A stretch of DNA of 63,730 nt, filler included, from Candidatus Woesearchaeota archaeon (GTDB lineage Archaea > Nanobdellota > Nanobdellia > Woesearchaeales > WJIZ01): assembly GCA_018221205.1 (NCBI GenBank). It is 8 parts of 8 records of this genome, joined end to end, with 100 filler letters (N's around TTAATTAATTAA, not from the genome) between each part and the next. Parts side by side here need not be neighbours in the genome. Positions count along the whole stretch, not along the records: positions 34,709 to 44,076 come from JAAOYF010000046.1; 7 more parts are not named here. One strand, given 5' to 3'. Made by a program: the position numbers and the translations under genes. Of the stretch, positions 1 to 63,730 are shown in pieces; the stretch's first letter is position 1, and the number at the start of each line of letters is the position of its first letter. Below the pieces are notes generated by a model. The model made no database searches, was not told the origin of the DNA, and saw only the letters and a program-made list of their open reading frames with translations.

Positions 1-558
1 ACACTTGCAGACAAAATTAGAGAAGAATCATATGAAGCAATAAAACAGTTACAAGAATCAGGAATAAAATGCTGGATGCTTACCGGAGACAATGAAATAA
101 TTGCAAAAACAGTCTCAGATAAATTAAAGCTTGATGGGTTCTATGCTGAAGTTTTGCCTCATGAAAAATTAGAAAAGGTCAAAGAACTTCAAGATAAAGG
201 AGAATTTGTTGCTATGACTGGTGATGGAATTAATGATGCACCTGCACTTGCACAAGCGAATGTTGGTATTGCTATCGGATCAGGAACAGATGTTGCAGCT
301 GAAACTGCCGACATAATATTAGTCAACAGCAACCCAAAAGATGTAGTTTCATTAATCTTATTTGGAAAAGCTACTTACTCTAAAATGATTCAAAATTTGT
401 TTTGGGCAACAGGATACAATGCATTTGCCATTCCTTTAGCTGCAGGAGTATTGTTTGGTTATGGGATAGTAATTTCCCCTGCTATTGGTGCTGCACTAAT
501 GTCCTTAAGTACAGTAATAGTTGCCATAAATGCTAACTTTTTGAAAGTGAAAAGGTAA
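1..558 (+). CDS. Heavy-metal (Cu-type, P1B) P-type ATPase, C-terminal part (5' truncated by window)
   Basis: MLTGDN and TGDGINDAPALAQA hinge motifs; QNLFWATGYN and MSLSTVIV transmembrane motifs. Confidence 0.93.
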   Translation, partial: TLADKIREESYEAIKQLQESGIKCWMLTGDNEIIAKTVSDKLKLDGFYAEVLPHEKLEKVKELQDKGEFVAMTGDGINDAPALAQANVGIAIGSGTDVAAETADIILVNSNPKDVVSLILFGKATYSKMIQNLFWATGYNAFAIPLAAGVLFGYGIVISPAIGAALMSLSTVIVAINANFLKVKR

Positions 559-1368
559 TTATTTATCCTCCCTAACCCTTAGTATTTTAGGAAATCTTAA
601 CTTGTAGCTATCTTCTTTTTTATACATCATGTCATAACCAACCTCGACTGTTTGTCCATTTTTATTATCTAACTTTGAACTTGCTGTCCCTATTAGCTTA
701 TCTCCCTCATTTAACGTATAGATCCATCCTCGTTTATCCTTTCTTTCTCTTCTACTAATTACTTCTAAGTCCACTGTTCTCAAAGGTTTCTTTTTGATCC
801 AGTTATATCTTGATCCTGGATAGTATGGACTGCAGTTTTTAACTACTATTCCTTCCATTCCTTTCTCAATCATTTTTTTATAAAATTCTTGTATGTCTAC
901 AATAGTATTGGTGCAAAAGAACGGAACGTGATTTAGATGATCATTCTCCTCAATCATTAATCCGAGATGTTGTTTTCGAGAGAGTAATGGATCTTTATAC
1001 AGAAAATGTTCTCCTATCTGCAATACATCAAAAACAAAGTAAACGAACTTTTGTCCTGGAGGAAGTTTTTTTTGTAAAACTGAGTTAGAACTTAATATTT
1101 TGCCATTATCAACGACAGCAATCTCTCCATCTAAGATCATATTGATTCCATGAATGCCTTTTATTACTTCATCTTTTAGATTCCCAAATCGTTTAGTCCA
1201 GTCTGCTCCACTTCTTGTAAAGAACTTGATGTTATCTCCTTGTTTTAAACAAAGGATGCGAACTCCATCTATCTTTGGTTCTACAAATACTCCTTCGTTG
1301 TTATAAAGAAAGATTCCTAAGTCGCCTTCTCCTACTAATTGTGGCTTAAATTTCGTCAGATCTATCAT
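559..1368 (-). CDS. Minimal ATP-dependent DNA ligase (adenylation domain plus short OB domain)
   Basis: Motif I EPKIDGVR, LDGEI, FDVL, EGIVVK, WIKKK, terminal LRFPK; 269 aa with no N-terminal DNA-binding domain. Confidence 0.9.
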   Translation of the reverse strand: MIDLTKFKPQLVGEGDLGIFLYNNEGVFVEPKIDGVRILCLKQGDNIKFFTRSGADWTKRFGNLKDEVIKGIHGINMILDGEIAVVDNGKILSSNSVLQKKLPPGQKFVYFVFDVLQIGEHFLYKDPLLSRKQHLGLMIEENDHLNHVPFFCTNTIVDIQEFYKKMIEKGMEGIVVKNCSPYYPGSRYNWIKKKPLRTVDLEVISRRERKDKRGWIYTLNEGDKLIGTASSKLDNKNGQTVEVGYDMMYKKEDSYKLRFPKILRVREDK

Positions 1369-1705
1369 TATTCGTTACCTCCTTAACCTCTTTATCAAGT
1401 AGCTTCAAAACCCACTTTCCTTTACCCTGTGACGAGTGTGAACTCTTGAAATAAACAGCAAGTAATGGCATCACATTAAACTCCAAAGCTTTCTCAACCA
1501 CACCATGTAATCCTTTAACTCTAAACTTAGCAAGTCCTGTACTTTTTACTTCAACCATAAACACCCTAAATTTCCTAAACAAGATTACATCACAAACTGA
1601 ATGCCTACGACGTCCTGATGCTGCAACTCTTTCTGTATGAAAACCTTTCTCATCCATAAGATTACAAAAGTCTCTTTCATATTGCAGATGGCTCTTTAGT
1701 TTCAT
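1346..1705 (-). CDS. hjc: Archaeal Holliday junction resolvase-like nuclease
   Basis: YERDF...GF...RVAASG...DVI...VEVKS pattern typical of Hjc. Confidence 0.85.
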   Translation of the reverse strand: MKLKSHLQYERDFCNLMDEKGFHTERVAASGRRRHSVCDVILFRKFRVFMVEVKSTGLAKFRVKGLHGVVEKALEFNVMPLLAVYFKSSHSSQGKGKWVLKLLDKEVKEVTNNDRSDEI

Positions 1706-3212
1706 CTTCTTTTACCTCCAATTGTTTTTTTACAAGATCATGTGCCTTGCATTTACCAATAATCACATCTTCATGATTTTCATATCTTTCAAGAAGCATA
1801 GTCTCTTCATTCATGTCCTTGATCTGCTTATCCTTGTCATACTTAATTCCCATCTGATTACAATATGCTATAATCTTCTCAATTTTCTTAGAATAAAGAA
1901 GTAAACAACCAGTTTGTCTTGCCCAGTCAAATAATTTTATTCCCATTGGATTATTCATTATAAGCACTGGTCGTAAAGAATTAAACTGAGGAATCTTTCT
2001 CATATCAAACGAATATCCTTGAGACATACACCCAATCATAGAAGTGATGTATCTTTTTCCTGCCATCCCTAAATACTTGCCTTTCTTATCACGCTTAATT
2101 GAAATAGCATATCCTGCGATAGGAACCTGCATGATATCATCATAGACATAGATAAGATAATCTATTGGATCATTATCAAACTTCCAGACATCAACTAATC
2201 GCTTACCTTTCTCGTCTGTATACTTATGAATACTATCTCTATTAAACCAGCTAGGTATCTTCTTAGGGAACTCAGAATTAAGCCTTATTTGTAACTTATA
2301 TCGTTTTATAAGGTACATTGTGAAGTAAAAGATAGCTTGTTCCTCAAAAGCAAAACCTAGAGTAGAATTGTCCAGAATACTCTTAACAACCTCTTTCTGA
2401 TGAATCTTAGGAACAAGCTCAGCAACAGTCTTTTCAGGTCTTGCAGGATTATAATAATACCTTCTTTGCTTATAAGAATAATACTTAATCCAATTTATCG
2501 TAACTAATCTTTGAATAAACCAAGTTTTGATAATCTCTTCATCAAGATGATATTTCTCCTTAAGCATATCAATAGGATAGATCTCATTGGATTGGATGAT
2601 ATCAAGATAAGAAGCTCTAACTCCCTTAGGCATCATATCAATAATCTTCTTACGAATAGTCTCATCATCAATACCATAAACATAACCTGGTCTTTTCCCA
2701 TGAATCATAGCATTTCTAGGTAAGACAAAAGGACTTCTCTTAATACGATTAGTAAGAAACAATTCTCTAATAGACTGATAACAATAATCCCAGTTCTTAT
2801 AATCCTCCATAGAAGGATAATCTCTCAACTGATAGAAAATCTCACCAGTGGTCAAACCCCTAGAACTATTCTGAAGAATCTCAAAAACCTTAGCTTTAAC
2901 ACCAACCAAAAGATCATCCTTATTCACCTTTTGAGTCATTATCTGAATCTTACGCTTAACCTCAGTCTCATTAATACCATAAACAAAAGACCTCGAACAC
3001 ATCCTATTACTGGACTGGACTCTTACCTTACTTTTAACAATAAGATCATGTTTTAAGATCTGAGCCATATAACTAGAAATATGATTCTTCTTAAGATTAG
3101 TTTTCTTAAACTCTTCAGCAACCTCATTACTGATGACTGCTTTCTTCTTTAAGATATACTTGTAGATCTTGTATGTAAAAGATCCAGTATGAAATGTTAC
3201 TGTTTCACCCAT
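1677..3212 (-). CDS. Large hypothetical protein with repeated winged-helix-like units and a C-terminal PD-(D/E)XK-like domain
   Basis: Internal repeat (FVYGINETEVKRKI / YVYGIDDETIRKKI); GFAFEEQ...PIDYL...AISIK; start could instead be 3230. Confidence 0.6.
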   Translation of the reverse strand: MGETVTFHTGSFTYKIYKYILKKKAVISNEVAEEFKKTNLKKNHISSYMAQILKHDLIVKSKVRVQSSNRMCSRSFVYGINETEVKRKIQIMTQKVNKDDLLVGVKAKVFEILQNSSRGLTTGEIFYQLRDYPSMEDYKNWDYCYQSIRELFLTNRIKRSPFVLPRNAMIHGKRPGYVYGIDDETIRKKIIDMMPKGVRASYLDIIQSNEIYPIDMLKEKYHLDEEIIKTWFIQRLVTINWIKYYSYKQRRYYYNPARPEKTVAELVPKIHQKEVVKSILDNSTLGFAFEEQAIFYFTMYLIKRYKLQIRLNSEFPKKIPSWFNRDSIHKYTDEKGKRLVDVWKFDNDPIDYLIYVYDDIMQVPIAGYAISIKRDKKGKYLGMAGKRYITSMIGCMSQGYSFDMRKIPQFNSLRPVLIMNNPMGIKLFDWARQTGCLLLYSKKIEKIIAYCNQMGIKYDKDKQIKDMNEETMLLERYENHEDVIIGKCKAHDLVKKQLEVKEDETKEPSAI

Positions 3213-3347
3213 TATTTTCACCTCGCACAATAGTTATGCTAATTAAAGAGAATAAAAGGTTAGTTTGCCAAGTATACCAAAATGTTAGAGAATATAGCAA
3301 AACATTTATAGAAGAAACAGATAGTTCAATGAAAGTGTTGAATAAGA

Positions 3348-4577
3348 CTAATTTCTTTCTTTTATCACAAACACTTTATCATTTTTCCTGACTTTGTCAG
3401 GCACTCTCAACGTAATAGATTCTCCTTTCTTCGCTTCATCAACTTCTTTCTCATCTTTGACAATAACCGAACCGTTAAAAGAGACAACACCAGTCGTAGG
3501 GCCACTCACCATCATCTCTTCTCCTTTAGCAAGATTCATGCTCTCAAGAACGATTTCCATAACACCCACTTTAGGGAAATAATTCAGCACCTTGCCGATA
3601 TAATGCTTCTCCTTGGTTGCCTGAGAGCCATAAGCACCGCTCCACTCTCCCAGTTTCTTCCCAAGGTAAAAGCCGCCCTCCCAGAATCCACGATTATAGA
3701 CACCTTTAAGCTGTCCCATCCACTTTTTTATCTTGTCTTCATCATAAGAGCCATCTTCTACACCGAGAACAGCTTCGACATACGCCCTGACCGTAGTATG
3801 CACATATTCTGGAGCCCTTCCTCTGCCCTCAATCTTTAGGATAGAAGCGCCAGCACCGATTATCTTATCCAAAAAGCCGATGGTGCACAGGTCTTTAGGA
3901 GACATCACATACTTATTGTCGATAACCAGTTCATCGCCAGTCTCGTCATCAGTAACTCTATACGCCCGTCTGCAATTCTGCAGACATTCTCCACGATTAG
4001 CAGAGTGATTATAAGTAGCTAGGCTCATGTAGCAATGTCCAGAGATCGAAACACATAATGCACCATGCACAAAAAGCTCGATCTGGACACGTTCTCCCTT
4101 CGGACCTTTGATCTGCTCCTTCTTGATGTGCTCAGATATATTATTGATCTGCTCTAAGCTCAATTCTCTTGCCAAGACAACAACATCTGCATAGCGTGAG
4201 TAGAATTTGACAGCATCGAAGTTAGAGATATTGCACTGCGTCGAACAATGCACTTCTAAAGAGATAGAACAGGCATATTCCATAGCAGAGATATCGCTTG
4301 CAATGACTGCACTCACTCCAGCTTTCTTTGCCCGATCACATAACTCTTTCATCAATGGGATATCTTCATCATAGACGATGGTGTTCAGAGCAAGATAGCT
4401 CCTCACCTTATGTTCTTTACATACCTCAGCGACCTTCTCTAGATCCTCTTCTTTGAAATTAGCAGACCTGCTCCGCATATTCAGCTGACCGACTCCGAAA
4501 TAGACAGAGCCAGCCCCAGCCTTGATGGCTGCATGAAGACTTTCAAAACTTCCTGCAGGTGCCATTATCTCAGTCAT
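3348..4577 (-). CDS. Peptidase U32 family protein (TrhP/RlhA-like, probable RNA hydroxylation)
   Basis: APAGS start, ELFVHGALCVSISGHC, NRGECLQNCR, MSPKDL, LKIEGR. Confidence 0.92.
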   Translation of the reverse strand: MTEIMAPAGSFESLHAAIKAGAGSVYFGVGQLNMRSRSANFKEEDLEKVAEVCKEHKVRSYLALNTIVYDEDIPLMKELCDRAKKAGVSAVIASDISAMEYACSISLEVHCSTQCNISNFDAVKFYSRYADVVVLARELSLEQINNISEHIKKEQIKGPKGERVQIELFVHGALCVSISGHCYMSLATYNHSANRGECLQNCRRAYRVTDDETGDELVIDNKYVMSPKDLCTIGFLDKIIGAGASILKIEGRGRAPEYVHTTVRAYVEAVLGVEDGSYDEDKIKKWMGQLKGVYNRGFWEGGFYLGKKLGEWSGAYGSQATKEKHYIGKVLNYFPKVGVMEIVLESMNLAKGEEMMVSGPTTGVVSFNGSVIVKDEKEVDEAKKGESITLRVPDKVRKNDKVFVIKERN

Positions 4578-5533
4578 GTCATAACCTTCATTCCTTTGAT
4601 ATATTGATGTAATTTCTTTCGAACATGCCCTTTCATCTCATCATCCAAAGAAAGCTTATCGACTTCTTTATCCCAATCAACATCAGGAAGTACAGTTAAT
4701 GTCCCTCTGAATGTCCGTCCAGCCTTTGCAGCTTCCTCTTCAATTTGCCGAGCAAGAGGGCTCCCAAAGAGTTTAATCGCGCGAAATTTCGAGATAGTAT
4801 TGGCTCCAGCCTCCAGAAGATCATGGATACGGTCTATCCTATCTTCCCATATCCCGCATTGGATATCCAGAGAAGGAAATTCCTGACGTAATTGACTGAT
4901 CCACCATGCCTGATCTTCTGTCGACGGAACAGGATAGTTCTCCATCGGAGTCCCTTTCTGAGGGATCAATCCATACACATGGATCTTAGAGATATCATAT
5001 TTTGAAATAAACTCTTTCAACAACGAAAAATCTTCTCGGCTCTCTCCCATACCGACGATAAAGGTCATCGCCCTCTTCAATCCAAGTTCCTTTGCAGACT
5101 CAAACATCCGTTCATAAGGCTTCAAAGGCTTAGAAGGGCATACTTTCTTATGCAGTTCAGGATTGATTGTCTCAGTGCTGCCTACAACACCTTTGATATA
5201 AGGCAGATAAACCTCTAGCTGCTTTTTAGTCAAAGGACCCACAGATAACCATACTTTCTCATCGATGATTTCACTGATCGCCTTCAGCAGAAACACCAAC
5301 TCATCTTGAGACAACACACCTATACCGCCAGTAAAGAAACCAATGTCCCAACCAAGATGCTTGGCCAGGATAGTCTCCGCAATAATAGATGCAGAGCTTC
5401 TCTTTGTCTCTTTTGGAGGCTTGTCATCAGGCTGGGTGCTCATGTAGCAGAATTGGCAATCGCCGATTGTGCAGCCCCAGCTGAAGAATAATGCCCGTTC
5501 GAAGCAGGTTTCCATGCAGCTGAGAAATGCCAT
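4574..5533 (-). CDS. Radical SAM protein, biotin-synthase-like
   Basis: CTIGDCQFC cluster motif, TGG, ETIN...VCPSK, PQKGTP; start reassigned to ATG 5533 because the longer ORF overlaps the divergent gene. Confidence 0.8.
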   Translation of the reverse strand: MAFLSCMETCFERALFFSWGCTIGDCQFCYMSTQPDDKPPKETKRSSASIIAETILAKHLGWDIGFFTGGIGVLSQDELVFLLKAISEIIDEKVWLSVGPLTKKQLEVYLPYIKGVVGSTETINPELHKKVCPSKPLKPYERMFESAKELGLKRAMTFIVGMGESREDFSLLKEFISKYDISKIHVYGLIPQKGTPMENYPVPSTEDQAWWISQLRQEFPSLDIQCGIWEDRIDRIHDLLEAGANTISKFRAIKLFGSPLARQIEEEAAKAGRTFRGTLTVLPDVDWDKEVDKLSLDDEMKGHVRKKLHQYIKGMKVMT

Positions 5534-5588
5534 TTTATTAATAAACGTATCCACATATTTTATAAACCTTTTACATATCCAGGTTGGT

Positions 5589-6512
5589 ATGATATGCTTC
5601 ATAGCTATGATACTATTTGCCATTTTAGGCATATTCTCAGCCACACATAGAAGGCTCGCGAAAGAAGCATTTGACTGCGTTTTCAGGAAATTAACACTAA
5701 GAAAATGCCAGACAGGCCTTGACTCAAGACTCAAAGCCCAGATAACAGGATTATTCTTTAAGGTGAATCCAAGGATAGGCAAATTCACATTCAAACATTT
5801 TGAAGACATCTCAACGATCTTCACCATCATCTTTGTCGCAAGCATCATTGGAATTGCATGGGGAGGCTATAATTGGTGGATCTACGGCAACTGCAACGGT
5901 CCAAACCAAGAAGGCTTCTGCTTGTTCGATCCAACTGGAAAGAATACAGGTATGAGCCAGACAGAGAATCCAGAGAACTGTGTTATTCCCGAACTCAGAG
6001 ATGCTAATCTTAAGCTCGATGATGTAGACCAAGCATATTTCCTCCATTTTAAGGAAGATAGACCAAACCAGATTGTCTTTTTAGGCTGCTACGCCTGTCC
6101 CTACACGAGAAATGCCTATCCGACAATCAAAAAATTATTAGAGAGGGATGATGTCGAATATGATTTTGTCCATTTTCCAGTCAAAGAGCACTCTCCGATC
6201 TTATCACCTATCCTGAACTGTCTCTATGAACAGGATAAGGATAAGATTCAGGAGTTCAATGATGTCATTTTCTCGATAGATACCGAAGAGATTAAGAAAG
6301 ATGAAGTAATCATAGCAGTATTGGATCAGATTGGCGCGAGCAAGAATGATATTTTGGCCTGCGCATCCTCAAACTCAACAATTGAATTCAGCAATAAGCA
6401 ATTAGAAGAAGCAAAGAAGACAGGCATTTATGGCACACCATTGGTCTTTGTGAACGGCGAACCAGTAGTCGGCCCCAAGCCCTTGAGAGTATACAAAAGG
6501 CTCCTAAAATGA
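5589..6512 (+). CDS. Membrane-anchored DsbA/thioredoxin-fold protein
   Basis: N-terminal TM helices, CYACPY, HFP, GIYGTP-VFVNG; start reassigned to ATG 5589. Confidence 0.8.
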   Translation: MICFIAMILFAILGIFSATHRRLAKEAFDCVFRKLTLRKCQTGLDSRLKAQITGLFFKVNPRIGKFTFKHFEDISTIFTIIFVASIIGIAWGGYNWWIYGNCNGPNQEGFCLFDPTGKNTGMSQTENPENCVIPELRDANLKLDDVDQAYFLHFKEDRPNQIVFLGCYACPYTRNAYPTIKKLLERDDVEYDFVHFPVKEHSPILSPILNCLYEQDKDKIQEFNDVIFSIDTEEIKKDEVIIAVLDQIGASKNDILACASSNSTIEFSNKQLEEAKKTGIYGTPLVFVNGEPVVGPKPLRVYKRLLK

Positions 6513-7684
6513 ACGAAAAAATAAGGCAGGATTTCCCCCTCTACAAAGAAGTTCCTGGAATAATCTACGTTGATTCTGCGTGTGTCGCCCTCAAGCCCAT
6601 TCAAGTGATAGAAGCCATGAATGAATATTATTACAAATTCCCAGCCTGCGCTGCACGGAGCAACCATAAGCTAGGAGACTTAGCGACGAATAAAGTTGCA
6701 GACTCAAGGAAAACCTTGGCAAAGTTCATCAATGCGAAAGAGCAGGAGATCATCTTCACCAGAAACACAACAGAATCAATAAACCTCATCTCGCATACAT
6801 TGAAACTGGATGGCACTGTCCTCACAACAGACAAAGAGCACAACTCTAATCTTATCCCCTGGCTGAAATTGGCCAAAGAAGGAAAAATCACGCACAAAGC
6901 TATCGAGACAAAAGAGGGAAAATTCTCGATGGAATCATATGAAAAACTCCTCCAAGAAGGAAACGTCCAACTCGTAGCAATAAACCATATCTCAAATATG
7001 GACGGCATCGAAAACCCAGTAAAAGAAATAACCAAATTAGCCCACGATAATAATGCATTAGTCATGGTAGATGGGGCACAGTCTGCTCCCCATATCGAGG
7101 TCAATGTAAAGAAATTGGATATTGATTTTTATGCTTGTTCCGGCCATAAGATGCTCGGTCCCTCAGGAACCGGCATGCTCTATGGAAAAAAAGAGTTATT
7201 AGAAAAGCTCGATACCTTCATCTTAGGAGGAGAGACTGTCAAAGAGAGCTGGATCGATAAGTATGAATTGGAAGATCTGCCATTCAGGTTTGAGGGCGGC
7301 CTGCAGAATTATGCAGGAATCTATGGCATGGCGGCAGCAGCAAAATACCTGCAGAAGATAGGATTGTCGAAGGTCGAGGAACATTCTAAGAATATAACAA
7401 GAAAGCTGAGAGAGATGCTTGCAGATTTCAATGTGGACATACTCAATCCAGAAGGGACAGGGATAACAAGCATCATACCGAAAAAGATGAAGATACATGA
7501 ACTCAACCTCCTATTGAGCAACAATAACATCATGACCCGTTCCGGGACGCATTGTGTCCACTCGTGGTTCAACAAGCATGATCTCCCAGGCTCTGTACGA
7601 TTCTCGACATATCTTTACAATACTGAAGAGGAAGTTGAGAAGATAGCTGAGATATTCGATAAACAACTCAAAGAGCTGCTATGA
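6509..7684 (+). CDS. sufS: Cysteine desulfurase, SufS-type
   Basis: IRQDFP, FTRNTTE, DGAQS, SGHKMLGP (PLP lysine), RSGTHC. Confidence 0.92.
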   Translation: MNEKIRQDFPLYKEVPGIIYVDSACVALKPIQVIEAMNEYYYKFPACAARSNHKLGDLATNKVADSRKTLAKFINAKEQEIIFTRNTTESINLISHTLKLDGTVLTTDKEHNSNLIPWLKLAKEGKITHKAIETKEGKFSMESYEKLLQEGNVQLVAINHISNMDGIENPVKEITKLAHDNNALVMVDGAQSAPHIEVNVKKLDIDFYACSGHKMLGPSGTGMLYGKKELLEKLDTFILGGETVKESWIDKYELEDLPFRFEGGLQNYAGIYGMAAAAKYLQKIGLSKVEEHSKNITRKLREMLADFNVDILNPEGTGITSIIPKKMKIHELNLLLSNNNIMTRSGTHCVHSWFNKHDLPGSVRFSTYLYNTEEEVEKIAEIFDKQLKELL

Positions 7685-8382
7685 GAGTCATACCAGAGCA
7701 CCATAATCCACAAGGAAAATACATCAAGAGTATTGTCTATGGAGGCCTTGATGGTATCATAACGACCTTTGCCGTTGTTGCCGGTGTCGCAGGCGCATCC
7801 CTCTCTTTCAACATCGTCCTTATTCTCGGCTTTGCAAATCTTTTCGCTGACGGCCTATCCATGGCCATAGGAGACTACCTAAGCTCAAAAGCAGAAAGGG
7901 AATATCATAAGGCAGAAAGAAAAAGAGAAAAAGACGAGATCGAAAAGCATCCAGAACAGGAAAAGGATGAGATGAGAAAGATGCTGGCGAAGAGAGGATT
8001 TACAAAAAAAGACGCAGCATCTATTGTCTCCCTAATGTCAAAGAACAAGAAAGCGTGGATCGATCTCCATTTGATAGAAGAATTGGGCATAGTGGAATCA
8101 GACGAATCTCCCATAAAGAACGCCATAGCGACATTCCTCTCCTTCGCTGTGTTCGGTTTCATACCTCTGCTTGCTTATGTTATTTATCCATTGGTGGGAG
8201 GATTCAACGTGTTTCTCGCTGCCTCCATCCTTACAGGTATAACTTTATTCGCCTTAGGCTCACTCAAAGTAAAAGTCACATCAAAGAACTGGTTCACAGC
8301 AGGCCTGGAGACTTTTTTTGTAGGCGGCCTCACTGCTGTAGTCGCATATTCTATAGGATTTTTCATCTCAACCCTGGTATAG
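7681..8382 (+). CDS. VIT1/CCC1 family Fe/Mn transporter
   Basis: VYGGLDGIITTFAVVAG, ADGLSMAIGDYLS, FGFIPLL. Confidence 0.93.
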   Translation: MRVIPEHHNPQGKYIKSIVYGGLDGIITTFAVVAGVAGASLSFNIVLILGFANLFADGLSMAIGDYLSSKAEREYHKAERKREKDEIEKHPEQEKDEMRKMLAKRGFTKKDAASIVSLMSKNKKAWIDLHLIEELGIVESDESPIKNAIATFLSFAVFGFIPLLAYVIYPLVGGFNVFLAASILTGITLFALGSLKVKVTSKNWFTAGLETFFVGGLTAVVAYSIGFFISTLV

Positions 8383-8428
8383 AGACCAGCCAAAAGTTAT
8401 AAAAACCAACCACCGCTAACAGCCAGCG

Positions 8429-9240
8429 ATGGTTATTGAAGATTTTGACCCTTTAAAAGGAGAGATGCTGCAGGTATTAGATACAGATGGCAATCTCAGT
8501 TCAAAATATCCTCCTTCTCTGAAAGATGAGGAAGTCATCACACTCTATAAGGCAATGGTCCTCTCAAGACAGATGGACTGGAAAGCCACTGCATTGCAAA
8601 GGCAGGGAAGATTGATAACATACATCCCGCAGGCAGGACAGGAAGCGGCTGCAGCTGCCTCTGTGTTTGCTTTGAAGAAAGAAGATTGGCTCGTACCTGC
8701 ATTCAGGGAACTGGCAGGATATATCTTAAGGGGAGCCTCTTTAGAGGACTTGTTGATATATCTTTCAGGAAACGAGCAAGGCTCAAAGAATACTGCTTCC
8801 CTCAATATGCTTCCTCTTTCCATTCCTATCGGCTCTCAGATCCCCCATGCAGTAGGCATCAGTTGGGCAGCAAAGCTGAAGAAAGACCCGATAGCATCAT
8901 TGGTGTTTTTCGGTGATGGGGCATCTTCAGAAGCAGATTTCCATGAAGGACTGAATTTTGCAGGCGTCTTCAAGACCCCGACAGTCTTTTTCTGCATGAA
9001 CAACCAATGGGCGATCAGCACACCCCGTTCAGTACAGACAGCATCAAGGACAATAGCACAAAAAGCGCTTTCCTATGGTTTCAACGGCATACAGGTTGAC
9101 GGAAATGATATTTTTGCAGTGCATCTTGCAACAAAAGAAGCGTTAGAAAATGCAAGAAAAGGCATTCCGACCTTGATTGAAGCAGTTACCTTTAGACAAG
9201 GCCCCCATACAACAGCTGACGATCCTAAGAAGTATAGGAC
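8429..9240 (+). CDS. pdhA: Pyruvate/2-oxoacid dehydrogenase E1 alpha subunit (3' truncated at contig end)
   Basis: LQRQGR, GQEA, TPP motif GDGASSE...NNQWAIS, HTTADDP. Confidence 0.93.
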
Positions 9241-9340
9241 NNNNNNNNNNNNNNNNNNNNNNNNNNNNNNNNNNNNNNNNNNNNTTAATTAATTAANNNN
9301 NNNNNNNNNNNNNNNNNNNNNNNNNNNNNNNNNNNNNNNN
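9241..9340. other. Artificial contig linker (same at 18996-19095, 22090-22189, 34609-34708, 44077-44176, 58989-59088, 61513-61612)
   Basis: 100-nt N-run with central TTAATTAATTAA (stops in all six frames). Confidence 0.99.
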
Positions 9341-9428
9341 TACAGTATTCAAGTACATAGTAAATCAAGAACAACACCACGCAGAAGCTTAAGCGGATAC
9401 CCCGACTTTCAAGTCGGGGAGGATGTCA
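9341..9428 (+). mobile_element. tnpA: IS200/IS605-family element right end with tnpA 3' tail (copy 1)
   Basis: 9342-9392 reads TVFKYIVNQEQHHAEA* (Y1 transposase YIxNQ motif); hairpin CCCCGACTT-TC-AAGTCGGGG then AGGATGTCA; near-identical copy at 22190. Confidence 0.85.
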
Positions 9429-9943
9429 TATTCACCATCCCAAGCAATATCAGCATCCTCGATCCGACCATTCCACACTCCAGTGAATTTTCGACCATCT
9501 AGGCTAACACCTTTGAATGTATGTGCAAACTCATCAGGTAATTCCCACATCCTCTCACCTTTCTCAAAGAATAAACGACCAAAAGTAGCACAAACCAACT
9601 TATGAAATAAGGTACTGCCGCTATGATCATAAGTCGCCGTAAAATCCATCTGATTCGTAGAGACTTCACCCCCCACCCGATAAACTAACCCATTTTCGAA
9701 GTAATATCCACGTAAATCACCACTATCTAGGTCGGTAAACTGAGGAGGCGTTTGCGCGATGATGATGGGATACTGAGAGAAGGGATTCCCCTCGCTATAA
9801 TAACCCTTGAGTCCAGCAAATGCTGTATAGAATCCACTCTGATGCGCCAGCACTTCAAGCTTCCGAAGCATTCTGCTCTCTCGCTCCTGTTCTTTTTTTC
9901 TTCGAGCGTCAGGCAGTTCTGGGATATGATCAAAGATATCCAT
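9389..9943 (-). CDS. Hypothetical protein; C-terminus supplied by the IS200 end
   Basis: 184-aa ORF; last ~12 codons lie inside the repeated IS end. Confidence 0.65.
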   Translation of the reverse strand: MDIFDHIPELPDARRKKEQERESRMLRKLEVLAHQSGFYTAFAGLKGYYSEGNPFSQYPIIIAQTPPQFTDLDSGDLRGYYFENGLVYRVGGEVSTNQMDFTATYDHSGSTLFHKLVCATFGRLFFEKGERMWELPDEFAHTFKGVSLDGRKFTGVWNGRIEDADIAWDGEYDILPDLKVGVSA

Positions 9944-10022
9944 TCTCGAGAAGAACAGCTGTCGATTTAAAAGGCTTTTCTACACATAAAGCTTAAAAAT
10001 TTGACAACATTCCTTTGCGAAA

Positions 10023-10343
10023 ATGGCAAATCCAACACCCCTATACAAGATGGAACAAGGAGGAAATGTAGCCCATTTCACTGTTCCAAGCGATCCAGAC
10101 CAGATGATGGCTTCAGTAGATGCTGTCGTCACTGCACTAAGGAGAGAACGAAAAGGATTAAGTAGCGTTTCAGTCGATCTGGGCAACATACCTGAACCCA
10201 ATAAACAGGCATGTGCAGAATTTTTAGTCGGCATACTAGGAGAAGAGGGTTTTAGTATAGTCGGTTATCGTAATTACCTACCCGACGCTGATCCTTCACC
10301 AGAGATTAGGCCCGGACCTTCATATAACCGTCACGCAAAATAG
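10023..10343 (+). CDS. Hypothetical protein
   Basis: 106-aa ORF with ATG start and AT-rich upstream region. Confidence 0.6.
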   Translation: MANPTPLYKMEQGGNVAHFTVPSDPDQMMASVDAVVTALRRERKGLSSVSVDLGNIPEPNKQACAEFLVGILGEEGFSIVGYRNYLPDADPSPEIRPGPSYNRHAK

Positions 10344-10402
10344 CCTCTCCACTTCCTAAATCTTAATAAACTTCTTTTCATTTTCTACTCCGGGGTGAAC
10401 CT

Positions 10403-10813
10403 ATGAAATGGTCAAAGATTCTGTATGCGGGATTGGCTGCATTCCTGATTAGAAGCGCCATAAACACCGGTTTCGGACAATATTTCAGCTATCTGTACGA
10501 TCTGACATCTGGTATGTGGAGGGCAATGCCAACACCATTTATGACGAGAAACATCATCATTCTCAACTTGATTTTAGCAATCATTGCCGTATTTGTCTAT
10601 GCATGGACAAATACCGCATTGGGCAAGAAAAAGGAAGTGCTGAAAAAAGGCCTCAAATTCGGCGTAATCATCTTTTTAGTCCGTGATTTGGCTGGAAGCC
10701 TGATCTCCTGGGTCTTTATGCCTGTATCAGCTGCTTTAGTCGGCGTCTGGCTTGTCTCAGGCCTTGCTGTCAGCATGATCAACGGCTTGGTTATAGCACA
10801 TATCTACAAATAA
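10403..10813 (+). CDS. Small integral membrane protein (about 4 TM)
   Basis: Hydrophobic helices; GGGGTGA RBS. Confidence 0.75.
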   Translation: MKWSKILYAGLAAFLIRSAINTGFGQYFSYLYDLTSGMWRAMPTPFMTRNIIILNLILAIIAVFVYAWTNTALGKKKEVLKKGLKFGVIIFLVRDLAGSLISWVFMPVSAALVGVWLVSGLAVSMINGLVIAHIYK

Positions 10814-11215
10814 TTATTTTTTCTTAAATTCTTTGATTACTATGTCTCCATCTTCAAAAACTCGGAACAAAAACACCTTTTCGAGCTCTTTTCCATGGAA
10901 AACGCTTGAAAACCCCATCCTGACATCAACAAAGTAGCCCTGATCCTTCTCAATACAGAAGAAATGTACCTTAAACTTCTTGTTTCGAAGCAATTCCTGC
11001 TGTTTTAAGGTCAAAAAATCAAGCGGAATCTGGTCCAAAACATCAATATGGGGGTTGATTTTAATGGCGATTATTCCATGCTCTCGGCAGTATTTCTTGA
11101 AGATCATCTCTGCATATATACTCCGATGTTTCGACGACACAAGGCTATATCCATATTCACTTATCCATTGCCGATACAACGGCTCATAACGTGATTTGAC
11201 TACTCTGGTATGCAT
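10814..11215 (-). CDS. Hypothetical protein, degenerate PD-(D/E)XK-fold-like
   Basis: AEMIFKKYC...VHFFCIEK...YFVDVR resembles E...PD...EVK with substituted catalytic residues. Confidence 0.5.
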   Translation of the reverse strand: MHTRVVKSRYEPLYRQWISEYGYSLVSSKHRSIYAEMIFKKYCREHGIIAIKINPHIDVLDQIPLDFLTLKQQELLRNKKFKVHFFCIEKDQGYFVDVRMGFSSVFHGKELEKVFLFRVFEDGDIVIKEFKKK

Positions 11216-11318
11216 ACCAAAGAATATAGTTTATTGATATTAATACTTAATGGTGATACAATATATACTTTTAAAAATAGCTAATGTAATATCGATGTTA
11301 AAATATCTATATAAATAA

Positions 11319-11458
11319 TTACAATATAGAAAAGAATAACAAAACAAGAGAACCATCTGCCCAAAAGTGAGCGCTTATACAAGAAAAGGCTAAGCACGGA
11401 TCGATGAAACAATCCACAAACACTCACTTTTCGTTCTTTACAATATAGAAAAGAATAA
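11319..11458. repeat. Two perfect 21-bp direct repeats (TTACAATATAGAAAAGAATAA)
   Basis: Copies at 11319-11339 and 11438-11458 in a ~450-bp intergenic region. Confidence 0.9.
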
Positions 11459-11664
11459 ACTATGCTGGCCTTATACATCAAAGTATACTCACTCGAACAG
11501 TTAGGCACCAGAAGGTGCTTCATAATTCAAACTTATTAGACCTTAAAAGGCAGGAATTCTGAAGAATTAGACTGAATATACCTTTCTATACACTAAGATT
11601 TGGGTTTGGAGAAAGGTGACTATATGGAGTAATCTATAAAAGGGGATGCATAATTACAATTGAG

Positions 11665-12219
11665 ATGCAAGAGTTCGATCAAAGATACTTTGAAATGCAC
11701 AGGAAGATACAAGAAGATACTGGAATAGTGAGGGTTCTTTTTGAAAGGGCGAAAAATACCCCAGAGAGATATGCTCCTGCCACTTCAATGGATGGAATCT
11801 ACCTCGGAGTCGACACCAATCCCCACCATATGCCAAATAATAACTTCCAAGATATTCTCGCAAAAATGCGTCTGCTATATGAAGTCGCAAGAGGCAGTGT
11901 AGATCTTTCTCGAGTCTATCTCAAATTACATGGTGTCCAGGCAATAGTCTCCGAAGACATGACTGCTAACAGACAGCTTGCTATTCGCGATCCAGCGAGC
12001 ATCACTTCTCTGGATATGGGATTATTAGAGGAAGTATTTGATGACTCGCAACTGCAACTGCAGCGTTCTACCTTCGATATTGTTATAGGGGATCAGATTG
12101 TAAGATCTCCAATTGTAGATCTTGATCATCTACCTGTTCGAGAGGGTCTACGCCCAAGGTATTGTCAATATTTCGCCCAGTATAGTCATGATCAACGTTT
12201 CGTTCTCGTACCAAGATAG
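11665..12219 (+). CDS. Hypothetical protein
   Basis: 184-aa ORF, no recognised motif. Confidence 0.65.
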   Translation: MQEFDQRYFEMHRKIQEDTGIVRVLFERAKNTPERYAPATSMDGIYLGVDTNPHHMPNNNFQDILAKMRLLYEVARGSVDLSRVYLKLHGVQAIVSEDMTANRQLAIRDPASITSLDMGLLEEVFDDSQLQLQRSTFDIVIGDQIVRSPIVDLDHLPVREGLRPRYCQYFAQYSHDQRFVLVPR

Positions 12220-12254
12220 AAAATTATTTATACTCCCTTTTTAAAGAAACCCAT

Positions 12255-13067
12255 ATGCCAGAAGAATTGATTTCTGCAAAAGGCCAGATCAAGAGAATGC
12301 CTATCGGCATCAAAGGTCTGGACGAGCATGCTGAAGGAGGTGTGCCTTTAGGATCATCTGTCCTAGTAACGGGCGCAGCAGGAACAATGAAATCTTCGGT
12401 CTGCTTCAACGCCATCTACACTGAAGCAAGCAAGGGCAATAACGTTCTCTATATCACATTAGAGCAAAGCTATGTTTCTCTTCTGAATCAGATGATCAAC
12501 ATGGGTTTTAATTTTGATAAGATCGACGTGACCATAATAGGCTCTGATCCCAATATCATCAGGCAAAAGATCAAACAAGTGAATGCCTCGAAGAAAGGAC
12601 ATCTGATTCTTTCAGATCTCGCTTCTCTACGGGCGACCATCAAAGGAAAAGGTGCAACCGAGAATTGGTGGGACACCATAGCCAAGATCGTAAAGACAAT
12701 GAAGAAAGAGACAAATATCACAGCAGTCGTCCTGGATTCATTGAATTCATTATATGTCCTCTCAGACTTCAAGGAGCCGAGGAATAAAATCTTTCATATC
12801 TACAATTTCTTCAAACAATTGGATGTAACCACCTTCTTTGTCTCAGAGATGCCTAAAGATGCAAGCAAATACTCTGAATACGAGATCGAACCATTCTTGG
12901 CAGATGCCGTAGTGGTCATACAGCTAGTGGAAAGAAACAGGAAAGTGACGAGGGAGATTAACGTCGCCAAGATGCGAGCCACCAAGGTAAGTGTCGATGT
13001 CTTTACGTTGGAATACAGCAAGACCGGCTTCCAGGCATTATACGGCGGTAAGATGCCATTAGTATGA
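12255..13067 (+). CDS. KaiC-like/RAD55 RecA-superfamily ATPase (single domain)
   Basis: GIKGLD, Walker A GAAGTMKS, YITLEQ, Walker B VVLDSL, KMRAT. Confidence 0.9.
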   Translation: MPEELISAKGQIKRMPIGIKGLDEHAEGGVPLGSSVLVTGAAGTMKSSVCFNAIYTEASKGNNVLYITLEQSYVSLLNQMINMGFNFDKIDVTIIGSDPNIIRQKIKQVNASKKGHLILSDLASLRATIKGKGATENWWDTIAKIVKTMKKETNITAVVLDSLNSLYVLSDFKEPRNKIFHIYNFFKQLDVTTFFVSEMPKDASKYSEYEIEPFLADAVVVIQLVERNRKVTREINVAKMRATKVSVDVFTLEYSKTGFQALYGGKMPLV

Positions 13068-13207
13068 TAGACGAAAACGCAATTAAATCGGAGATTGGAG
13101 CTATTAAGAAGGCTGTAGGAGATATCAAGGACAAAGTAGGTGCGATAGAGAAAGACGTTGACAAAATCAACAAGGATCTGAAGAAATTAGATAAAGATAT
13201 CAGCTAA
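13064..13207 (+). CDS. Small coiled-coil protein (47 aa; not in ORF track)
   Basis: MIDENAIKSEIGAIKKAVGDIKDKVGAIEKDVDKINKDLKKLDKDIS*; ATGA overlap with ATPase stop; regular heptads. Confidence 0.7.
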   Translation: MIDENAIKSEIGAIKKAVGDIKDKVGAIEKDVDKINKDLKKLDKDIS

Positions 13208-13911
13208 CCGACATAGCTCATCCGTTTCTTATCACTCAACTCTGTTGTCTCTTGGCCTTTCTTCATGAGATTCTGGAGTTTTTTCTCAAATGTCTCTGCT
13301 TGCTTCATCAAGGGTTCATAATCAACCCTTAATCCAAGATATTTATCGAGATCCTCGATGATCTTTGCAGCTGCCTTGCTGTCTGGCAGCTGGCTATGTG
13401 TTTCTGCGAATAAACAAGTTATAGGTAATTTATCATCCTTCATCAATAACGCTCCAGTAACACCCATGACAATGCCTTCTTTGATGGGTTCGATGTTGTA
13501 TGCTTTCAACTTGTCCGCATGTTTGGTGTTTCTCGTGAAGAAATAGGTCTTTGATTCTGTCGCATTGACGCCTGCCAGCCCTTCTATGCTGATGACCTCT
13601 TTTGCCTGCAATTTGGTTGCCAGCTCATCGACAAAACCAGCCAATTTCCATTCAAATCCTTGAGTGGCAGCAACAGTATGGATGATGACGATATTATATT
13701 GCTTATTGTAATAGATCCCGAAAGGCTGCACCATCTTATTGTTATGGATGGCAACCACAGCAGGCATCTCTTCTACTGTTATCGTTCCTATAAGCTCAAC
13801 CTTCAGATGCTCTGTAAGATATTCAGTAGCGATGGTCGCAACCAGCCCTACACCAGGAAAACCAGCTATGATAATGGGGTTTTTGGGCTTTTTCTTGAGA
13901 ATAACTTGCAC
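13204..13911 (-). CDS. Proteasome assembly chaperone, PAC2 family
   Basis: GFPGVGLVATIA, LPDSKAAA, C-terminal MSYVG; GTG start after GAGGTGG RBS. Confidence 0.9.
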   Translation of the reverse strand: MQVILKKKPKNPIIIAGFPGVGLVATIATEYLTEHLKVELIGTITVEEMPAVVAIHNNKMVQPFGIYYNKQYNIVIIHTVAATQGFEWKLAGFVDELATKLQAKEVISIEGLAGVNATESKTYFFTRNTKHADKLKAYNIEPIKEGIVMGVTGALLMKDDKLPITCLFAETHSQLPDSKAAAKIIEDLDKYLGLRVDYEPLMKQAETFEKKLQNLMKKGQETTELSDKKRMSYVG

Positions 13912-13937
13912 TCTACCACCTCTAATCAAAACCAGAA

Positions 13938-14981
13938 TTATGTGTATTTAAATGTGTTGATTTGGTTCTTAAGAACATTAACAAGCCATTTCCGATTTTG
14001 ACGGATAGCTTTCATAGTGTATCCGCTTTTTTGAATATTTTGTAGACTTCGTTCAAGTAACCACTCATGGGTACCTTTTCCGATCTCATTTTCATAATCT
14101 CCTCTTTGATGCATAATCTTCTCTCGATAGTGTTCAGTGGCTAACTGAACTTGATCAGAAGGCGACTCTTCAGGATTCATTCCAAGAACTGCATGCAGGG
14201 CAATCCTTCGTTCAGTCCACAAATACTTAAGAGTCTTATCTATCACCACCCTTTGGTAGACATTACCATTACTTGGACGTAGAAGATGATACACTTCTTC
14301 AGGAAGAGGGCCTGCAAAAGTAAAATTATAGGGGTCCGGATCTTCACCAGTCTCTAATGCGTTTTTATCCATTGCGAAATTCAATAAAGCCTGATCTCGT
14401 CCAAATGGATATTGCGCTTCTATATCGGTAACAAGATTATCGTCGAAAAGGCAAAATTCTGCAAGGGTAAATGAATTTCCTCCATTATCTGTATAGTAAG
14501 GATGATCTCCTTTCATTATATCTCCAGTCAGTCTCTCCAATACTTCTCCTGGGTTTTTATGTCCATTTTGTTTAAAGAATTCAGTGGCAAAATGTTCATA
14601 ATCGAAATTGAGAAGAATATCTAGTGATGTAGCAAAAGAGCCAACGCTTTCCATATGTGGAGAATAAGGCAGAGTCGTCACATCGCGTTCAGTCTTATCG
14701 AGTTCGAGTCCTTTTTCGTCGGCTGCTATGCCTAGTACCCTGTTCGAAAAATATGCTGCATAATCGATTACTTTTGATAGCTCCGCATGAGTAGGTTTTC
14801 TTTTCACACCTTGCTTTTCTAAATTCTTGATTACCCTATCACGAAGATTACTCAAGTCGGTTTGAGATCGAAGATAGCTGAGAGCATCCTGAGTACCTAC
14901 ACCATACTCCTGTTTGTAAAATTTAATATCTTCAAGTCTCCCTTCAAGGGCTTTATCTGCCATATATTCAGCTAAAAACAA
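13938..14981 (-). CDS. Hypothetical protein
   Basis: 347-aa ORF; weak PYxxHxxxV resemblance to HD-domain N-termini. Confidence 0.65.
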   Translation of the reverse strand: MFLAEYMADKALEGRLEDIKFYKQEYGVGTQDALSYLRSQTDLSNLRDRVIKNLEKQGVKRKPTHAELSKVIDYAAYFSNRVLGIAADEKGLELDKTERDVTTLPYSPHMESVGSFATSLDILLNFDYEHFATEFFKQNGHKNPGEVLERLTGDIMKGDHPYYTDNGGNSFTLAEFCLFDDNLVTDIEAQYPFGRDQALLNFAMDKNALETGEDPDPYNFTFAGPLPEEVYHLLRPSNGNVYQRVVIDKTLKYLWTERRIALHAVLGMNPEESPSDQVQLATEHYREKIMHQRGDYENEIGKGTHEWLLERSLQNIQKSGYTMKAIRQNRKWLVNVLKNQINTFKYT

Positions 14982-15066
14982 CCCCTTTTTAAATCTTTCT
15001 ATTTTATCGTCTCTTTATAGTAGTTACAAAAGAAGATTTATAAGAAAACGAGCGCTTTCCTTTCCT

Positions 15067-15513
15067 ATGGCAGATGTACCTCTATTAAAAATTTCACCAA
15101 GTCCACTAACTGCACAGATGATGGACGTATGCATCGGTGAAAATGTAGATGCAATTCTCCTCAATGCTTATGCAAGCGGAACAGTAGGATCTGCTGTGAT
15201 TGAACCAATCTATAGGGCAACTCACAAAGGCATTCCAGTCTTTTCTTTTCGCGATTCTCAAGACGATCGTTGGATACCTGAATGGAGCAATAGACCTAGC
15301 CTCCCTGGGGTGTATGAAGCAGAAGCAACAGCCATCGAAAAAGGACTGATTCCCTTAAGAGTAGATCACGTGAGATTTCAGGAAATGTACGGAGAACTCC
15401 TCGAAATTTGCGATACCCACACAACATACGAAACTAAAACAAGAGCAGCAATGGAACGCTTTTCTCCTCCTGAATGGAATGAAAGGATTGAAGCATTAAG
15501 GAAAGTAGGATAG
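15067..15513 (+). CDS. Stand-alone asparaginase C-terminal-domain-like protein
   Basis: DAILLNAYASGTV...HKGIPV...VYEA...KGLIP resembles the type I asparaginase/GatD C-domain. Confidence 0.6.
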   Translation: MADVPLLKISPSPLTAQMMDVCIGENVDAILLNAYASGTVGSAVIEPIYRATHKGIPVFSFRDSQDDRWIPEWSNRPSLPGVYEAEATAIEKGLIPLRVDHVRFQEMYGELLEICDTHTTYETKTRAAMERFSPPEWNERIEALRKVG

Positions 15514-15669
15514 GATTTCTAATAATCATTTAAAAGCAAGATCAATTCTCTCTCATCATAACCATCCAGTTAGAAGTGTTTACCGGAATGATAGAAAGAC
15601 AAGCAAAGCATTGATTATTTATTCAATAACCAAAAAATTTATATACAAATAGTGACATAATGTTACAAA

Positions 15670-15912
15670 ATGACACAAATGAGAATAGAATTGGATGAGT
15701 ATACGAAAAGAGTCTTAGATGTAGCTAAAGGAAAGTGGGGATTAAAGAACAGAAACCAAGCCTTGTCAAAATTCGCTCGTGAGTACGGTGATGAGCTTCT
15801 TGATCCCCCAGTTAACGAAAGCATTCTTCATGAGATCGATATGATTTATAAGAAACATCCGAAAAAGAGGAAGATGACACTCAAAGAACTAGATAAGCAT
15901 CTCGGGCTATAA
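15670..15912 (+). CDS. Antitoxin (DUF2683-like)
   Basis: RVLDVAKGKWGLKNRNQA; directly upstream of RelE-like toxin. Confidence 0.8.
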   Translation: MTQMRIELDEYTKRVLDVAKGKWGLKNRNQALSKFAREYGDELLDPPVNESILHEIDMIYKKHPKKRKMTLKELDKHLGL

Positions 15913-15913
15913 T

Positions 15914-16183
15914 ATGTTCACTTTTGATCTTTCTGACAAACTAAAGAAAAAAGTAAAGAAGCTTGCAAAAAAAGACAGAGTACTTGCACTCGTATTCCGA
16001 AAGAAAATACAAGAGATTATCACACGAGACCAGAATTCAATAAAAACATACAAAAATCTACGATCGCCGCTGAATGAGTACAAAAGAGTACATCTCACTG
16101 ATAATTTTATACTCCTCTTCGCGGTGGAAAAGAATCATATTATATTTATTGACATTCTTCACTGGGATAAAGCCTATAAGTGA
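15914..16183 (+). CDS. RelE/ParE/YafQ-family toxin
   Basis: Basic 89 aa; YKNLRSPLNEYKRVH, terminal HWDKAY. Confidence 0.85.
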   Translation: MFTFDLSDKLKKKVKKLAKKDRVLALVFRKKIQEIITRDQNSIKTYKNLRSPLNEYKRVHLTDNFILLFAVEKNHIIFIDILHWDKAYK

Positions 16184-16201
16184 TGCATGTAGAAACATAG
16201 A

Positions 16202-16233
16202 AATTATTTCTTCTTACCCGTCATAGAAGCAGC
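16202..16233. repeat. Diverged copy of the 3' end of gene 17037-17498
   Basis: 30/32 identity to 17035-17066; encodes AASMTGKKK* vs AASMTGKKR*. Confidence 0.9.
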
Positions 16234-16432
16234 CGCAATTTCCGATGTTAAGAGACTAATCAACCTTGTTACCATATCTATATATTACATAGAAAAAACC
16301 ATAACGCCCCAAAACAGTAAATTTTCAATGTTTCTCGGCAGGGACGTAAATTTTAGAGAATAAGAAAGCATGATCCAAGAATAGAAACATTTATATAATT
16401 TTTTATAATACTTTATTATAAAATATAATAAG

Positions 16433-16684
16433 GTGATAGTGATGGTGCAAGCAATCATTAATGTTGGAGATCATGAAGATAGGGTTTTAACTATAGTAAA
16501 AGGAAAATTTGGCTTAAAAAACAAATCTGATGCAGTGAATTTTGTTATAAGTAAGTTTGAAGAAGAACTTTTAGAACCCCAATTAAGACCTGAATATGTA
16601 GAAAAGCTTGAAAAGATAAAGAAGCAGAAAGGCAAGAGATTCAAAAATATGGCTGCCTTGAGGAAGCACATTGAATCAGCATAA
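16433..16684 (+). CDS. Antitoxin (DUF2683-like), paralog of 15670
   Basis: RVLTIVKGKFGLKNKSDA...LEPQLRPEY. Confidence 0.82.
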   Translation: MIVMVQAIINVGDHEDRVLTIVKGKFGLKNKSDAVNFVISKFEEELLEPQLRPEYVEKLEKIKKQKGKRFKNMAALRKHIESA

Positions 16685-16940
16685 TTTTGAAATTAAGTCG
16701 GTTTTAGAAAGAAAGCTGATTAAAATATCAAAGAAAGACAAGGTAACGTGTGAAAAGATACTCAAAAAGATTGAAGAGATTATTTTTTCCGATATCGAGC
16801 ACTATAAGAACTTAAGATATGATATGAGGAAATCGAAGAGAGTCCATATAGGCCATTTTATTCTGGTGTTCAGCTTTGATAAATCTAAGGATTTAGTTTC
16901 TTTTGAAGACTTTGATCACCATGACAATATTTATAGTTAA
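16671..16940 (+). CDS. RelE/ParE/YafQ-family toxin, paralog of 15914
   Basis: HYKNLRYDMRKSKRVHIG, terminal HHDNIY. Confidence 0.85.
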   Translation: MNQHNFEIKSVLERKLIKISKKDKVTCEKILKKIEEIIFSDIEHYKNLRYDMRKSKRVHIGHFILVFSFDKSKDLVSFEDFDHHDNIYS

Positions 16941-17036
16941 CTCGCCATTAGTCTCAAGAAGCGAAGATTAGCCAACACCTCAAAGAACACTTTTGTATCC
17001 GTCTCGGCAGGAGCACAATATATAGATAGAACTTAA

Positions 17037-17498
17037 TTATCTCTTCTTACCAGTCATAGAAGCAGCAACAGCCTTTTCTTTCATAGCATCTTTCGCTTTT
17101 TTGGTGGCCTGCTTTTCGAGTTTCTTTCCTTTTCGCTTTGCACTTCCTTTTTGGCCCCTAACCATCCCTCTCGCCCTTCTGGCAACTTTATGGATGTAAT
17201 GATCTTCACGAATGGATTGTATTTTCTCACGCGCTATTTCCTCGCAGAGCTTCTCCAATTCCACCAGTTTTTGATAATCCTGTTGATTGGTGCTCGCATC
17301 CTGCTTAACTTTAGAAAGGAAACTTACATCTAATCGATCCAGCATCACATTAAGCTGACGGAGATCTTCCTTGATCCTCTTGTCTGCTTCGACATCTCCT
17401 GGCCGGGCATTCTGGAAATCGATGAATGTCTGCCGCAATTTATCTCCTAGAACACGAAGTATCTCAGCAGGACTGCGAAACGTATCTGGTCGAGGCAT
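17037..17498 (-). CDS. Hypothetical helical protein with Lys-rich C-terminus
   Basis: 153-aa ORF with upstream TTTAAATA box. Confidence 0.7.
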   Translation of the reverse strand: MPRPDTFRSPAEILRVLGDKLRQTFIDFQNARPGDVEADKRIKEDLRQLNVMLDRLDVSFLSKVKQDASTNQQDYQKLVELEKLCEEIAREKIQSIREDHYIHKVARRARGMVRGQKGSAKRKGKKLEKQATKKAKDAMKEKAVAASMTGKKR

Positions 17499-17675
17499 AG
17501 GCTTTCTCTAGATTACGTTTATTTAAAGGTTTTGTAAGATGTCTTTCCTACTACAACACACACTTATATCCTTTATAGGCTTGATAATGGGTGGTGATAA
17601 GGCAGATGGGTGAAAAAAAGATAGGGAGACTCGTCTATCAACATCAACTAACGAGACCATATTGGTTCAAACACT

Positions 17676-18164
17676 ATGAAAGACCCGGGTGCGCGTTTTG
17701 AGGCATTTCTCGAATCATTAATAAAGTCATTAGGATATCAGAATGTTCTCAGGAATGTTGAGTATCACAAATCAAGACTCTTCTTTAGGCAAGTAGATGT
17801 GAGCTACCAATATGTCCAAGATGAAAGAATCTATTTAGCAGTTGTAGAAGCTAAATATTCTTCGAACGGAAGCATTCGCTATAAGTTACGAAGCCCAAAG
17901 AAGAAAAAGGGTGCACCAACAATGGATAATCTTATTGATGAAGTAAAAGAAAGGACTAAATTTGTAGATGCGGATCGAACAATCCTCACGACGAATAGGG
18001 AATTTGAGCCTCAAGTCCACCATGAAGCACAAAGTTCCGGCATAGTACTCATAGAAGGCCAACAACTTCTCAAATTGTACAGAAAAATAGGGGGAAATCA
18101 AAGCATCGACGATGCAATACATACACATCCCTATCAAAAAAGAAAACATATCATCTATGTATAG
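17676..18164 (+). CDS. Mrr-like restriction endonuclease catalytic domain protein
   Basis: FEAFL...QVDV...VVEAK, ILTTNREF...A...GIVLIEG. Confidence 0.75.
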   Translation: MKDPGARFEAFLESLIKSLGYQNVLRNVEYHKSRLFFRQVDVSYQYVQDERIYLAVVEAKYSSNGSIRYKLRSPKKKKGAPTMDNLIDEVKERTKFVDADRTILTTNREFEPQVHHEAQSSGIVLIEGQQLLKLYRKIGGNQSIDDAIHTHPYQKRKHIIYV

Positions 18165-18218
18165 TTGTCTTTCTTGCTACAACACAGATTTATATCATTT
18201 TCATCGTTAATAATAATC

Positions 18219-18542
18219 ATGTTAGGCGCAATGTACAAGGGGACAAAACGGTTCATCAAACTTACCCTCGCTGCATATATAGCAGGGTTGTTGACACAAG
18301 TAATCAGGCCAGCAGATGAGTTTGTGAGGGATAATTCAGCCCCTATTGCTGTGGTGAGGGATGATTATGTAGATATCACAAATCACCTTCTGAAAGGAAC
18401 CTATCAAGTAGTATTCGATAAAAATACTGAAAACTTCCTTGGTGTGGCAGATAAAGTGCAGATGTATCATCAAGGAAATGTTCATGATCAACAAGTCCAT
18501 GAATTAAAAGGTAAATTAGAGAATTTAGTCAATCCAGAATAA
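18219..18542 (+). CDS. Hypothetical membrane-anchored protein
   Basis: N-terminal hydrophobic helix; start uncertain (18165/18219/18231). Confidence 0.55.
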   Translation: MLGAMYKGTKRFIKLTLAAYIAGLLTQVIRPADEFVRDNSAPIAVVRDDYVDITNHLLKGTYQVVFDKNTENFLGVADKVQMYHQGNVHDQQVHELKGKLENLVNPE

Positions 18543-18573
18543 ACAAAAATCACGATACGGAATAGCGTGAGCT

Positions 18574-18995
18574 ATGGAGGGAAAAATGGGAGATGAGCCA
18601 TTATTCAAGGAAGAAAATGAGGGATTAGGACCTTCACAAACAATTGTTGAAGAGGTCCCTTTAGAAGGGAGAGTAGACCATACAGGGATGGAAGGAAGAG
18701 TTCAGCAGGAACAGGAAAACATCAAGCATGCAATGAATCAGATCGAGCAGGAAGATGAAAAGTTTATGCAGAAATATCGTGATCGAAAGAACGAACGTGA
18801 AATGGGATCTATAGATAAGAGTATTGCAAACGCCATGACAGAAATAACTGGACTAAGGAAAACAGTTTATGATGTTGCATCTGCGGTAGGCATCAATCTC
18901 TACCGCAGGAGCGTCTTGACCCATAAAAAAAGACTAGAAGGACATGTTGAACAAATTGAAGGAGATGTAACTGGTTTCAAGGCAAAACTGAGAAA
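18574..18995 (+). CDS. Hypothetical coiled-coil protein (3' truncated)
   Basis: Acidic helical ORF running into linker. Confidence 0.6.
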
Positions 18996-19095
18996 NNNNN
19001 NNNNNNNNNNNNNNNNNNNNNNNNNNNNNNNNNNNNNNNTTAATTAATTAANNNNNNNNNNNNNNNNNNNNNNNNNNNNNNNNNNNNNNNNNNNN

Positions 19096-19554
19096 ATCGA
19101 CAGAACTGATCTCGCAATCCTGTCATTGCTTGCTTCGGATGTGCGGATGAGCTCAGTGGACATTGCCCGTTCAATTTCACTTACTCCTAAGACCGTCATC
19201 TCCCGCATAAAGGGTCTCGAGAAACGTAAGATTCTCAATGGGTACCGGCCGTCTCTTAATACCCAGGCAGTGGGCTATACCCGAACACTGCTGGTTATCC
19301 GATATCACAACGTGACCGTTAAGGAAGAGGAAAAACTGCTCCACTACCTTCAAATCCATCCTCATGTCATCAGTGCAGTTAAAACGCTTGGGGAATGGGA
19401 TCTTGAGATTGAGATTGAGGCCCAGAAGGAAGCAGCATTTCGTCAGATTGAATTCGAGATTCGGCAGAAGTTTGCGTCACTTATCCAGGATATCAGCGGC
19501 ATTCCCATCTACGATGTCCATAAGGAAACGCTCTTCCCTGAATTCCTCAATTGA
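19096..19554 (+). CDS. Lrp/AsnC family transcriptional regulator (5' truncated)
   Basis: DLAILSLLASDVRMS...RIKGLEKRKI HTH; TLGEWDLEIEI. Confidence 0.85.
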   Translation: MDRTDLAILSLLASDVRMSSVDIARSISLTPKTVISRIKGLEKRKILNGYRPSLNTQAVGYTRTLLVIRYHNVTVKEEEKLLHYLQIHPHVISAVKTLGEWDLEIEIEAQKEAAFRQIEFEIRQKFASLIQDISGIPIYDVHKETLFPEFLN

Positions 19555-20191
19555 CAATCTTTCTCTGCGTTGATGTTCTGTAAGGCAATTCTCCGAATCC
19601 GCAATTAGTGCAGGTCAGATCAAGGCTGACCCAGTCCTTATCTTCTATCTTATATCTCTTCAATGCGTCTGGCATATAGGCCTGAATATAGACATGGCCT
19701 GGAATGAAGACAAATCTTGTCCTTATCCCTACTGCTCCTAATAAGTTAGCTGCTAAGATGGAAGCATCATCGCAGTCTCCTCCTGTGCTTGCCAAAGACT
19801 CTCGTGCGGATTTGATATACTCATAGCCTGCAGGATCTGAGACATACTGGAAATTGTCTCTTACGAAATAGAATATTGCCTTTGCATGGCAGATCTTATT
19901 GCCTTCACATGCTAACGTCACTATCTTATCTGCGGTCTGCTTGATGACAGGATCTGAAGGCTTTACATATCTGGGAAAATCCTCCTGGATGATGAATGCA
20001 GGATTCCTTTCCACTTCTATGGCAGCTGGCGCAACCTCCTGGATAGTGGGAATGTATGTCGGATTGGGATCTATCTTCACTGCTCTTGCTGGAATGAACC
20101 ATACTAAAAGGATAAGAATGAGAAAAAGGCCCAGAATATAGGTCAGAGGGCCTCGCCACCAAGGCTCTTCAATCGGCTCTTTGATTTCCAT
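19547..20191 (-). CDS. Membrane-anchored transglutaminase-like protein
   Basis: N-terminal TM; GDCDD, GHVY, WVSLDLT triad. Confidence 0.85.
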   Translation of the reverse strand: MEIKEPIEEPWWRGPLTYILGLFLILILLVWFIPARAVKIDPNPTYIPTIQEVAPAAIEVERNPAFIIQEDFPRYVKPSDPVIKQTADKIVTLACEGNKICHAKAIFYFVRDNFQYVSDPAGYEYIKSARESLASTGGDCDDASILAANLLGAVGIRTRFVFIPGHVYIQAYMPDALKRYKIEDKDWVSLDLTCTNCGFGELPYRTSTQRKIVN

Positions 20192-20269
20192 AGAAAGAAC
20201 TGAGAGGGAGGTATATAAAATAGTTTGGATATATTTATAAACCAGCCTGAGCTCTTTTCCTCGGGGAAA

Positions 20270-22089
20270 ATGGGTATACTCTCAAAAGTAAAATCTCCTG
20301 CAGATGTGAAGGTATTGAGCAAGCAAGAGCTCCATCAGCTTGCCAAAGAGATGCGGCACGAAATCATCCACACGGTTGCAGAGAAAGGCGGCCATCTCGG
20401 CCCTAATCTTGGAGTAGTGGAGTTGACCCTCGCCTTGCATTATGTGTTTGATTCTCCAAAAGATAAGATCATCTGGGATGTCGGCCATCAAAGCTATCCT
20501 CATAAATTGATTACAGGCAGGGTGAAGAAGTTCAGGACTCTTCGGAGCTACAAAGGTGTTTCAGGCTATCCTAACAGAAAAGAATCTAGCCATGATCCGT
20601 TCGGGACAAGCCATGCTTCTACCTCTATCTCTGCTGGCTTGGGCCATGTCGCTGCCCGCGACCTGAAGAATGAACAGTATAACGTCATAGCAGTCATAGG
20701 GGATGGTGCTCTGACCGGCGGCCTGAGTTTCGAAGGATTGAATCAGCTGGGACACCTGCAGAAAGACATGATCGTTATCTTAAACGATAATGCTATGGCG
20801 ATAAGCAGTAACGTCGGTGGATTGTCAAAATACTTATCGAATATAGTCACGAATCCCAATTATGCTGATATGAGGAACAAGATCAAAGATGCGATCATGC
20901 GTTTTGGTGAGAAGACTGTTGAGACGGTCGCTGATTTTGAGAATACTCTGAGGAGCCTATCAAAAGAAGGCATGTTCTTCAAGGCTCTTGGATTGAAATA
21001 CTTCGGTCCTATCGACGGCCATAATATGGAAGCGTTGATCAAGGCATTGAGGAATATCCAGAAGATAGGGGGACCTATCTTATTGCATGTGGTGACGAAA
21101 AAAGGAAAAGGATATCCCAAAGCAGAAGAAGACAGGGAGAAATGGCATGGAGTGAGCCCTTTCCACATCAAGAATGGAGAAGGAAAGACAAAGAAGACTG
21201 TTGTCAGCTACACTGATGCATTCGCAGAGGCGATGGTCACCCTTGGTAAGGAAGATAAACGGATCGTCGGCATAACAGCTGCGATGCCTAAGGGCACTGG
21301 TTTGCAAAAATTTGGAGATATGTTTCCTGAACGGTATTTTGATGTCGGCATTGCAGAGCAGCACGCCGTTACCTTTGCAGCTGGCATGGCCTGCGAGGGC
21401 ATGAAACCGGTCTGTGCTATCTATTCTACTTTTCTGCAGCGTGCCTATGACCAGCTCATCCATGATGTCTGTGCACAGAATCTGGATGTCACGTTTGCTC
21501 TTGATCGAGCAGGTATTGTAGGCGAGGATGGAAGGCTGCAGCATGGTGTGTTTGATTATTCTTACTTAAGTAGCATCCCTAATATGGTTGTCATGGCCCC
21601 TAAAGATGAAGGTGAATTAGGGCATATGTTGAAGACTGCGATCTATCATGAAGGGCCTGCTGCATTACGCTACCCAAGAGGAAGCGGTATAGGAGTTACG
21701 GTCATGAATCCGTATAAGAGATTCAAGATCGGCAAGTCTGAAATCCTTAAGAGAGGGAAGGATGTTACGTTATTGAGCATCGGAACCTGTGCAAAAGTTG
21801 CTCAAGAGGCTGCTGCATTATTACGGAAGAAAGATATCAGTGCTGAGGTGATCAATGCCCGCTTTGTCAAGCCTTTTGATGAGAAGAATATCCTGAAATC
21901 TGTCAAGAAAACCGGCAATCTGGTCACGATAGAAGAAGGTGTTGCCAGAGGTGGTTTTGGCAGCCAGGTTGCAGCTATGCTGAATGAACGTCAGATTGAT
22001 GCGAAAGTAAAATGTATGGGGGTTCCTGACAAATTTATTGATCATGGTCCTGCTGGAATGTTGAGAGAGAAGCTGGGATTTGATGCTGA
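20270..22089 (+). CDS. dxs: 1-deoxy-D-xylulose-5-phosphate synthase (last codons truncated)
   Basis: GGHLGPNLGVVEL, WDVGHQSYPHK, GDGALTGG...NDN, YSTFLQRAYDQ, DRAGIVGEDG. Confidence 0.95.
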
Positions 22090-22189
22090 NNNNNNNNNNN
22101 NNNNNNNNNNNNNNNNNNNNNNNNNNNNNNNNNTTAATTAATTAANNNNNNNNNNNNNNNNNNNNNNNNNNNNNNNNNNNNNNNNNNNN

Positions 22190-22268
22190 CAAGTACATAG
22201 TAAATCAAGAACAACACCACGCAGAAGCTTAAGCGGATACCCCGACTTTCAAGTCGGGGAGGAGGTCA
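22190..22268 (+). mobile_element. IS200/IS605-family element right end (copy 2)
   Basis: Identical to 9350-9428 except GGAGGTCA vs GGATGTCA; flanks diverge immediately after TCA. Confidence 0.85.
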
Positions 22269-22336
22269 TTTTAGAATTTAGAGTTTATAAGTCTTTTTTA
22301 TGTGCTATCTTCTACTTTTCAATCATGCTTTAATAT

Positions 22337-23119
22337 TTAGTCTGCTTCTAAGGCTGCTGTCAATTCCCTATCAAAATTCTCAAATGGTTGGGCGCCGCTG
22401 ATGAGTCGGCCATTGATGAAGAATGCGGGGGTTCCTCGCACGCCAGCCAATTGACCTTCTGCGATATGTTTTTGGATTATTGATGCTTTCTCTCCTGAAT
22501 CCAGGCAAGAGTCGAATTCTTCTCTATCAAGGTCAAGATCAGATGCATATTCCTTGAAACTAACAACACCATCGCTCACTCCTTTTTCGAAGAGTGCATC
22601 ATGCATCTCCCAGAACTTTCCTTGATCCCTTGCGCATTCTGTGGCTTCAGCAGCTTTTTGCGCACTAGGATGGAAGCTTAGCGGAAAATGTTTGTAGATA
22701 TACTTTATATCACCAGTCTCGACATATTTTTCTTTGATCTGAGGCAGGGTATCAGTGTAGAAGCTAATGCAGAAGGGACATTCAAAGTCGCTATATTCTA
22801 TGAATATCACTTCGTCGCTCTCTGGATATGGTACAACCTCTTCAGGCATTGGATCAGGTTCAGTAGGATTGACCACAGGAGGACTTACTTCCTCAGGTTG
22901 ATCAGGAGGAATCACAGATTCATCCTTATCACAGATAGAATTATCATCTTGGTCTAGACAGCAACCAGCCCCAAGCCGCATATACGGCTTTTCGCATACT
23001 ATTGCTTTATTTGCAATCCTTTCCAGATCCTCATCAGATACTTGATCAAGATCTATATTTTCACACGCAAGAAAGATGATAGTTGACATACAAAGCAGGA
23101 TTATAGTGGTTTTATTCAT
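22337..23119 (-). CDS. Secreted/lipoprotein DsbA-family protein with Cys-rich N-terminal module
   Basis: FLAC signal; CEKPYMRLGAGCCLDQDDNSICD; YSDFECPFC, HFPL, GVRGTPAFFING. Confidence 0.9.
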   Translation of the reverse strand: MNKTTIILLCMSTIIFLACENIDLDQVSDEDLERIANKAIVCEKPYMRLGAGCCLDQDDNSICDKDESVIPPDQPEEVSPPVVNPTEPDPMPEEVVPYPESDEVIFIEYSDFECPFCISFYTDTLPQIKEKYVETGDIKYIYKHFPLSFHPSAQKAAEATECARDQGKFWEMHDALFEKGVSDGVVSFKEYASDLDLDREEFDSCLDSGEKASIIQKHIAEGQLAGVRGTPAFFINGRLISGAQPFENFDRELTAALEAD

Positions 23120-23220
23120 CTGGATACCTCCAATACGGTTTAAGTTACTTTTGGGTTTAAAAAAATATCTATCATTTGGAAATAAATAACTTTAAATAAT
23201 CGTAATTTCAGAGTAGAGAT

Positions 23221-23787
23221 ATGAGGGGTTGGTTAGTAGCTTCATTTTTAGTATTCTTAGTAGGATGTATACCTGTCCATTGCGGCGAGCCTTATATTCG
23301 GTATGGAAATAGCTGTTGTCTGGATGAGGATAAGAGCGGAGTATGTGATGTGGATGAAGTGGAGACCATAGAACTCCAGAGAGCTGCGCCTGCCAAAGAA
23401 GTATATCTTTGCCCGGATGGCACACTTTCAGAGGATTTTGACTGTGGAGAGGTCATTGCCCCTTCATGGGTGACTCTCATTCCTGTCAAAGATAACATCG
23501 GATTGATTGATGAGGCAATTTTCAATATCATGGTGGCCAACAGTGCTCCTGGGCGGGCGACGTTTGAGATCGAGAGCGGTGATGAGAATTGGAGACTCTT
23601 GACTAATCCAGTCATGTATCCTATCAGATTATATGTCAAAGGCGGATTGGAGAATAGCTTACGGCTCATACTTCAGCCGGATAAGAGTAAACTTGAACGA
23701 AAAAAATCGTATGACGTGCCCATTTATGTCACGAATGCTGATACTAAAGAGAAGATCACTGTTTATGCTATAATTTATATCACTTAG
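23221..23787 (+). CDS. Secreted/lipoprotein with Cys-rich module and Ig-like domain
   Basis: LVGC signal; CGEPYIRYGNSCCLDEDKSGVCD. Confidence 0.75.
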   Translation: MRGWLVASFLVFLVGCIPVHCGEPYIRYGNSCCLDEDKSGVCDVDEVETIELQRAAPAKEVYLCPDGTLSEDFDCGEVIAPSWVTLIPVKDNIGLIDEAIFNIMVANSAPGRATFEIESGDENWRLLTNPVMYPIRLYVKGGLENSLRLILQPDKSKLERKKSYDVPIYVTNADTKEKITVYAIIYIT

Positions 23788-23795
23788 GGGGTAGA

Positions 23796-24110
23796 ATGAA
23801 ACGTTTGTTGATTGCATTGCTATTAGTCATCCCTCTAGCGGAAGCTTTCGGGCCTTATGAAGCATTGGATCATGGTGAACAATTCATCCAGGAGAATATA
23901 ATCACAGGACATAAAGGATTTCTTATGGAAGACCTCTCAATCTTTCCTCAGGCAGTATACCAGAATGAGCAGAATTACCGTCTTGTCTATAAGATTGAGG
24001 CTGATCTTGATGGAAAACTGATGAAACGATTCCTGATGATAGAGATGTCCAAGCAAGGACAGATAAAGAAAGTATATGCGTCAGCGCTTTCTCCTGACTT
24101 TCTTCTTTGA
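23796..24110 (+). CDS. Small secreted hypothetical protein
   Basis: Signal peptide MKRLLIALLLVIPLAEA; GGGGT RBS. Confidence 0.7.
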   Translation: MKRLLIALLLVIPLAEAFGPYEALDHGEQFIQENIITGHKGFLMEDLSIFPQAVYQNEQNYRLVYKIEADLDGKLMKRFLMIEMSKQGQIKKVYASALSPDFLL

Positions 24111-25445
24111 GGGCAGATTATAGGCTTTATAGAGCTTATCTTCTGTCTCATCCACTTCTTTCAGCAGGTTTTCAGATTCTTTTATCGCAATCTCTGCTGC
24201 CACTGCGTTCGGCAAAATATCATCTCTGCCATATCCTTTTCTCTTGATTTTCTTCAGCAGCTGGTCAGAGACCGATTCTCCTTTATCAAGGAGGTCTGCC
24301 AATGGCTTGACTACAGGAGCATAATTCGCGTTCAGGAACTGTTTGGTGAAGCGATAGAACCGTTGCACATAGCTGAGGATTGTTTTGCTTGAGAGACCTC
24401 TATATGCTGCCTCTTTTTGCAAGGTGTTCCGGACATAGGTATGGGGCGGGACGTGGATGATATTGCCCTCAACCTTGAAGGGCTCGTGCTTGCCGATATC
24501 AGAAGGAACGACGATGTAGTTCATCCTGTAGATCTCTCTGAAGACAAACTTCATCAATGAGGCAAGAGCCATGATGTATTTTGGATGATTCATATCCATT
24601 CCCCGTAATTCTAACGTCCCTAGAGGATTGATCTTGACAGGATTCCAGGTGAAGCGAAGTATGTTTGTCTTCTTGATGAGCCAGGAAGGTTCCAATTTGT
24701 TTGCGTGCATGAGGCTTTTCCATTTATCCTGCCGACCTTGGAGGCTGAATATCAGATCTCCTAAGGTCTGTTTGTATGGAGGCAGCCCACCTAGTCCCTG
24801 ATATCTGCTATATTTTCCTTTCATGTATCCTAGCTTTTTTCCTCCACGATACATCAGCATCCTCGAATCCTTAGCCAGATACTTTCCTTCTGCAAAGGGG
24901 GAGCTTTGGAGCAATACAGATGTTGCTGGATCAAAAGCAATAGCCAGATTATAGGAGTCGATCATGGCTTTAGAGAGTTTTGAGTTCTTGCTCTCTTTGG
25001 GGAATTTTTTCCTTTGGTCAAAGACACCTCTCGGCAAGGTATAGTGATAATGGAAGCCGCAGCACAATGTCGCATTCAGATAATTCTCTGTCCCTAGGAT
25101 CTTCTCCTGTTCCAGATACCATCTTTTATCGGTCACTTCGGGCTTAATCTTTCCAGGATAGGTACCGAGGGGATACAGCACAAGATTGTGCTTATCTGCA
25201 AGCTCGATGCTGGTCTTGATCTTTTCCATCAAGTCGATAAATGAGTCAAGAACGTTAACTGTAGGATAAGAGCCTAATTCAATCATGCTCTTGCCTGCTT
25301 CTGGCCGCATGCCTAGCTCTGGATGCTTTTTATTCGCTAAGGCGATGAATTCATCTGCCTTCTTTTGGGCGTATCCTTTATGGTTCAGCAGGAAGAATTC
25401 TACCTCCATCCCAGAAAGAGACTTCTTCAATGGGCGTTTCTTCAT
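24081..25445 (-). CDS. Glutamate-cysteine ligase family 2 (GCS2/YbdK-like carboxylate-amine ligase)
   Basis: GMEVEFFL, MIEL, CGFHYH, QSSPF, DSR, GTLELRGMD; likely start MKKRPL. Confidence 0.8.
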   Translation of the reverse strand: MKKRPLKKSLSGMEVEFFLLNHKGYAQKKADEFIALANKKHPELGMRPEAGKSMIELGSYPTVNVLDSFIDLMEKIKTSIELADKHNLVLYPLGTYPGKIKPEVTDKRWYLEQEKILGTENYLNATLCCGFHYHYTLPRGVFDQRKKFPKESKNSKLSKAMIDSYNLAIAFDPATSVLLQSSPFAEGKYLAKDSRMLMYRGGKKLGYMKGKYSRYQGLGGLPPYKQTLGDLIFSLQGRQDKWKSLMHANKLEPSWLIKKTNILRFTWNPVKINPLGTLELRGMDMNHPKYIMALASLMKFVFREIYRMNYIVVPSDIGKHEPFKVEGNIIHVPPHTYVRNTLQKEAAYRGLSSKTILSYVQRFYRFTKQFLNANYAPVVKPLADLLDKGESVSDQLLKKIKRKGYGRDDILPNAVAAEIAIKESENLLKEVDETEDKLYKAYNLPSKKKVRRKR

Positions 25446-25529
25446 GCTGGCATGCAAACTAAAGTGGTTTATAAAACTAACCAAAAAAAGCGAAAGAAAT
25501 AAAAACCAGTTTTGTCTGAGTACTCCATA

Positions 25530-26195
25530 ATGGTAGAATTATCACCTATACGGGATGGATTGCTTCAACCTCTCCAGGAATTATGGGCTGCAGTCCTTAA
25601 TGTCTCACCAGGAGTCATCTGGTTTATCATCATCGTCATAGTCGGTTATTTCATCGCTGCTATTCTCGGATGGATTGTCAAGAAGATACTCTATAGGATA
25701 AACATAGACAAGAAACTGAGAAAATTGGACCTCCATGACAGTATGGGTCCGATGAGCATCGCAAAATTGACCGGTATGATCTTCAAATGGTATGTCTTTA
25801 TCCTATTTCTCAATCAAGGGGTTACTTTTCTTCAATTGGGCAAGATCTCAGATGTCATCACTACTTTTGTTGCGTGGCTGCCTCGGCTCATCATCGGCAT
25901 AGTCATCATCATCGTGGGCCTGATCTTCATCGATTTCATCGTCCATAAGCTCCTTGCGATCAAGAATAGGTATATCAAATTTGTCGCTACTACCCTTAAG
26001 GCTATCTTGATTGTTATTGTCGTGTTTACTGCCATCGAGCAGTTCGGCATCGAGACTAGGTTGGCTCAGAATATCTTCCTCATGATCGTGGGAGCAGTCT
26101 TGATTACATTCTCGTTAGCGTTAGGCATCGGCCTTGGACTGAGTTTCAAGGACGAGCTTAAACCGGTTATCAGGAAATTTAAGAAGAGACTTTAA
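25530..26195 (+). CDS. MscS-associated TM-helix repeat membrane protein
   Basis: Twofold P-x-LI/helix repeat, ALGIGLG. Confidence 0.75.
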   Translation: MVELSPIRDGLLQPLQELWAAVLNVSPGVIWFIIIVIVGYFIAAILGWIVKKILYRINIDKKLRKLDLHDSMGPMSIAKLTGMIFKWYVFILFLNQGVTFLQLGKISDVITTFVAWLPRLIIGIVIIIVGLIFIDFIVHKLLAIKNRYIKFVATTLKAILIVIVVFTAIEQFGIETRLAQNIFLMIVGAVLITFSLALGIGLGLSFKDELKPVIRKFKKRL

Positions 26196-26196
26196 A

Positions 26197-27000
26197 ATGC
26201 ATCGCTGGTCTAAATACTCACTTACCACAGAGAATATAGGTATCTATGAAGAGATCTTTGAAGGTCTCCATATCATCGACTGCCATACCCATATCGGCCT
26301 GGATGCAGACGGCTATAAGCTCAATACTACCGGATTATTGAAAAAGATGAAGGAAAGCGGTGTTGATATCTCTATTGTGTTTGCGTTGAATGAACCTGGC
26401 ACGACCAAGGACTTTCATCATTCTAATGATAAGATAGGAGCAGCATGCAAACAGCATAAGGACAAATTGATCCCCTTCATGCGTCTGAATCCGCATCATC
26501 CCTGGAAACATGAGTTTAAGCTACGGATGGAGCAAGGATTTAAGGGAGTGAAGCTTCATCCACGCAGCCAGAATTTCAAGATCGGCAGCAGGAAGGCTAT
26601 GGATATCTATGCAGCCTGTTCGGATAATCAACTTCCTGTGCTTATCCATGCAGGCATGGGCCTGGAGAACATTGCTGATGATGTCTTCAAGATGTGCAAA
26701 ACATATCCAAAATTAAAGGTCATACTAGGCCACGCTGCTTTTGTCGACATGGACAATGTGATCAAGAAAGTCGGGCATAAAGAGAATGTGCTTTTTGACA
26801 CTTCCAGTCTGAGATTATTCGATCTTTATGATCTGATCAAGAAGCTGGACCACCATAAGATCGCTTTTGGCTCTGACATACCTTATTATGACGTTGACTG
26901 GGCGATGCAAGGATTAATAGATACTGCTATCATGCTTCGAAAACGAGCCCATCAGATCCGGAAGATCATGGGGGACAATGTGAGAAAATGGTTTCGCTGA
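26197..27000 (+). CDS. Amidohydrolase family 2 (TIM-barrel metallohydrolase)
   Basis: IIDCHTH, GVKLHP, LIHAG, ILGH, FGSDIP. Confidence 0.9.
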   Translation: MHRWSKYSLTTENIGIYEEIFEGLHIIDCHTHIGLDADGYKLNTTGLLKKMKESGVDISIVFALNEPGTTKDFHHSNDKIGAACKQHKDKLIPFMRLNPHHPWKHEFKLRMEQGFKGVKLHPRSQNFKIGSRKAMDIYAACSDNQLPVLIHAGMGLENIADDVFKMCKTYPKLKVILGHAAFVDMDNVIKKVGHKENVLFDTSSLRLFDLYDLIKKLDHHKIAFGSDIPYYDVDWAMQGLIDTAIMLRKRAHQIRKIMGDNVRKWFR

Positions 27001-27395
27001 GAAAAGACATCAAAATCAATCTTAATAAATTCCTTGACTTTGTCATCTCCAAGGATGAGCTCTATATCAACGAGAAGATAATTTACTATATCCGCCTCTA
27101 TACTGATCTGGTCAGGGCTGAAGAAAACTTGGCAGGGGGCTTCAATCGCATGCTGAATTATCTCCGTATTGTCCGAAACATGGCAAAACAGGCCACTTTC
27201 AGGGAGGAAGAGGTCTATTTCCAGCGCATCTATGATATCGCCCATGAGATCATCGGCAATCAAGCTAAAATCAGGAGGGCAGCAAGCAAATTAAAGCCCG
27301 GAGACGCCTATTCAGATCCTTTAGGGGCCCGAACACGGATGCAGCTTGCGCAGAATATCTGCATATTAAGGGTCATGAAACGCGAAGTCAAATGA
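26988..27395 (+). CDS. Hypothetical protein
   Basis: 135-aa ORF overlapping both neighbours in operon style. Confidence 0.65.
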   Translation: MVSLRKDIKINLNKFLDFVISKDELYINEKIIYYIRLYTDLVRAEENLAGGFNRMLNYLRIVRNMAKQATFREEEVYFQRIYDIAHEIIGNQAKIRRAASKLKPGDAYSDPLGARTRMQLAQNICILRVMKREVK

Positions 27396-27808
27396 AAAAA
27401 GCATTCTTCATTGTCTGTCTCTTCATCCTAGGTTGTTCTCAAATTGCGGTTGATGAGCGCGAACAATACCGGCAGGAGATCCTTGATGAATTTGAGGATA
27501 TTGACCAAAAGATTCCTGAACAAAAGCCCGTCAACATCAGCGATGATCCTAAAAAGCAGGAAGTGATGGACTTTGTCAAGAATTTCTTCAATACTATCAA
27601 TTATCAGAGTGTAGATGACTCTCCTGTCAGGCCAAATGACCGCTCATTTCAATTTGCCGGTTTTCTTGTCGAAGATACTGTCTATTCGACAGTCGTCACC
27701 TTCCGCTTAAACAGTCTGCAAGGGCCTACTGATAAACAATATAGAGTGATCATCGAAGACCTTGGAGAAGGGAAGTATAAACTTCTTGAAGTCGAAGAAG
27801 AAAAGTAA
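27392..27808 (+). CDS. Putative lipoprotein
   Basis: MKK...ILGC signal. Confidence 0.7.
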   Translation: MKKAFFIVCLFILGCSQIAVDEREQYRQEILDEFEDIDQKIPEQKPVNISDDPKKQEVMDFVKNFFNTINYQSVDDSPVRPNDRSFQFAGFLVEDTVYSTVVTFRLNSLQGPTDKQYRVIIEDLGEGKYKLLEVEEEK

Positions 27809-28618
27809 TCATCTTTCTCTGATGCATTGGTCATAGAAATCACATTGTCCTTTTGACCACTTGCATAAAGGAGTTATGTTGATAGGGTAATTGGCTATCT
27901 CTTCTGATTTGGTCTTGGCATGGACGAATTCGATCTCGTACTTTGCCTCATCTAAGAGTGCATCATCGACTTCGAAGGTCTGCTCGCCGAATTTCAGGAA
28001 ATTGATACCTACTACATCCGGTGCTTTGCCATATTTCAGCTTGTATAGGAGGGCATAGATGCCTAATTGCAGCCTATATGCCGACGTTATCTCGTCTTTT
28101 TTTGAGGTCTTATAATCAATGATCACTGTATGGTCTTTTGAATCGTGAATAGCGTCAATAAAACCGCGAATCATCAATTCCGGATTCCTTATCTCTTCCT
28201 CTATGATCGGAGTGAGCGCATGGAAGGCCTTATCCGGAGCTTTTTCTTGGTCTAATTCTGCCTTGAATTTCCCAGAGAAAGTCTTCACGAAATTGTTGAG
28301 CATCTCCTGCGAATCAATAAGGTAATATTCAAGTTCTTCTTGGGTCAACTTCAGCATTTCGAACTTTTTCTTGCTCTTATTCCAGAGCTTGAGCAAGCTA
28401 GCAGTTATATATGCACGAAAGCCTTTTTCGTAGTCATCTGGATCCAGGATGGAGATATCAAGATGGAAGAACTTTTCTAGTACTTCATGGACAATTGAGC
28501 CGCGAATGAGGTGGATAGAAGGCCTGGTAGGTAGCTTGAGGATGTATTGATAGAAAAATCTTCTCGGGCATTGCTTATAGAGATTTATACTGCTCGGAGA
28601 GAGCATCCGGTCTGCCAT
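27809..28618 (-). CDS. PD-(D/E)XK RecB/Cas4-like nuclease
   Basis: LSPSSI...CPRRF, GFIDAI...IIDYKT, QLGIY, C-terminal CKWS...CDFYDQC. Confidence 0.9.
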   Translation of the reverse strand: MADRMLSPSSINLYKQCPRRFFYQYILKLPTRPSIHLIRGSIVHEVLEKFFHLDISILDPDDYEKGFRAYITASLLKLWNKSKKKFEMLKLTQEELEYYLIDSQEMLNNFVKTFSGKFKAELDQEKAPDKAFHALTPIIEEEIRNPELMIRGFIDAIHDSKDHTVIIDYKTSKKDEITSAYRLQLGIYALLYKLKYGKAPDVVGINFLKFGEQTFEVDDALLDEAKYEIEFVHAKTKSEEIANYPINITPLCKWSKGQCDFYDQCIRER

Positions 28619-28829
28619 TAGGGAATAAGAAAAAGCCTAGTTTATAAAGTTCACGTATCCGGGGAAAGTCCAGTGCTAGTAGAGATTCTTGATTAAGAAG
28701 GGATTATCCTGATTTTTGTCTGATTCCAATCTTGCATAATTGAACAATAAATTCCAAAGGAATTTATTCGTTCCAGAGAGTCTTTTAAACGTGGAAACCA
28801 TTAAATATAAGCTTACTCTATACTGCTCT

Positions 28830-28976
28830 ATGGAGGCCATAATAACAATTACTCTGGGATTAATCATAAGCTATTTATTGTTTAGGTTTATGAGAAAACA
28901 GAAAAATGTGGCTGATGTCTACTCTGACATAATAGCCAATGATAAATATAAGGCTAAGGGCCAGTGGGAACGATAA
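28830..28976 (+). CDS. Small membrane protein (48 aa)
   Basis: MEAIITITLGLIISYLLF...KYKAKGQWER*. Confidence 0.55.
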   Translation: MEAIITITLGLIISYLLFRFMRKQKNVADVYSDIIANDKYKAKGQWER

Positions 28977-28977
28977 G

Positions 28978-29262
28978 ATGGAAAACATAATCGGGAAAGA
29001 ATTGCACATTTCCCTTAGCAGGCTTGATAACCTCGTTAGGGTCGGTACTGTCACATTTAATAAAGCAAACATCAAGTCAGAAACTGATTTTATTAGCACA
29101 TTACAAAAAGTAATGAAAGATTTAGACGATGGTAAATATACTGTCCATGATGATACTAGTGTGTTTGCAAGATTCGACCTTAGTAAGCAATCAGTAAGGC
29201 TTCATAAGTGGTCTGAAAATACTGGAATAGTTATGCCTTGCTGGAATTACTTTGAAAACTAA
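28978..29262 (+). CDS. Hypothetical protein
   Basis: ATG one base after previous stop; 94 aa. Confidence 0.6.
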   Translation: MENIIGKELHISLSRLDNLVRVGTVTFNKANIKSETDFISTLQKVMKDLDDGKYTVHDDTSVFARFDLSKQSVRLHKWSENTGIVMPCWNYFEN

Positions 29263-29286
29263 TCACTTCTTTTGTATATACCTTCT

Positions 29287-29481
29287 TCGGACATGATTAT
29301 TGAAAATTTTGCTGGGTTTAAAACCTTGCACTTCAGTGCGAAATTTTCAATTCCAAAAACTCGCCTATCAAAACGAGGAGCGTAAAACCACGGGCTCATG
29401 GAAATGGGACATTTCCAGGACACAGAAAATCTACGATTTTCCCGTGGATAGCTCCGAGTGGCGAGTTTTTGTTATGTCAGA
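29287..29481. other. Multi-branched palindromic intergenic element (REP/MITE-like or structured RNA)
   Basis: Nested inverted repeats: 29300-09/29341-50, 29354-65/29460-71, 29388-94/29441-47, 29400-06/29410-16, 29425-31/29435-41. Confidence 0.75.
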
Positions 29482-29622
29482 GTTGAATTTTAAGATTCCT
29501 GAGCATCTAATAACTCTCCGATTTAAAAGAGACCAGTGGTATCTTCCTGACCTATACATTTCAGTCACCATACTACAACATTTAAATAGAGGAACATAAT
29601 TAATTATATTATATCTATTAAT

Positions 29623-29907
29623 ATGAAAAAACTTAAGATTGTATATGTAGTCTGTGGATTTAGGGAATATGCTCAAGCAGAGTCATTTGCTTTGTATACC
29701 AGACAAAAAAGAGATACTAACATATTTATTACAAATGATAAAAAGCTCGCAAAGAATATTCTTAATACGGGTTTTAAAGTTTTATTGTCTACTATAACTA
29801 ATCTGACAAAGAAACTAGTACAAGAAATTGATTTACAAGGGAAATGCAAGAGCCAAAAATTTTTCCTGGAAAAAACAATAACACTAGAAGTATATCATAA
29901 AAATTGA
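29623..29907 (+). CDS. Hypothetical protein or glycosyltransferase N-terminal remnant
   Basis: MKKLKIVYVVCG start resembles GT-B N-termini; short. Confidence 0.4.
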   Translation: MKKLKIVYVVCGFREYAQAESFALYTRQKRDTNIFITNDKKLAKNILNTGFKVLLSTITNLTKKLVQEIDLQGKCKSQKFFLEKTITLEVYHKN

Positions 29908-29922
29908 TAACAAACAAATAAA

Positions 29923-32900
29923 ATGAAAGTACGCGAAATGATGAAGGAATTAGAATCAGAGAAAATTTCAACCTGGTTTGATTTAGGTCTATTCATGGAT
30001 AGATTGCGCGAAAATAGAATTAATTCACCAATTCAATTTGAAGGGACGCTTGAAAGTTTTAAGAAACGCATGGCAAAGGGGGTTGCCTTCATTACTTTCT
30101 CTTATTCTGTTGATGGAATCACCATGGAATGTGCAAAATATGCTAAAATTTTCAGATCCATCTTGAACAAACCGAAAATTCACTATATTGCTGGAGAGTT
30201 CCATCCTGAATCAACCGCTTTGATACATCCTGATGTAAAAAAGTTTCAAGTGGATGAAATTGCTGGTTTTGAAAAATGGGACCTCTACAATGATTTTTTT
30301 CATAAAAAAATTTTTCGAGGGGACATTGTGTACAATAATCTCATAAAGAAATTCTGGAAAGAAACAATTGTTATTTGCAGAAAACTTGGAAAATATATAG
30401 AAGGAAACGATATTAAACTTCTCTATCTTCTCAACATCAATTCAAATCCTGGGAATGTTTCATTGGCATTGGCTTGTGTGCTTCTCTCTGAATATCTAAA
30501 AATTCCTGTTATTTGCAACAATCACGATTTTTATTGGGACGGTGGGAACAAAAAAGTAGATATTAAAACGAAAGGCCTAAAACCTGGCCCAAGAGATTTT
30601 TTCTTTACAAACTCTGACGTCGGTGAATTTTTCTCGATTATTAATGTACTCTTTCCATGGGAATCAAAATCATGGATTTCTGTGAATATCAACCGTAATC
30701 AGTCAAAAGTCTTAATCGAACGGTTAGGCCACAATCCAGCAAATGTAACTGAGATTGGAACAGCTATTGACTTGGATGAGTTTAAGAGCAGTACGGAAAG
30801 AAGAAAAATAGAGACATTTATTCAGATTTCAAAAGTATTGAGCCGATATAAAAGAAAAATTTCTGTAATGCCGATTGATCAGTTGCCGGGTGATACATTT
30901 GATAAGTCTGTCTTACCCTTCATAACAGGCCACAGGAGAGGTACGATTGACTTTATAGAAAATAATATTGTCTTTCTCCAACCAACAAGAATTATTGAGC
31001 GAAAGAGAATTGAAGTGAACTTTACGTTGATTACTAAATTATTTCATCATCCAGAGTTTACCCGGTTTTTTAATAATAACAAGAAACTGACACTTACTTT
31101 ACTGATTACCGGGCCAATTGCGGAAGGTCACACACCCTACATTAAAAAACTCCTCTCTGATTTCTCTACTCTACTCAAAACAGTTCCCCCTGGTTTAAAA
31201 GACAGAATTTTTCTAGCCTTCATCTTTTCTGAAATTGATAGACACGAGTTCAAAAAAAGATTTTCTCATCCAATACATATCTCAGATATCTATAATATTG
31301 CGAATTTGATTCTTCTTCCGAGTGAAACCGAAGGGAGGGGTCTTCCTATCATTGAATCAGCAGCAAGTCGCTCTCCTATTTTTACAAGAAGATATTATCC
31401 TACCCAAGTGTATGCGGAAGTTATCGGTGAGCATTTATCTAGTGACCAGCGGCTGCGCGTAATTGAATTCTCTAATGACTCAATCAACATTTCTATCGTA
31501 AATGATATAGTTAACAGAATTATTCATCCTCATGAGTATTTAGGGGATGCAGACCACAATAGGGGGGTAGTGGAAAGTAGATACAGCATGCACAATTTGC
31601 AGAAGAATATGGAGTCAATACTCCATAGCCTCTATCTTCAACTTCTACCTCAACATCAGGAGATGAAAGCAACAATTTTGGAGATGGGAAAGTATGAAAG
31701 AAAATTAACGAGAACTTATCCTGCGCTGAATGATATTCTACACACAAAAAATCGCCAATATCTTCCCGGATACGGAAAAATGGCTTTTATGATATATCTT
31801 AAATCTCTTATTGACCCAAGTTATTTTCGTGTCGAGGAACAAGAAACAAAAGGGAGAGCATTTCAATTTGCGAAATATCTTATTGAGAGCTATGCTGGCA
31901 CACAGCATATCTCAAAAGAAAAAGTACATGCATTCTATAACTGTGTTGATAATATTTTTCATTACAAAAATGGTTCCATCTCTGTGAGAATCGACCATTC
32001 GTTTTCGTATAGACATAGAAACAAAGATCTCTACCCCTATGGAAAATTTACTCACCAAGAAATAACTGGCGTTATCAACCTTCTCTTCAATTCAATTATA
32101 AAACCTCAAGCGTTGAAAATAAAATACGAAAGACGACCCCATCATTTAACTGATATACGAAATGCTTTTTGTCAACTAGCCGATAGTTTTAATCTGTACA
32201 TTGATCACAGTTCTCGATTGATTAAAAAACTTCGCAGTAATGTACCGATTGCTTACTTTCCAGGCAAACATATCAGACATGAATTGGAAATTTTTGTTGT
32301 ACACACCGTAAGAGAGCGACTCGGTTTGAGCCTTGAACAACCCTTAACTGAAAAAGAGTTGCTAAAGAAGAAACTGGCACCTATTTTTGTCATTAAACAA
32401 CGAAAACCATTGGGTAATTATTTCACTGCTGATGAATTGCGTAAATATTTATTGCTTGGAGCAAACTATGAACTAAGACTTCTTTATAAACATAATATCT
32501 GCAAAATTGTCACCAGTGAGCAAATGTCTGTTGGAATAGACTTTAGACAATTAGGAAAGAGGGCATTGAATACTCTCAGCTATGTGAAAAAGAATCATGG
32601 TTTTATCGTGACATTTGGAGAAAATTCAGCAATGATGACTGATATTGTAGATCTGGAAACCTTTCATATTGGAAAAGTAAAGAATATATTTACTTCAAAG
32701 GTAATGGGAATTCCACTTGATTCAGGATTTATCGAATGGGTCCCTCCAGGATTGCGGCCAACAATTGCATATCCTACCCCTATCCAGACATCAGCAGAGT
32801 TCTCGACTGCTTTTCATAGCAAACTGTATAGAAAATTATGTAAGGAATATGGAGAGAAAGCGATACTCAATATTCTTCGAAAGGATGCTGAGGAAAAGGG

Positions 32901-34068
32901 TTCTCCTGTCACGACAGTATTAAAGTACATCGATAAGCAAAGAAAAAAGGGAAATAATGATGTAGAATATTCCTATGTACGAGGAGTCTATGTTGACGGT
33001 CTTCCTTGGTCTGGTGTGATTGCGAAAGCCAACTTAAGCAACTCTAAAAAAAAGTGGACATTCAATGCCTTGTTTAGTAGCCATAAACCCCATACAGCTC
33101 AACATTTCATAAGAATCTTTGAGCGACGACATAAGGGCAAAGCACGAATTGTGTGGAATGGAGGATACATCCTCAATGCAGAACTTGTTGGAAAACTTGG
33201 CTTGTCAAAATCATATATCGGCAGTCCACTTGGACTAGTGATTTCTGATAATAAAATAATCTCTCCACCCCTCTTCAATAAACCAGCGATATTATTCCAC
33301 TCTACTGGAAAACTGGAAATCCGACGAGTTAATTGCTCTAAAGGAATGATCATATCATATAAACGCCATACGTATGCATTAACCAAAAAGCACTACAACC
33401 AAAAAAAACCAGGTGACTACCCTTGTTTTTATGATCTCATGCACAGTGAGGACACCATAGAAGGCAATGGAAGAACAATATATCGTTTGGCAGGAAACAG
33501 TATCAAAGAAATTATCAAAACAAAAAAGGGAGAGCGAATAGGCATTATTCCAGTCGGATTAACTCTTTCTTTTCCTAAAAACAAGGTTCCCATAGGTTGG
33601 GATATTGGGTCAAAGGTCTCAATCACTATGGATGAATTCAAGAATGTCCTCCATGGCATTGAGGCGGGACCAGTGTTATTGAAAAATGAGAAAATTGCAA
33701 TTGAAATGGAGAAAGAAGGGTGGAAATCAAGTAATTCCATCAAGACACAAGCTGCGCGTATTGACTATGTTGATATGAGGGGCCCAAAAATTGCTGTTGG
33801 CTTGGATAAAAAAGGAGATCTTTCAGTCTTAGTGGTTAATGGACGTATTAGAGAGTCAGTGGGCGCTACACATAGAGACATGGCACGAATCCTACTAAAG
33901 CATGGTATGGTCCATGCAATGGGCTTTGATCCTGGAGGGAGCAGTACATTAGTTGTTGATGGAAAAATTTTGAACATTTCCCCCTTTAATCATGATTACG
34001 AGCACAATCCTTATTCTCTTCCCCCTGAGCCAAGACCAATTTCAAACGTATTTATTGGCTGGCAATAA
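29923..34068 (+). CDS. 1381-aa fusion: GT-B (GT4-like) glycosyltransferase, unknown middle region, phosphodiester glycosidase (NAGPA-like) domain
   Basis: HDFYW, QPTRIIERKRIE, LPSETEGRGLPIIE; C-terminal NGGY, AGPVLL, GPKIAVG, VNGR, GFDPGGSSTL. Confidence 0.8.
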   Translation: MKVREMMKELESEKISTWFDLGLFMDRLRENRINSPIQFEGTLESFKKRMAKGVAFITFSYSVDGITMECAKYAKIFRSILNKPKIHYIAGEFHPESTALIHPDVKKFQVDEIAGFEKWDLYNDFFHKKIFRGDIVYNNLIKKFWKETIVICRKLGKYIEGNDIKLLYLLNINSNPGNVSLALACVLLSEYLKIPVICNNHDFYWDGGNKKVDIKTKGLKPGPRDFFFTNSDVGEFFSIINVLFPWESKSWISVNINRNQSKVLIERLGHNPANVTEIGTAIDLDEFKSSTERRKIETFIQISKVLSRYKRKISVMPIDQLPGDTFDKSVLPFITGHRRGTIDFIENNIVFLQPTRIIERKRIEVNFTLITKLFHHPEFTRFFNNNKKLTLTLLITGPIAEGHTPYIKKLLSDFSTLLKTVPPGLKDRIFLAFIFSEIDRHEFKKRFSHPIHISDIYNIANLILLPSETEGRGLPIIESAASRSPIFTRRYYPTQVYAEVIGEHLSSDQRLRVIEFSNDSINISIVNDIVNRIIHPHEYLGDADHNRGVVESRYSMHNLQKNMESILHSLYLQLLPQHQEMKATILEMGKYERKLTRTYPALNDILHTKNRQYLPGYGKMAFMIYLKSLIDPSYFRVEEQETKGRAFQFAKYLIESYAGTQHISKEKVHAFYNCVDNIFHYKNGSISVRIDHSFSYRHRNKDLYPYGKFTHQEITGVINLLFNSIIKPQALKIKYERRPHHLTDIRNAFCQLADSFNLYIDHSSRLIKKLRSNVPIAYFPGKHIRHELEIFVVHTVRERLGLSLEQPLTEKELLKKKLAPIFVIKQRKPLGNYFTADELRKYLLLGANYELRLLYKHNICKIVTSEQMSVGIDFRQLGKRALNTLSYVKKNHGFIVTFGENSAMMTDIVDLETFHIGKVKNIFTSKVMGIPLDSGFIEWVPPGLRPTIAYPTPIQTSAEFSTAFHSKLYRKLCKEYGEKAILNILRKDAEEKGSPVTTVLKYIDKQRKKGNNDVEYSYVRGVYVDGLPWSGVIAKANLSNSKKKWTFNALFSSHKPHTAQHFIRIFERRHKGKARIVWNGGYILNAELVGKLGLSKSYIGSPLGLVISDNKIISPPLFNKPAILFHSTGKLEIRRVNCSKGMIISYKRHTYALTKKHYNQKKPGDYPCFYDLMHSEDTIEGNGRTIYRLAGNSIKEIIKTKKGERIGIIPVGLTLSFPKNKVPIGWDIGSKVSITMDEFKNVLHGIEAGPVLLKNEKIAIEMEKEGWKSSNSIKTQAARIDYVDMRGPKIAVGLDKKGDLSVLVVNGRIRESVGATHRDMARILLKHGMVHAMGFDPGGSSTLVVDGKILNISPFNHDYEHNPYSLPPEPRPISNVFIGWQ

Positions 34069-34084
34069 TTTCGAATTTGTTTAC

Positions 34085-34190
34085 ACGAAAAAGCCAGAAA
34101 GCTCCTTGCTTTAGCTAGGAGATGAATGGCTTTTTGTGCAAAGAAATGCCATGCATTTCTTGCACAAGAAATCGCTAGCACAATTTCTAT
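34085..34190. other. Intergenic palindrome cluster including an IS200/IS605-end-like hairpin
   Basis: AAAAAGCCA...TGGCTTTTT enclosing CTCCTTGC-TTTA-GCTAGGAG; AAGAAATGC/GCATTTCTT hairpin. Confidence 0.55.
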
Positions 34191-34318
34191 GACGTTCCAA
34201 AAGGAACCATTACTATAAGGGGCTCAGAACCATTTAAAACAACAACATCTAACTCCTTCTCTTTTAAATCGAAGTTGCAAAAATCAAAGATACATAGAAA
34301 CGGAGTTTCTTGATAATG

Positions 34319-34608
34319 TTAAGATAAACGGCTATCCATATGCACACTCCTTTGAGGATACGCGATATCAATATTCTTTGATTTTCGTATCCGATCATAA
34401 ATTTCCTTCGTTATCTTACTTGTGTACTCTTGGAGATGAGTAGCAGGTGAAAAGTATCGGATATGAACTCCCATTCCGTCTGGTCGGAAGAATGTTCGAA
34501 TATAGGGAGGCTCTGGAGGTTTTAATTTCATAAGATATTTTTTAGCAGATTGCATTATTATGATCAATGCTTTGTCTAAATCACTCTCAAAGGTTATGGG
34601 GACAATGA
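34319..34608 (-). CDS. MscS mechanosensitive channel, C-terminal fragment (5' truncated by linker)
   Basis: VPITFESDLDKA...EPPYIR...IDIAYPQRSVH. Confidence 0.75.
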
Positions 34609-34716
34609 NNNNNNNNNNNNNNNNNNNNNNNNNNNNNNNNNNNNNNNNNNNNTTAATTAATTAANNNNNNNNNNNNNNNNNNNNNNNNNNNNNNNNNNNN
34701 NNNNNNNNTAGGGACG

Positions 34717-35148
34717 ATGTTTGATATGAAGATCGAAGGCATCGGAGCTGTTTTGCAGGAGCTTGAGGCCATGAAAGTACAGGAAGAAAGGCAGACAAGA
34801 TTACTCGGGCAACTTACTCCTATTACTGAGACTATTTTTCAGAGAGGTTCTCAAAATCGAAATGCACTCAGCGAGCTTCTTGGAAAGTTGCAAGGCCTTA
34901 TGAACGCAATGGATAGATTGAAGTCCGAATCTGAGGATTTGAAAAGCAAACTCAAGAAGCATGCAGGGACAAATGAATGGATGCAGTCTTCAGCAGGAAA
35001 ATTGGTTGCACTTCTGAGATCTGAAAGGAGAAAAATCAGTTCCATCAGGGCAAAAATCACTGCTGTTGAAAAATCAAGTGAAAAAGAAGGGGAAGCTGTG
35101 CGCGGTCAAATAATCCAGCTGCAGCAACGCCCGTCTAAAGTCGCTTAG
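34717..35148 (+). CDS. Coiled-coil hypothetical protein (possibly 5' truncated)
   Basis: Helical heptad-rich ORF at contig start. Confidence 0.6.
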   Translation: MFDMKIEGIGAVLQELEAMKVQEERQTRLLGQLTPITETIFQRGSQNRNALSELLGKLQGLMNAMDRLKSESEDLKSKLKKHAGTNEWMQSSAGKLVALLRSERRKISSIRAKITAVEKSSEKEGEAVRGQIIQLQQRPSKVA

Positions 35149-35588
35149 ATCCGTAATCTTCTGTTCTTTGGCACGTAATTCAACAGCTTCTTATCGACTG
35201 CCTTGCCGCAGCCGAGGAAATCATCTTTGTTCTTGATGAGATAATAGCCTTTTTCCTCGATCTCTTTCGAAAGGTCGATGCCCCTAAGCCAATCCAAGGC
35301 ATCTTCATCGTCTAATTTGAGGATGTTTTCAGAACAATCAGGACCGATCAACTGTGAGCCTTCGATGCTCAACCGTATCTCGTTGGCGTGCAGCTCTCCG
35401 AAATACATGCCGATATTGTTGACTCTCAATTTCGAGGTGTCGATATTCCTGAAATCTTTGTTCACTAAGAAGATCCGATTCTTGTTATTCATCAAGAAGG
35501 CATAGTCGAGCTTCTTCTTGTAGCCGAACCTTTCGAGCAGTGAGATGGTCTTCTTCATCTCTCTGCTGTTGAGAATCTTATATTCCAT
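35145..35588 (-). CDS. NIP7/RsmF C-terminal-like PUA-related RNA-binding protein
   Basis: GMYFG...IRLSIEGSQLIG...WLRG...LGCGK...NYVPK. Confidence 0.8.
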   Translation of the reverse strand: MEYKILNSREMKKTISLLERFGYKKKLDYAFLMNNKNRIFLVNKDFRNIDTSKLRVNNIGMYFGELHANEIRLSIEGSQLIGPDCSENILKLDDEDALDWLRGIDLSKEIEEKGYYLIKNKDDFLGCGKAVDKKLLNYVPKNRRLRI

Positions 35589-37342
35589 CAGACGCCCCAA
35601 ACAACGTTATCCTGGCGCTTTATCTCAGCTATCTCCTTCAAGACCATCTTTTGGTCTTCTGAAAGATGGGATTTCAGCTTCTTGAACTTCTTGAAATCAG
35701 CTTCTGGCAGGTCGGAATAGAGTATGTCTTCTTCATTGATCTGCCTTCCTACTGTAAGATTTGGCAAGGAAATGGCGACTTGTTTCCCTTTCTCTGCCTT
35801 GTCGATGGATTTTTTATCTGCCTGCATGCCTTTTACAGAGGTCAGTTTCTTTCCTTTTCGATTCATTATGGGGGCATTTGCTGTCACGGTTCCGGCAATC
35901 ACTTCGACGCCGACGACAGCAGGATTACTCTGCCTGAAAATATATCCTTTCATGATATGGACTTTACATGGCTGCACTAAGGTATCTAATTCAGAAGCCT
36001 GCTGTTCTGCCTTCTGCTCTTCGACCCATTTCTTGAACTTGTCGATGATCTCATAGATGATCTGAGAGGAGATTATCTTCACGTTGGCATCACATATACC
36101 TGAGATATCTTCGACATTAAAGCCGAGAACAACACACGTAAAGGGATCCACTTCTTTATTTGCGGACGCATCTGCAATATCTTTCTTTGTTATATTGCCG
36201 ATTGTCGCTTTCTTTATCTCGATCTTTTCTTCTTTCAACAATTTAAGGAGGGCTTCTAATGATCCTAATGAGTCAGCTTTCACGACTATCCCTGTTTTAT
36301 CAGTTTCAATGACAACTTCTTCAACCTGGCTCTGGACATCTTCTTTTGCTTTCTCGATATCAGTCGCCTGTATGATTGGCATGCCTGCTACGACATCCTG
36401 TACGTCAGGAGCTGCAATCTTCACGCCTTTGGCAGCAGCCACTTCTTTCACAGAAGTGAATTTTGATTTCTTGTCCCGCATCTCAGCTAGGGGTGCAGGT
36501 TCGAACAATGCTTTCACTCTCGTAACAATTGGTTCATGCAGACCGCCAATCACAATAGTATCATTCACCCTCAATGTCCCGTCATAGAGGATCGCGTCGA
36601 TACTCTTCCCGATCCCTTTATCTTCTTTCACCTCTAGGATGATCCCTTTTGCTGGACCATCAACATCACATTCAAGACATTTCTCCAGGAATTTTTGTGC
36701 CAGGCCTGATAAGACCATGAGCAATTCTGGAATGCCTTCACCAGTCTCTGCAGAAGTGGGGACAATAGCTATCTGTTTTGTATAATCTTCTACTCGGTCG
36801 AACCTATCAGCTTGCAAGCCGTATTCTGCGAGCTTGCCAACAATCTCATAGAGTTTTTTCTCTATCTGCTCTATTGTCTGAGGAGATTGTGTGTTAATAT
36901 TGTTGAGTAATGCCCCTTCCTGTTTTTTCCATCCTGCCAATAAGTCAATCTTATTTGCGGCGATGATGAATGGAGTCTTGTACTGCTTGAGAATCTCTAT
37001 CGATTCAATGGTCTGGGGCATGAGACCTTCTCTTATATCAATCACGAGAATGGCGATATCAGCCAAGTTGCCTCCACGTTTTCTTAAGTTGGTGAACGCG
37101 GCATGGCCGGGAGTGTCTATAAATAATAGGCCAGGGATAGTAAAGTTGAGTTTCATCGCATCAAGAAGGGGGCCGCAAATCTTTTTGATGACTTCCAAAG
37201 GGATGATAGAGGCGCCGATCGCTTGGGTAATGGCACCTGCCTCGGTCTTGACAATAGCGCTGCCCCTAATTCTGTCTAGGATAGATGATTTTCCATGGTC
37301 TACATGACCTACTACTGTGCATATCGGACATCGAATTGTCAT
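35588..37342 (-). CDS. infB: Translation initiation factor aIF5B (IF-2)
   Basis: GHVDHGKS, AITQAIGA, DTPGH, NKID, DSLGSLEAL, FRQSNPAVVGV. Confidence 0.97.
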   Translation of the reverse strand: MTIRCPICTVVGHVDHGKSSILDRIRGSAIVKTEAGAITQAIGASIIPLEVIKKICGPLLDAMKLNFTIPGLLFIDTPGHAAFTNLRKRGGNLADIAILVIDIREGLMPQTIESIEILKQYKTPFIIAANKIDLLAGWKKQEGALLNNINTQSPQTIEQIEKKLYEIVGKLAEYGLQADRFDRVEDYTKQIAIVPTSAETGEGIPELLMVLSGLAQKFLEKCLECDVDGPAKGIILEVKEDKGIGKSIDAILYDGTLRVNDTIVIGGLHEPIVTRVKALFEPAPLAEMRDKKSKFTSVKEVAAAKGVKIAAPDVQDVVAGMPIIQATDIEKAKEDVQSQVEEVVIETDKTGIVVKADSLGSLEALLKLLKEEKIEIKKATIGNITKKDIADASANKEVDPFTCVVLGFNVEDISGICDANVKIISSQIIYEIIDKFKKWVEEQKAEQQASELDTLVQPCKVHIMKGYIFRQSNPAVVGVEVIAGTVTANAPIMNRKGKKLTSVKGMQADKKSIDKAEKGKQVAISLPNLTVGRQINEEDILYSDLPEADFKKFKKLKSHLSEDQKMVLKEIAEIKRQDNVVWGV

Positions 37343-37446
37343 ACGAATAAAGATTAGTGAAAGCTTTTTAAAGGTTGCTCAAGAGGATCCCATGGAAAGG
37401 TTTATAAATCAGTTCTCATTCTATAATAGTAACTGGAGGGGAGATT

Positions 37447-37833
37447 ATGAAAGATATACTCACATTATTTGTTTTGGGAATTGTCTTTTCGGCAGTCTCA
37501 GGAATAAGCCTCATCGATACTGCTTTTCCTATCGAGCCTGTTGTAAGAGGTGAGACTGCAGAGATCTATGTTTCGGCTTATACTGAGCCAGGAGATGACG
37601 AGTTCGAGGAGTCTAGAACAATCAAGAACCTTCGTATCGGCGCATATTGGCTTGATCTGGGTTTGATCGATATGACCTCAGAATCCAATCTGGAGGATGG
37701 GGGCGTGTGGACAACACTCTTGACATTTGACATCCCATTGAATGCTCATCGAGGATGGCATCCTATCTATGTGTGGATGTATGGGGATAATGGCGCTAGA
37801 GACGGAAGATATATCTTCACCTATGTAAGGTAA
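37447..37833 (+). CDS. Secreted Ig-like hypothetical protein
   Basis: Signal peptide; GGAGGGG RBS; beta-rich. Confidence 0.7.
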   Translation: MKDILTLFVLGIVFSAVSGISLIDTAFPIEPVVRGETAEIYVSAYTEPGDDEFEESRTIKNLRIGAYWLDLGLIDMTSESNLEDGGVWTTLLTFDIPLNAHRGWHPIYVWMYGDNGARDGRYIFTYVR

Positions 37834-37865
37834 ATTTATTAACCCATTCTTTTTCTTCTTTGTTT

Positions 37866-38879
37866 ATGATCACAGAAGGCAAAGCTACGTTAGCTGTAAA
37901 GACGCAGAAGATAGTCTCTAAAGAGATGAACGTCTTCTATAACCCAGTCATGGCTTTCAATCGGGATATCTCTATCTTATTGCTCAATGCTCTGAAGAAA
38001 AAAGATTTTCAGATCGGACTGCCTTTAGCGGGTTCGGGTATAAGAGGAATCAGATTCCTGAGAGAAGTCAAGGGAATAAAGAATATATGGTTCAATGATC
38101 ATGATAAGAAGGCAACCTTATCAATAAAGAAAAACTTAAAGTTGAATAACATCAAAGCTAAGTTCTCTATCAGTAATGAAGATGCAAATCTGTTCTTATT
38201 GAAATCAGCAGGTTTTGATTATATCGATATAGACCCTTTCGGCAGTCCGAATGCTTTTCTGGATTCATCTGTACGCAGGATCTCCCGGAATGGCATACTG
38301 GGAATAACTGCTACGGACACTTCTGCTCTATGCGGAACATATGTCAAAGCATGCAGGCGAAAATACTGGGCCAATCCTTTACGGAATGAGACGATGCATG
38401 AGATCGGTATTCGAATCCTTATTAGGAAGGTGCAGTTAATCGGGGCACAATATGAGAAGGCACTGATTCCGATCCTCTCTTATTCCAAAGACCATTATAT
38501 GAGGGTCTTTTTCTTATGTGAAAAAGGGAAGAGCAAGGTTGATCCTGTGCTGAAGCAGCATGATATGTTTGGAGAATCAGGACCATTATGGGAAGGGAAG
38601 CTGTGGGATGAAAAATTAGTCAGAAAGATGCATAAGATATCTCCGAGCAGATTTCTTAAGACGATCTTGGATGAGTCAAAGATCCATACTATCGGATTCT
38701 ATCATCTTCCTTCAGTCGCGAAAAGACATAAACTAGGCAGTCTTCCTCGACAGGATGCTGTCATGAAAGCGATAAAGAAGAAAGGCCATAAAGTGAGCGA
38801 GACCCATTTCATGGAGAATAGCATCAGGAGCACTGTTGCTGAAAAAGATCTAGTGAGAATCATCAAAGCTATCCGATAG
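37866..38879 (+). CDS. trm1: tRNA (guanine26-N2)-dimethyltransferase Trm1 (compact)
   Basis: VFYNPVMAFNRD, GSGIRGIR, DIDPFGSP, TATDT, HEIGIRIL. Confidence 0.95.
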   Translation: MITEGKATLAVKTQKIVSKEMNVFYNPVMAFNRDISILLLNALKKKDFQIGLPLAGSGIRGIRFLREVKGIKNIWFNDHDKKATLSIKKNLKLNNIKAKFSISNEDANLFLLKSAGFDYIDIDPFGSPNAFLDSSVRRISRNGILGITATDTSALCGTYVKACRRKYWANPLRNETMHEIGIRILIRKVQLIGAQYEKALIPILSYSKDHYMRVFFLCEKGKSKVDPVLKQHDMFGESGPLWEGKLWDEKLVRKMHKISPSRFLKTILDESKIHTIGFYHLPSVAKRHKLGSLPRQDAVMKAIKKKGHKVSETHFMENSIRSTVAEKDLVRIIKAIR

Positions 38880-39147
38880 CTCTTCGGACATCAGTTATCT
38901 CAGCAGAATTCACTTCTTCGAAAGTAGCTATCTTCTCTGCGACTGGATCTGGACTTCCTTTCGCTTCGTCCATGACGAATATGATGTTCAATGAATTCAG
39001 GCCGAACGCAACAGGCTGGATGTCTGTCTTGGTCTCTTTGCCTTCATTGAAAGCAGTTATCTCTTCCAATGCTTTCTTTTCTAATGCTTTCAAATCCACT
39101 TCTGGAGAAGTAGGCATGATCTTGACAGTGACAACTACGCTTGCCAT
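38869..39147 (-). CDS. ef1b: Translation elongation factor aEF-1beta
   Basis: KIMPTSPEVDL, PVAFGL; start ATG 39147. Confidence 0.95.
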   Translation of the reverse strand: MASVVVTVKIMPTSPEVDLKALEKKALEEITAFNEGKETKTDIQPVAFGLNSLNIIFVMDEAKGSPDPVAEKIATFEEVNSAEITDVRRAIG

Positions 39148-39148
39148 G

Positions 39149-39322
39149 TTAATTCGGACCCGTGAAGCCGCATTTTTCACATTTATACTTGATAGCCAAA
39201 GTCCTTGCCCGAGAAGATCGTATGATGTTCGTCTCGCTGCATTGAGGGCAGGCGAACTCTACACTACCTGCATCATTTGTTATCCTTTCCTTGGTTGATG
39301 AGCATACTTTTTGTTCTGTCAT
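39149..39322 (-). CDS. Small Zn-ribbon protein, DUF1610/HVO_2753 family (57 aa; not in ORF track)
   Basis: FACPQCSE...YKCEKCGFTGPN*; usual position upstream of aEF-1beta. Confidence 0.85.
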   Translation of the reverse strand: MTEQKVCSSTKERITNDAGSVEFACPQCSETNIIRSSRARTLAIKYKCEKCGFTGPN

Positions 39323-39407
39323 AGTGTTTCTGGATTAAGAAGTGGTTTAAAAAGCTTGCGCTTAACCTGCATTGTTAAATTAAAGGGAGCTATCTGGACC
39401 AAAAAAA

Positions 39408-39563
39408 TTATTTCTTCTTAATCTTCCTCACTCGAGGTTTATTCCAATAAGGACTTTTACATTTTGGACAAACAGCAGGTTCATCATCGCTCCCACGAGG
39501 AACCCATTTATGTTCACAACGTTCACATTGGAATCCTTCAACTTCTATTTTTACTCTTGCCAT
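39408..39563 (-). CDS. Small Zn-finger protein (51 aa; not in ORF track)
   Basis: CERCEHKWVPR...CPKCKSPYWNKPR; divergent from transposase. Confidence 0.8.
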   Translation of the reverse strand: MARVKIEVEGFQCERCEHKWVPRGSDDEPAVCPKCKSPYWNKPRVRKIKKK

Positions 39564-39707
39564 TAGTAGATCTATGATTAACTAGTATATAAATATTTAG
39601 TATATTCTCTACCATAGAAATGTTTAAATAGTTAATATACCTAACTAATATATTATTAGTAAATAATATTAAGGGACTCCGAAGAGTCCCAGATTCCACT
39701 CGCTAAA

Positions 39708-40631
39708 ATGAAATCTAAAGAAAGAACCCAACAGAAGTATAAAAAGGTAACTTGCCCTAAATGTAGCTCTAACAAGTTCAAAAAGGATGGGAAAAGAAAA
39801 ACCCAGAATAGAGGTAAAATTCAAAGACATAGGTGTAAAAATTGTAACTTTAGGTATGTAATTGATGATGGATTCTTTAGAATGAGAAATCATCCTAACA
39901 AAATAACTTGTGCTATCGACTTATTCTACAAAGGGGTTTCAACAAGAAAAGTTCAAGAACATTTTCAAACATTTTATCCTAAGAATTCTACGAATGTTTC
40001 TGTCTACAATTGGATAATCAAATATTCTGACATGAAAGGAGGTTTTACTGATAAATTGAAAGTAAAATCTGGGAAAGAGATACAGGTAGATGAAATGGAG
40101 TATCATCGAAGACAAGAACATAAGAAAAGAGGTGTAAGTAAGGATTGGTTTATTGATTCAATCGATGTTCACACTAGATTTATGGTAGGTTCAAAGTATT
40201 TCAAATCGAGGGGAAAAACCGAAATAAAAGAAGTTTTGGCAAAAGTCAAATATAAAACAGAGGGATATGTAACAACAGTCACAACTGACGGTTATACTGC
40301 TTATGAGAATGTTGTTAAAAAAACATGGGGCTACAATAATAAAAAGGGTAGATACAATATTTTTCACAAGAAAGTCATAGCTTCTAAGGGAGAAGGGTTT
40401 AATTTGTTTATTGAGAGACTTCACAATTCTATAAGGGAAAGAACAAAGACGTTTAGGGGATTTCATGGAAGTGTAGAATCAGCACGCTCAATTATGAAAG
40501 GTTACGAGATATTTTACAATTTCATAAGAAAACACCAAGCGATAAATTGTTGCCCCTACGAATTAGCCACTGATTTAATTCTGGAGAGCTCTAATAGGTG
40601 GTTAGAGTTGATAAAACTGAGTAAGGTTTAA
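39708..40631 (+). mobile_element. IS6-family DDE transposase with N-terminal Zn ribbon
   Basis: CPKC...CKNC, HTH (GVSTRKV...VYNWI), QVDE / TTDG / IERLH, YNFIRKH. Confidence 0.88.
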
Positions 40632-40754
40632 CATCGGGCTTAAGGGAAGTTCGGTTTTGAGGCAACCCACACCAAAAAATTTGGGAGAAAAACGAATTTT
40701 GCTTGGCAAAATAGCGAAGCGGTCGTTTTGAACCCTTTAAGCCCTTTTAAGTTC
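40626..40754 (-). repeat. attC-like site 1 (R'' core mutated)
   Basis: Plus strand TAACATC-GGGCTTAAGGG...CCCTTTAAGCCC-TTTTAAGTTC; same arms as sites 2 and 3. Confidence 0.75.
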
Positions 40755-40920
40755 TTTGACCATACGAAGTGTGGTCAAATTTCGTCCGAAAAGTAAAATT
40801 TGGGTTCTATAATTTCGATCGAAGGGAGACTAAATGTGCGTAGCACTAGGGGTCTGAGAGTTCAATCTCCTGAGCGAATGCGATACATAAGGAACAAGAA
40901 TTAAGGGATAATTCCTCCAT

Positions 40921-41670
40921 TCATTTATTAGCAATCTTCCAAAATGTATCAAAATATTTTTTAAAACTTTCAACAGCACCCTTACTTTTAATACTAAATG
41001 CAATAGGATCTTTCATCCACAAAATCAAGATTACTGTATCATTATAGAAAAAAATGTGCATGTTTGTCATGAGATATTTGGGCAAGTAACGAATAACAGC
41101 TAGTTTAAATGTTTCTGGTTCAATATTCCCTTTAGTATCAAAATTAGCAAGCATTTTCACTTTTATTTTTTTCTTTGCCCTTTTAGAATGAAATAATCTA
41201 AAGAAAGGCCTTGAACCAAGTACATCTTTTTCATACATTGCACCCATTACATGATAAGATTCATTTTGATTTAATTCATCTAACATACCAAGCAATAAAT
41301 TTTTTATTGCTTTAAAACCATTATAAGTAACTGATTCTGGCGTACTATCTGAAGGAATAAGTTTCTCAATCTCAGGAAGCGATTTTTCAATTTCCTTTCT
41401 CTGAAACTCTAGTTTTTTTGTTTTCTCATCAATATAATCTAGAATTGCTTTCGGTTTCATCGCTTTGAAGTATTTTACCTTTCCCTTAATGATATGACCA
41501 ACCAGTCCTTTTTGTTCTAATCTGTAAAGAATTTTGTATATTTTGGAATAGGAAACTTTTGATTTTGTGGAAAGAATGCCTGTTTTAGTGGAGCCCAGTT
41601 CTATTAAAGAGAGGTAAACTCTAGTTTCTGCTTCTGTTAATCCTATATTCTCAAGTAATTTTGGGTTCAT
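40921..41670 (-). CDS. TrmB-family transcriptional regulator (cassette gene)
   Basis: IGLTEAETRVYLSL...KIYKILYRLEQKGLV; C-terminal YFDTFW. Confidence 0.88.
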   Translation of the reverse strand: MNPKLLENIGLTEAETRVYLSLIELGSTKTGILSTKSKVSYSKIYKILYRLEQKGLVGHIIKGKVKYFKAMKPKAILDYIDEKTKKLEFQRKEIEKSLPEIEKLIPSDSTPESVTYNGFKAIKNLLLGMLDELNQNESYHVMGAMYEKDVLGSRPFFRLFHSKRAKKKIKVKMLANFDTKGNIEPETFKLAVIRYLPKYLMTNMHIFFYNDTVILILWMKDPIAFSIKSKGAVESFKKYFDTFWKIANK

Positions 41671-41771
41671 AGAGTATAAGAAGCAATATCTGTATAAAAA
41701 GCTTTCTATAGACCCCCAAAGGGGTACATAAATATTATAAATTGGATGGACACTACTTAAGAATTAGAATA

Positions 41772-42296
41772 ATGGAACAAGATAAGGTAGGTAGTAGAAT
41801 GCAATCTCCTAGAGAACTCCTTAAAAATTTGGACTTTTTATGTCAACAAGCAAATATACTTACTGGTGTGTACATCTCTGTAGCAAGACAATTAACAAAT
41901 CCACATGTAAGAAAACAACCCTATTTAGTGGATTTCGCTCAAATTCCTCTTGAAGTAATTACAGCTACAGGTCCTGATTCTATTCCTTATACTGAATATT
42001 TATTGGGAAGAAATGCTGAAAGAGAGAATGTATCAGATACACCTGAGATAAAAACTGAAACAATGCCATTTGAACCAACTTTTTTTGATTATATAGTTAG
42101 TCAATTTGTAATGGCAAATCGACTAGGTGCAAGCCAAATTGTTGACAATTATATGAAACCATTGCGAGTAGCGAGGGATCACTATATTGAATCTAGGGCT
42201 GGATGGGTACCATCTTCTAAAGTTGATACGGCTGAAGTAGTTGGTATAGGAGAATTATTTGGAGATGCAACATTAGTCTATAAGGGTATTGAATAG
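41772..42296 (+). CDS. Hypothetical protein (cassette gene, divergent from TrmB)
   Basis: ORF with upstream TATA-like sequence; start uncertain. Confidence 0.6.
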   Translation: MEQDKVGSRMQSPRELLKNLDFLCQQANILTGVYISVARQLTNPHVRKQPYLVDFAQIPLEVITATGPDSIPYTEYLLGRNAERENVSDTPEIKTETMPFEPTFFDYIVSQFVMANRLGASQIVDNYMKPLRVARDHYIESRAGWVPSSKVDTAEVVGIGELFGDATLVYKGIE

Positions 42297-42407
42297 TAGT
42301 TTAGGAATTATCCCATTAACAATAAATTTCTTTTACAAAGTAAAAGACTATATGTGCGTAGCACCTCAGACCCCTTTTTTGTTTTTTTAGAACCCAAATT
42401 TTATTGA

Positions 42408-42491
42408 ACTTAACATCGGGATTAAGAGAAGTTGGCGTAGCCAATTTGGGAAAATTCCTGCAAGGGATTTTCCGGATAATCGCTGTTATAT
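42408..42491 (-). repeat. attC-like site 2
   Basis: Minus strand ATATAAC-AGCGATTA...TAATCCCGAT-GTTAAGT (R''...R' GTTRRRY), 84 bp, imperfect hairpin with unpaired bases. Confidence 0.85.
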
Positions 42492-42569
42492 GACCCGAAC
42501 GGAACGAAGTGGAGTGAGAGTGCAACGTGGCAAGGGAGCAAAGCGACCGCAGAGTTTAATTTTGTGCCG

Positions 42570-43745
42570 TTAAACACTAACTTTAATGTATCTCTCATCA
42601 ATCCTAAAAGCGATAGCACCTAGAACAATTATCCCTCCCATTACAATAAAAGAAAGAATTAAGTTTTCATTCGCTATTTTTCCTAATACTAATCTCATTA
42701 TTGCTAAATAGAAGGATACAATCATTGAAATTACAGACAGGACTGTTGCTCTATTATGGCTCTCAATATGGTCATTTTGGTATTGTGAGAATAAGGGATC
42801 TCTAAGACTACTTATTCCTCTAAGTAACATATACCAAATAAATGACATTATTGGTCCTATAAGAAATGCCATAGCTAAGTACAATAATCCCGGAAAGATG
42901 GTTGTTAAGAAAATGGTTTTTTTCATTCCTATTTTCTCTTCAATTTTATAAGCATATTTCATTAATAATGCACCTAAAATTGTACCACCTGCCATGGCTA
43001 CTCCCCAGATAACATTTGGAACTCCTGCATCTAAGAAGTAAGGTTGGAATAAAAACATAATAACGTGAGTAAAAGGAACTGTGAATAAAGAAAGATAAAT
43101 TATTTTTCTTAATGATTTATTTTTTAGAATGTGGGCGGTAGAGTCTTTGAATAAAATTAATGGGCTTACTTCTCTGATTTCTTTTTCACTTTTTGGTTCT
43201 TTAACAAATAAGGATATAATGAATGAAATTATTGCTCCAAATGTGAAAAGCCATAATAATAAAACAAAAGTTTTTGGTTCGTGACTTCTTGCGATGTAAC
43301 CACCCACGATTACAGCAATAACACTTGCAACCAATGAATATGAATTGATAGAACCCCAAGTTTTACTCATTAATTTTTCTTTCTTTTCATATTTTAATGA
43401 GTCATAAACAAGTGCTTCAACTGCTCCAGAACCAAAAGCAATTCCTATTCCAAATATAATCTCAATAAAGATAAATTCAAGATATGAAAATGCAAAGATT
43501 GCCCAGATATTTCCAATAATGTAAAGTAAAATTAAGAATGATAATGATAATTTTCTTCCAATTTTATCTGCAATTATTCCAGTTGGGACTTCTGAGAATA
43601 AAACAGCAATGATTAAGATTGCTTCAAGAGAGACAACTTGAAAGGTATCTAAACCTCTTGAGAAATAAAATAGTGTTAAAATTGGTGAGAAGAAAAATAG
43701 CGATTTGAAAAAATATATCAGTTTAAGTTTAGTAATGTTGTTCAC
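42570..43745 (-). CDS. MFS transporter (cassette gene)
   Basis: EVPTGIIADKIGRK, GSGAVEALVYDSL, RATVLS; ~12 TM; GTG start at 43745. Confidence 0.92.
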   Translation of the reverse strand: MNNITKLKLIYFFKSLFFFSPILTLFYFSRGLDTFQVVSLEAILIIAVLFSEVPTGIIADKIGRKLSLSFLILLYIIGNIWAIFAFSYLEFIFIEIIFGIGIAFGSGAVEALVYDSLKYEKKEKLMSKTWGSINSYSLVASVIAVIVGGYIARSHEPKTFVLLLWLFTFGAIISFIISLFVKEPKSEKEIREVSPLILFKDSTAHILKNKSLRKIIYLSLFTVPFTHVIMFLFQPYFLDAGVPNVIWGVAMAGGTILGALLMKYAYKIEEKIGMKKTIFLTTIFPGLLYLAMAFLIGPIMSFIWYMLLRGISSLRDPLFSQYQNDHIESHNRATVLSVISMIVSFYLAIMRLVLGKIANENLILSFIVMGGIIVLGAIAFRIDERYIKVSV

Positions 43746-43840
43746 ATATCCAGGAGGGATAATTGTATTTATATTAGTTTCTAAAAAAGGATTGATGAGA
43801 TTTAGAGTTACATAATTAAGTAGGCACAAAATTAAATTTC

Positions 43841-43982
43841 ATATAACATCGCGATTAAGGGAAGTTCAGTTTTCCTCGTGAGCGTAGCGAACAGAGCTGA
43901 AAACTGAATTTGGGAAATATTCGGGAAATCGCTTGGCGATTTAGCGTAAGCGACCGAATTTTCCGTTAAATGCCTGTTATAT
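43841..43982 (-). repeat. attC-like site 3
   Basis: Minus strand ATATAAC-AGGCATTTAA...TTAATCGCGAT-GTTATAT, 142 bp, branched variable centre. Confidence 0.82.
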
Positions 43983-44233
43983 TCTTTGACCCTACAACGT
44001 GGGGTCAAACCGCGTCCGCGGAGTTTTTGAATTGCTAATAAATCGAGGCGAAGCCGAGTCTATATGTGCGTAGCACNNNNNNNNNNNNNNNNNNNNNNNN
44101 NNNNNNNNNNNNNNNNNNNNTTAATTAATTAANNNNNNNNNNNNNNNNNNNNNNNNNNNNNNNNNNNNNNNNNNNNAAAGCTGCATATTCCATAAAAACA
44201 CTTAAATAGGAGTTCGTATATAAAATTGTTGAT

Positions 44234-44887
44234 ATGCACCCGATTGATATTATCCTAAAAAGGAGGTCTGTCAGAAAATTCAAGGACAAATTAGTTCCCT
44301 GGGATAATATCTATGCCATCATCAAGTGCGGTTTCTATGCTCCTGCTGCCGGCAATGTCCATTGCGTCAAATATATTGTTGTACGAGATCAGGCAAACAG
44401 GAATGCCATTGCAGATGCATGCCACAGCCAGTCATGGATCGCCGGGGCACCTGTTGTCATCTGCGTTATAGCAGAAGGCCACCATCTCAGAAGACATTAT
44501 GGAGTACGAGGGGAAAAGTTGTATACAATCCAGAATACTGCGGCCTCGATAGAGAACATGATCATCGCTGCTGAGTCCTTGGGATTATCTACCTGCTGGG
44601 TCGGGGCGTTTGATGAAGATAAATTACGTTCACTCCTATCCATGCCAGAAGATTCTAATGTGCATGCTGTCCTGCCCATAGGATTTCCAGATGAAAAGCC
44701 TAAAATCCCTTACAAACCATGGGTAAGAGGGAACATCTATCTAGAGAAATGGTGGAGTGGAAGCAAGAATCCACCTTTAGGCTATTATTCTCTGAACGTG
44801 ATGAAGTCAGTCAAAGGGGCCGAGGATTCTATCAAGAAAGTAGCCAGGAAGATTTTAGGTAAGGATTACAAGAGAAAGAAGAAGTGA
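44234..44887 (+). CDS. Nitroreductase family protein
   Basis: RRSVRKF, APAAGN, LGLSTCWVGAF, LPIGFP. Confidence 0.92.
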   Translation: MHPIDIILKRRSVRKFKDKLVPWDNIYAIIKCGFYAPAAGNVHCVKYIVVRDQANRNAIADACHSQSWIAGAPVVICVIAEGHHLRRHYGVRGEKLYTIQNTAASIENMIIAAESLGLSTCWVGAFDEDKLRSLLSMPEDSNVHAVLPIGFPDEKPKIPYKPWVRGNIYLEKWWSGSKNPPLGYYSLNVMKSVKGAEDSIKKVARKILGKDYKRKKK

Positions 44888-44891
44888 TTTT

Positions 44892-45260
44892 CTAAGGGAA
44901 GATGATGTCGCTACCATTAGAATCTGCCCTATAACGACGGGTTGCCTTTAGTTCTCCTTCTGTCTGGAGATGTTCTGAAACGTTTGCTGCTGGTAAGATC
45001 CCACTTTCGATTGTTTCAGTGGATTCTAATCGGACTCGTCCATCTCGACCTGGTAGTTCTCCAACGTAGACTAAGTCAGGGCCTGCTCCTGCAACGTAAG
45101 ATCTCCATAGTGAAAAAGTCCCTATTACTCTGCCACCTTGAAGTACTTCTCTTTTGCTACCATGATTACCTGAATCAATGATACGCTCAGTAAGGATACC
45201 ACTCATTCTATCAGCAAGAAATTGCGAGAATCTTGGTGCATGTGGTAAGCTGAATCCCAT
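44892..45260 (-). CDS. Hypothetical protein
   Basis: 122-aa ORF with upstream AT-rich promoter-like sequence. Confidence 0.55.
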   Translation of the reverse strand: MGFSLPHAPRFSQFLADRMSGILTERIIDSGNHGSKREVLQGGRVIGTFSLWRSYVAGAGPDLVYVGELPGRDGRVRLESTETIESGILPAANVSEHLQTEGELKATRRYRADSNGSDIIFP

Positions 45261-45311
45261 AATAGAGAAGAATGAAATTCGTCTTAAAAACCTTTCTAAA
45301 AAATAAAAAAA

Positions 45312-45420
45312 TCGCCTTCCAAAATCATTGGGGGTGGTTTAGGAAGGCGAGAGAATTCATCTCCCTAAGGAGGTGAGAATAAAGGCCTTCCGTAGCTGTT
45401 GGGGGTAGTTAAGGAAGGCC
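45312..45420. other. Twin related hairpins plus a central hairpin downstream of ftsZ
   Basis: TCGCCTTCC/GGAAGGCGA and GGCCTTCC/GGAAGGCC stems, each capped by TGGGG. Confidence 0.75.
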
Positions 45421-45432
45421 AAGAATAAATGA

Positions 45433-46500
45433 TTATTGAATCACCTCAATGCCGAGTTCTTCTTCGACTTTGACTTCCTGGATCACTGGCATTTCAAGAG
45501 GTGCACTTCCCAATATCCAAGGAGATTTGACACCGGTGATGATAGTCATCACCTGTATCTTTCCAGTCAAAGCTTCATCTACTCTGGCCCCCCAGATGAC
45601 ATTTGCATCGTCATCAAGGCTTTCGGTTATCAATTCGCCTGCTCTGTTGATATCTTCCAGAGTCATGTCAGGACCGCCACTTATGTGAATCAATGCGCCA
45701 GTCGCTCCTTTGTAATTGATATCAAGCAATGGGTTCTGGAGAGCTCCTTTGACAGCCTCATCTACCCTACTGGTCGTATCTGATATTCCTACTCCAATTG
45801 CAGCCACTCCGCCATTGGTCATGATTGCCCTCACATCTGCATAATCCAGATTCACTAATGAAGGGACTGCTATTGTCTCTACAATACCTTTGATCATTGT
45901 CGAGATCAATTCATTGGCCACTGCAAACGCCTGCTGGATAGGCAAATCACCAGCAATCTGCACAAGCCTATTATTATCTATCACAATTACGGTGTCGCAG
46001 CATTCTCTCAGCTTCCTCAAGCCAAATTCAGCTTTCTCCACCCTTGCTCTTTCAATCCTGAAAGGCATAGTTACGGTGCCTATTACTATAGATCCAGTAT
46101 CTTTTGCTGCCTTTGCGACCACTGGAGCAGAGCCTGTTCCTGTTCCGCCTCCCATGCCTGCGCAGACAAAGACCATATCAGAGCCTTTCAAGGCTTCTTT
46201 GATCTCTGGCAGTGATTCTTGTGCTGATTCATATCCTTTTTCTGGAAAGCCGCCACATCCTAATCCTTTGGTAACATCTTTTCCAATCAAGAATTTCCTA
46301 TCAGCATCGATCATATTCAGGTGCTGTTGATCTGTGTTGGTTGCGATGATCTCTGCTCCTTTGATACCTTTCTTATAGAGCCATCCCACCATATTATTAC
46401 CAGCACCGCCTGATCCTAATACCCTGATGCAAGCCTGCATTGGTTGTGCTTCTGTTGTTGTAGTTGTTTGCTTTAAGGCGCTTTCCACAATGAAATCCAT
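45433..46500 (-). CDS. ftsZ: Cell division protein FtsZ
   Basis: GGAGNN, tubulin signature GMGGGTGTG, NLDYADV, VIWGA. Confidence 0.97.
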   Translation of the reverse strand: MDFIVESALKQTTTTTEAQPMQACIRVLGSGGAGNNMVGWLYKKGIKGAEIIATNTDQQHLNMIDADRKFLIGKDVTKGLGCGGFPEKGYESAQESLPEIKEALKGSDMVFVCAGMGGGTGTGSAPVVAKAAKDTGSIVIGTVTMPFRIERARVEKAEFGLRKLRECCDTVIVIDNNRLVQIAGDLPIQQAFAVANELISTMIKGIVETIAVPSLVNLDYADVRAIMTNGGVAAIGVGISDTTSRVDEAVKGALQNPLLDINYKGATGALIHISGGPDMTLEDINRAGELITESLDDDANVIWGARVDEALTGKIQVMTIITGVKSPWILGSAPLEMPVIQEVKVEEELGIEVIQ

Positions 46501-46595
46501 TTTTTGTTCCCCCTTGGTTCTTCTTTTATAGTTTCTACTACCATAATCTTTATATAGTACTTAATCCACCTTCTACATTAAGAACAAGACACTCT

Positions 46596-46725
46596 GTCTG
46601 CGCCAACAGACGATTTCAAGGGTTTTTCGTTCGACTTCCATGCCAAGGAAGATTTTAACCACGCTTTTCGGGATTTAGAGCCCGTATAAACAAGTTTTTC
46701 GCCAAAAAAACTTTTTAACCACCGT
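46596..46725 (-). promoter_or_regulatory. Repeated hairpins with shared loop in the ftsZ upstream region
   Basis: Three stems of different sequence closing (C/T)GCCAA loops; BRE/TATA-like AGAAAGTTTTAAATA on minus strand near 46756-46770. Confidence 0.6.
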
Positions 46726-46843
46726 TCTAATTAGTATACATAATAGGTTAGCTTATATTTAAAACTTTCTATTAGAGATATCTCCAGATTTTGTTTTACC
46801 GACGATAAAAAGGTTTAAATAATGCTCTCAAGTTCTTTACTAC

Positions 46844-47575
46844 ATGACTTTGTATATGATAGGATTAGGCCTTAACGACGAGAAGGATATCACCCTTAAA
46901 GGACTTGAGGCTGTGAAGAAATGTGATTATCTTTATCTGGAACACTATACTTCTCTGCTTGACTGTTCTATAGGAGATCTTGAAAAGCTCTATGGAAAGA
47001 AGATCATCTTAGCTGATCGGGATATTGTCGAGAAGAATGCTGATGAAATTCTTACCAAGGCTAAAGAGAATGATGTTGCATTTCTGGTTGTAGGTGATGT
47101 TTTCTCAGCGACTACTCATATTGATTTCCTCACTCGAGCTAAAGATATGACTGTTAAGGTGGAGATCATCCACAATGCTTCTATCATCTCTGCTATTGGA
47201 GAACTGGGCTTGGAAGTGTATAAGTTTGGAAAGACGACCTCTATACCTTTCCATCATGAGAATGTAAAAGCACCTATCGAAGTGTATGAGATGAACTCCA
47301 AGAATGGATTACATACTCTTTTTTTGCTTGATTTAGACCCTAAATCTAACAAATTCCTAAGTATTAAGGAAGCAGCTGACTATCTCCTAAAGGGAGGGAT
47401 TGGAGAAGAGCAACTGACTATTGGCTGTTCTCGGCTAGGATCTCAAACAAGTATGATAAAAGCTGATTCTCTCAAGAAAATAGGGAAGCATGACTATGGA
47501 AAAGCCCCTTATTGCTTGATCATTCCTGGAAAATTGCACTTTGTTGAAGAGGAAGCGCTCACAAGATTTAAATAA
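46844..47575 (+). CDS. dph5: Diphthine synthase
   Basis: IGLGLNDEKDIT, VGDVFSATTH, YKFGKTTSIP, GLHTLFLLD, LHFVEEE. Confidence 0.95.
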   Translation: MTLYMIGLGLNDEKDITLKGLEAVKKCDYLYLEHYTSLLDCSIGDLEKLYGKKIILADRDIVEKNADEILTKAKENDVAFLVVGDVFSATTHIDFLTRAKDMTVKVEIIHNASIISAIGELGLEVYKFGKTTSIPFHHENVKAPIEVYEMNSKNGLHTLFLLDLDPKSNKFLSIKEAADYLLKGGIGEEQLTIGCSRLGSQTSMIKADSLKKIGKHDYGKAPYCLIIPGKLHFVEEEALTRFK

Positions 47576-47599
47576 AGGCTCTATTCCTTGTTCTAGCAT

Positions 47600-47705
47600 A
47601 GCCCCATAGTGTAGCGGTCAATCATCTCGGATTTTGGGTCCGAGGACCTCGGTTCAAATTGCTTGAAGGTCAATGCCTTCGGCATTGAAAGTCCGGGTGG
47701 GGCTA
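47600..47705 (+). tRNA. tRNA-Gln(UUG) with a 33-nt T-loop intron (47659-47691)
   Basis: AGCCCCA/TGGGGCT acceptor; TCGGA-TTTTGGG-TCCGA anticodon arm; removing the insert restores CTCGG-TTCAAAT-CCGGG. Confidence 0.92.
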
Positions 47706-47718
47706 TTTATTTTTCAGC

Positions 47719-48213
47719 GTGAGAGATATGTTAGAGTTTATCTGGGGACTAAAGACGGTTGCTATGTTCGATGTATGGACATTCGAGCACCTCCTGACAG
47801 GACTCTCTATCGGTATGGCTGTCAGGCTGCATAATCGACGGCATTTTCAGCGTCTTTTCCATTCAATAAGTAAATTCTTCAAGAATAAGGTCTCTTTGTG
47901 GAAAAAACACAGAAGCCATAAGACTGTTCTTCGGTTTGATCTTATCGTTGTCCTCTTTGTCGCTTACCTCTGGGAGGCTGTAGAGCACTATATGGAGACT
48001 GGTCTTCTTGGGGGCGCAGTAGAGTTCTGGTTCCAGGGCGTGGAAATATGGACCAATCGGCTTGTCGCTGATCCGCTTATGCTTGTTTTTGGGTATATGC
48101 TTGCTGTGAAGTACCCTTTCCTGGTGTGGCCAGCCAGGATACTCTCTTTATTATGGCTGATCACCCACATCTTTATATTTCCCCATAGCATGTATCTCCA
48201 TTATCTTTTCTAA
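47719..48213 (+). CDS. Integral membrane hypothetical protein
   Basis: DVWTFEH...WEAVEH...E...N...D pattern within TM helices. Confidence 0.7.
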   Translation: MRDMLEFIWGLKTVAMFDVWTFEHLLTGLSIGMAVRLHNRRHFQRLFHSISKFFKNKVSLWKKHRSHKTVLRFDLIVVLFVAYLWEAVEHYMETGLLGGAVEFWFQGVEIWTNRLVADPLMLVFGYMLAVKYPFLVWPARILSLLWLITHIFIFPHSMYLHYLF

Positions 48214-48284
48214 TTATTTCATTTATGAAATATCCTTTCAAAAATAAAAACATTTATATAAGAGCTTTATTCTAAGATATTTCA

Positions 48285-48818
48285 ATGGGGAACATCAAGC
48301 TATTGGAAGAGTTGTTCGATAAGAAAATCCTTCAGGTGATCAAGTTTTTCCTGAGCAACAAGGATAAGGAGTTCTATCTTCAGGAAATAGCCAACCATGT
48401 CCATGTGCCCATCGCCACTGTCTTCCGTATCATCAAGAAGCTGAAGACCCTGGGATTGGTTCAGGAAATCAGGATAAAAAAGTTCAAGCTGTATAGATGC
48501 AGCAAGAACGATAATGTAGAATTTCTTGAAGGTTTCATGAAAGAAGGGAGAAGGATCTTGGATAATTTTGTCCAGATGGCTGCTCAGATGCCTAGTGTAG
48601 AGCAGATCATCCTTCATGGTAAGGAGCAAGAGGATAAAGCGAACATTTTATTAATAGGGAGATCGATTGACCATAATGCTGTCAAGAGATTATGTGCTGC
48701 CATCAAAGAGCAATATCATTTCACTGTCACTGCATTGAGCCTTGAGCAGGTGCAGTATGAGCAGATGTCAGCGATGGGATTGTATGCTGGCAGCAAGAGA
48801 TCATTATTCAAGAGGTGA
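48285..48818 (+). CDS. Winged-helix protein with degenerate nucleotidyltransferase-like C-domain
   Basis: YLQEIA...PIATVFRIIKKL HTH; IILHG...ANILLIG. Confidence 0.75.
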   Translation: MGNIKLLEELFDKKILQVIKFFLSNKDKEFYLQEIANHVHVPIATVFRIIKKLKTLGLVQEIRIKKFKLYRCSKNDNVEFLEGFMKEGRRILDNFVQMAAQMPSVEQIILHGKEQEDKANILLIGRSIDHNAVKRLCAAIKEQYHFTVTALSLEQVQYEQMSAMGLYAGSKRSLFKR

Positions 48819-49357
48819 CATTCATGGGAGAGAAATACATCATGGGCATCGGCCTTGTGCTTTTAGCTTTTTTAGTTCTAGGTCTGATCGAAGGGACATT
48901 CACTGGTCAGGTTGTGAGAGATAGGGAGAAAGTTGCTATCACCTTTCCGATGAATGGGGACTTTCCTAATGATGTACAGGGATTTGTCAGTTTCGGGTTT
49001 TCGTTCCCTAATGCTGTGTTCAAAGTTGATGATAGAGAGGCTGATCTATTGATTTTTATGACTTCTGAGACTATACCTGGATTGAAGCTTGGCTATGAGG
49101 TACAGGACAAGAAGATCTTCGGTGGACTGCCTGTCATGTACAGCGATGCTATCGATATCATCGATGGACAGCCCCATACCTTAGTCTACACCTTCAGTAA
49201 GCCTGCCAACAAGCAGAGCATCCATCTGGATGGTAAATTACTTGTTGAGAGCAGTTTCTCTGGTGAGAAATCCGCAGATCCTATAACAGGAATGGCTGTG
49301 TTTGAGCAGTGGCTCACTATCCAGAGCAATATGGGCATGGATGTGAAATTTGGGTAA
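48815..49357 (+). CDS. Membrane-anchored beta-sandwich hypothetical protein
   Basis: N-terminal TM followed by TGQVV; DGQPHTLVYTF...IHLDG. Confidence 0.65.
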   Translation: MTFMGEKYIMGIGLVLLAFLVLGLIEGTFTGQVVRDREKVAITFPMNGDFPNDVQGFVSFGFSFPNAVFKVDDREADLLIFMTSETIPGLKLGYEVQDKKIFGGLPVMYSDAIDIIDGQPHTLVYTFSKPANKQSIHLDGKLLVESSFSGEKSADPITGMAVFEQWLTIQSNMGMDVKFG

Positions 49358-49398
49358 ACTTTATTAATCGCCTTCTTTTCTTACAGTTGGGTGTTACT

Positions 49399-50259
49399 AT
49401 GGAAGCAATAAAAAAAGCAATGCAAATGGCTCATGATAAGAAATTTTTCAAAGAAGCTGAAAAAAGACAGAAAGAAGGCAAGAAGATGACTGTCAGCATG
49501 GATCTCAAAGGAAAGAAAGCTGTCATCTTTGGGGTTGCGACTGACAAAAGCATTGCCTGGAGCATCGCTAAAGCTTTGAATGATAATGGCTGTCAAGTCG
49601 CTCTTGGATATCAAGAAAGGGTTGAGACATATGTCAAAGAGTTGGCTAAAGAGCTTGATAATCCTATTCTTGAGAAATGTGATATGATGGATGATCTTCT
49701 TATTGAACGATTCTTTGAGACGATTGAGAAAGAGTTCGGAAAGTTCGATATTCTTGTTCATAGTGTTGCTTTTGCGAAAAGGGATTTTCTTCAGGGCAAG
49801 TTCTATGAAGTTGATCGAAAAGGATACAATACTGCTCAAGAAGTCAGTGCATTTTCTTTGCCTATGCTCGTACGTGCAGGCCAGCACCTGATGAATGAAG
49901 GTGCTTCAGTCATGGCCATGACTTACTTAGGAAGCGTGATGGCGTTGCAGAATTATAATGTGATGGGTGTGTGCAAAGCTGCTTTGGAAAGTTCTATGCG
50001 CTACTTGGCTATGGATCTTGGTGAGAGGGGCATTCGAGTGAATGCTATCTCAGCCGGTCCTATCCCTACACTGGCTGCATCTGGAGTGGGTGGCTTTGAT
50101 AAGATCCTTGATCATGCTGAGAAGAAATCTCTTTTGAAGCGGAATATTTCAACTTCAGATGTTGCCCATATGGCTTTGTTCTTAGCAAGTCCATTATCAA
50201 AGAACATCACGGGACAAGTGCTGTATGTTGATGCTGGCTATTCAGTCAATGGCTGGTAG
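49399..50259 (+). CDS. fabI: Enoyl-ACP reductase, FabI type
   Basis: GVATDKSIAW, VHSVAFA, TYLGS...YNVMGVCKAALE, AISAGPIPTLAASG, TGQVLYVDAG. Confidence 0.93.
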   Translation: MEAIKKAMQMAHDKKFFKEAEKRQKEGKKMTVSMDLKGKKAVIFGVATDKSIAWSIAKALNDNGCQVALGYQERVETYVKELAKELDNPILEKCDMMDDLLIERFFETIEKEFGKFDILVHSVAFAKRDFLQGKFYEVDRKGYNTAQEVSAFSLPMLVRAGQHLMNEGASVMAMTYLGSVMALQNYNVMGVCKAALESSMRYLAMDLGERGIRVNAISAGPIPTLAASGVGGFDKILDHAEKKSLLKRNISTSDVAHMALFLASPLSKNITGQVLYVDAGYSVNGW

Positions 50260-51635
50260 AGCTTTATCAGTGCTCCAAACATGATGACCAATACTGGCAG
50301 CAATACGTGATGATATCTTGGCTGGACTTCCAACAGAAGATGGGAGCCAAAAACAAGCACTGTATAGAAAAGCATGAAATAGATTCCTTCGTTCTTCCAC
50401 CACTCTTTCTTAAAGTGCAGTACGAGCAAGATCATAGACAATACCAGGAGCATCCGATGGATCATGGTAGCTCCGAAATACAATATGCTCATGGCTAATT
50501 TTGATTCTATCCCTTCAAGAGACCATCCCAAAGAAGGGCGGGACCAGAATCTTAGGGGTTTGTATGCTATAGTCGTCATCGCATATCTCCCTGGATGTTC
50601 TTTGAACCGCTGTATCGCGAGCTCTTTTGCTACGTTGTCTCTGAATACATGGTCATGCACTCCTGTGTTCTCTCTTGCACGGACTTCAGCATCGAGCAAT
50701 GCCAGATCATCTGTATTATACTGGCCTTTGAACTCTGGATTGGTCGCAAGCAGCATGCTCCACCCTCCCATCTGCGAGGGACTTATAGATACAATGCCTA
50801 ATTCAGACTGGTTGTAGGAAACGATCGGCGAGACTACCACTGCAAAGAGTATGATTACTATAATGGAATTTTTGATTGATGTCTTGATGTCTTGTTTTTT
50901 TACTACGAAAAAGAACAGGATTGCAGCAAGGACTGGTATGAATGCCAATGGCCTGAAATACTGTGCAATACCGAACGATATGCCTGCAAGATAGAGCTTT
51001 TCTTTTGGAACAAGCAGAAAATATATGCCTAGAAGAATGAAAAAAGAGAAATAGACATCGCTGCCGATAAGATTGACATACATGATGTGCTCGGGCAGGA
51101 GTGCGAAGAGCAAGGAGACGATGATAGCTGTCCTTTTGCCGAAGAAGTGTTTACATAAACCATAGATGAGCAGTATGCTTATGGAAGACAGGAGTACGAT
51201 CGGTGCCAATGCTGCAAGGTCATGGACCCCAAAAAGCTTATAGCTCATCGCAGTGATGATGGAAGCGCCTGTGGGCTTGATCGGATTGAAGATATACTGG
51301 CCATTCATGATGTCTACAGCCATGTTCTGATAATCTAAGAAGTCAGAGGTCTGTATGGGGTTGCTGAACACTAACCAGAGGAATCTGAGCGCCACTCCGA
51401 GCAAGAAGACATGTACGATGGAAAACCTTGAGAAGAAACTCATGAATTTTTTCTTTTTCACCAAGAAAAGCATGAGGCCGGCCAACACGAATCCGGAGAG
51501 GATGATGATGATATTCTGCATCTTGGATTCCAGCTCGAGTACAGGGCCGAAAGCAACATACGTGAACATCACTGCCAGGAATAGGACAATGAGTGATGGA
51601 TAAGGTGGTTTGAACAAGCTGGTATGCTTTCTCAT
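50238..51635 (-). CDS. GT-C membrane glycosyltransferase (ArnT/PMT-like)
   Basis: Multi-TM; SDFLDY, FRP, EVQPRYH. Confidence 0.8.
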   Translation of the reverse strand: MRKHTSLFKPPYPSLIVLFLAVMFTYVAFGPVLELESKMQNIIIILSGFVLAGLMLFLVKKKKFMSFFSRFSIVHVFLLGVALRFLWLVFSNPIQTSDFLDYQNMAVDIMNGQYIFNPIKPTGASIITAMSYKLFGVHDLAALAPIVLLSSISILLIYGLCKHFFGKRTAIIVSLLFALLPEHIMYVNLIGSDVYFSFFILLGIYFLLVPKEKLYLAGISFGIAQYFRPLAFIPVLAAILFFFVVKKQDIKTSIKNSIIVIILFAVVVSPIVSYNQSELGIVSISPSQMGGWSMLLATNPEFKGQYNTDDLALLDAEVRARENTGVHDHVFRDNVAKELAIQRFKEHPGRYAMTTIAYKPLRFWSRPSLGWSLEGIESKLAMSILYFGATMIHRMLLVLSMILLVLHFKKEWWKNEGIYFMLFYTVLVFGSHLLLEVQPRYHHVLLPVLVIMFGALIKLYQPLTE

Positions 51636-52342
51636 CGTAACTCTTTGCGTAGTTTCAGGAATCCCTTGAATGATTTTTTCACAATCATGAATAAATCTTT
51701 GATTTTTGTGCCAGTATTCTTTCCTTCTCTCTTACCGAAAAACACAGGTACGTCTTTCACAGTATAGCCTTTCTTCAACGCACGGATCAAAAGCTCACTT
51801 GAAAAGCTTTGTTTCATATATCTGACATCGGGAAGGACTTTGTCGATGATATTCTTATGGATGATCTTAAAGCCGGTGTTGAAATCATAGGGAGGTATGT
51901 TGAAAAGCATAGAGACCAGTAAACGCTGCCCGAATGTGACAAAGCGCCTTATGAATGGATTCTTTTCTGATTTTCTCAGTCCGGTGATGATATCATATCT
52001 CTTTTCATACTGCAACATGTCCCAAAAATCCTTTGCGTGGTGTTTCCCCGAGGAATCTGAATAGAAGATGATGTCATTCTTGGTGGCCTTTAATGCTGTT
52101 GTCATCGCCCCTGCATATCCAAGATTCCTCTTGCCTTTCATGGGCTTGATGTCAAGATGCTTGGCCATATCAAAGACGATTTCAGGAGTGCCATCTGGAG
52201 GACAGTCCAGGTAGACGATGAATTCAGACCCTTTTGGCAATCTTTTGAAAACATCATGATAATATTCAGTGATGACTTTCCTGATATGGTCCTGCTCGGT
52301 ATACGCTACCATGACCATAGAAACTGGTTTTTTAGTCTTCAT
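51632..52342 (-). CDS. GT2 glycosyltransferase (polyprenol-phosphate sugar synthase-like)
   Basis: VAYTE, NLGYAGA, YSDSSG, DFNTGFK. Confidence 0.88.
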   Translation of the reverse strand: MKTKKPVSMVMVAYTEQDHIRKVITEYYHDVFKRLPKGSEFIVYLDCPPDGTPEIVFDMAKHLDIKPMKGKRNLGYAGAMTTALKATKNDIIFYSDSSGKHHAKDFWDMLQYEKRYDIITGLRKSEKNPFIRRFVTFGQRLLVSMLFNIPPYDFNTGFKIIHKNIIDKVLPDVRYMKQSFSSELLIRALKKGYTVKDVPVFFGKREGKNTGTKIKDLFMIVKKSFKGFLKLRKELR

Positions 52343-53426
52343 CCTTCAGTTTTTCAAATAAATCTAATGCTGATTTCACTGTCTGATCCATATTGATATA
52401 TTTATACTGTGCAAGCCTGCCGATGAAGTAGGTGTTCTTCAGCTTCTCGGCCACTTTTTGATATTGCTTATAGAGCTCCTTATTCTGCTTTCTTGGAATA
52501 GGGTAGAATGGTTCGCCTTCATCTTTGGGATATTCTTCGACGATCGTTGTTTTAGGACATTTCTGATGTGTTGCATGCTTAATCTCAACAATCCTCGTGT
52601 AATCGTGTTCGTTCGGATAATTGACCTGGGAATAGTCCTGGAAATACTCTTTGTCCAGGGTCTTGAAGATGAAGTGCAAAGAGCGATAAGGCAGTTTGCC
52701 GAATCTGTAATTGAAAAATGCATCAATCGGACCTGTGTAGATGAGCTTTTTGTATCCTATCTTCTCTTTGACCTGGTTGAAATCGGTGTTGAGCTTCAAG
52801 GGGATATCTTTCAGCATGTTCTCGAATATTTTATGGTATCCTTCCTTGGGCATGGCCTGGAAGGACGTGCCAAAGTACCGTTCGTCGGTATTTGTCCGTA
52901 TAGGTATTCTTGCAGTTATCGAGGCGTCCAGATCAGTCGGATGGATGCCCCATTGTTTTATGGTATAATTCTTGAAGAACGCTTCATAGATCTCTTTTCC
53001 TGCAAGAGCAAGGACCTGTTCCTCTGCATTCTTTGGATCAGCTATCTTCTCTTTTTTTGAGTCAAGAAACTCTTTTGCTTCCTCTTCATTCTTAAGAGAA
53101 AGACCGAAAAACTGGTTCAGGGTGTTCCGGTTTATAGGAAATGAATATAACCTCTCTTTGATGCTTGCTTTGATAATATACTCATGAGGTATCCATTCTG
53201 TGAATCGTGAGAGATATGATTTTACTTCTTCATACTCTGTCCGGAAATAGTGCGGGCCATATTTGTGCACCAATACTTCTGCCTCATCATGATAATCAAA
53301 TGAGTTTCCGCCTATGTGGTCTCTTTTTTCAATGACGAGCACTTTTTTTCCTATCGAGTGCAATCTTTCTGCGAGGACACTACCGGCAAAGCCAGCTCCT
53401 ACGATCAGATAATCCACCCTTTCCAT
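52332..53426 (-). CDS. glf: UDP-galactopyranose mutase
   Basis: VGAGFAG, HIGGN, HKYGPH, YTIKQWG, LPYRSL, GRLAQYKY. Confidence 0.95.
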   Translation of the reverse strand: MERVDYLIVGAGFAGSVLAERLHSIGKKVLVIEKRDHIGGNSFDYHDEAEVLVHKYGPHYFRTEYEEVKSYLSRFTEWIPHEYIIKASIKERLYSFPINRNTLNQFFGLSLKNEEEAKEFLDSKKEKIADPKNAEEQVLALAGKEIYEAFFKNYTIKQWGIHPTDLDASITARIPIRTNTDERYFGTSFQAMPKEGYHKIFENMLKDIPLKLNTDFNQVKEKIGYKKLIYTGPIDAFFNYRFGKLPYRSLHFIFKTLDKEYFQDYSQVNYPNEHDYTRIVEIKHATHQKCPKTTIVEEYPKDEGEPFYPIPRKQNKELYKQYQKVAEKLKNTYFIGRLAQYKYINMDQTVKSALDLFEKLKDED

Positions 53427-53528
53427 CTTTGCTGCCAAACGAACCAGCTTTATAAAATTTATTGTCGGTCGGAAAATTTTGCTAATCCGATAATTATATA
53501 TACTAAGTTTGAAAACAAATCCCACCTA

Positions 53529-54461
53529 ATGACCAAAAAAATACTTGTCACTGGCAGCAGCGGTACTATCGGGACCCGGCTGTGTGAACGTCTTATCGAA
53601 AAAGGGTATGATGTTGTGGGCGCTGACTGGAAACCTAACAAATGGAACAAAGATATCGATGCCCTCACGATCATTGTTGATCTGCGAAATGAGGAAGAGC
53701 TCAAGAAACTTCCGCACGATGTTGATCTCATCGTCCATCTGGCAGCCAATGCCCGTGTGTATAATCTTGTTGTCGATCCTGCCCTTGCGCGAGACAACAT
53801 CATGAGCACCTTCAATGTGATGGAATTTGCCCGTACACATCATATCAAAAAAGTCATGTTTGCATCCTCTCGTGAGGTATATGGAAATTTTGACAAAGAA
53901 GTCCTGTCAGAAAAAGATGTCCATATCGAATTCTGTGAAAGCCCTTATACTGCTTCTAAGATATGTGGAGAGGCGTTGGTCTATTCCTACAATCAATGCT
54001 ATGGCATCGACTATATCATTGTCCGATTCTCTAATGTCTATGGCATGTATGATGAGAGTGACAGGTTGATCCCGTTATTCATCCACCTATGCAGAGAGAA
54101 CAAGGATATGGAAATATTTGGCGAGGATAAGATGCTTGATTTCACCTATATCGATGATGCGGTCAATGGTGTTATCCTCTGCATCGAAAGATTCTCCTCT
54201 GCAAAGAATACTATGTATAATCTTGCCCAGGGAAAAGGAAATTCGATACTTGAAATAGCTAAGATGATCAAAGAGAGCCTGCAAAAAGATGTTAAGATCA
54301 GCATCAAAGACAACAGGCCAGGAGAGGTAGTGAGATACATCGCAGACATCTCGAAAGCAAAAGACAAGCTAGGCTTTTCTGCCAAGACCACTCTTGCTGA
54401 AGGCATTCAGAAGTCAATAGAATGGTATGATAAGCACTCCGTCACGATTCAACGTTCTTGA
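53529..54461 (+). CDS. NAD-dependent nucleotide-sugar epimerase/dehydratase
   Basis: TGSSGTIG, HLAA, SSREVYG, YTASK, RFSNVYG. Confidence 0.92.
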   Translation: MTKKILVTGSSGTIGTRLCERLIEKGYDVVGADWKPNKWNKDIDALTIIVDLRNEEELKKLPHDVDLIVHLAANARVYNLVVDPALARDNIMSTFNVMEFARTHHIKKVMFASSREVYGNFDKEVLSEKDVHIEFCESPYTASKICGEALVYSYNQCYGIDYIIVRFSNVYGMYDESDRLIPLFIHLCRENKDMEIFGEDKMLDFTYIDDAVNGVILCIERFSSAKNTMYNLAQGKGNSILEIAKMIKESLQKDVKISIKDNRPGEVVRYIADISKAKDKLGFSAKTTLAEGIQKSIEWYDKHSVTIQRS

Positions 54462-54691
54462 TCACAATCAGTTACGTATTCATACTGATAACAGCTTTGG
54501 ACACATGTTCCTTCTAGGCAAAACCCATACATGGTCGGGTCGTGGGTATTGAGATAGGAGCAGTCCTCGTCTTTTGTGCATCCATAGTTTTCCTGATAAT
54601 ATTCAGTTGTCTTATCCCAGACTGTGAACGCCATTACGACAAGAACAACCACTATGGTAATGATGATGCTGTTTCTGGTCACTTTGTCCAT
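54449..54691 (-). CDS. Small membrane-anchored Cys-rich protein
   Basis: TM then CTKDEDC...C...GTC...C. Confidence 0.65.
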   Translation of the reverse strand: MDKVTRNSIIITIVVVLVVMAFTVWDKTTEYYQENYGCTKDEDCSYLNTHDPTMYGFCLEGTCVQSCYQYEYVTDCDQER

Positions 54692-54739
54692 AAGGCTATC
54701 ATAAAAAGATTTATATAAAAACTTTCTTAAAATGATCGT

Positions 54740-55357
54740 ATGAAGAAAAGTGATAAGGTCTTGATTCTAGCTGGTCTGATCGGGCCGATCTATCTGTTCT
54801 TCTTTTTCTTGATACTAGGAATGTTTGTTCCTGGCTATAATCCATTTGTCGATTATATCAGTGAATTGGGTGCGGTAGACAGTCCTGTCAGATGGATCGC
54901 CAATATCTTTGGATTCATCCCGATGGGAGCAGTGATGTTTCTCTTTGGATTAGGATTATATAGAGTATTAGAACATAAGGTGAGTGCAAAGACTGGATCA
55001 TTATTGCTGATGGTTGCTGGTGTGTTGCTTTCTGCTGTCTCTGCTTTTCCTTGCGATGATGCGTGTGAAAATACTAGTGTTGTTGGAACGATGCATGAAA
55101 TCCTGAGTGATGCTCCGCTGTATCTCGCATTGATAGCATTATTTTTCTTTGCTGCTTACTGTGGAAAAGGAGTTCCTTTCTCTTTAGGCTGGGGGATAGG
55201 ATTCTTTGTTGTTGGGTTATTAGCTGGTGTTTTCGGCTATATCTATATCCATCTGGATTTCTTCTACGGCGCAACATTCCAAAGATTATCTATCTGGATA
55301 CCTTATTTCTTCATGAGCGTTGCATCCTGGCATATTTATCGAGAATTACAGAAGTAG
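54740..55357 (+). CDS. DUF998-like membrane protein
   Basis: PGYNP...ISELGA, FPCD, H, FQRL. Confidence 0.85.
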   Translation: MKKSDKVLILAGLIGPIYLFFFFLILGMFVPGYNPFVDYISELGAVDSPVRWIANIFGFIPMGAVMFLFGLGLYRVLEHKVSAKTGSLLLMVAGVLLSAVSAFPCDDACENTSVVGTMHEILSDAPLYLALIALFFFAAYCGKGVPFSLGWGIGFFVVGLLAGVFGYIYIHLDFFYGATFQRLSIWIPYFFMSVASWHIYRELQK

Positions 55358-56008
55358 TCATCCCTTTCTTGCATAGACTTGAACTTTTATAGGTACATCT
55401 TTGCCTTTTCTTCCTGAGTAATTTGGAGCATAGGTCTCTGACCTTACCACTTCAAATCCTGTTTCTCTCAGTAACCCATTGAATTCCTCTTCACCATAGC
55501 GAGCGACGAATCTTGTGATCGGCTTTCCATATTCTTCTGATTCTTCGGGCCCTTCAGTGTGTCCTTCTCTAAAATTTGCATGAAATCCTCCACCTGCAAC
55601 TAGGTTTCTGCTTAGATTTCTGAGAAGATCCCTAATCTGCTCTCTGCCGATATGTTGTAAAGAAGAACTTGCCCATACATCAACTAGTTCTGGGAATTCG
55701 AATGTGACAGCGTCAGCAACGTGGAAATCGATAGATGGAGACTGTTCTTGAGCGAAAGCAATCATTTCCCCACTGCAATCCACTCCAATAACTTCATAAC
55801 CCTGCTCATGAAAATAGGTTGCATCCCTGCCTGGTCCGCAGCCAATATCTGCAATTTTGCCCAGGTCTGCTGGCGGAAGATATCCTAAGAATTCCTCTAG
55901 CCTTTCGATATGTGCTCTTGCGGCAGTTGCTTCTACATATGCAGGTACGACACGATCGTATTCCTCACCCAGTTTTCCTACAATCCCTTTCCATTCTTTG
56001 TTGTCCAT
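55358..56008 (-). CDS. Class I SAM-dependent methyltransferase
   Basis: DIGCGPGRD, GVD, WASSSLQH. Confidence 0.9.
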   Translation of the reverse strand: MDNKEWKGIVGKLGEEYDRVVPAYVEATAARAHIERLEEFLGYLPPADLGKIADIGCGPGRDATYFHEQGYEVIGVDCSGEMIAFAQEQSPSIDFHVADAVTFEFPELVDVWASSSLQHIGREQIRDLLRNLSRNLVAGGGFHANFREGHTEGPEESEEYGKPITRFVARYGEEEFNGLLRETGFEVVRSETYAPNYSGRKGKDVPIKVQVYARKG

Positions 56009-56111
56009 ATCAGAGAAGAATGAGTTTCAGTTTTTAAAACTGGGCTTTTCTTTATAAATTATATAGTGCAGCATATAAGTGCTTTTAAAGCGAGAAGAGA
56101 TCTAAAAGTAA

Positions 56112-56900
56112 ATGTCACAGCCAAAGAAAGTCACCCTATTTGATACTGGGCGCGAAAGTATGGATCCTGGCTCTTGGGGAGTTAGAGTACTACAATCCCA
56201 TCAAGGAGAATCTTTTCCTGAAGTTTCTCGATTACTTCTTGCGCTTCGTGAAGAATCTAGAAGTGAATGGAAGAGAGATCCAGCCAGATCAAATATGCTT
56301 GAAGTCCTGTCTACAAAAGGAAATGGGGACTATGTAAAAGAAAATTATTGGCCGCTTCCAAATCAAGACTCAGAATTACCTGTTGCATTGTATTCTGTAG
56401 ATGTCACTGCCAAGGGTATTAAAGCAGCAATCGTTACTTCTGATCCTCGTTCAATTGCAGATAGGGTTCAAACTCGAATTGGGACCATTGATACTTTCAC
56501 GGACAGATTTCTAGGGAAGGACTTACGTAGCTCTCCTGTATTAGATAGAATAGCTGACTGGGAATACATCGCATTGCAGGATTCTTGGGGTGAAGTAATG
56601 TTCACACAAGCTGCTGATTACATTGCCTTCCAACTTTTGGAAGTTTGTCGTTATGATTGGCAGTCTAGAATGGAAACCGGGAGTGTAAACTTTCGCTTGC
56701 ATTTCAAAAATACTGCTTTGTCTGCTAAAGATGGCACATCGTTTCAGATTGAATTTCAACCGCAGGGAAATCCGCGCAGTATTGTGATTGGAAAGACTGT
56801 TGGAGATTTGACTCATGTCGGCTATCATCCTGGCAAGGATAAAGAAAGAATGGATTTTGTTAAAGATATGTTTTTTAAGATTGCTCCTTATCGTGGATAG
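56112..56900 (+). CDS. Hypothetical protein
   Basis: 262-aa ORF, no recognised motif. Confidence 0.7.
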   Translation: MSQPKKVTLFDTGRESMDPGSWGVRVLQSHQGESFPEVSRLLLALREESRSEWKRDPARSNMLEVLSTKGNGDYVKENYWPLPNQDSELPVALYSVDVTAKGIKAAIVTSDPRSIADRVQTRIGTIDTFTDRFLGKDLRSSPVLDRIADWEYIALQDSWGEVMFTQAADYIAFQLLEVCRYDWQSRMETGSVNFRLHFKNTALSAKDGTSFQIEFQPQGNPRSIVIGKTVGDLTHVGYHPGKDKERMDFVKDMFFKIAPYRG

Positions 56901-56940
56901 TATCACAAATTTCTTAAGCTTTCTCTGATTATTACCGATT

Positions 56941-57987
56941 ATGAAGGAGGCAGTTCTCTATACCCAAGAAAAGAATATTGTTAAATGCACTGCTTGCAAA
57001 TGGTATTGCAAGATTCCTGAAGGCAAGACTGGGTTGTGTGCTGTTAGGGGAAATGTTAAGGGAAAATTACAATTGATGGTGTATGGGAAAGTATGCAGCA
57101 TGCATGTGGATCCTATCGAGAAAAAGCCTTTGTACCATTTTCTTCCTGGGACTGATATCTTTTCGATCGGTACTGTGGGATGTAATTTTTCTTGTGATTT
57201 CTGTCAGAACTGGACAATTTCTCAAACACCGAAGCATGATAAGATGAAGAATATCTCAAATCAATTTGAAAATATCATGAAGCTTATTAAAAAAAGCCAT
57301 GATTTGAGTCCTGAAGAAGCTGTTTCTTTATGTGTGGAAAGAAATATCTCTTCCATTGCCTATACCTATAATGAGCCCACTATCTTTATCGAGTATGCGC
57401 ATGATACTGCGAAATTGGGAAAAGAGAAAGGACTGAAAAATGTCTTTGTAAGCAGTGGCTATGAAACCAAAGAAGCGATGGAGTATATAGGCAAGTATTT
57501 AGATGCGATGAACATTGATCTGAAAGCATTCAAAGAAGAGAGCTACAAGAAAGTCTGTCATACTCATCTGCAGCCTGTTTTAGAGACGATCGAGGCTGTT
57601 GCCAAAGAAAAGATCTGGCTGGAGATAACTACTTTAGTTATTCCTGGCTTCAATGATAGTGCTGAGGAATTGAAAGATATTGCTTCGTTCATTGCTGGCC
57701 TAGATAAGAAGATACCCTGGCACGTGACTGCGTTCCATCCTGAGTATAAGATGATGAACAATCCTCCGACAACTGCTAAGGCTTTGGTGAAAGCCCGAAA
57801 AATAGGGAAAGATGCTGGATTGAGATATGTCTACACGGGCAATATCCCTGGAATGGATTATGAGAGTACTTTCTGCCCTCAATGCGAACATATTGTCATC
57901 AAACGATTCGGGATGGGTGTCGAGGAGAACAGATTACGAGATGGAAAATGCTGGAACTGCAACGAGAAGATAGATGGTGTGTTCTAA
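56941..57987 (+). CDS. amrS: AmmeMemoRadiSam system radical SAM enzyme
   Basis: DPIEKKPLYHF, CNFSCDFCQN, YTYNEP, NIDLK, YVYTGN. Confidence 0.92.
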   Translation: MKEAVLYTQEKNIVKCTACKWYCKIPEGKTGLCAVRGNVKGKLQLMVYGKVCSMHVDPIEKKPLYHFLPGTDIFSIGTVGCNFSCDFCQNWTISQTPKHDKMKNISNQFENIMKLIKKSHDLSPEEAVSLCVERNISSIAYTYNEPTIFIEYAHDTAKLGKEKGLKNVFVSSGYETKEAMEYIGKYLDAMNIDLKAFKEESYKKVCHTHLQPVLETIEAVAKEKIWLEITTLVIPGFNDSAEELKDIASFIAGLDKKIPWHVTAFHPEYKMMNNPPTTAKALVKARKIGKDAGLRYVYTGNIPGMDYESTFCPQCEHIVIKRFGMGVEENRLRDGKCWNCNEKIDGVF

Positions 57988-58400
57988 AAATCGATAGCCA
58001 TATCCAAGAGTTCTTTCTTGTATTTAACCATCCCCTCTAGAATATCATTTGAGGAGATGATCCCTTGTAATACGCTATTTTCTATTACTAAGATTCTTTT
58101 AATCTGATGCTCTCGCATTAACGCCATTGCATCAGAGGTTGTTTTATCTGGTGAGAGAGAAATCACTCCTTTTGTCATAATGTCCTTGACGAAAACTGTT
58201 TCCGGAGAGATTTTCTTCGCAATGATTTTATTAATGATGTCCTTATTGGATAAAACACCAATGACCTCCTTATCCTTAATATCATTGTAGACTGCTAGTA
58301 AGCCTCGATTGTGCTTTGCCATCTCTTCAGTGGCTTTTTGAGCAGTATCTCCTGCATACACAGTGCAGAGTTCTTTGCTCATCAGTCCTGAGACTTTCAT
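57984..58400 (-). CDS. CBS-domain protein
   Basis: CBS pair; ends YKKELLDMAIDF. Confidence 0.9.
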   Translation of the reverse strand: MKVSGLMSKELCTVYAGDTAQKATEEMAKHNRGLLAVYNDIKDKEVIGVLSNKDIINKIIAKKISPETVFVKDIMTKGVISLSPDKTTSDAMALMREHQIKRILVIENSVLQGIISSNDILEGMVKYKKELLDMAIDF

Positions 58401-58444
58401 CGTAGAAGTGTTATTATTTGCCTATATAAACATTTCGCGCGAGT

Positions 58445-58861
58445 CTAAAGGTCAATAGCCATATCCAATAGATCCTTCTTATACTTCATCATCGCATCCA
58501 AGATATCATTTGAGGTGACAATCCCCAATAATACCTGGTTTTCAATGACCAAGATCCTTTTGATACGGTACTTTCTCATCAATTGCAGGGCTGCTGCGCT
58601 GGATGCATCTGGGGAAATATGGACGATATCAGGAGTCATGATATTCTCTACTGTTATCTCTTTTGGGTCTTTTCCTTTAGCGAGAACTTTCTCGATGATA
58701 TCTTGATTAGAAACAACTCCAATGACCCTTTTATCTGCCACAGTATGAAGGACTGTCAAAAAACCATGGCTTGCTCTGGCCATCTCTTCTGCAGCTTTCT
58801 GGATAGTATCATGGCTGAAAATGGTGGTAGGAGAAGTATTCATCAGATCCTTGACTTTCAT
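58445..58861 (-). CDS. CBS-domain protein, tandem paralog
   Basis: CBS pair, also 138 aa; ends YKKDLLDMAIDL. Confidence 0.9.
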   Translation of the reverse strand: MKVKDLMNTSPTTIFSHDTIQKAAEEMARASHGFLTVLHTVADKRVIGVVSNQDIIEKVLAKGKDPKEITVENIMTPDIVHISPDASSAAALQLMRKYRIKRILVIENQVLLGIVTSNDILDAMMKYKKDLLDMAIDL

Positions 58862-59088
58862 AATGGGAAGAAGCTAGCTATTTATTTAAAGCTTATCTAA
58901 GTATCTCAAAATTGATGATTTTATCCAGAATTTTTTTTGGTACTAAATCTTCCAGCTTTCCTCCTGGAATGACTTTTCCGCCGACATGNNNNNNNNNNNN
59001 NNNNNNNNNNNNNNNNNNNNNNNNNNNNNNNNTTAATTAATTAANNNNNNNNNNNNNNNNNNNNNNNNNNNNNNNNNNNNNNNNNNNN

Positions 59089-59352
59089 GTATTGATAATT
59101 TTTATCAAGATCATATATGGGGCAAAAATGAAATAACTCAGAATATTCTGCTTCATATGGTTTATTGTCCAACGTTTTATGATCCAATTTCTGTGCATTT
59201 TCTCTGAAGCTGAAGATATGCCCTGCAAGGCCTAAGATGCTTGACTTGCCAGTACCATTTAAGCCGGTAATAAGTGTAATGTAATCTCCAAATTCAATAT
59301 TCACTTCTTTCATATGACGAAAATAATTAATACTTAATCTTTTAATTTTCAT
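59089..59352 (-). CDS. ABC/SMC-type ATPase N-terminus, defence-associated type (3' truncated)
   Basis: MKIKRLSINYFR...ITGLNGTGKSSIL. Confidence 0.8.
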
Positions 59353-59474
59353 ATTCTAAACCCAATACGCTTCAAACTCTTTTTTACTTCTTCACCTAAT
59401 TTCTCCCCTTCTTCCATTTGCTTTCTTAATTCATCTGCTAGTTCCTTCATCTTATCATCATTGTACCCCTTATA
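59349..59474 (-). pseudogene. Remnant resembling the C-terminal tail of a type I R-M HsdM subunit
   Basis: DKMKELADELRKQMEEGEKLGEEVKKSLKRIGF*; in-frame stop just upstream; ATGA overlap with ATPase. Confidence 0.55.
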
Positions 59475-59596
59475 CTAGTTGAACATTCTCTGGCTTATAA
59501 ATTTTCCCACAGGTCTTCCGTTATTGAAAGACTGTCCTAGGTGGCCTTGGAAGTATCACCAAAACCCTTTTAAGAGGAGATTTGGTAATGATGCGT

Positions 59597-60421
59597 ATGA
59601 AGATGGCGATTGTCGGCTTAGGGGCGTTAGGCAGCCAGGTGGCCGAGTTAATTAAGGGAGAACTCATTCTCATAGATAGGGATGTGGTTGAGGAGAAGAA
59701 TCTTGAGAGGCAGAATTATAGGAAAGAAGATGTGGGGAAGGAAAAAGCCAAGGCCATGGAACGAGTTAAGCCTTACAAGAGCATTGTTGCTGACCTAAAC
59801 CACAAAAATATCGATATTTTAGACGAGGCGGAGTTGATTTTGGATTGTACTGATAACTTATATACGAGGTATTTGATCAATGATTATTGTAGGAAGACGG
59901 GGAAAGGCTGGGTGTATAGTGGTGTAATCAGAAATCATGGGTTTGTGATGGGGATTAGGCAGGGTGATGCTTGTTTTGGGTGTGTGTTTCCGGATTCCCG
60001 GAGTCTGGATACGTGTGATACTGCTGGGGTGGAGTTAGAGGCTATCAAAAAGATAGCTAAACTGCAGGTCAGGGTGGTGGATAGCATCCTGAAGGGAGAT
60101 TTTGAGCAAAAACTGATCCATTTCAACCTGGATAAAGGGGAGACTGCTCTTAAGACCAAGAAGAGAGCAGACTGCAAGGCTTGCAAGGGTGATTATGAGT
60201 ATCTGGATGGGAAGAAAGAGATCACCTCGATACAGCATCAATGCAGTGACTTATATGTGTTCTTCAAGGATATTGATTATGATACTTTAAGAGATAAACT
60301 AGGGAAAAAGGGAGAGTATTTCTTCTATGAGAACCTGACTATCTTTAGGAATGGTAGAATTCTCATCAAAGCTGATTCTTTAGAAAGGGCTAAGGCTGCT
60401 TTGGATAGAATTATTCCGTAA
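59597..60421 (+). CDS. ThiF/MoeB/E1-like adenylyltransferase
   Basis: GLGALG, IDRDVVE...NLERQ, DCTDN, CFGC, TCDTAG, CKAC; start uncertain. Confidence 0.9.
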   Translation: MKMAIVGLGALGSQVAELIKGELILIDRDVVEEKNLERQNYRKEDVGKEKAKAMERVKPYKSIVADLNHKNIDILDEAELILDCTDNLYTRYLINDYCRKTGKGWVYSGVIRNHGFVMGIRQGDACFGCVFPDSRSLDTCDTAGVELEAIKKIAKLQVRVVDSILKGDFEQKLIHFNLDKGETALKTKKRADCKACKGDYEYLDGKKEITSIQHQCSDLYVFFKDIDYDTLRDKLGKKGEYFFYENLTIFRNGRILIKADSLERAKAALDRIIP

Positions 60422-60786
60422 GATTTCCGCTATCCTCTCGAAAAGTTTATATAACGAGTTCTATAACCAGTATTTAGCAGGTAAAACCTGTTAGGGCAGT
60501 GTACCTTGAGGTGCACGTTCAACAGTCCCAATAGGTACTGCTTTTGCAAATGAAAGAAGAAATAATCATCATCAACGGAATAAAAGTAAAAGCTAATGTT
60601 CCTGACAATTGGCTTGAAAATTCTAAGTAGATTTAATTAGTTCTTGTGGCTTAATAGTTTGATGGGCTTACTACTCCCTTGTTCTCGTAATATTTCTGGA
60701 ATTGAAGAGTGAAGGTTTGTAAAGAATACTCTCTTCCCCAAATTATCAAAAGACTTATAAACTTTAGTTTATATCCATGAACTAAA

Positions 60787-61302
60787 ATGGATATGTATAA
60801 ACTTAAGTTTACAAGATTGCAGAACCAGATCGTAAGGCTGCTCTGCATCAAGCATGGAAAGGCATTGAATCAACGAGAGATTGCACAATCGCTTGATGTC
60901 TCTCCTACAGCTGTGGCCAAGGCAGTGAAAGGAATTGGTCTCATCAAGAGAACAAAAACAAAAGTGATGACCACTATTGAACTGGACATGGAAAAGGCAA
61001 GCATGATCAAAAGAACAGAAAACTTGAGACTGATCTATGAAAGCGGATTAGCAGATCAATTAGAAGGGCATTTTCCAGGCTGTGCCATCATCCTCTTCGG
61101 GAGCTATTCTTTCGGTGAAGATACAGTCAAATCTGACATTGATATTGCTATCATAGGGAAGAAAAAAGATATCAGGCTGGAGAGATTTGAAAAACTGCTT
61201 GAGCGTACCATCAATCTCCAGTTTTACCATGATATCAAGAGTGTGCATGCAAACCTGAGGCAGAATATCATCAACGGAATCGTGATCAAGGGATTGTTAT
61301 GA
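60787..61302 (+). CDS. HTH plus minimal nucleotidyltransferase (MNT) antitoxin
   Basis: QREIA...SPTAV HTH; LFGSYSFGED...SDIDIA. Confidence 0.88.
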   Translation: MDMYKLKFTRLQNQIVRLLCIKHGKALNQREIAQSLDVSPTAVAKAVKGIGLIKRTKTKVMTTIELDMEKASMIKRTENLRLIYESGLADQLEGHFPGCAIILFGSYSFGEDTVKSDIDIAIIGKKKDIRLERFEKLLERTINLQFYHDIKSVHANLRQNIINGIVIKGLL

Positions 61303-61512
61303 GGGTATTGAAGACATTCGAAGAATTCATCAAGATGAGAGAAGTCATCAAGAGAACTCCTGATCTGGCCAGAGCTGATTCTTTAACGCAAGAAGCAAAG
61401 AAAAGAAAGAAGTTCTTAGCTGAGATGCAAGATAAAATCAAACTGAGTGATGAGAATGCAAACTATTTCATCGAACATGCTTATGATATCCTCATGGGGT
61501 TGATCAGGGCAC
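61299..61512 (+). CDS. Probable HEPN-domain partner of MNT (3' truncated)
   Basis: ATGA overlap with MNT gene; helical, YDILMGLIRA; RxxxxH motif not visible because truncated. Confidence 0.65.
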
Positions 61513-61612
61513 NNNNNNNNNNNNNNNNNNNNNNNNNNNNNNNNNNNNNNNNNNNNTTAATTAATTAANNNNNNNNNNNNNNNNNNNNNNNNNNNNNNNN
61601 NNNNNNNNNNNN

Positions 61613-63461
61613 CGATAGGCAGGCTGTTGGTCGAGAATTCATCCACCTTGATGCTCTCGCCGGCGATGTTCTCGTTATGCTCAGGAATGACAAACCCTTT
61701 CTCTTTGATGAGGTCTATGCTGATCTCATAAGTGCCCTCTGCAACAGTGATCTTTTCATTCTTATCAAAAGTGATCTCAGCAAGATCAAAGTCATTATCC
61801 TTGCTTAAGCTGACAAACGCAAGTTCATCTTCTGCAAGATCACTTATCTGACCGTCATATACCCATTCATCGCCTTGCTTCTTCACCAGTTTCTTCTTCA
61901 CTTCGACAGTCAATTCCTTGATAGGGTTCATCTTGACAACAAACCTATCGCTTCTCTCTTTGGAGCTGTCATAGGTGAAGAAATGATCCTCGTAGCCTTC
62001 TTTCTTCAGGAGAACACTTCCGCCTAAGCAGACAGGGAAGCTGCTTTCAAGTCTTCCCTCTTCTGTCTCACCGATATAGCAGCTATCGATGCAGGTATAA
62101 TAGACCTGGACATCATCAAGAGCATTGTCGGTCAGAGAATCATACGTCTCGATGATGACCTCTCCTGAGTTCCGTTTATTCCCATCACAGAGCAAGGATT
62201 CCGGAACCGCATCCAATAAGACGATCGGAGTGAATAAGGCAGGCATAGGTTCATTATTGCGTACATTTGCCTCCAGCATGAAGTTGAACGTATATCCTTG
62301 ATCATTGAAAGCAGCTGGATCTTCCAATTCGACCATGACAGGATAGCTGACATCATAGACAAAATTATACCGTTGCAGGCCGATAGGAAGTAAGTCAGTG
62401 AACATCGCCTCTGGCTCGCAGATATCTCCCCTGCAGTTAAGATCAAAATACATGTCCCAGAAATCAAGATAGTTGAAGTTCACGTTCACATCATGGATAG
62501 AGATATTATTAGGCATGCTCATGCCCCTATTGAATATTTTATCTGCAAAGTATCTTCCTGTATCGATCTCCCGCCAGTTCAGGCTGTCCACAACCCGTAA
62601 GAGAGGGATATATCCCATCACCACGCTCTGAACACTCCTCTTCACCGATCTTTTGTTCCATCGCACTGAACTGCCGAATTCAAACGTCGTATCAGACATA
62701 GGAGGAAGCTTTTCTTTGTCGACTCCTGAGAAGCCGACAATAAGATTGGTGGTTGCCCTTTCCAAGAACCTGAATTCCTGCTGCAGTTCAGTGAGATAGG
62801 TAGCCATCTCATAGACTTTACGTAGATCAAGATCAAGTGTGACAAAAAATCTTTCTATATCAAATCTATTTTCCCCTCTGGAGACTTCCAAAGGATAATC
62901 CAATTCAATAATCACATTCCGTTCAGCGATCGTGACAGTGGAGGTAGGCTCTTTCAGTTCATCAACAATAAAACCCAATTCCTCAATGCCTCCGAATCCT
63001 GCGATGCATTCTTTAAGATGCTCATCGACATAACGCTCTAATTGCTCCTCAACAGAATTCTCTCCTCGTAATTCAAGCATCTTGCTCGAGAACTCACATT
63101 CTCCTGTACATTCATTCTCAGATGCAAGATAGTGCCAATAAGGGATGATCATCTCTGAATCCCTTGAAAATGCCACTGAATCACCCTCAGTAGCCACCCC
63201 TCCTGGATGCAATGCTTCTGTATAGATATACCCTCCTCTCTGGCCCATGATATGCAGACCATTAGTTGCTGTATCCTCCAGGCATCTCTCCACAAAAGGC
63301 TGCACAGGCAGGAACTCACTGGGCAATTCCTCAACAATATCAGTGACTGCAGGTAAGATATCACCCTTGATGACCTCTCCCCTGAAATAGAAGAACATTC
63401 CGACAGCTCCCAGAATCACTATTCCTAGTATGATAAATAGGCTTACTTGCGCTTTTCCCAT
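61613..63461 (-). CDS. Large acidic membrane-anchored surface protein (3' truncated)
   Basis: MGKAQVSLFIILGIVIL prepilin-like (class III) N-terminus; many Cys pairs. Confidence 0.75.
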
Positions 63462-63619
63462 AATTCCCGTATCCCCTTTTGGATGACTTCTATATCATAC
63501 AGCCGCTGCTCCATCAATTCTCGTGCAAGCATCGACTTCTTCTTGCCTAGTTTTTTGGCTAATTGTTCGAGAAGTTTATCTATCTCATCACTCACTGTTA
63601 TCCTGATCTGATTAGACAT
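63443..63619 (-). CDS. Ribbon-helix-helix (CopG-like) protein (58 aa; not in ORF track)
   Basis: MSNQIRITVSDEIDKLLEQLAKKLGKKKSMLARELME. Confidence 0.75.
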   Translation of the reverse strand: MSNQIRITVSDEIDKLLEQLAKKLGKKKSMLARELMEQRLYDIEVIQKGIRELWEKRK

Positions 63620-63730
63620 TTTGTACTTACTTTAGCCTTATTCAAGTTATAGTATATAAATTTATCTACTAGTATATACAAGATAGCATAAGAAACAAGC
63701 TGATTTATACTTGATTAAGGCTATTCCAAG

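Follow-up and report, generated by a model that had tools for sequence, protein, structure and literature searches.

The window, by which we mean the whole 63,730-nt stretch of DNA analysed here, consists of contigs of a Candidatus Woesearchaeota archaeon joined by N-linkers. Contig C28 (positions 34709-44076) encodes archaeal-type housekeeping genes, including a match to Trm1, and carries, about 240 nt from its end, a cassette with the gene of an MFS transporter whose named homologues come chiefly from Woesearchaeota and Nanoarchaeota assemblies, which points to a DPANN host. The cargo is bounded, as in integron cassettes, by hairpins whose cores read AAC...GTT and whose inner boxes pair. These hairpins are 78-136 nt in size, with a single contiguous dif-like arm each, and gave z values of -3.2 and -4.5 in a fold test (Table 1). 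The first-pass annotation had described a cassette between attC-like sites, and this description holds: the flanking hairpins are real, the cores match and the unit is mobile, being found between different sites in the window, in locus L015 and in locus L030. Double-stranded dif-like flanking sites were not found at the MFS cassette.

An ORF at 39708-40631 resembles transposases of the IS6 family, scores below the Pfam and NCBIfam cut-offs, and ends in a stop codon that overlaps the TAAC of site A. Two distant relatives of it (about 30%), at L263 and L266, are convergent with the 3' end of an array-type recombinase gene, which suggests that IS6-like elements frequent the arrays. A mini-hairpin module, CT(A/T)ATGTGCGTAGCAC, recurs in cassette end frames at 40830-40848, 42346-42364, 44057-44076 and G000:C53:35-55. 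Exact copies in the genome number four, all in the MFS array or at the start of contig C53, and that start resembles a cassette end.

Table 1. Features of the MFS cassette and its array on contig C28, with positions numbered along the window.
Feature	Position	Strand	Remarks
MFS cassette, core to core, 1,363 nt	42485..43847	(-)	Two 9-nt cores agree 9/9; between different sites in L015
MFS transporter gene, 391 aa, GTG start	42570..43745	(-)	PF07690, E 2.7e-21; homologues have ATG here
BRE/TATA-like promoter segment AGAAACTAATATAAAT	43767..43782	(-)	Putative function; 16-mer identical upstream of L031, near-identical in L014
GC-rich insert splitting the 11-bp outer arm (TTA-N5 ... AGT), tail end	42494..42552	(+)	Family-wide
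Site A, degenerate; left arm replaced by end of IS6-like transposase ORF	40629..40749	(+)	
Site B, attC-like hairpin, dif-like left arm ATT-N5-TAA	42403..42488 (hairpin 42411-42488)	(+)	
Site C, attC-like hairpin, dif-like left arm	43836..43979 (hairpin 43844-43979)	(+)	
Neighbouring cassette: TrmB-domain gene and 184-aa ORF	40746..42414	(.)	Own end blocks
End blocks of neighbouring TrmB cassette	40794-809/42388-403, 40848-58/42365-75, 40905-16/42303-14		
Further cassette, tail end only, cut by contig end	43976..44076	(+)	Same core-insert-AGT layout
Block 1, leader arm	43823..43836	(+)	Starts at fixed position 12 from core
Block 1, tail arm	42555..42568	(+)	Directly past stop codon; invariant AGT precedes
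Block 2, leader arm	43788..43800	(+)	Upstream of promoter
Block 2, tail arm	42593..42605	(+)	Codons R381-R385; gene's only AGG codon
Block 3, leader arm	43753..43766	(+)	Between TATA box and start codon
Block 3, tail arm	42625..42638	(+)	Codons G370-V374; gene's only GGG; paired change vs L015
Block 4, N-terminal arm	43692..43703	(+)	Codons S15-F18; only TCG among 33 Ser codons
Block 4, C-terminal arm	42671..42682	(+)	Codons G355-N359; only GCG among 25 Ala codons

The two ends of the MFS cassette are complementary in separate blocks. Three of these, together with a partial TAACT.TAA match, are present where the first-pass annotation had placed them: TTTAATTTTGTGCC (block 1, 14/14), TCTCATCAATCCT (block 2, 13/13) and ACAATTATCCCTCC (block 3, 14/14). 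The colinearity of 84 nt with 84 nt proposed at the same time is true in part: the register is exact for blocks 1 and 3 and off by 2 for block 2, and the ungapped identity is only 40/84. Block 4, TCGCTATTTTTC, had been overlooked and consists of coding sequence on both arms. The local alignment of the two ends beats 200/200 shuffles and outscores 86/86 pairings with the ends of other cassettes; a survey of 918 ORFs in the genome turned up 14 with one block of at least 11 nt and 1 with two. For the circle junction the predicted fold, at -83 and -79 kcal/mol on the two strands, has all four blocks paired beneath the site hairpin, in agreement with the earlier idea that the ends zip into a stem which extends the site hairpin into coding sequence. 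When the fold is predicted in the context of the array, the blocks pair and both site hairpins fold separately, an arrangement that would bring the two sites together.

L015 is a copy of the MFS cassette from another genome, with different sites and neighbours. The proteins share 92% identity, 152 of the 1,173 coding bases differ and third positions differ at 111 of 391 codons (28%). Blocks 1-3 and 10 nt of block 4 are retained in L015; the leader spacers have strongly diverged from those in the window and blocks 1 and 2 are unchanged. In block 3 a synonymous GGG/GGA difference in the gene is mirrored in the leader, so both arms have changed, and this is the one compensatory pair directly observed. 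A further copy, in sequencing run X4, is a single 1,378-nt contig (record 21) with 134 differences, which covers both arms; small-share runs served solely to provide this contig, and no RNA run was among those listed. Run X1 is a possible source sample and is not counted as independent. Among the contigs of four runs there was no excised circle or empty site of the MFS cassette. Candidate joints in the runs are short-sided and fit repeats, and none is counted as a circle.

Is such end complementarity general? Of 301 genomes of the order, 44 contain the site motif, a tally that includes the unpublished genome G583, used nowhere else; of 401 genomes of the class, 51 contain a stricter form. A first set of 40 fetched regions and 11 loci gave 44 inter-site units, of which 28 were kept (two of them the MFS cassette); the other 16 had mismatched cores, contained N or were shorter than 400 nt. 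A first block private to the unit was found in 22/28 as against 3/748 cross-pairs and a further block in 19/28 as against 9/748; before filtering, 31 of the 44 units exceeded the 95th percentile of cross-pairs. From another 60 regions, 38 units were cut and 25 kept, with a first block in 19/25 (4/600 cross-pairs) and a further block in 16/25 (15/600), the unfiltered values being 19/36 and 17/36. Taken together, 41 of 53 well-formed units possess a private first block compared with 7 of 1,348 cross-pairs, in genomes that are kin, so p-values overstate the case. Other cassettes thus behave as the first-pass proposal required. The terminal repeats are private to each unit, not shared across copies as in MITEs or IS elements.

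The layout is constant. One end reads GTTA-N5-AAT-block 1 and the other GTTA-N5-(GC-rich insert)-AGT-block 1, and AGT stands opposite AAT in 39 of 40 first blocks, which leaves an invariant G.T on one strand. The 5-nt extension of a unit's own cores agrees 5/5 in 25/44 units and in 78/1,892 cross-pairs. Predicted end-to-end binding is -33 kcal/mol within units, -10 for cross-pairs, and stronger with the unit's own end in 28/28. Blocks are 11-18 nt in length, sharply bounded and nearly perfect. Their G+C content is 40% against 26%, and at third codon positions 27% (43/161) against 17% (798/4,784) elsewhere in the same genes. G.T wobbles are near absent within blocks (12 internal mismatches in the pooled blocks; strand split 6 to 3, p 0.5), and strand fold energies divide the units 17 to 11 without singling out a strand. 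Further blocks touch an ORF in 30 of 58 cases, 14 of them on both arms, counts that are approximate since ORF calls at cassette ends are mechanical. Cargo occurs either way round (26 against 17), which fits a role of the blocks at the level of DNA.

The L213 cassette is comparable to the MFS cassette in that a 16-nt patch between TATA box and ATG pairs with its own coding tail. Private blocks are likewise borne by the neighbouring cassette in the window and by one on contig C45. The latter (G000:C45:27126-27587, reverse) is small, carries one short ORF of membrane-protein-like sequence with TTGAGAAAAAGCCC as its private first block, and is flanked by a weak site and a truncated site. At L235 shortened sites (AAC ACCT GTTG; 10290-10340 and 11040-11312), in at least three repeats and with almost no inner hairpin, bound a toxin-antitoxin cassette whose ends retain a 16-nt block. 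Viral contigs contained no relative of the MFS gene; 29 hits to the site motif in such contigs all fell short of a complete site and were put down to chance.

Searches by PF00589 and tblastn found no tyrosine recombinase in the genome with the MFS cassette, which is 94.8% complete, so the enzyme that moves the cassette would have to act in trans. Relatives have 12 recombinases, found with L142, at distances of 0.9-8 kb from the site motif, on the same contig and strand, and the site motif is present in 21 of 54 genomes with an array-type recombinase and in 30 of 347 without one. The array-linked enzymes tested have 258-278 aa. XerA_Arch (NF040815) is their best model, with scores of 172-217 that fall below its cut-off of 220, whereas housekeeping-like copies alongside score 257-270. 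Against the IntI model TIGR02249 they are also below the cut-off and match in two pieces around the insertion specific to IntI (the I2 helix region), which they lack. Searches of plasmids and phages with the Xer-like enzymes returned distant hits only.

A dif-like site, ATT-N5-TAA-N6-TTA-N5-AGT, is located 105-157 nt upstream of 19/27 recombinases of relatives and downstream of 0/29. This predicted enzyme-proximal attachment site has the 11+6+11 geometry of dif, as given in bp in the available part of PMC2958812. The contig in the window ends before such a region. The distinct single-stranded DNA mobility system once suggested for this locus is thus well supported, as a Xer-type cassette system, by the array-linked recombinases and dif-like site of relatives. 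By analogy with attI, the array in the window would read on the minus strand, with the MFS gene forward and the invariant G.T on what corresponds to the integron 'bottom' strand. In L142 and L246-L275 the enzyme-proximal site (70 nt) continues into an inverted copy of its right arm, so that this site too can form a hairpin; the dif-like site is also followed by a AAAGCGAAAT-like motif, which is conserved.

The MFS unit is a mobile cassette of an archaeal integron-like system, and we consider it probable that its blocks are kept by selection, as the single-stranded cassette would need its own ends paired for recombination by a XerA-like tyrosine recombinase without the integron insertion. When the ends pair, block 1 would restore the 11-bp dif-like arm that the hairpin insert splits, and blocks 2-4 would be private clamps that hold the two sites of the cassette together for excision and stabilise the excised circle. 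Integron excision needs simultaneous folding of both sites and can drop with cassette length, according to the accessible sections of PMC5371416; clamps would ease such folding. The excised circle would keep a long stem similar to a double strand, usable by an enzyme without the I2 helix in the manner of XerCD on the stem of CTX-phi (PMC4792948). Cargo that reaches the cassette end, as the MFS gene does, may then have its clamps rebuilt mismatch by mismatch, sparing the protein and the TATA box, so that pairing slowly re-tunes codons and promoters. Strand exchange between the arms may supply some of the changes.

The strongest competitor, which we regard as unlikely, makes the blocks mainly a by-product, with the arms of the folded cassette copying or repairing one another through template switching or heteroduplex repair and selection merely filtering the outcome. 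The sharp borders and near perfection of the blocks would suit it, as would a 2.4-kb radical-SAM/DUF5680 cargo that lies opposite ways in the same core, insert and first block at L104:1640-4840 and L218:3550-6690, where block 3 differs between the copies and matches within each. Because this cargo occurs both ways inside an identical frame, the arms do at times exchange strands. Between L102 and L235 the orientation of a toxin-antitoxin cargo likewise differs, but in different frames. Template switching homogenises the arms of inverted repeats and inverts their spacers, which are 2-5 bp in the cases described in the available text of PMC8604942. Stepwise point mutation would hardly be expected to leave so few wobbles, which hints at copying. 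On the other hand, block 1 has a fixed position and invariant borders, the G+C enrichment is not predicted by unbiased copying, unmatched sequence persists between blocks where there is neither a gene nor a promoter, and in the single case checked, an SDR cargo with ASGST family-wide, the protein was not overwritten. From the enrichment and the fixed positions, selection is the better candidate for what maintains the blocks, and copying or repair may be where they come from; by-product copying can coexist with selected end-pairing as a source of mutation. The separate notion that N-terminal motifs are copied into C-termini failed on the same SDR cargo and was rejected.

Was the leader made from the tail of its own gene? 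The first-pass annotation had offered templating of the leader, as an inverted copy of the tail, alongside selection to pair with it, and had seen a possible footprint of cassette genesis. We compared MFS loci at 57-86% identity with no site within the fetched flanks (site-less homologues); the DNA comparison covered homologues other than the closest MFS proteins, P0002-P0004. The site-less homologues are without the blocks, the match to their own tail amounting to 9 nt in L014 and 8 nt in L115. Site-less L031 has the promoter segment of the window unaltered and site-less L014 has TTTTTAGAAAAGAATATAAATACAATTAT, which takes in the block 3 seed ACAATTAT. The tail residues MGxII, RIDE and KIAN are conserved clade-wide. 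Both substrates were therefore present beforehand, and each was fitted to the other.

The codons tell a similar story. With the commonest codons in 16 distinct site-less homologue rows as reference, block 4 would contain four mismatches, and two are resolved on each arm, all by synonymous changes: TCA to TCG and TTA to CTA on the N-terminal arm, ATT to ATA and GCA to GCG on the C-terminal arm. Derived synonymous changes are also found on the tail side of block 2, where the AGG codon occurs in 0/16 rows; every other derived codon is present in 1-3/16. The polarity of these changes is uncertain, since the homologues without sites could themselves be cassettes in decay, as the residual tail matches of L014 and L115 would allow. 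In a quick, unfinished MFS tree, with weak support around the cassette clade, two site-less rows group inside the cassette copies, and we therefore claim no order of events. Loci L014, L021, L024, L025, L028 and L029, which carry the MFS clade, are titled 'uncultured Methanosarcinales archaeon'. Since L028 matches L005, whose genome is assigned to the same order as the window, the titles may be mislabels.

It is very improbable, on this evidence, that the leader was made once at the birth of the cassette as a fold-back inverted copy of the tail that later decayed around the promoter. Such an origin would account for the equal lengths of 84 nt, the exact register of blocks 1 and 3 and the partial matches between blocks 1 and 2, and a 13-nt stretch of the L015 leader does resemble the tail of site-less L014, with 2 informative nt only. 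However, the promoter and the block 3 seed occur in site-less homologues, block 1 obeys a family-wide frame common to different cargos, other cassettes are not colinear copies, and block 4 is coding on both sides and changed on both, which argues against a single one-way fold-back copy. For blocks 3 and 4 the birth-copy reading is largely refuted. The templated copy is accordingly not upheld and the footprint of genesis is weak, as one-way copying cannot give the changes in block 4 and the block 2 tail; the alternative of selection to pair fits the evidence, other cassettes being likewise paired and site-less homologues without the blocks. The MFS case shows cassette maturation and does not clearly show genesis. 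The leader as the remnant of an inverted gene copy was also considered and dropped, since the promoter is shared with site-less homologues.

Still less credible is pairing that acts in RNA, for instance to close or regulate the transcript. Blocks 3 and 4 do lie on either side of the start codon, with partners in the 3' part of the coding sequence, but blocks 1 and 2 lie upstream of the TATA-like box and would be absent from a transcript made there, the layout is tied to the recombination core and not to gene direction, and the cassette has no match in Rfam at E 0.1. A chimera of assembly or amplification, or chance, can be dismissed: the contig end is close to the MFS unit and the metagenome is shallow (depth 3-7 in run X1), but the arms are imperfect, dozens of cassettes have the same design, and the assembly fold-back that the first-pass annotation had named as a refutation is excluded by diverged, independent copies, L015 in another genome, which keeps the blocks between different sites, and record 21 of X4, which spans both arms.

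How does the selected, self-pairing cassette compare with known systems? Cargo arrays separated by hairpins, AAC...GTT cores and agreement of a unit's own cores are held in common with integron cassettes and their attC sites, archaeal integrons and CALINs, and so are the enzyme-proximal att site of relatives and the existence of a cluster, that of the MFS gene, without an integrase (Ghaly et al. 2022, PMC9668308). Unlike integrons, the archaeal family has private complementarity far past the core, an outer arm split by the hairpin insert, cargo in both orientations and a recombinase without the IntI insertion. A separate block of at least 11 nt was found in 0/11 classical cassettes, where the core match alone spans 4-11 nt, in a small control of eight Vibrio superintegron cassettes, two from class 1 and one environmental, the long Vibrio sites being located by their repeats. 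Some archaeal sites also exceed the attC range of 57-141 bp quoted in the accessible sections of PMC5371416, reaching 230 nt in L015. The archaeal unit works like an integron cassette but does not qualify as one by its integrase.

An 11+6+11 site upstream of the recombinase and a best match to XerA_Arch recall Xer/dif and archaeal XerA (PMC2958812, in part). In contrast to Xer/dif and the pdif modules of Acinetobacter there is a second, array-linked clade of enzyme and the partner sites are hairpins instead of double-stranded dif; in contrast to dif of Thermococcales the dif-like site adjoins the recombinase gene. CTX-phi and other Xer-integrating elements provide a parallel in that a single strand, once folded, would pass for a double-stranded Xer site with an enzyme that has no I2 helix (PMC4792948, in the text available). 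The archaeal unit differs from CTX-phi in not being a phage, in having its own recombinase clade and tandem arrays, and in a stem extended by private clamps into cargo. Near-perfect inverted arms and an inverted intervening sequence are also features of template-switched quasi-palindromes (PMC8604942, as available), whereas in archaeal cassettes a distance of 0.3-3 kb separates the arms within the array, and their positions are fixed and linked to a recombination site.

Extended end complementarity of this kind is undescribed in the literature consulted, which was mostly open-access; the supplements of PMC9668308 list archaeal attC sites that could include the family. The word 'inverted' is absent from the accessible main text of PMC9668308, as is 'cassette' from that of PMC8371274, a review of archaeal tyrosine recombinases. 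The available part of PMC4792948 (2016) relates that Xer-integrating elements have been proposed as ancestors of cassettes, that cassette origin is without a reliable model and that the rise of single-strand integron recombination from Xer enzymes is open. In the archaeal family a recombinase that lacks the integron insertion and a dif-like attachment site come together with cassette ends that record adaptation readably. The MFS cassette is a useful test case in which site-less relatives reveal the changed bases, each revertible without change to the protein, and an unusual one in that codon choice at both ends of a gene is apparently shaped by DNA pairing 1.1 kb apart. More tentatively, these arrays could be Xer-type proto-integrons, in which private clamps fold the single-stranded cassette and self-assemble the synapse, making excision possible for a recombinase that has no I2 helix, and arm exchange flips cargo and rewrites codons and promoters until whatever gene was captured fits. 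We see this wider proposal as possible but doubtful; if true, it would make visible a route by which ordinary genes become cassettes.

Elsewhere in the window an 83-nt repeat with a GC-rich hairpin, 98% identical between its copies at 9350-9432 and 22190-22272, stands at the starts of two contigs; we take it to be, possibly, an IS200/IS605-type end.
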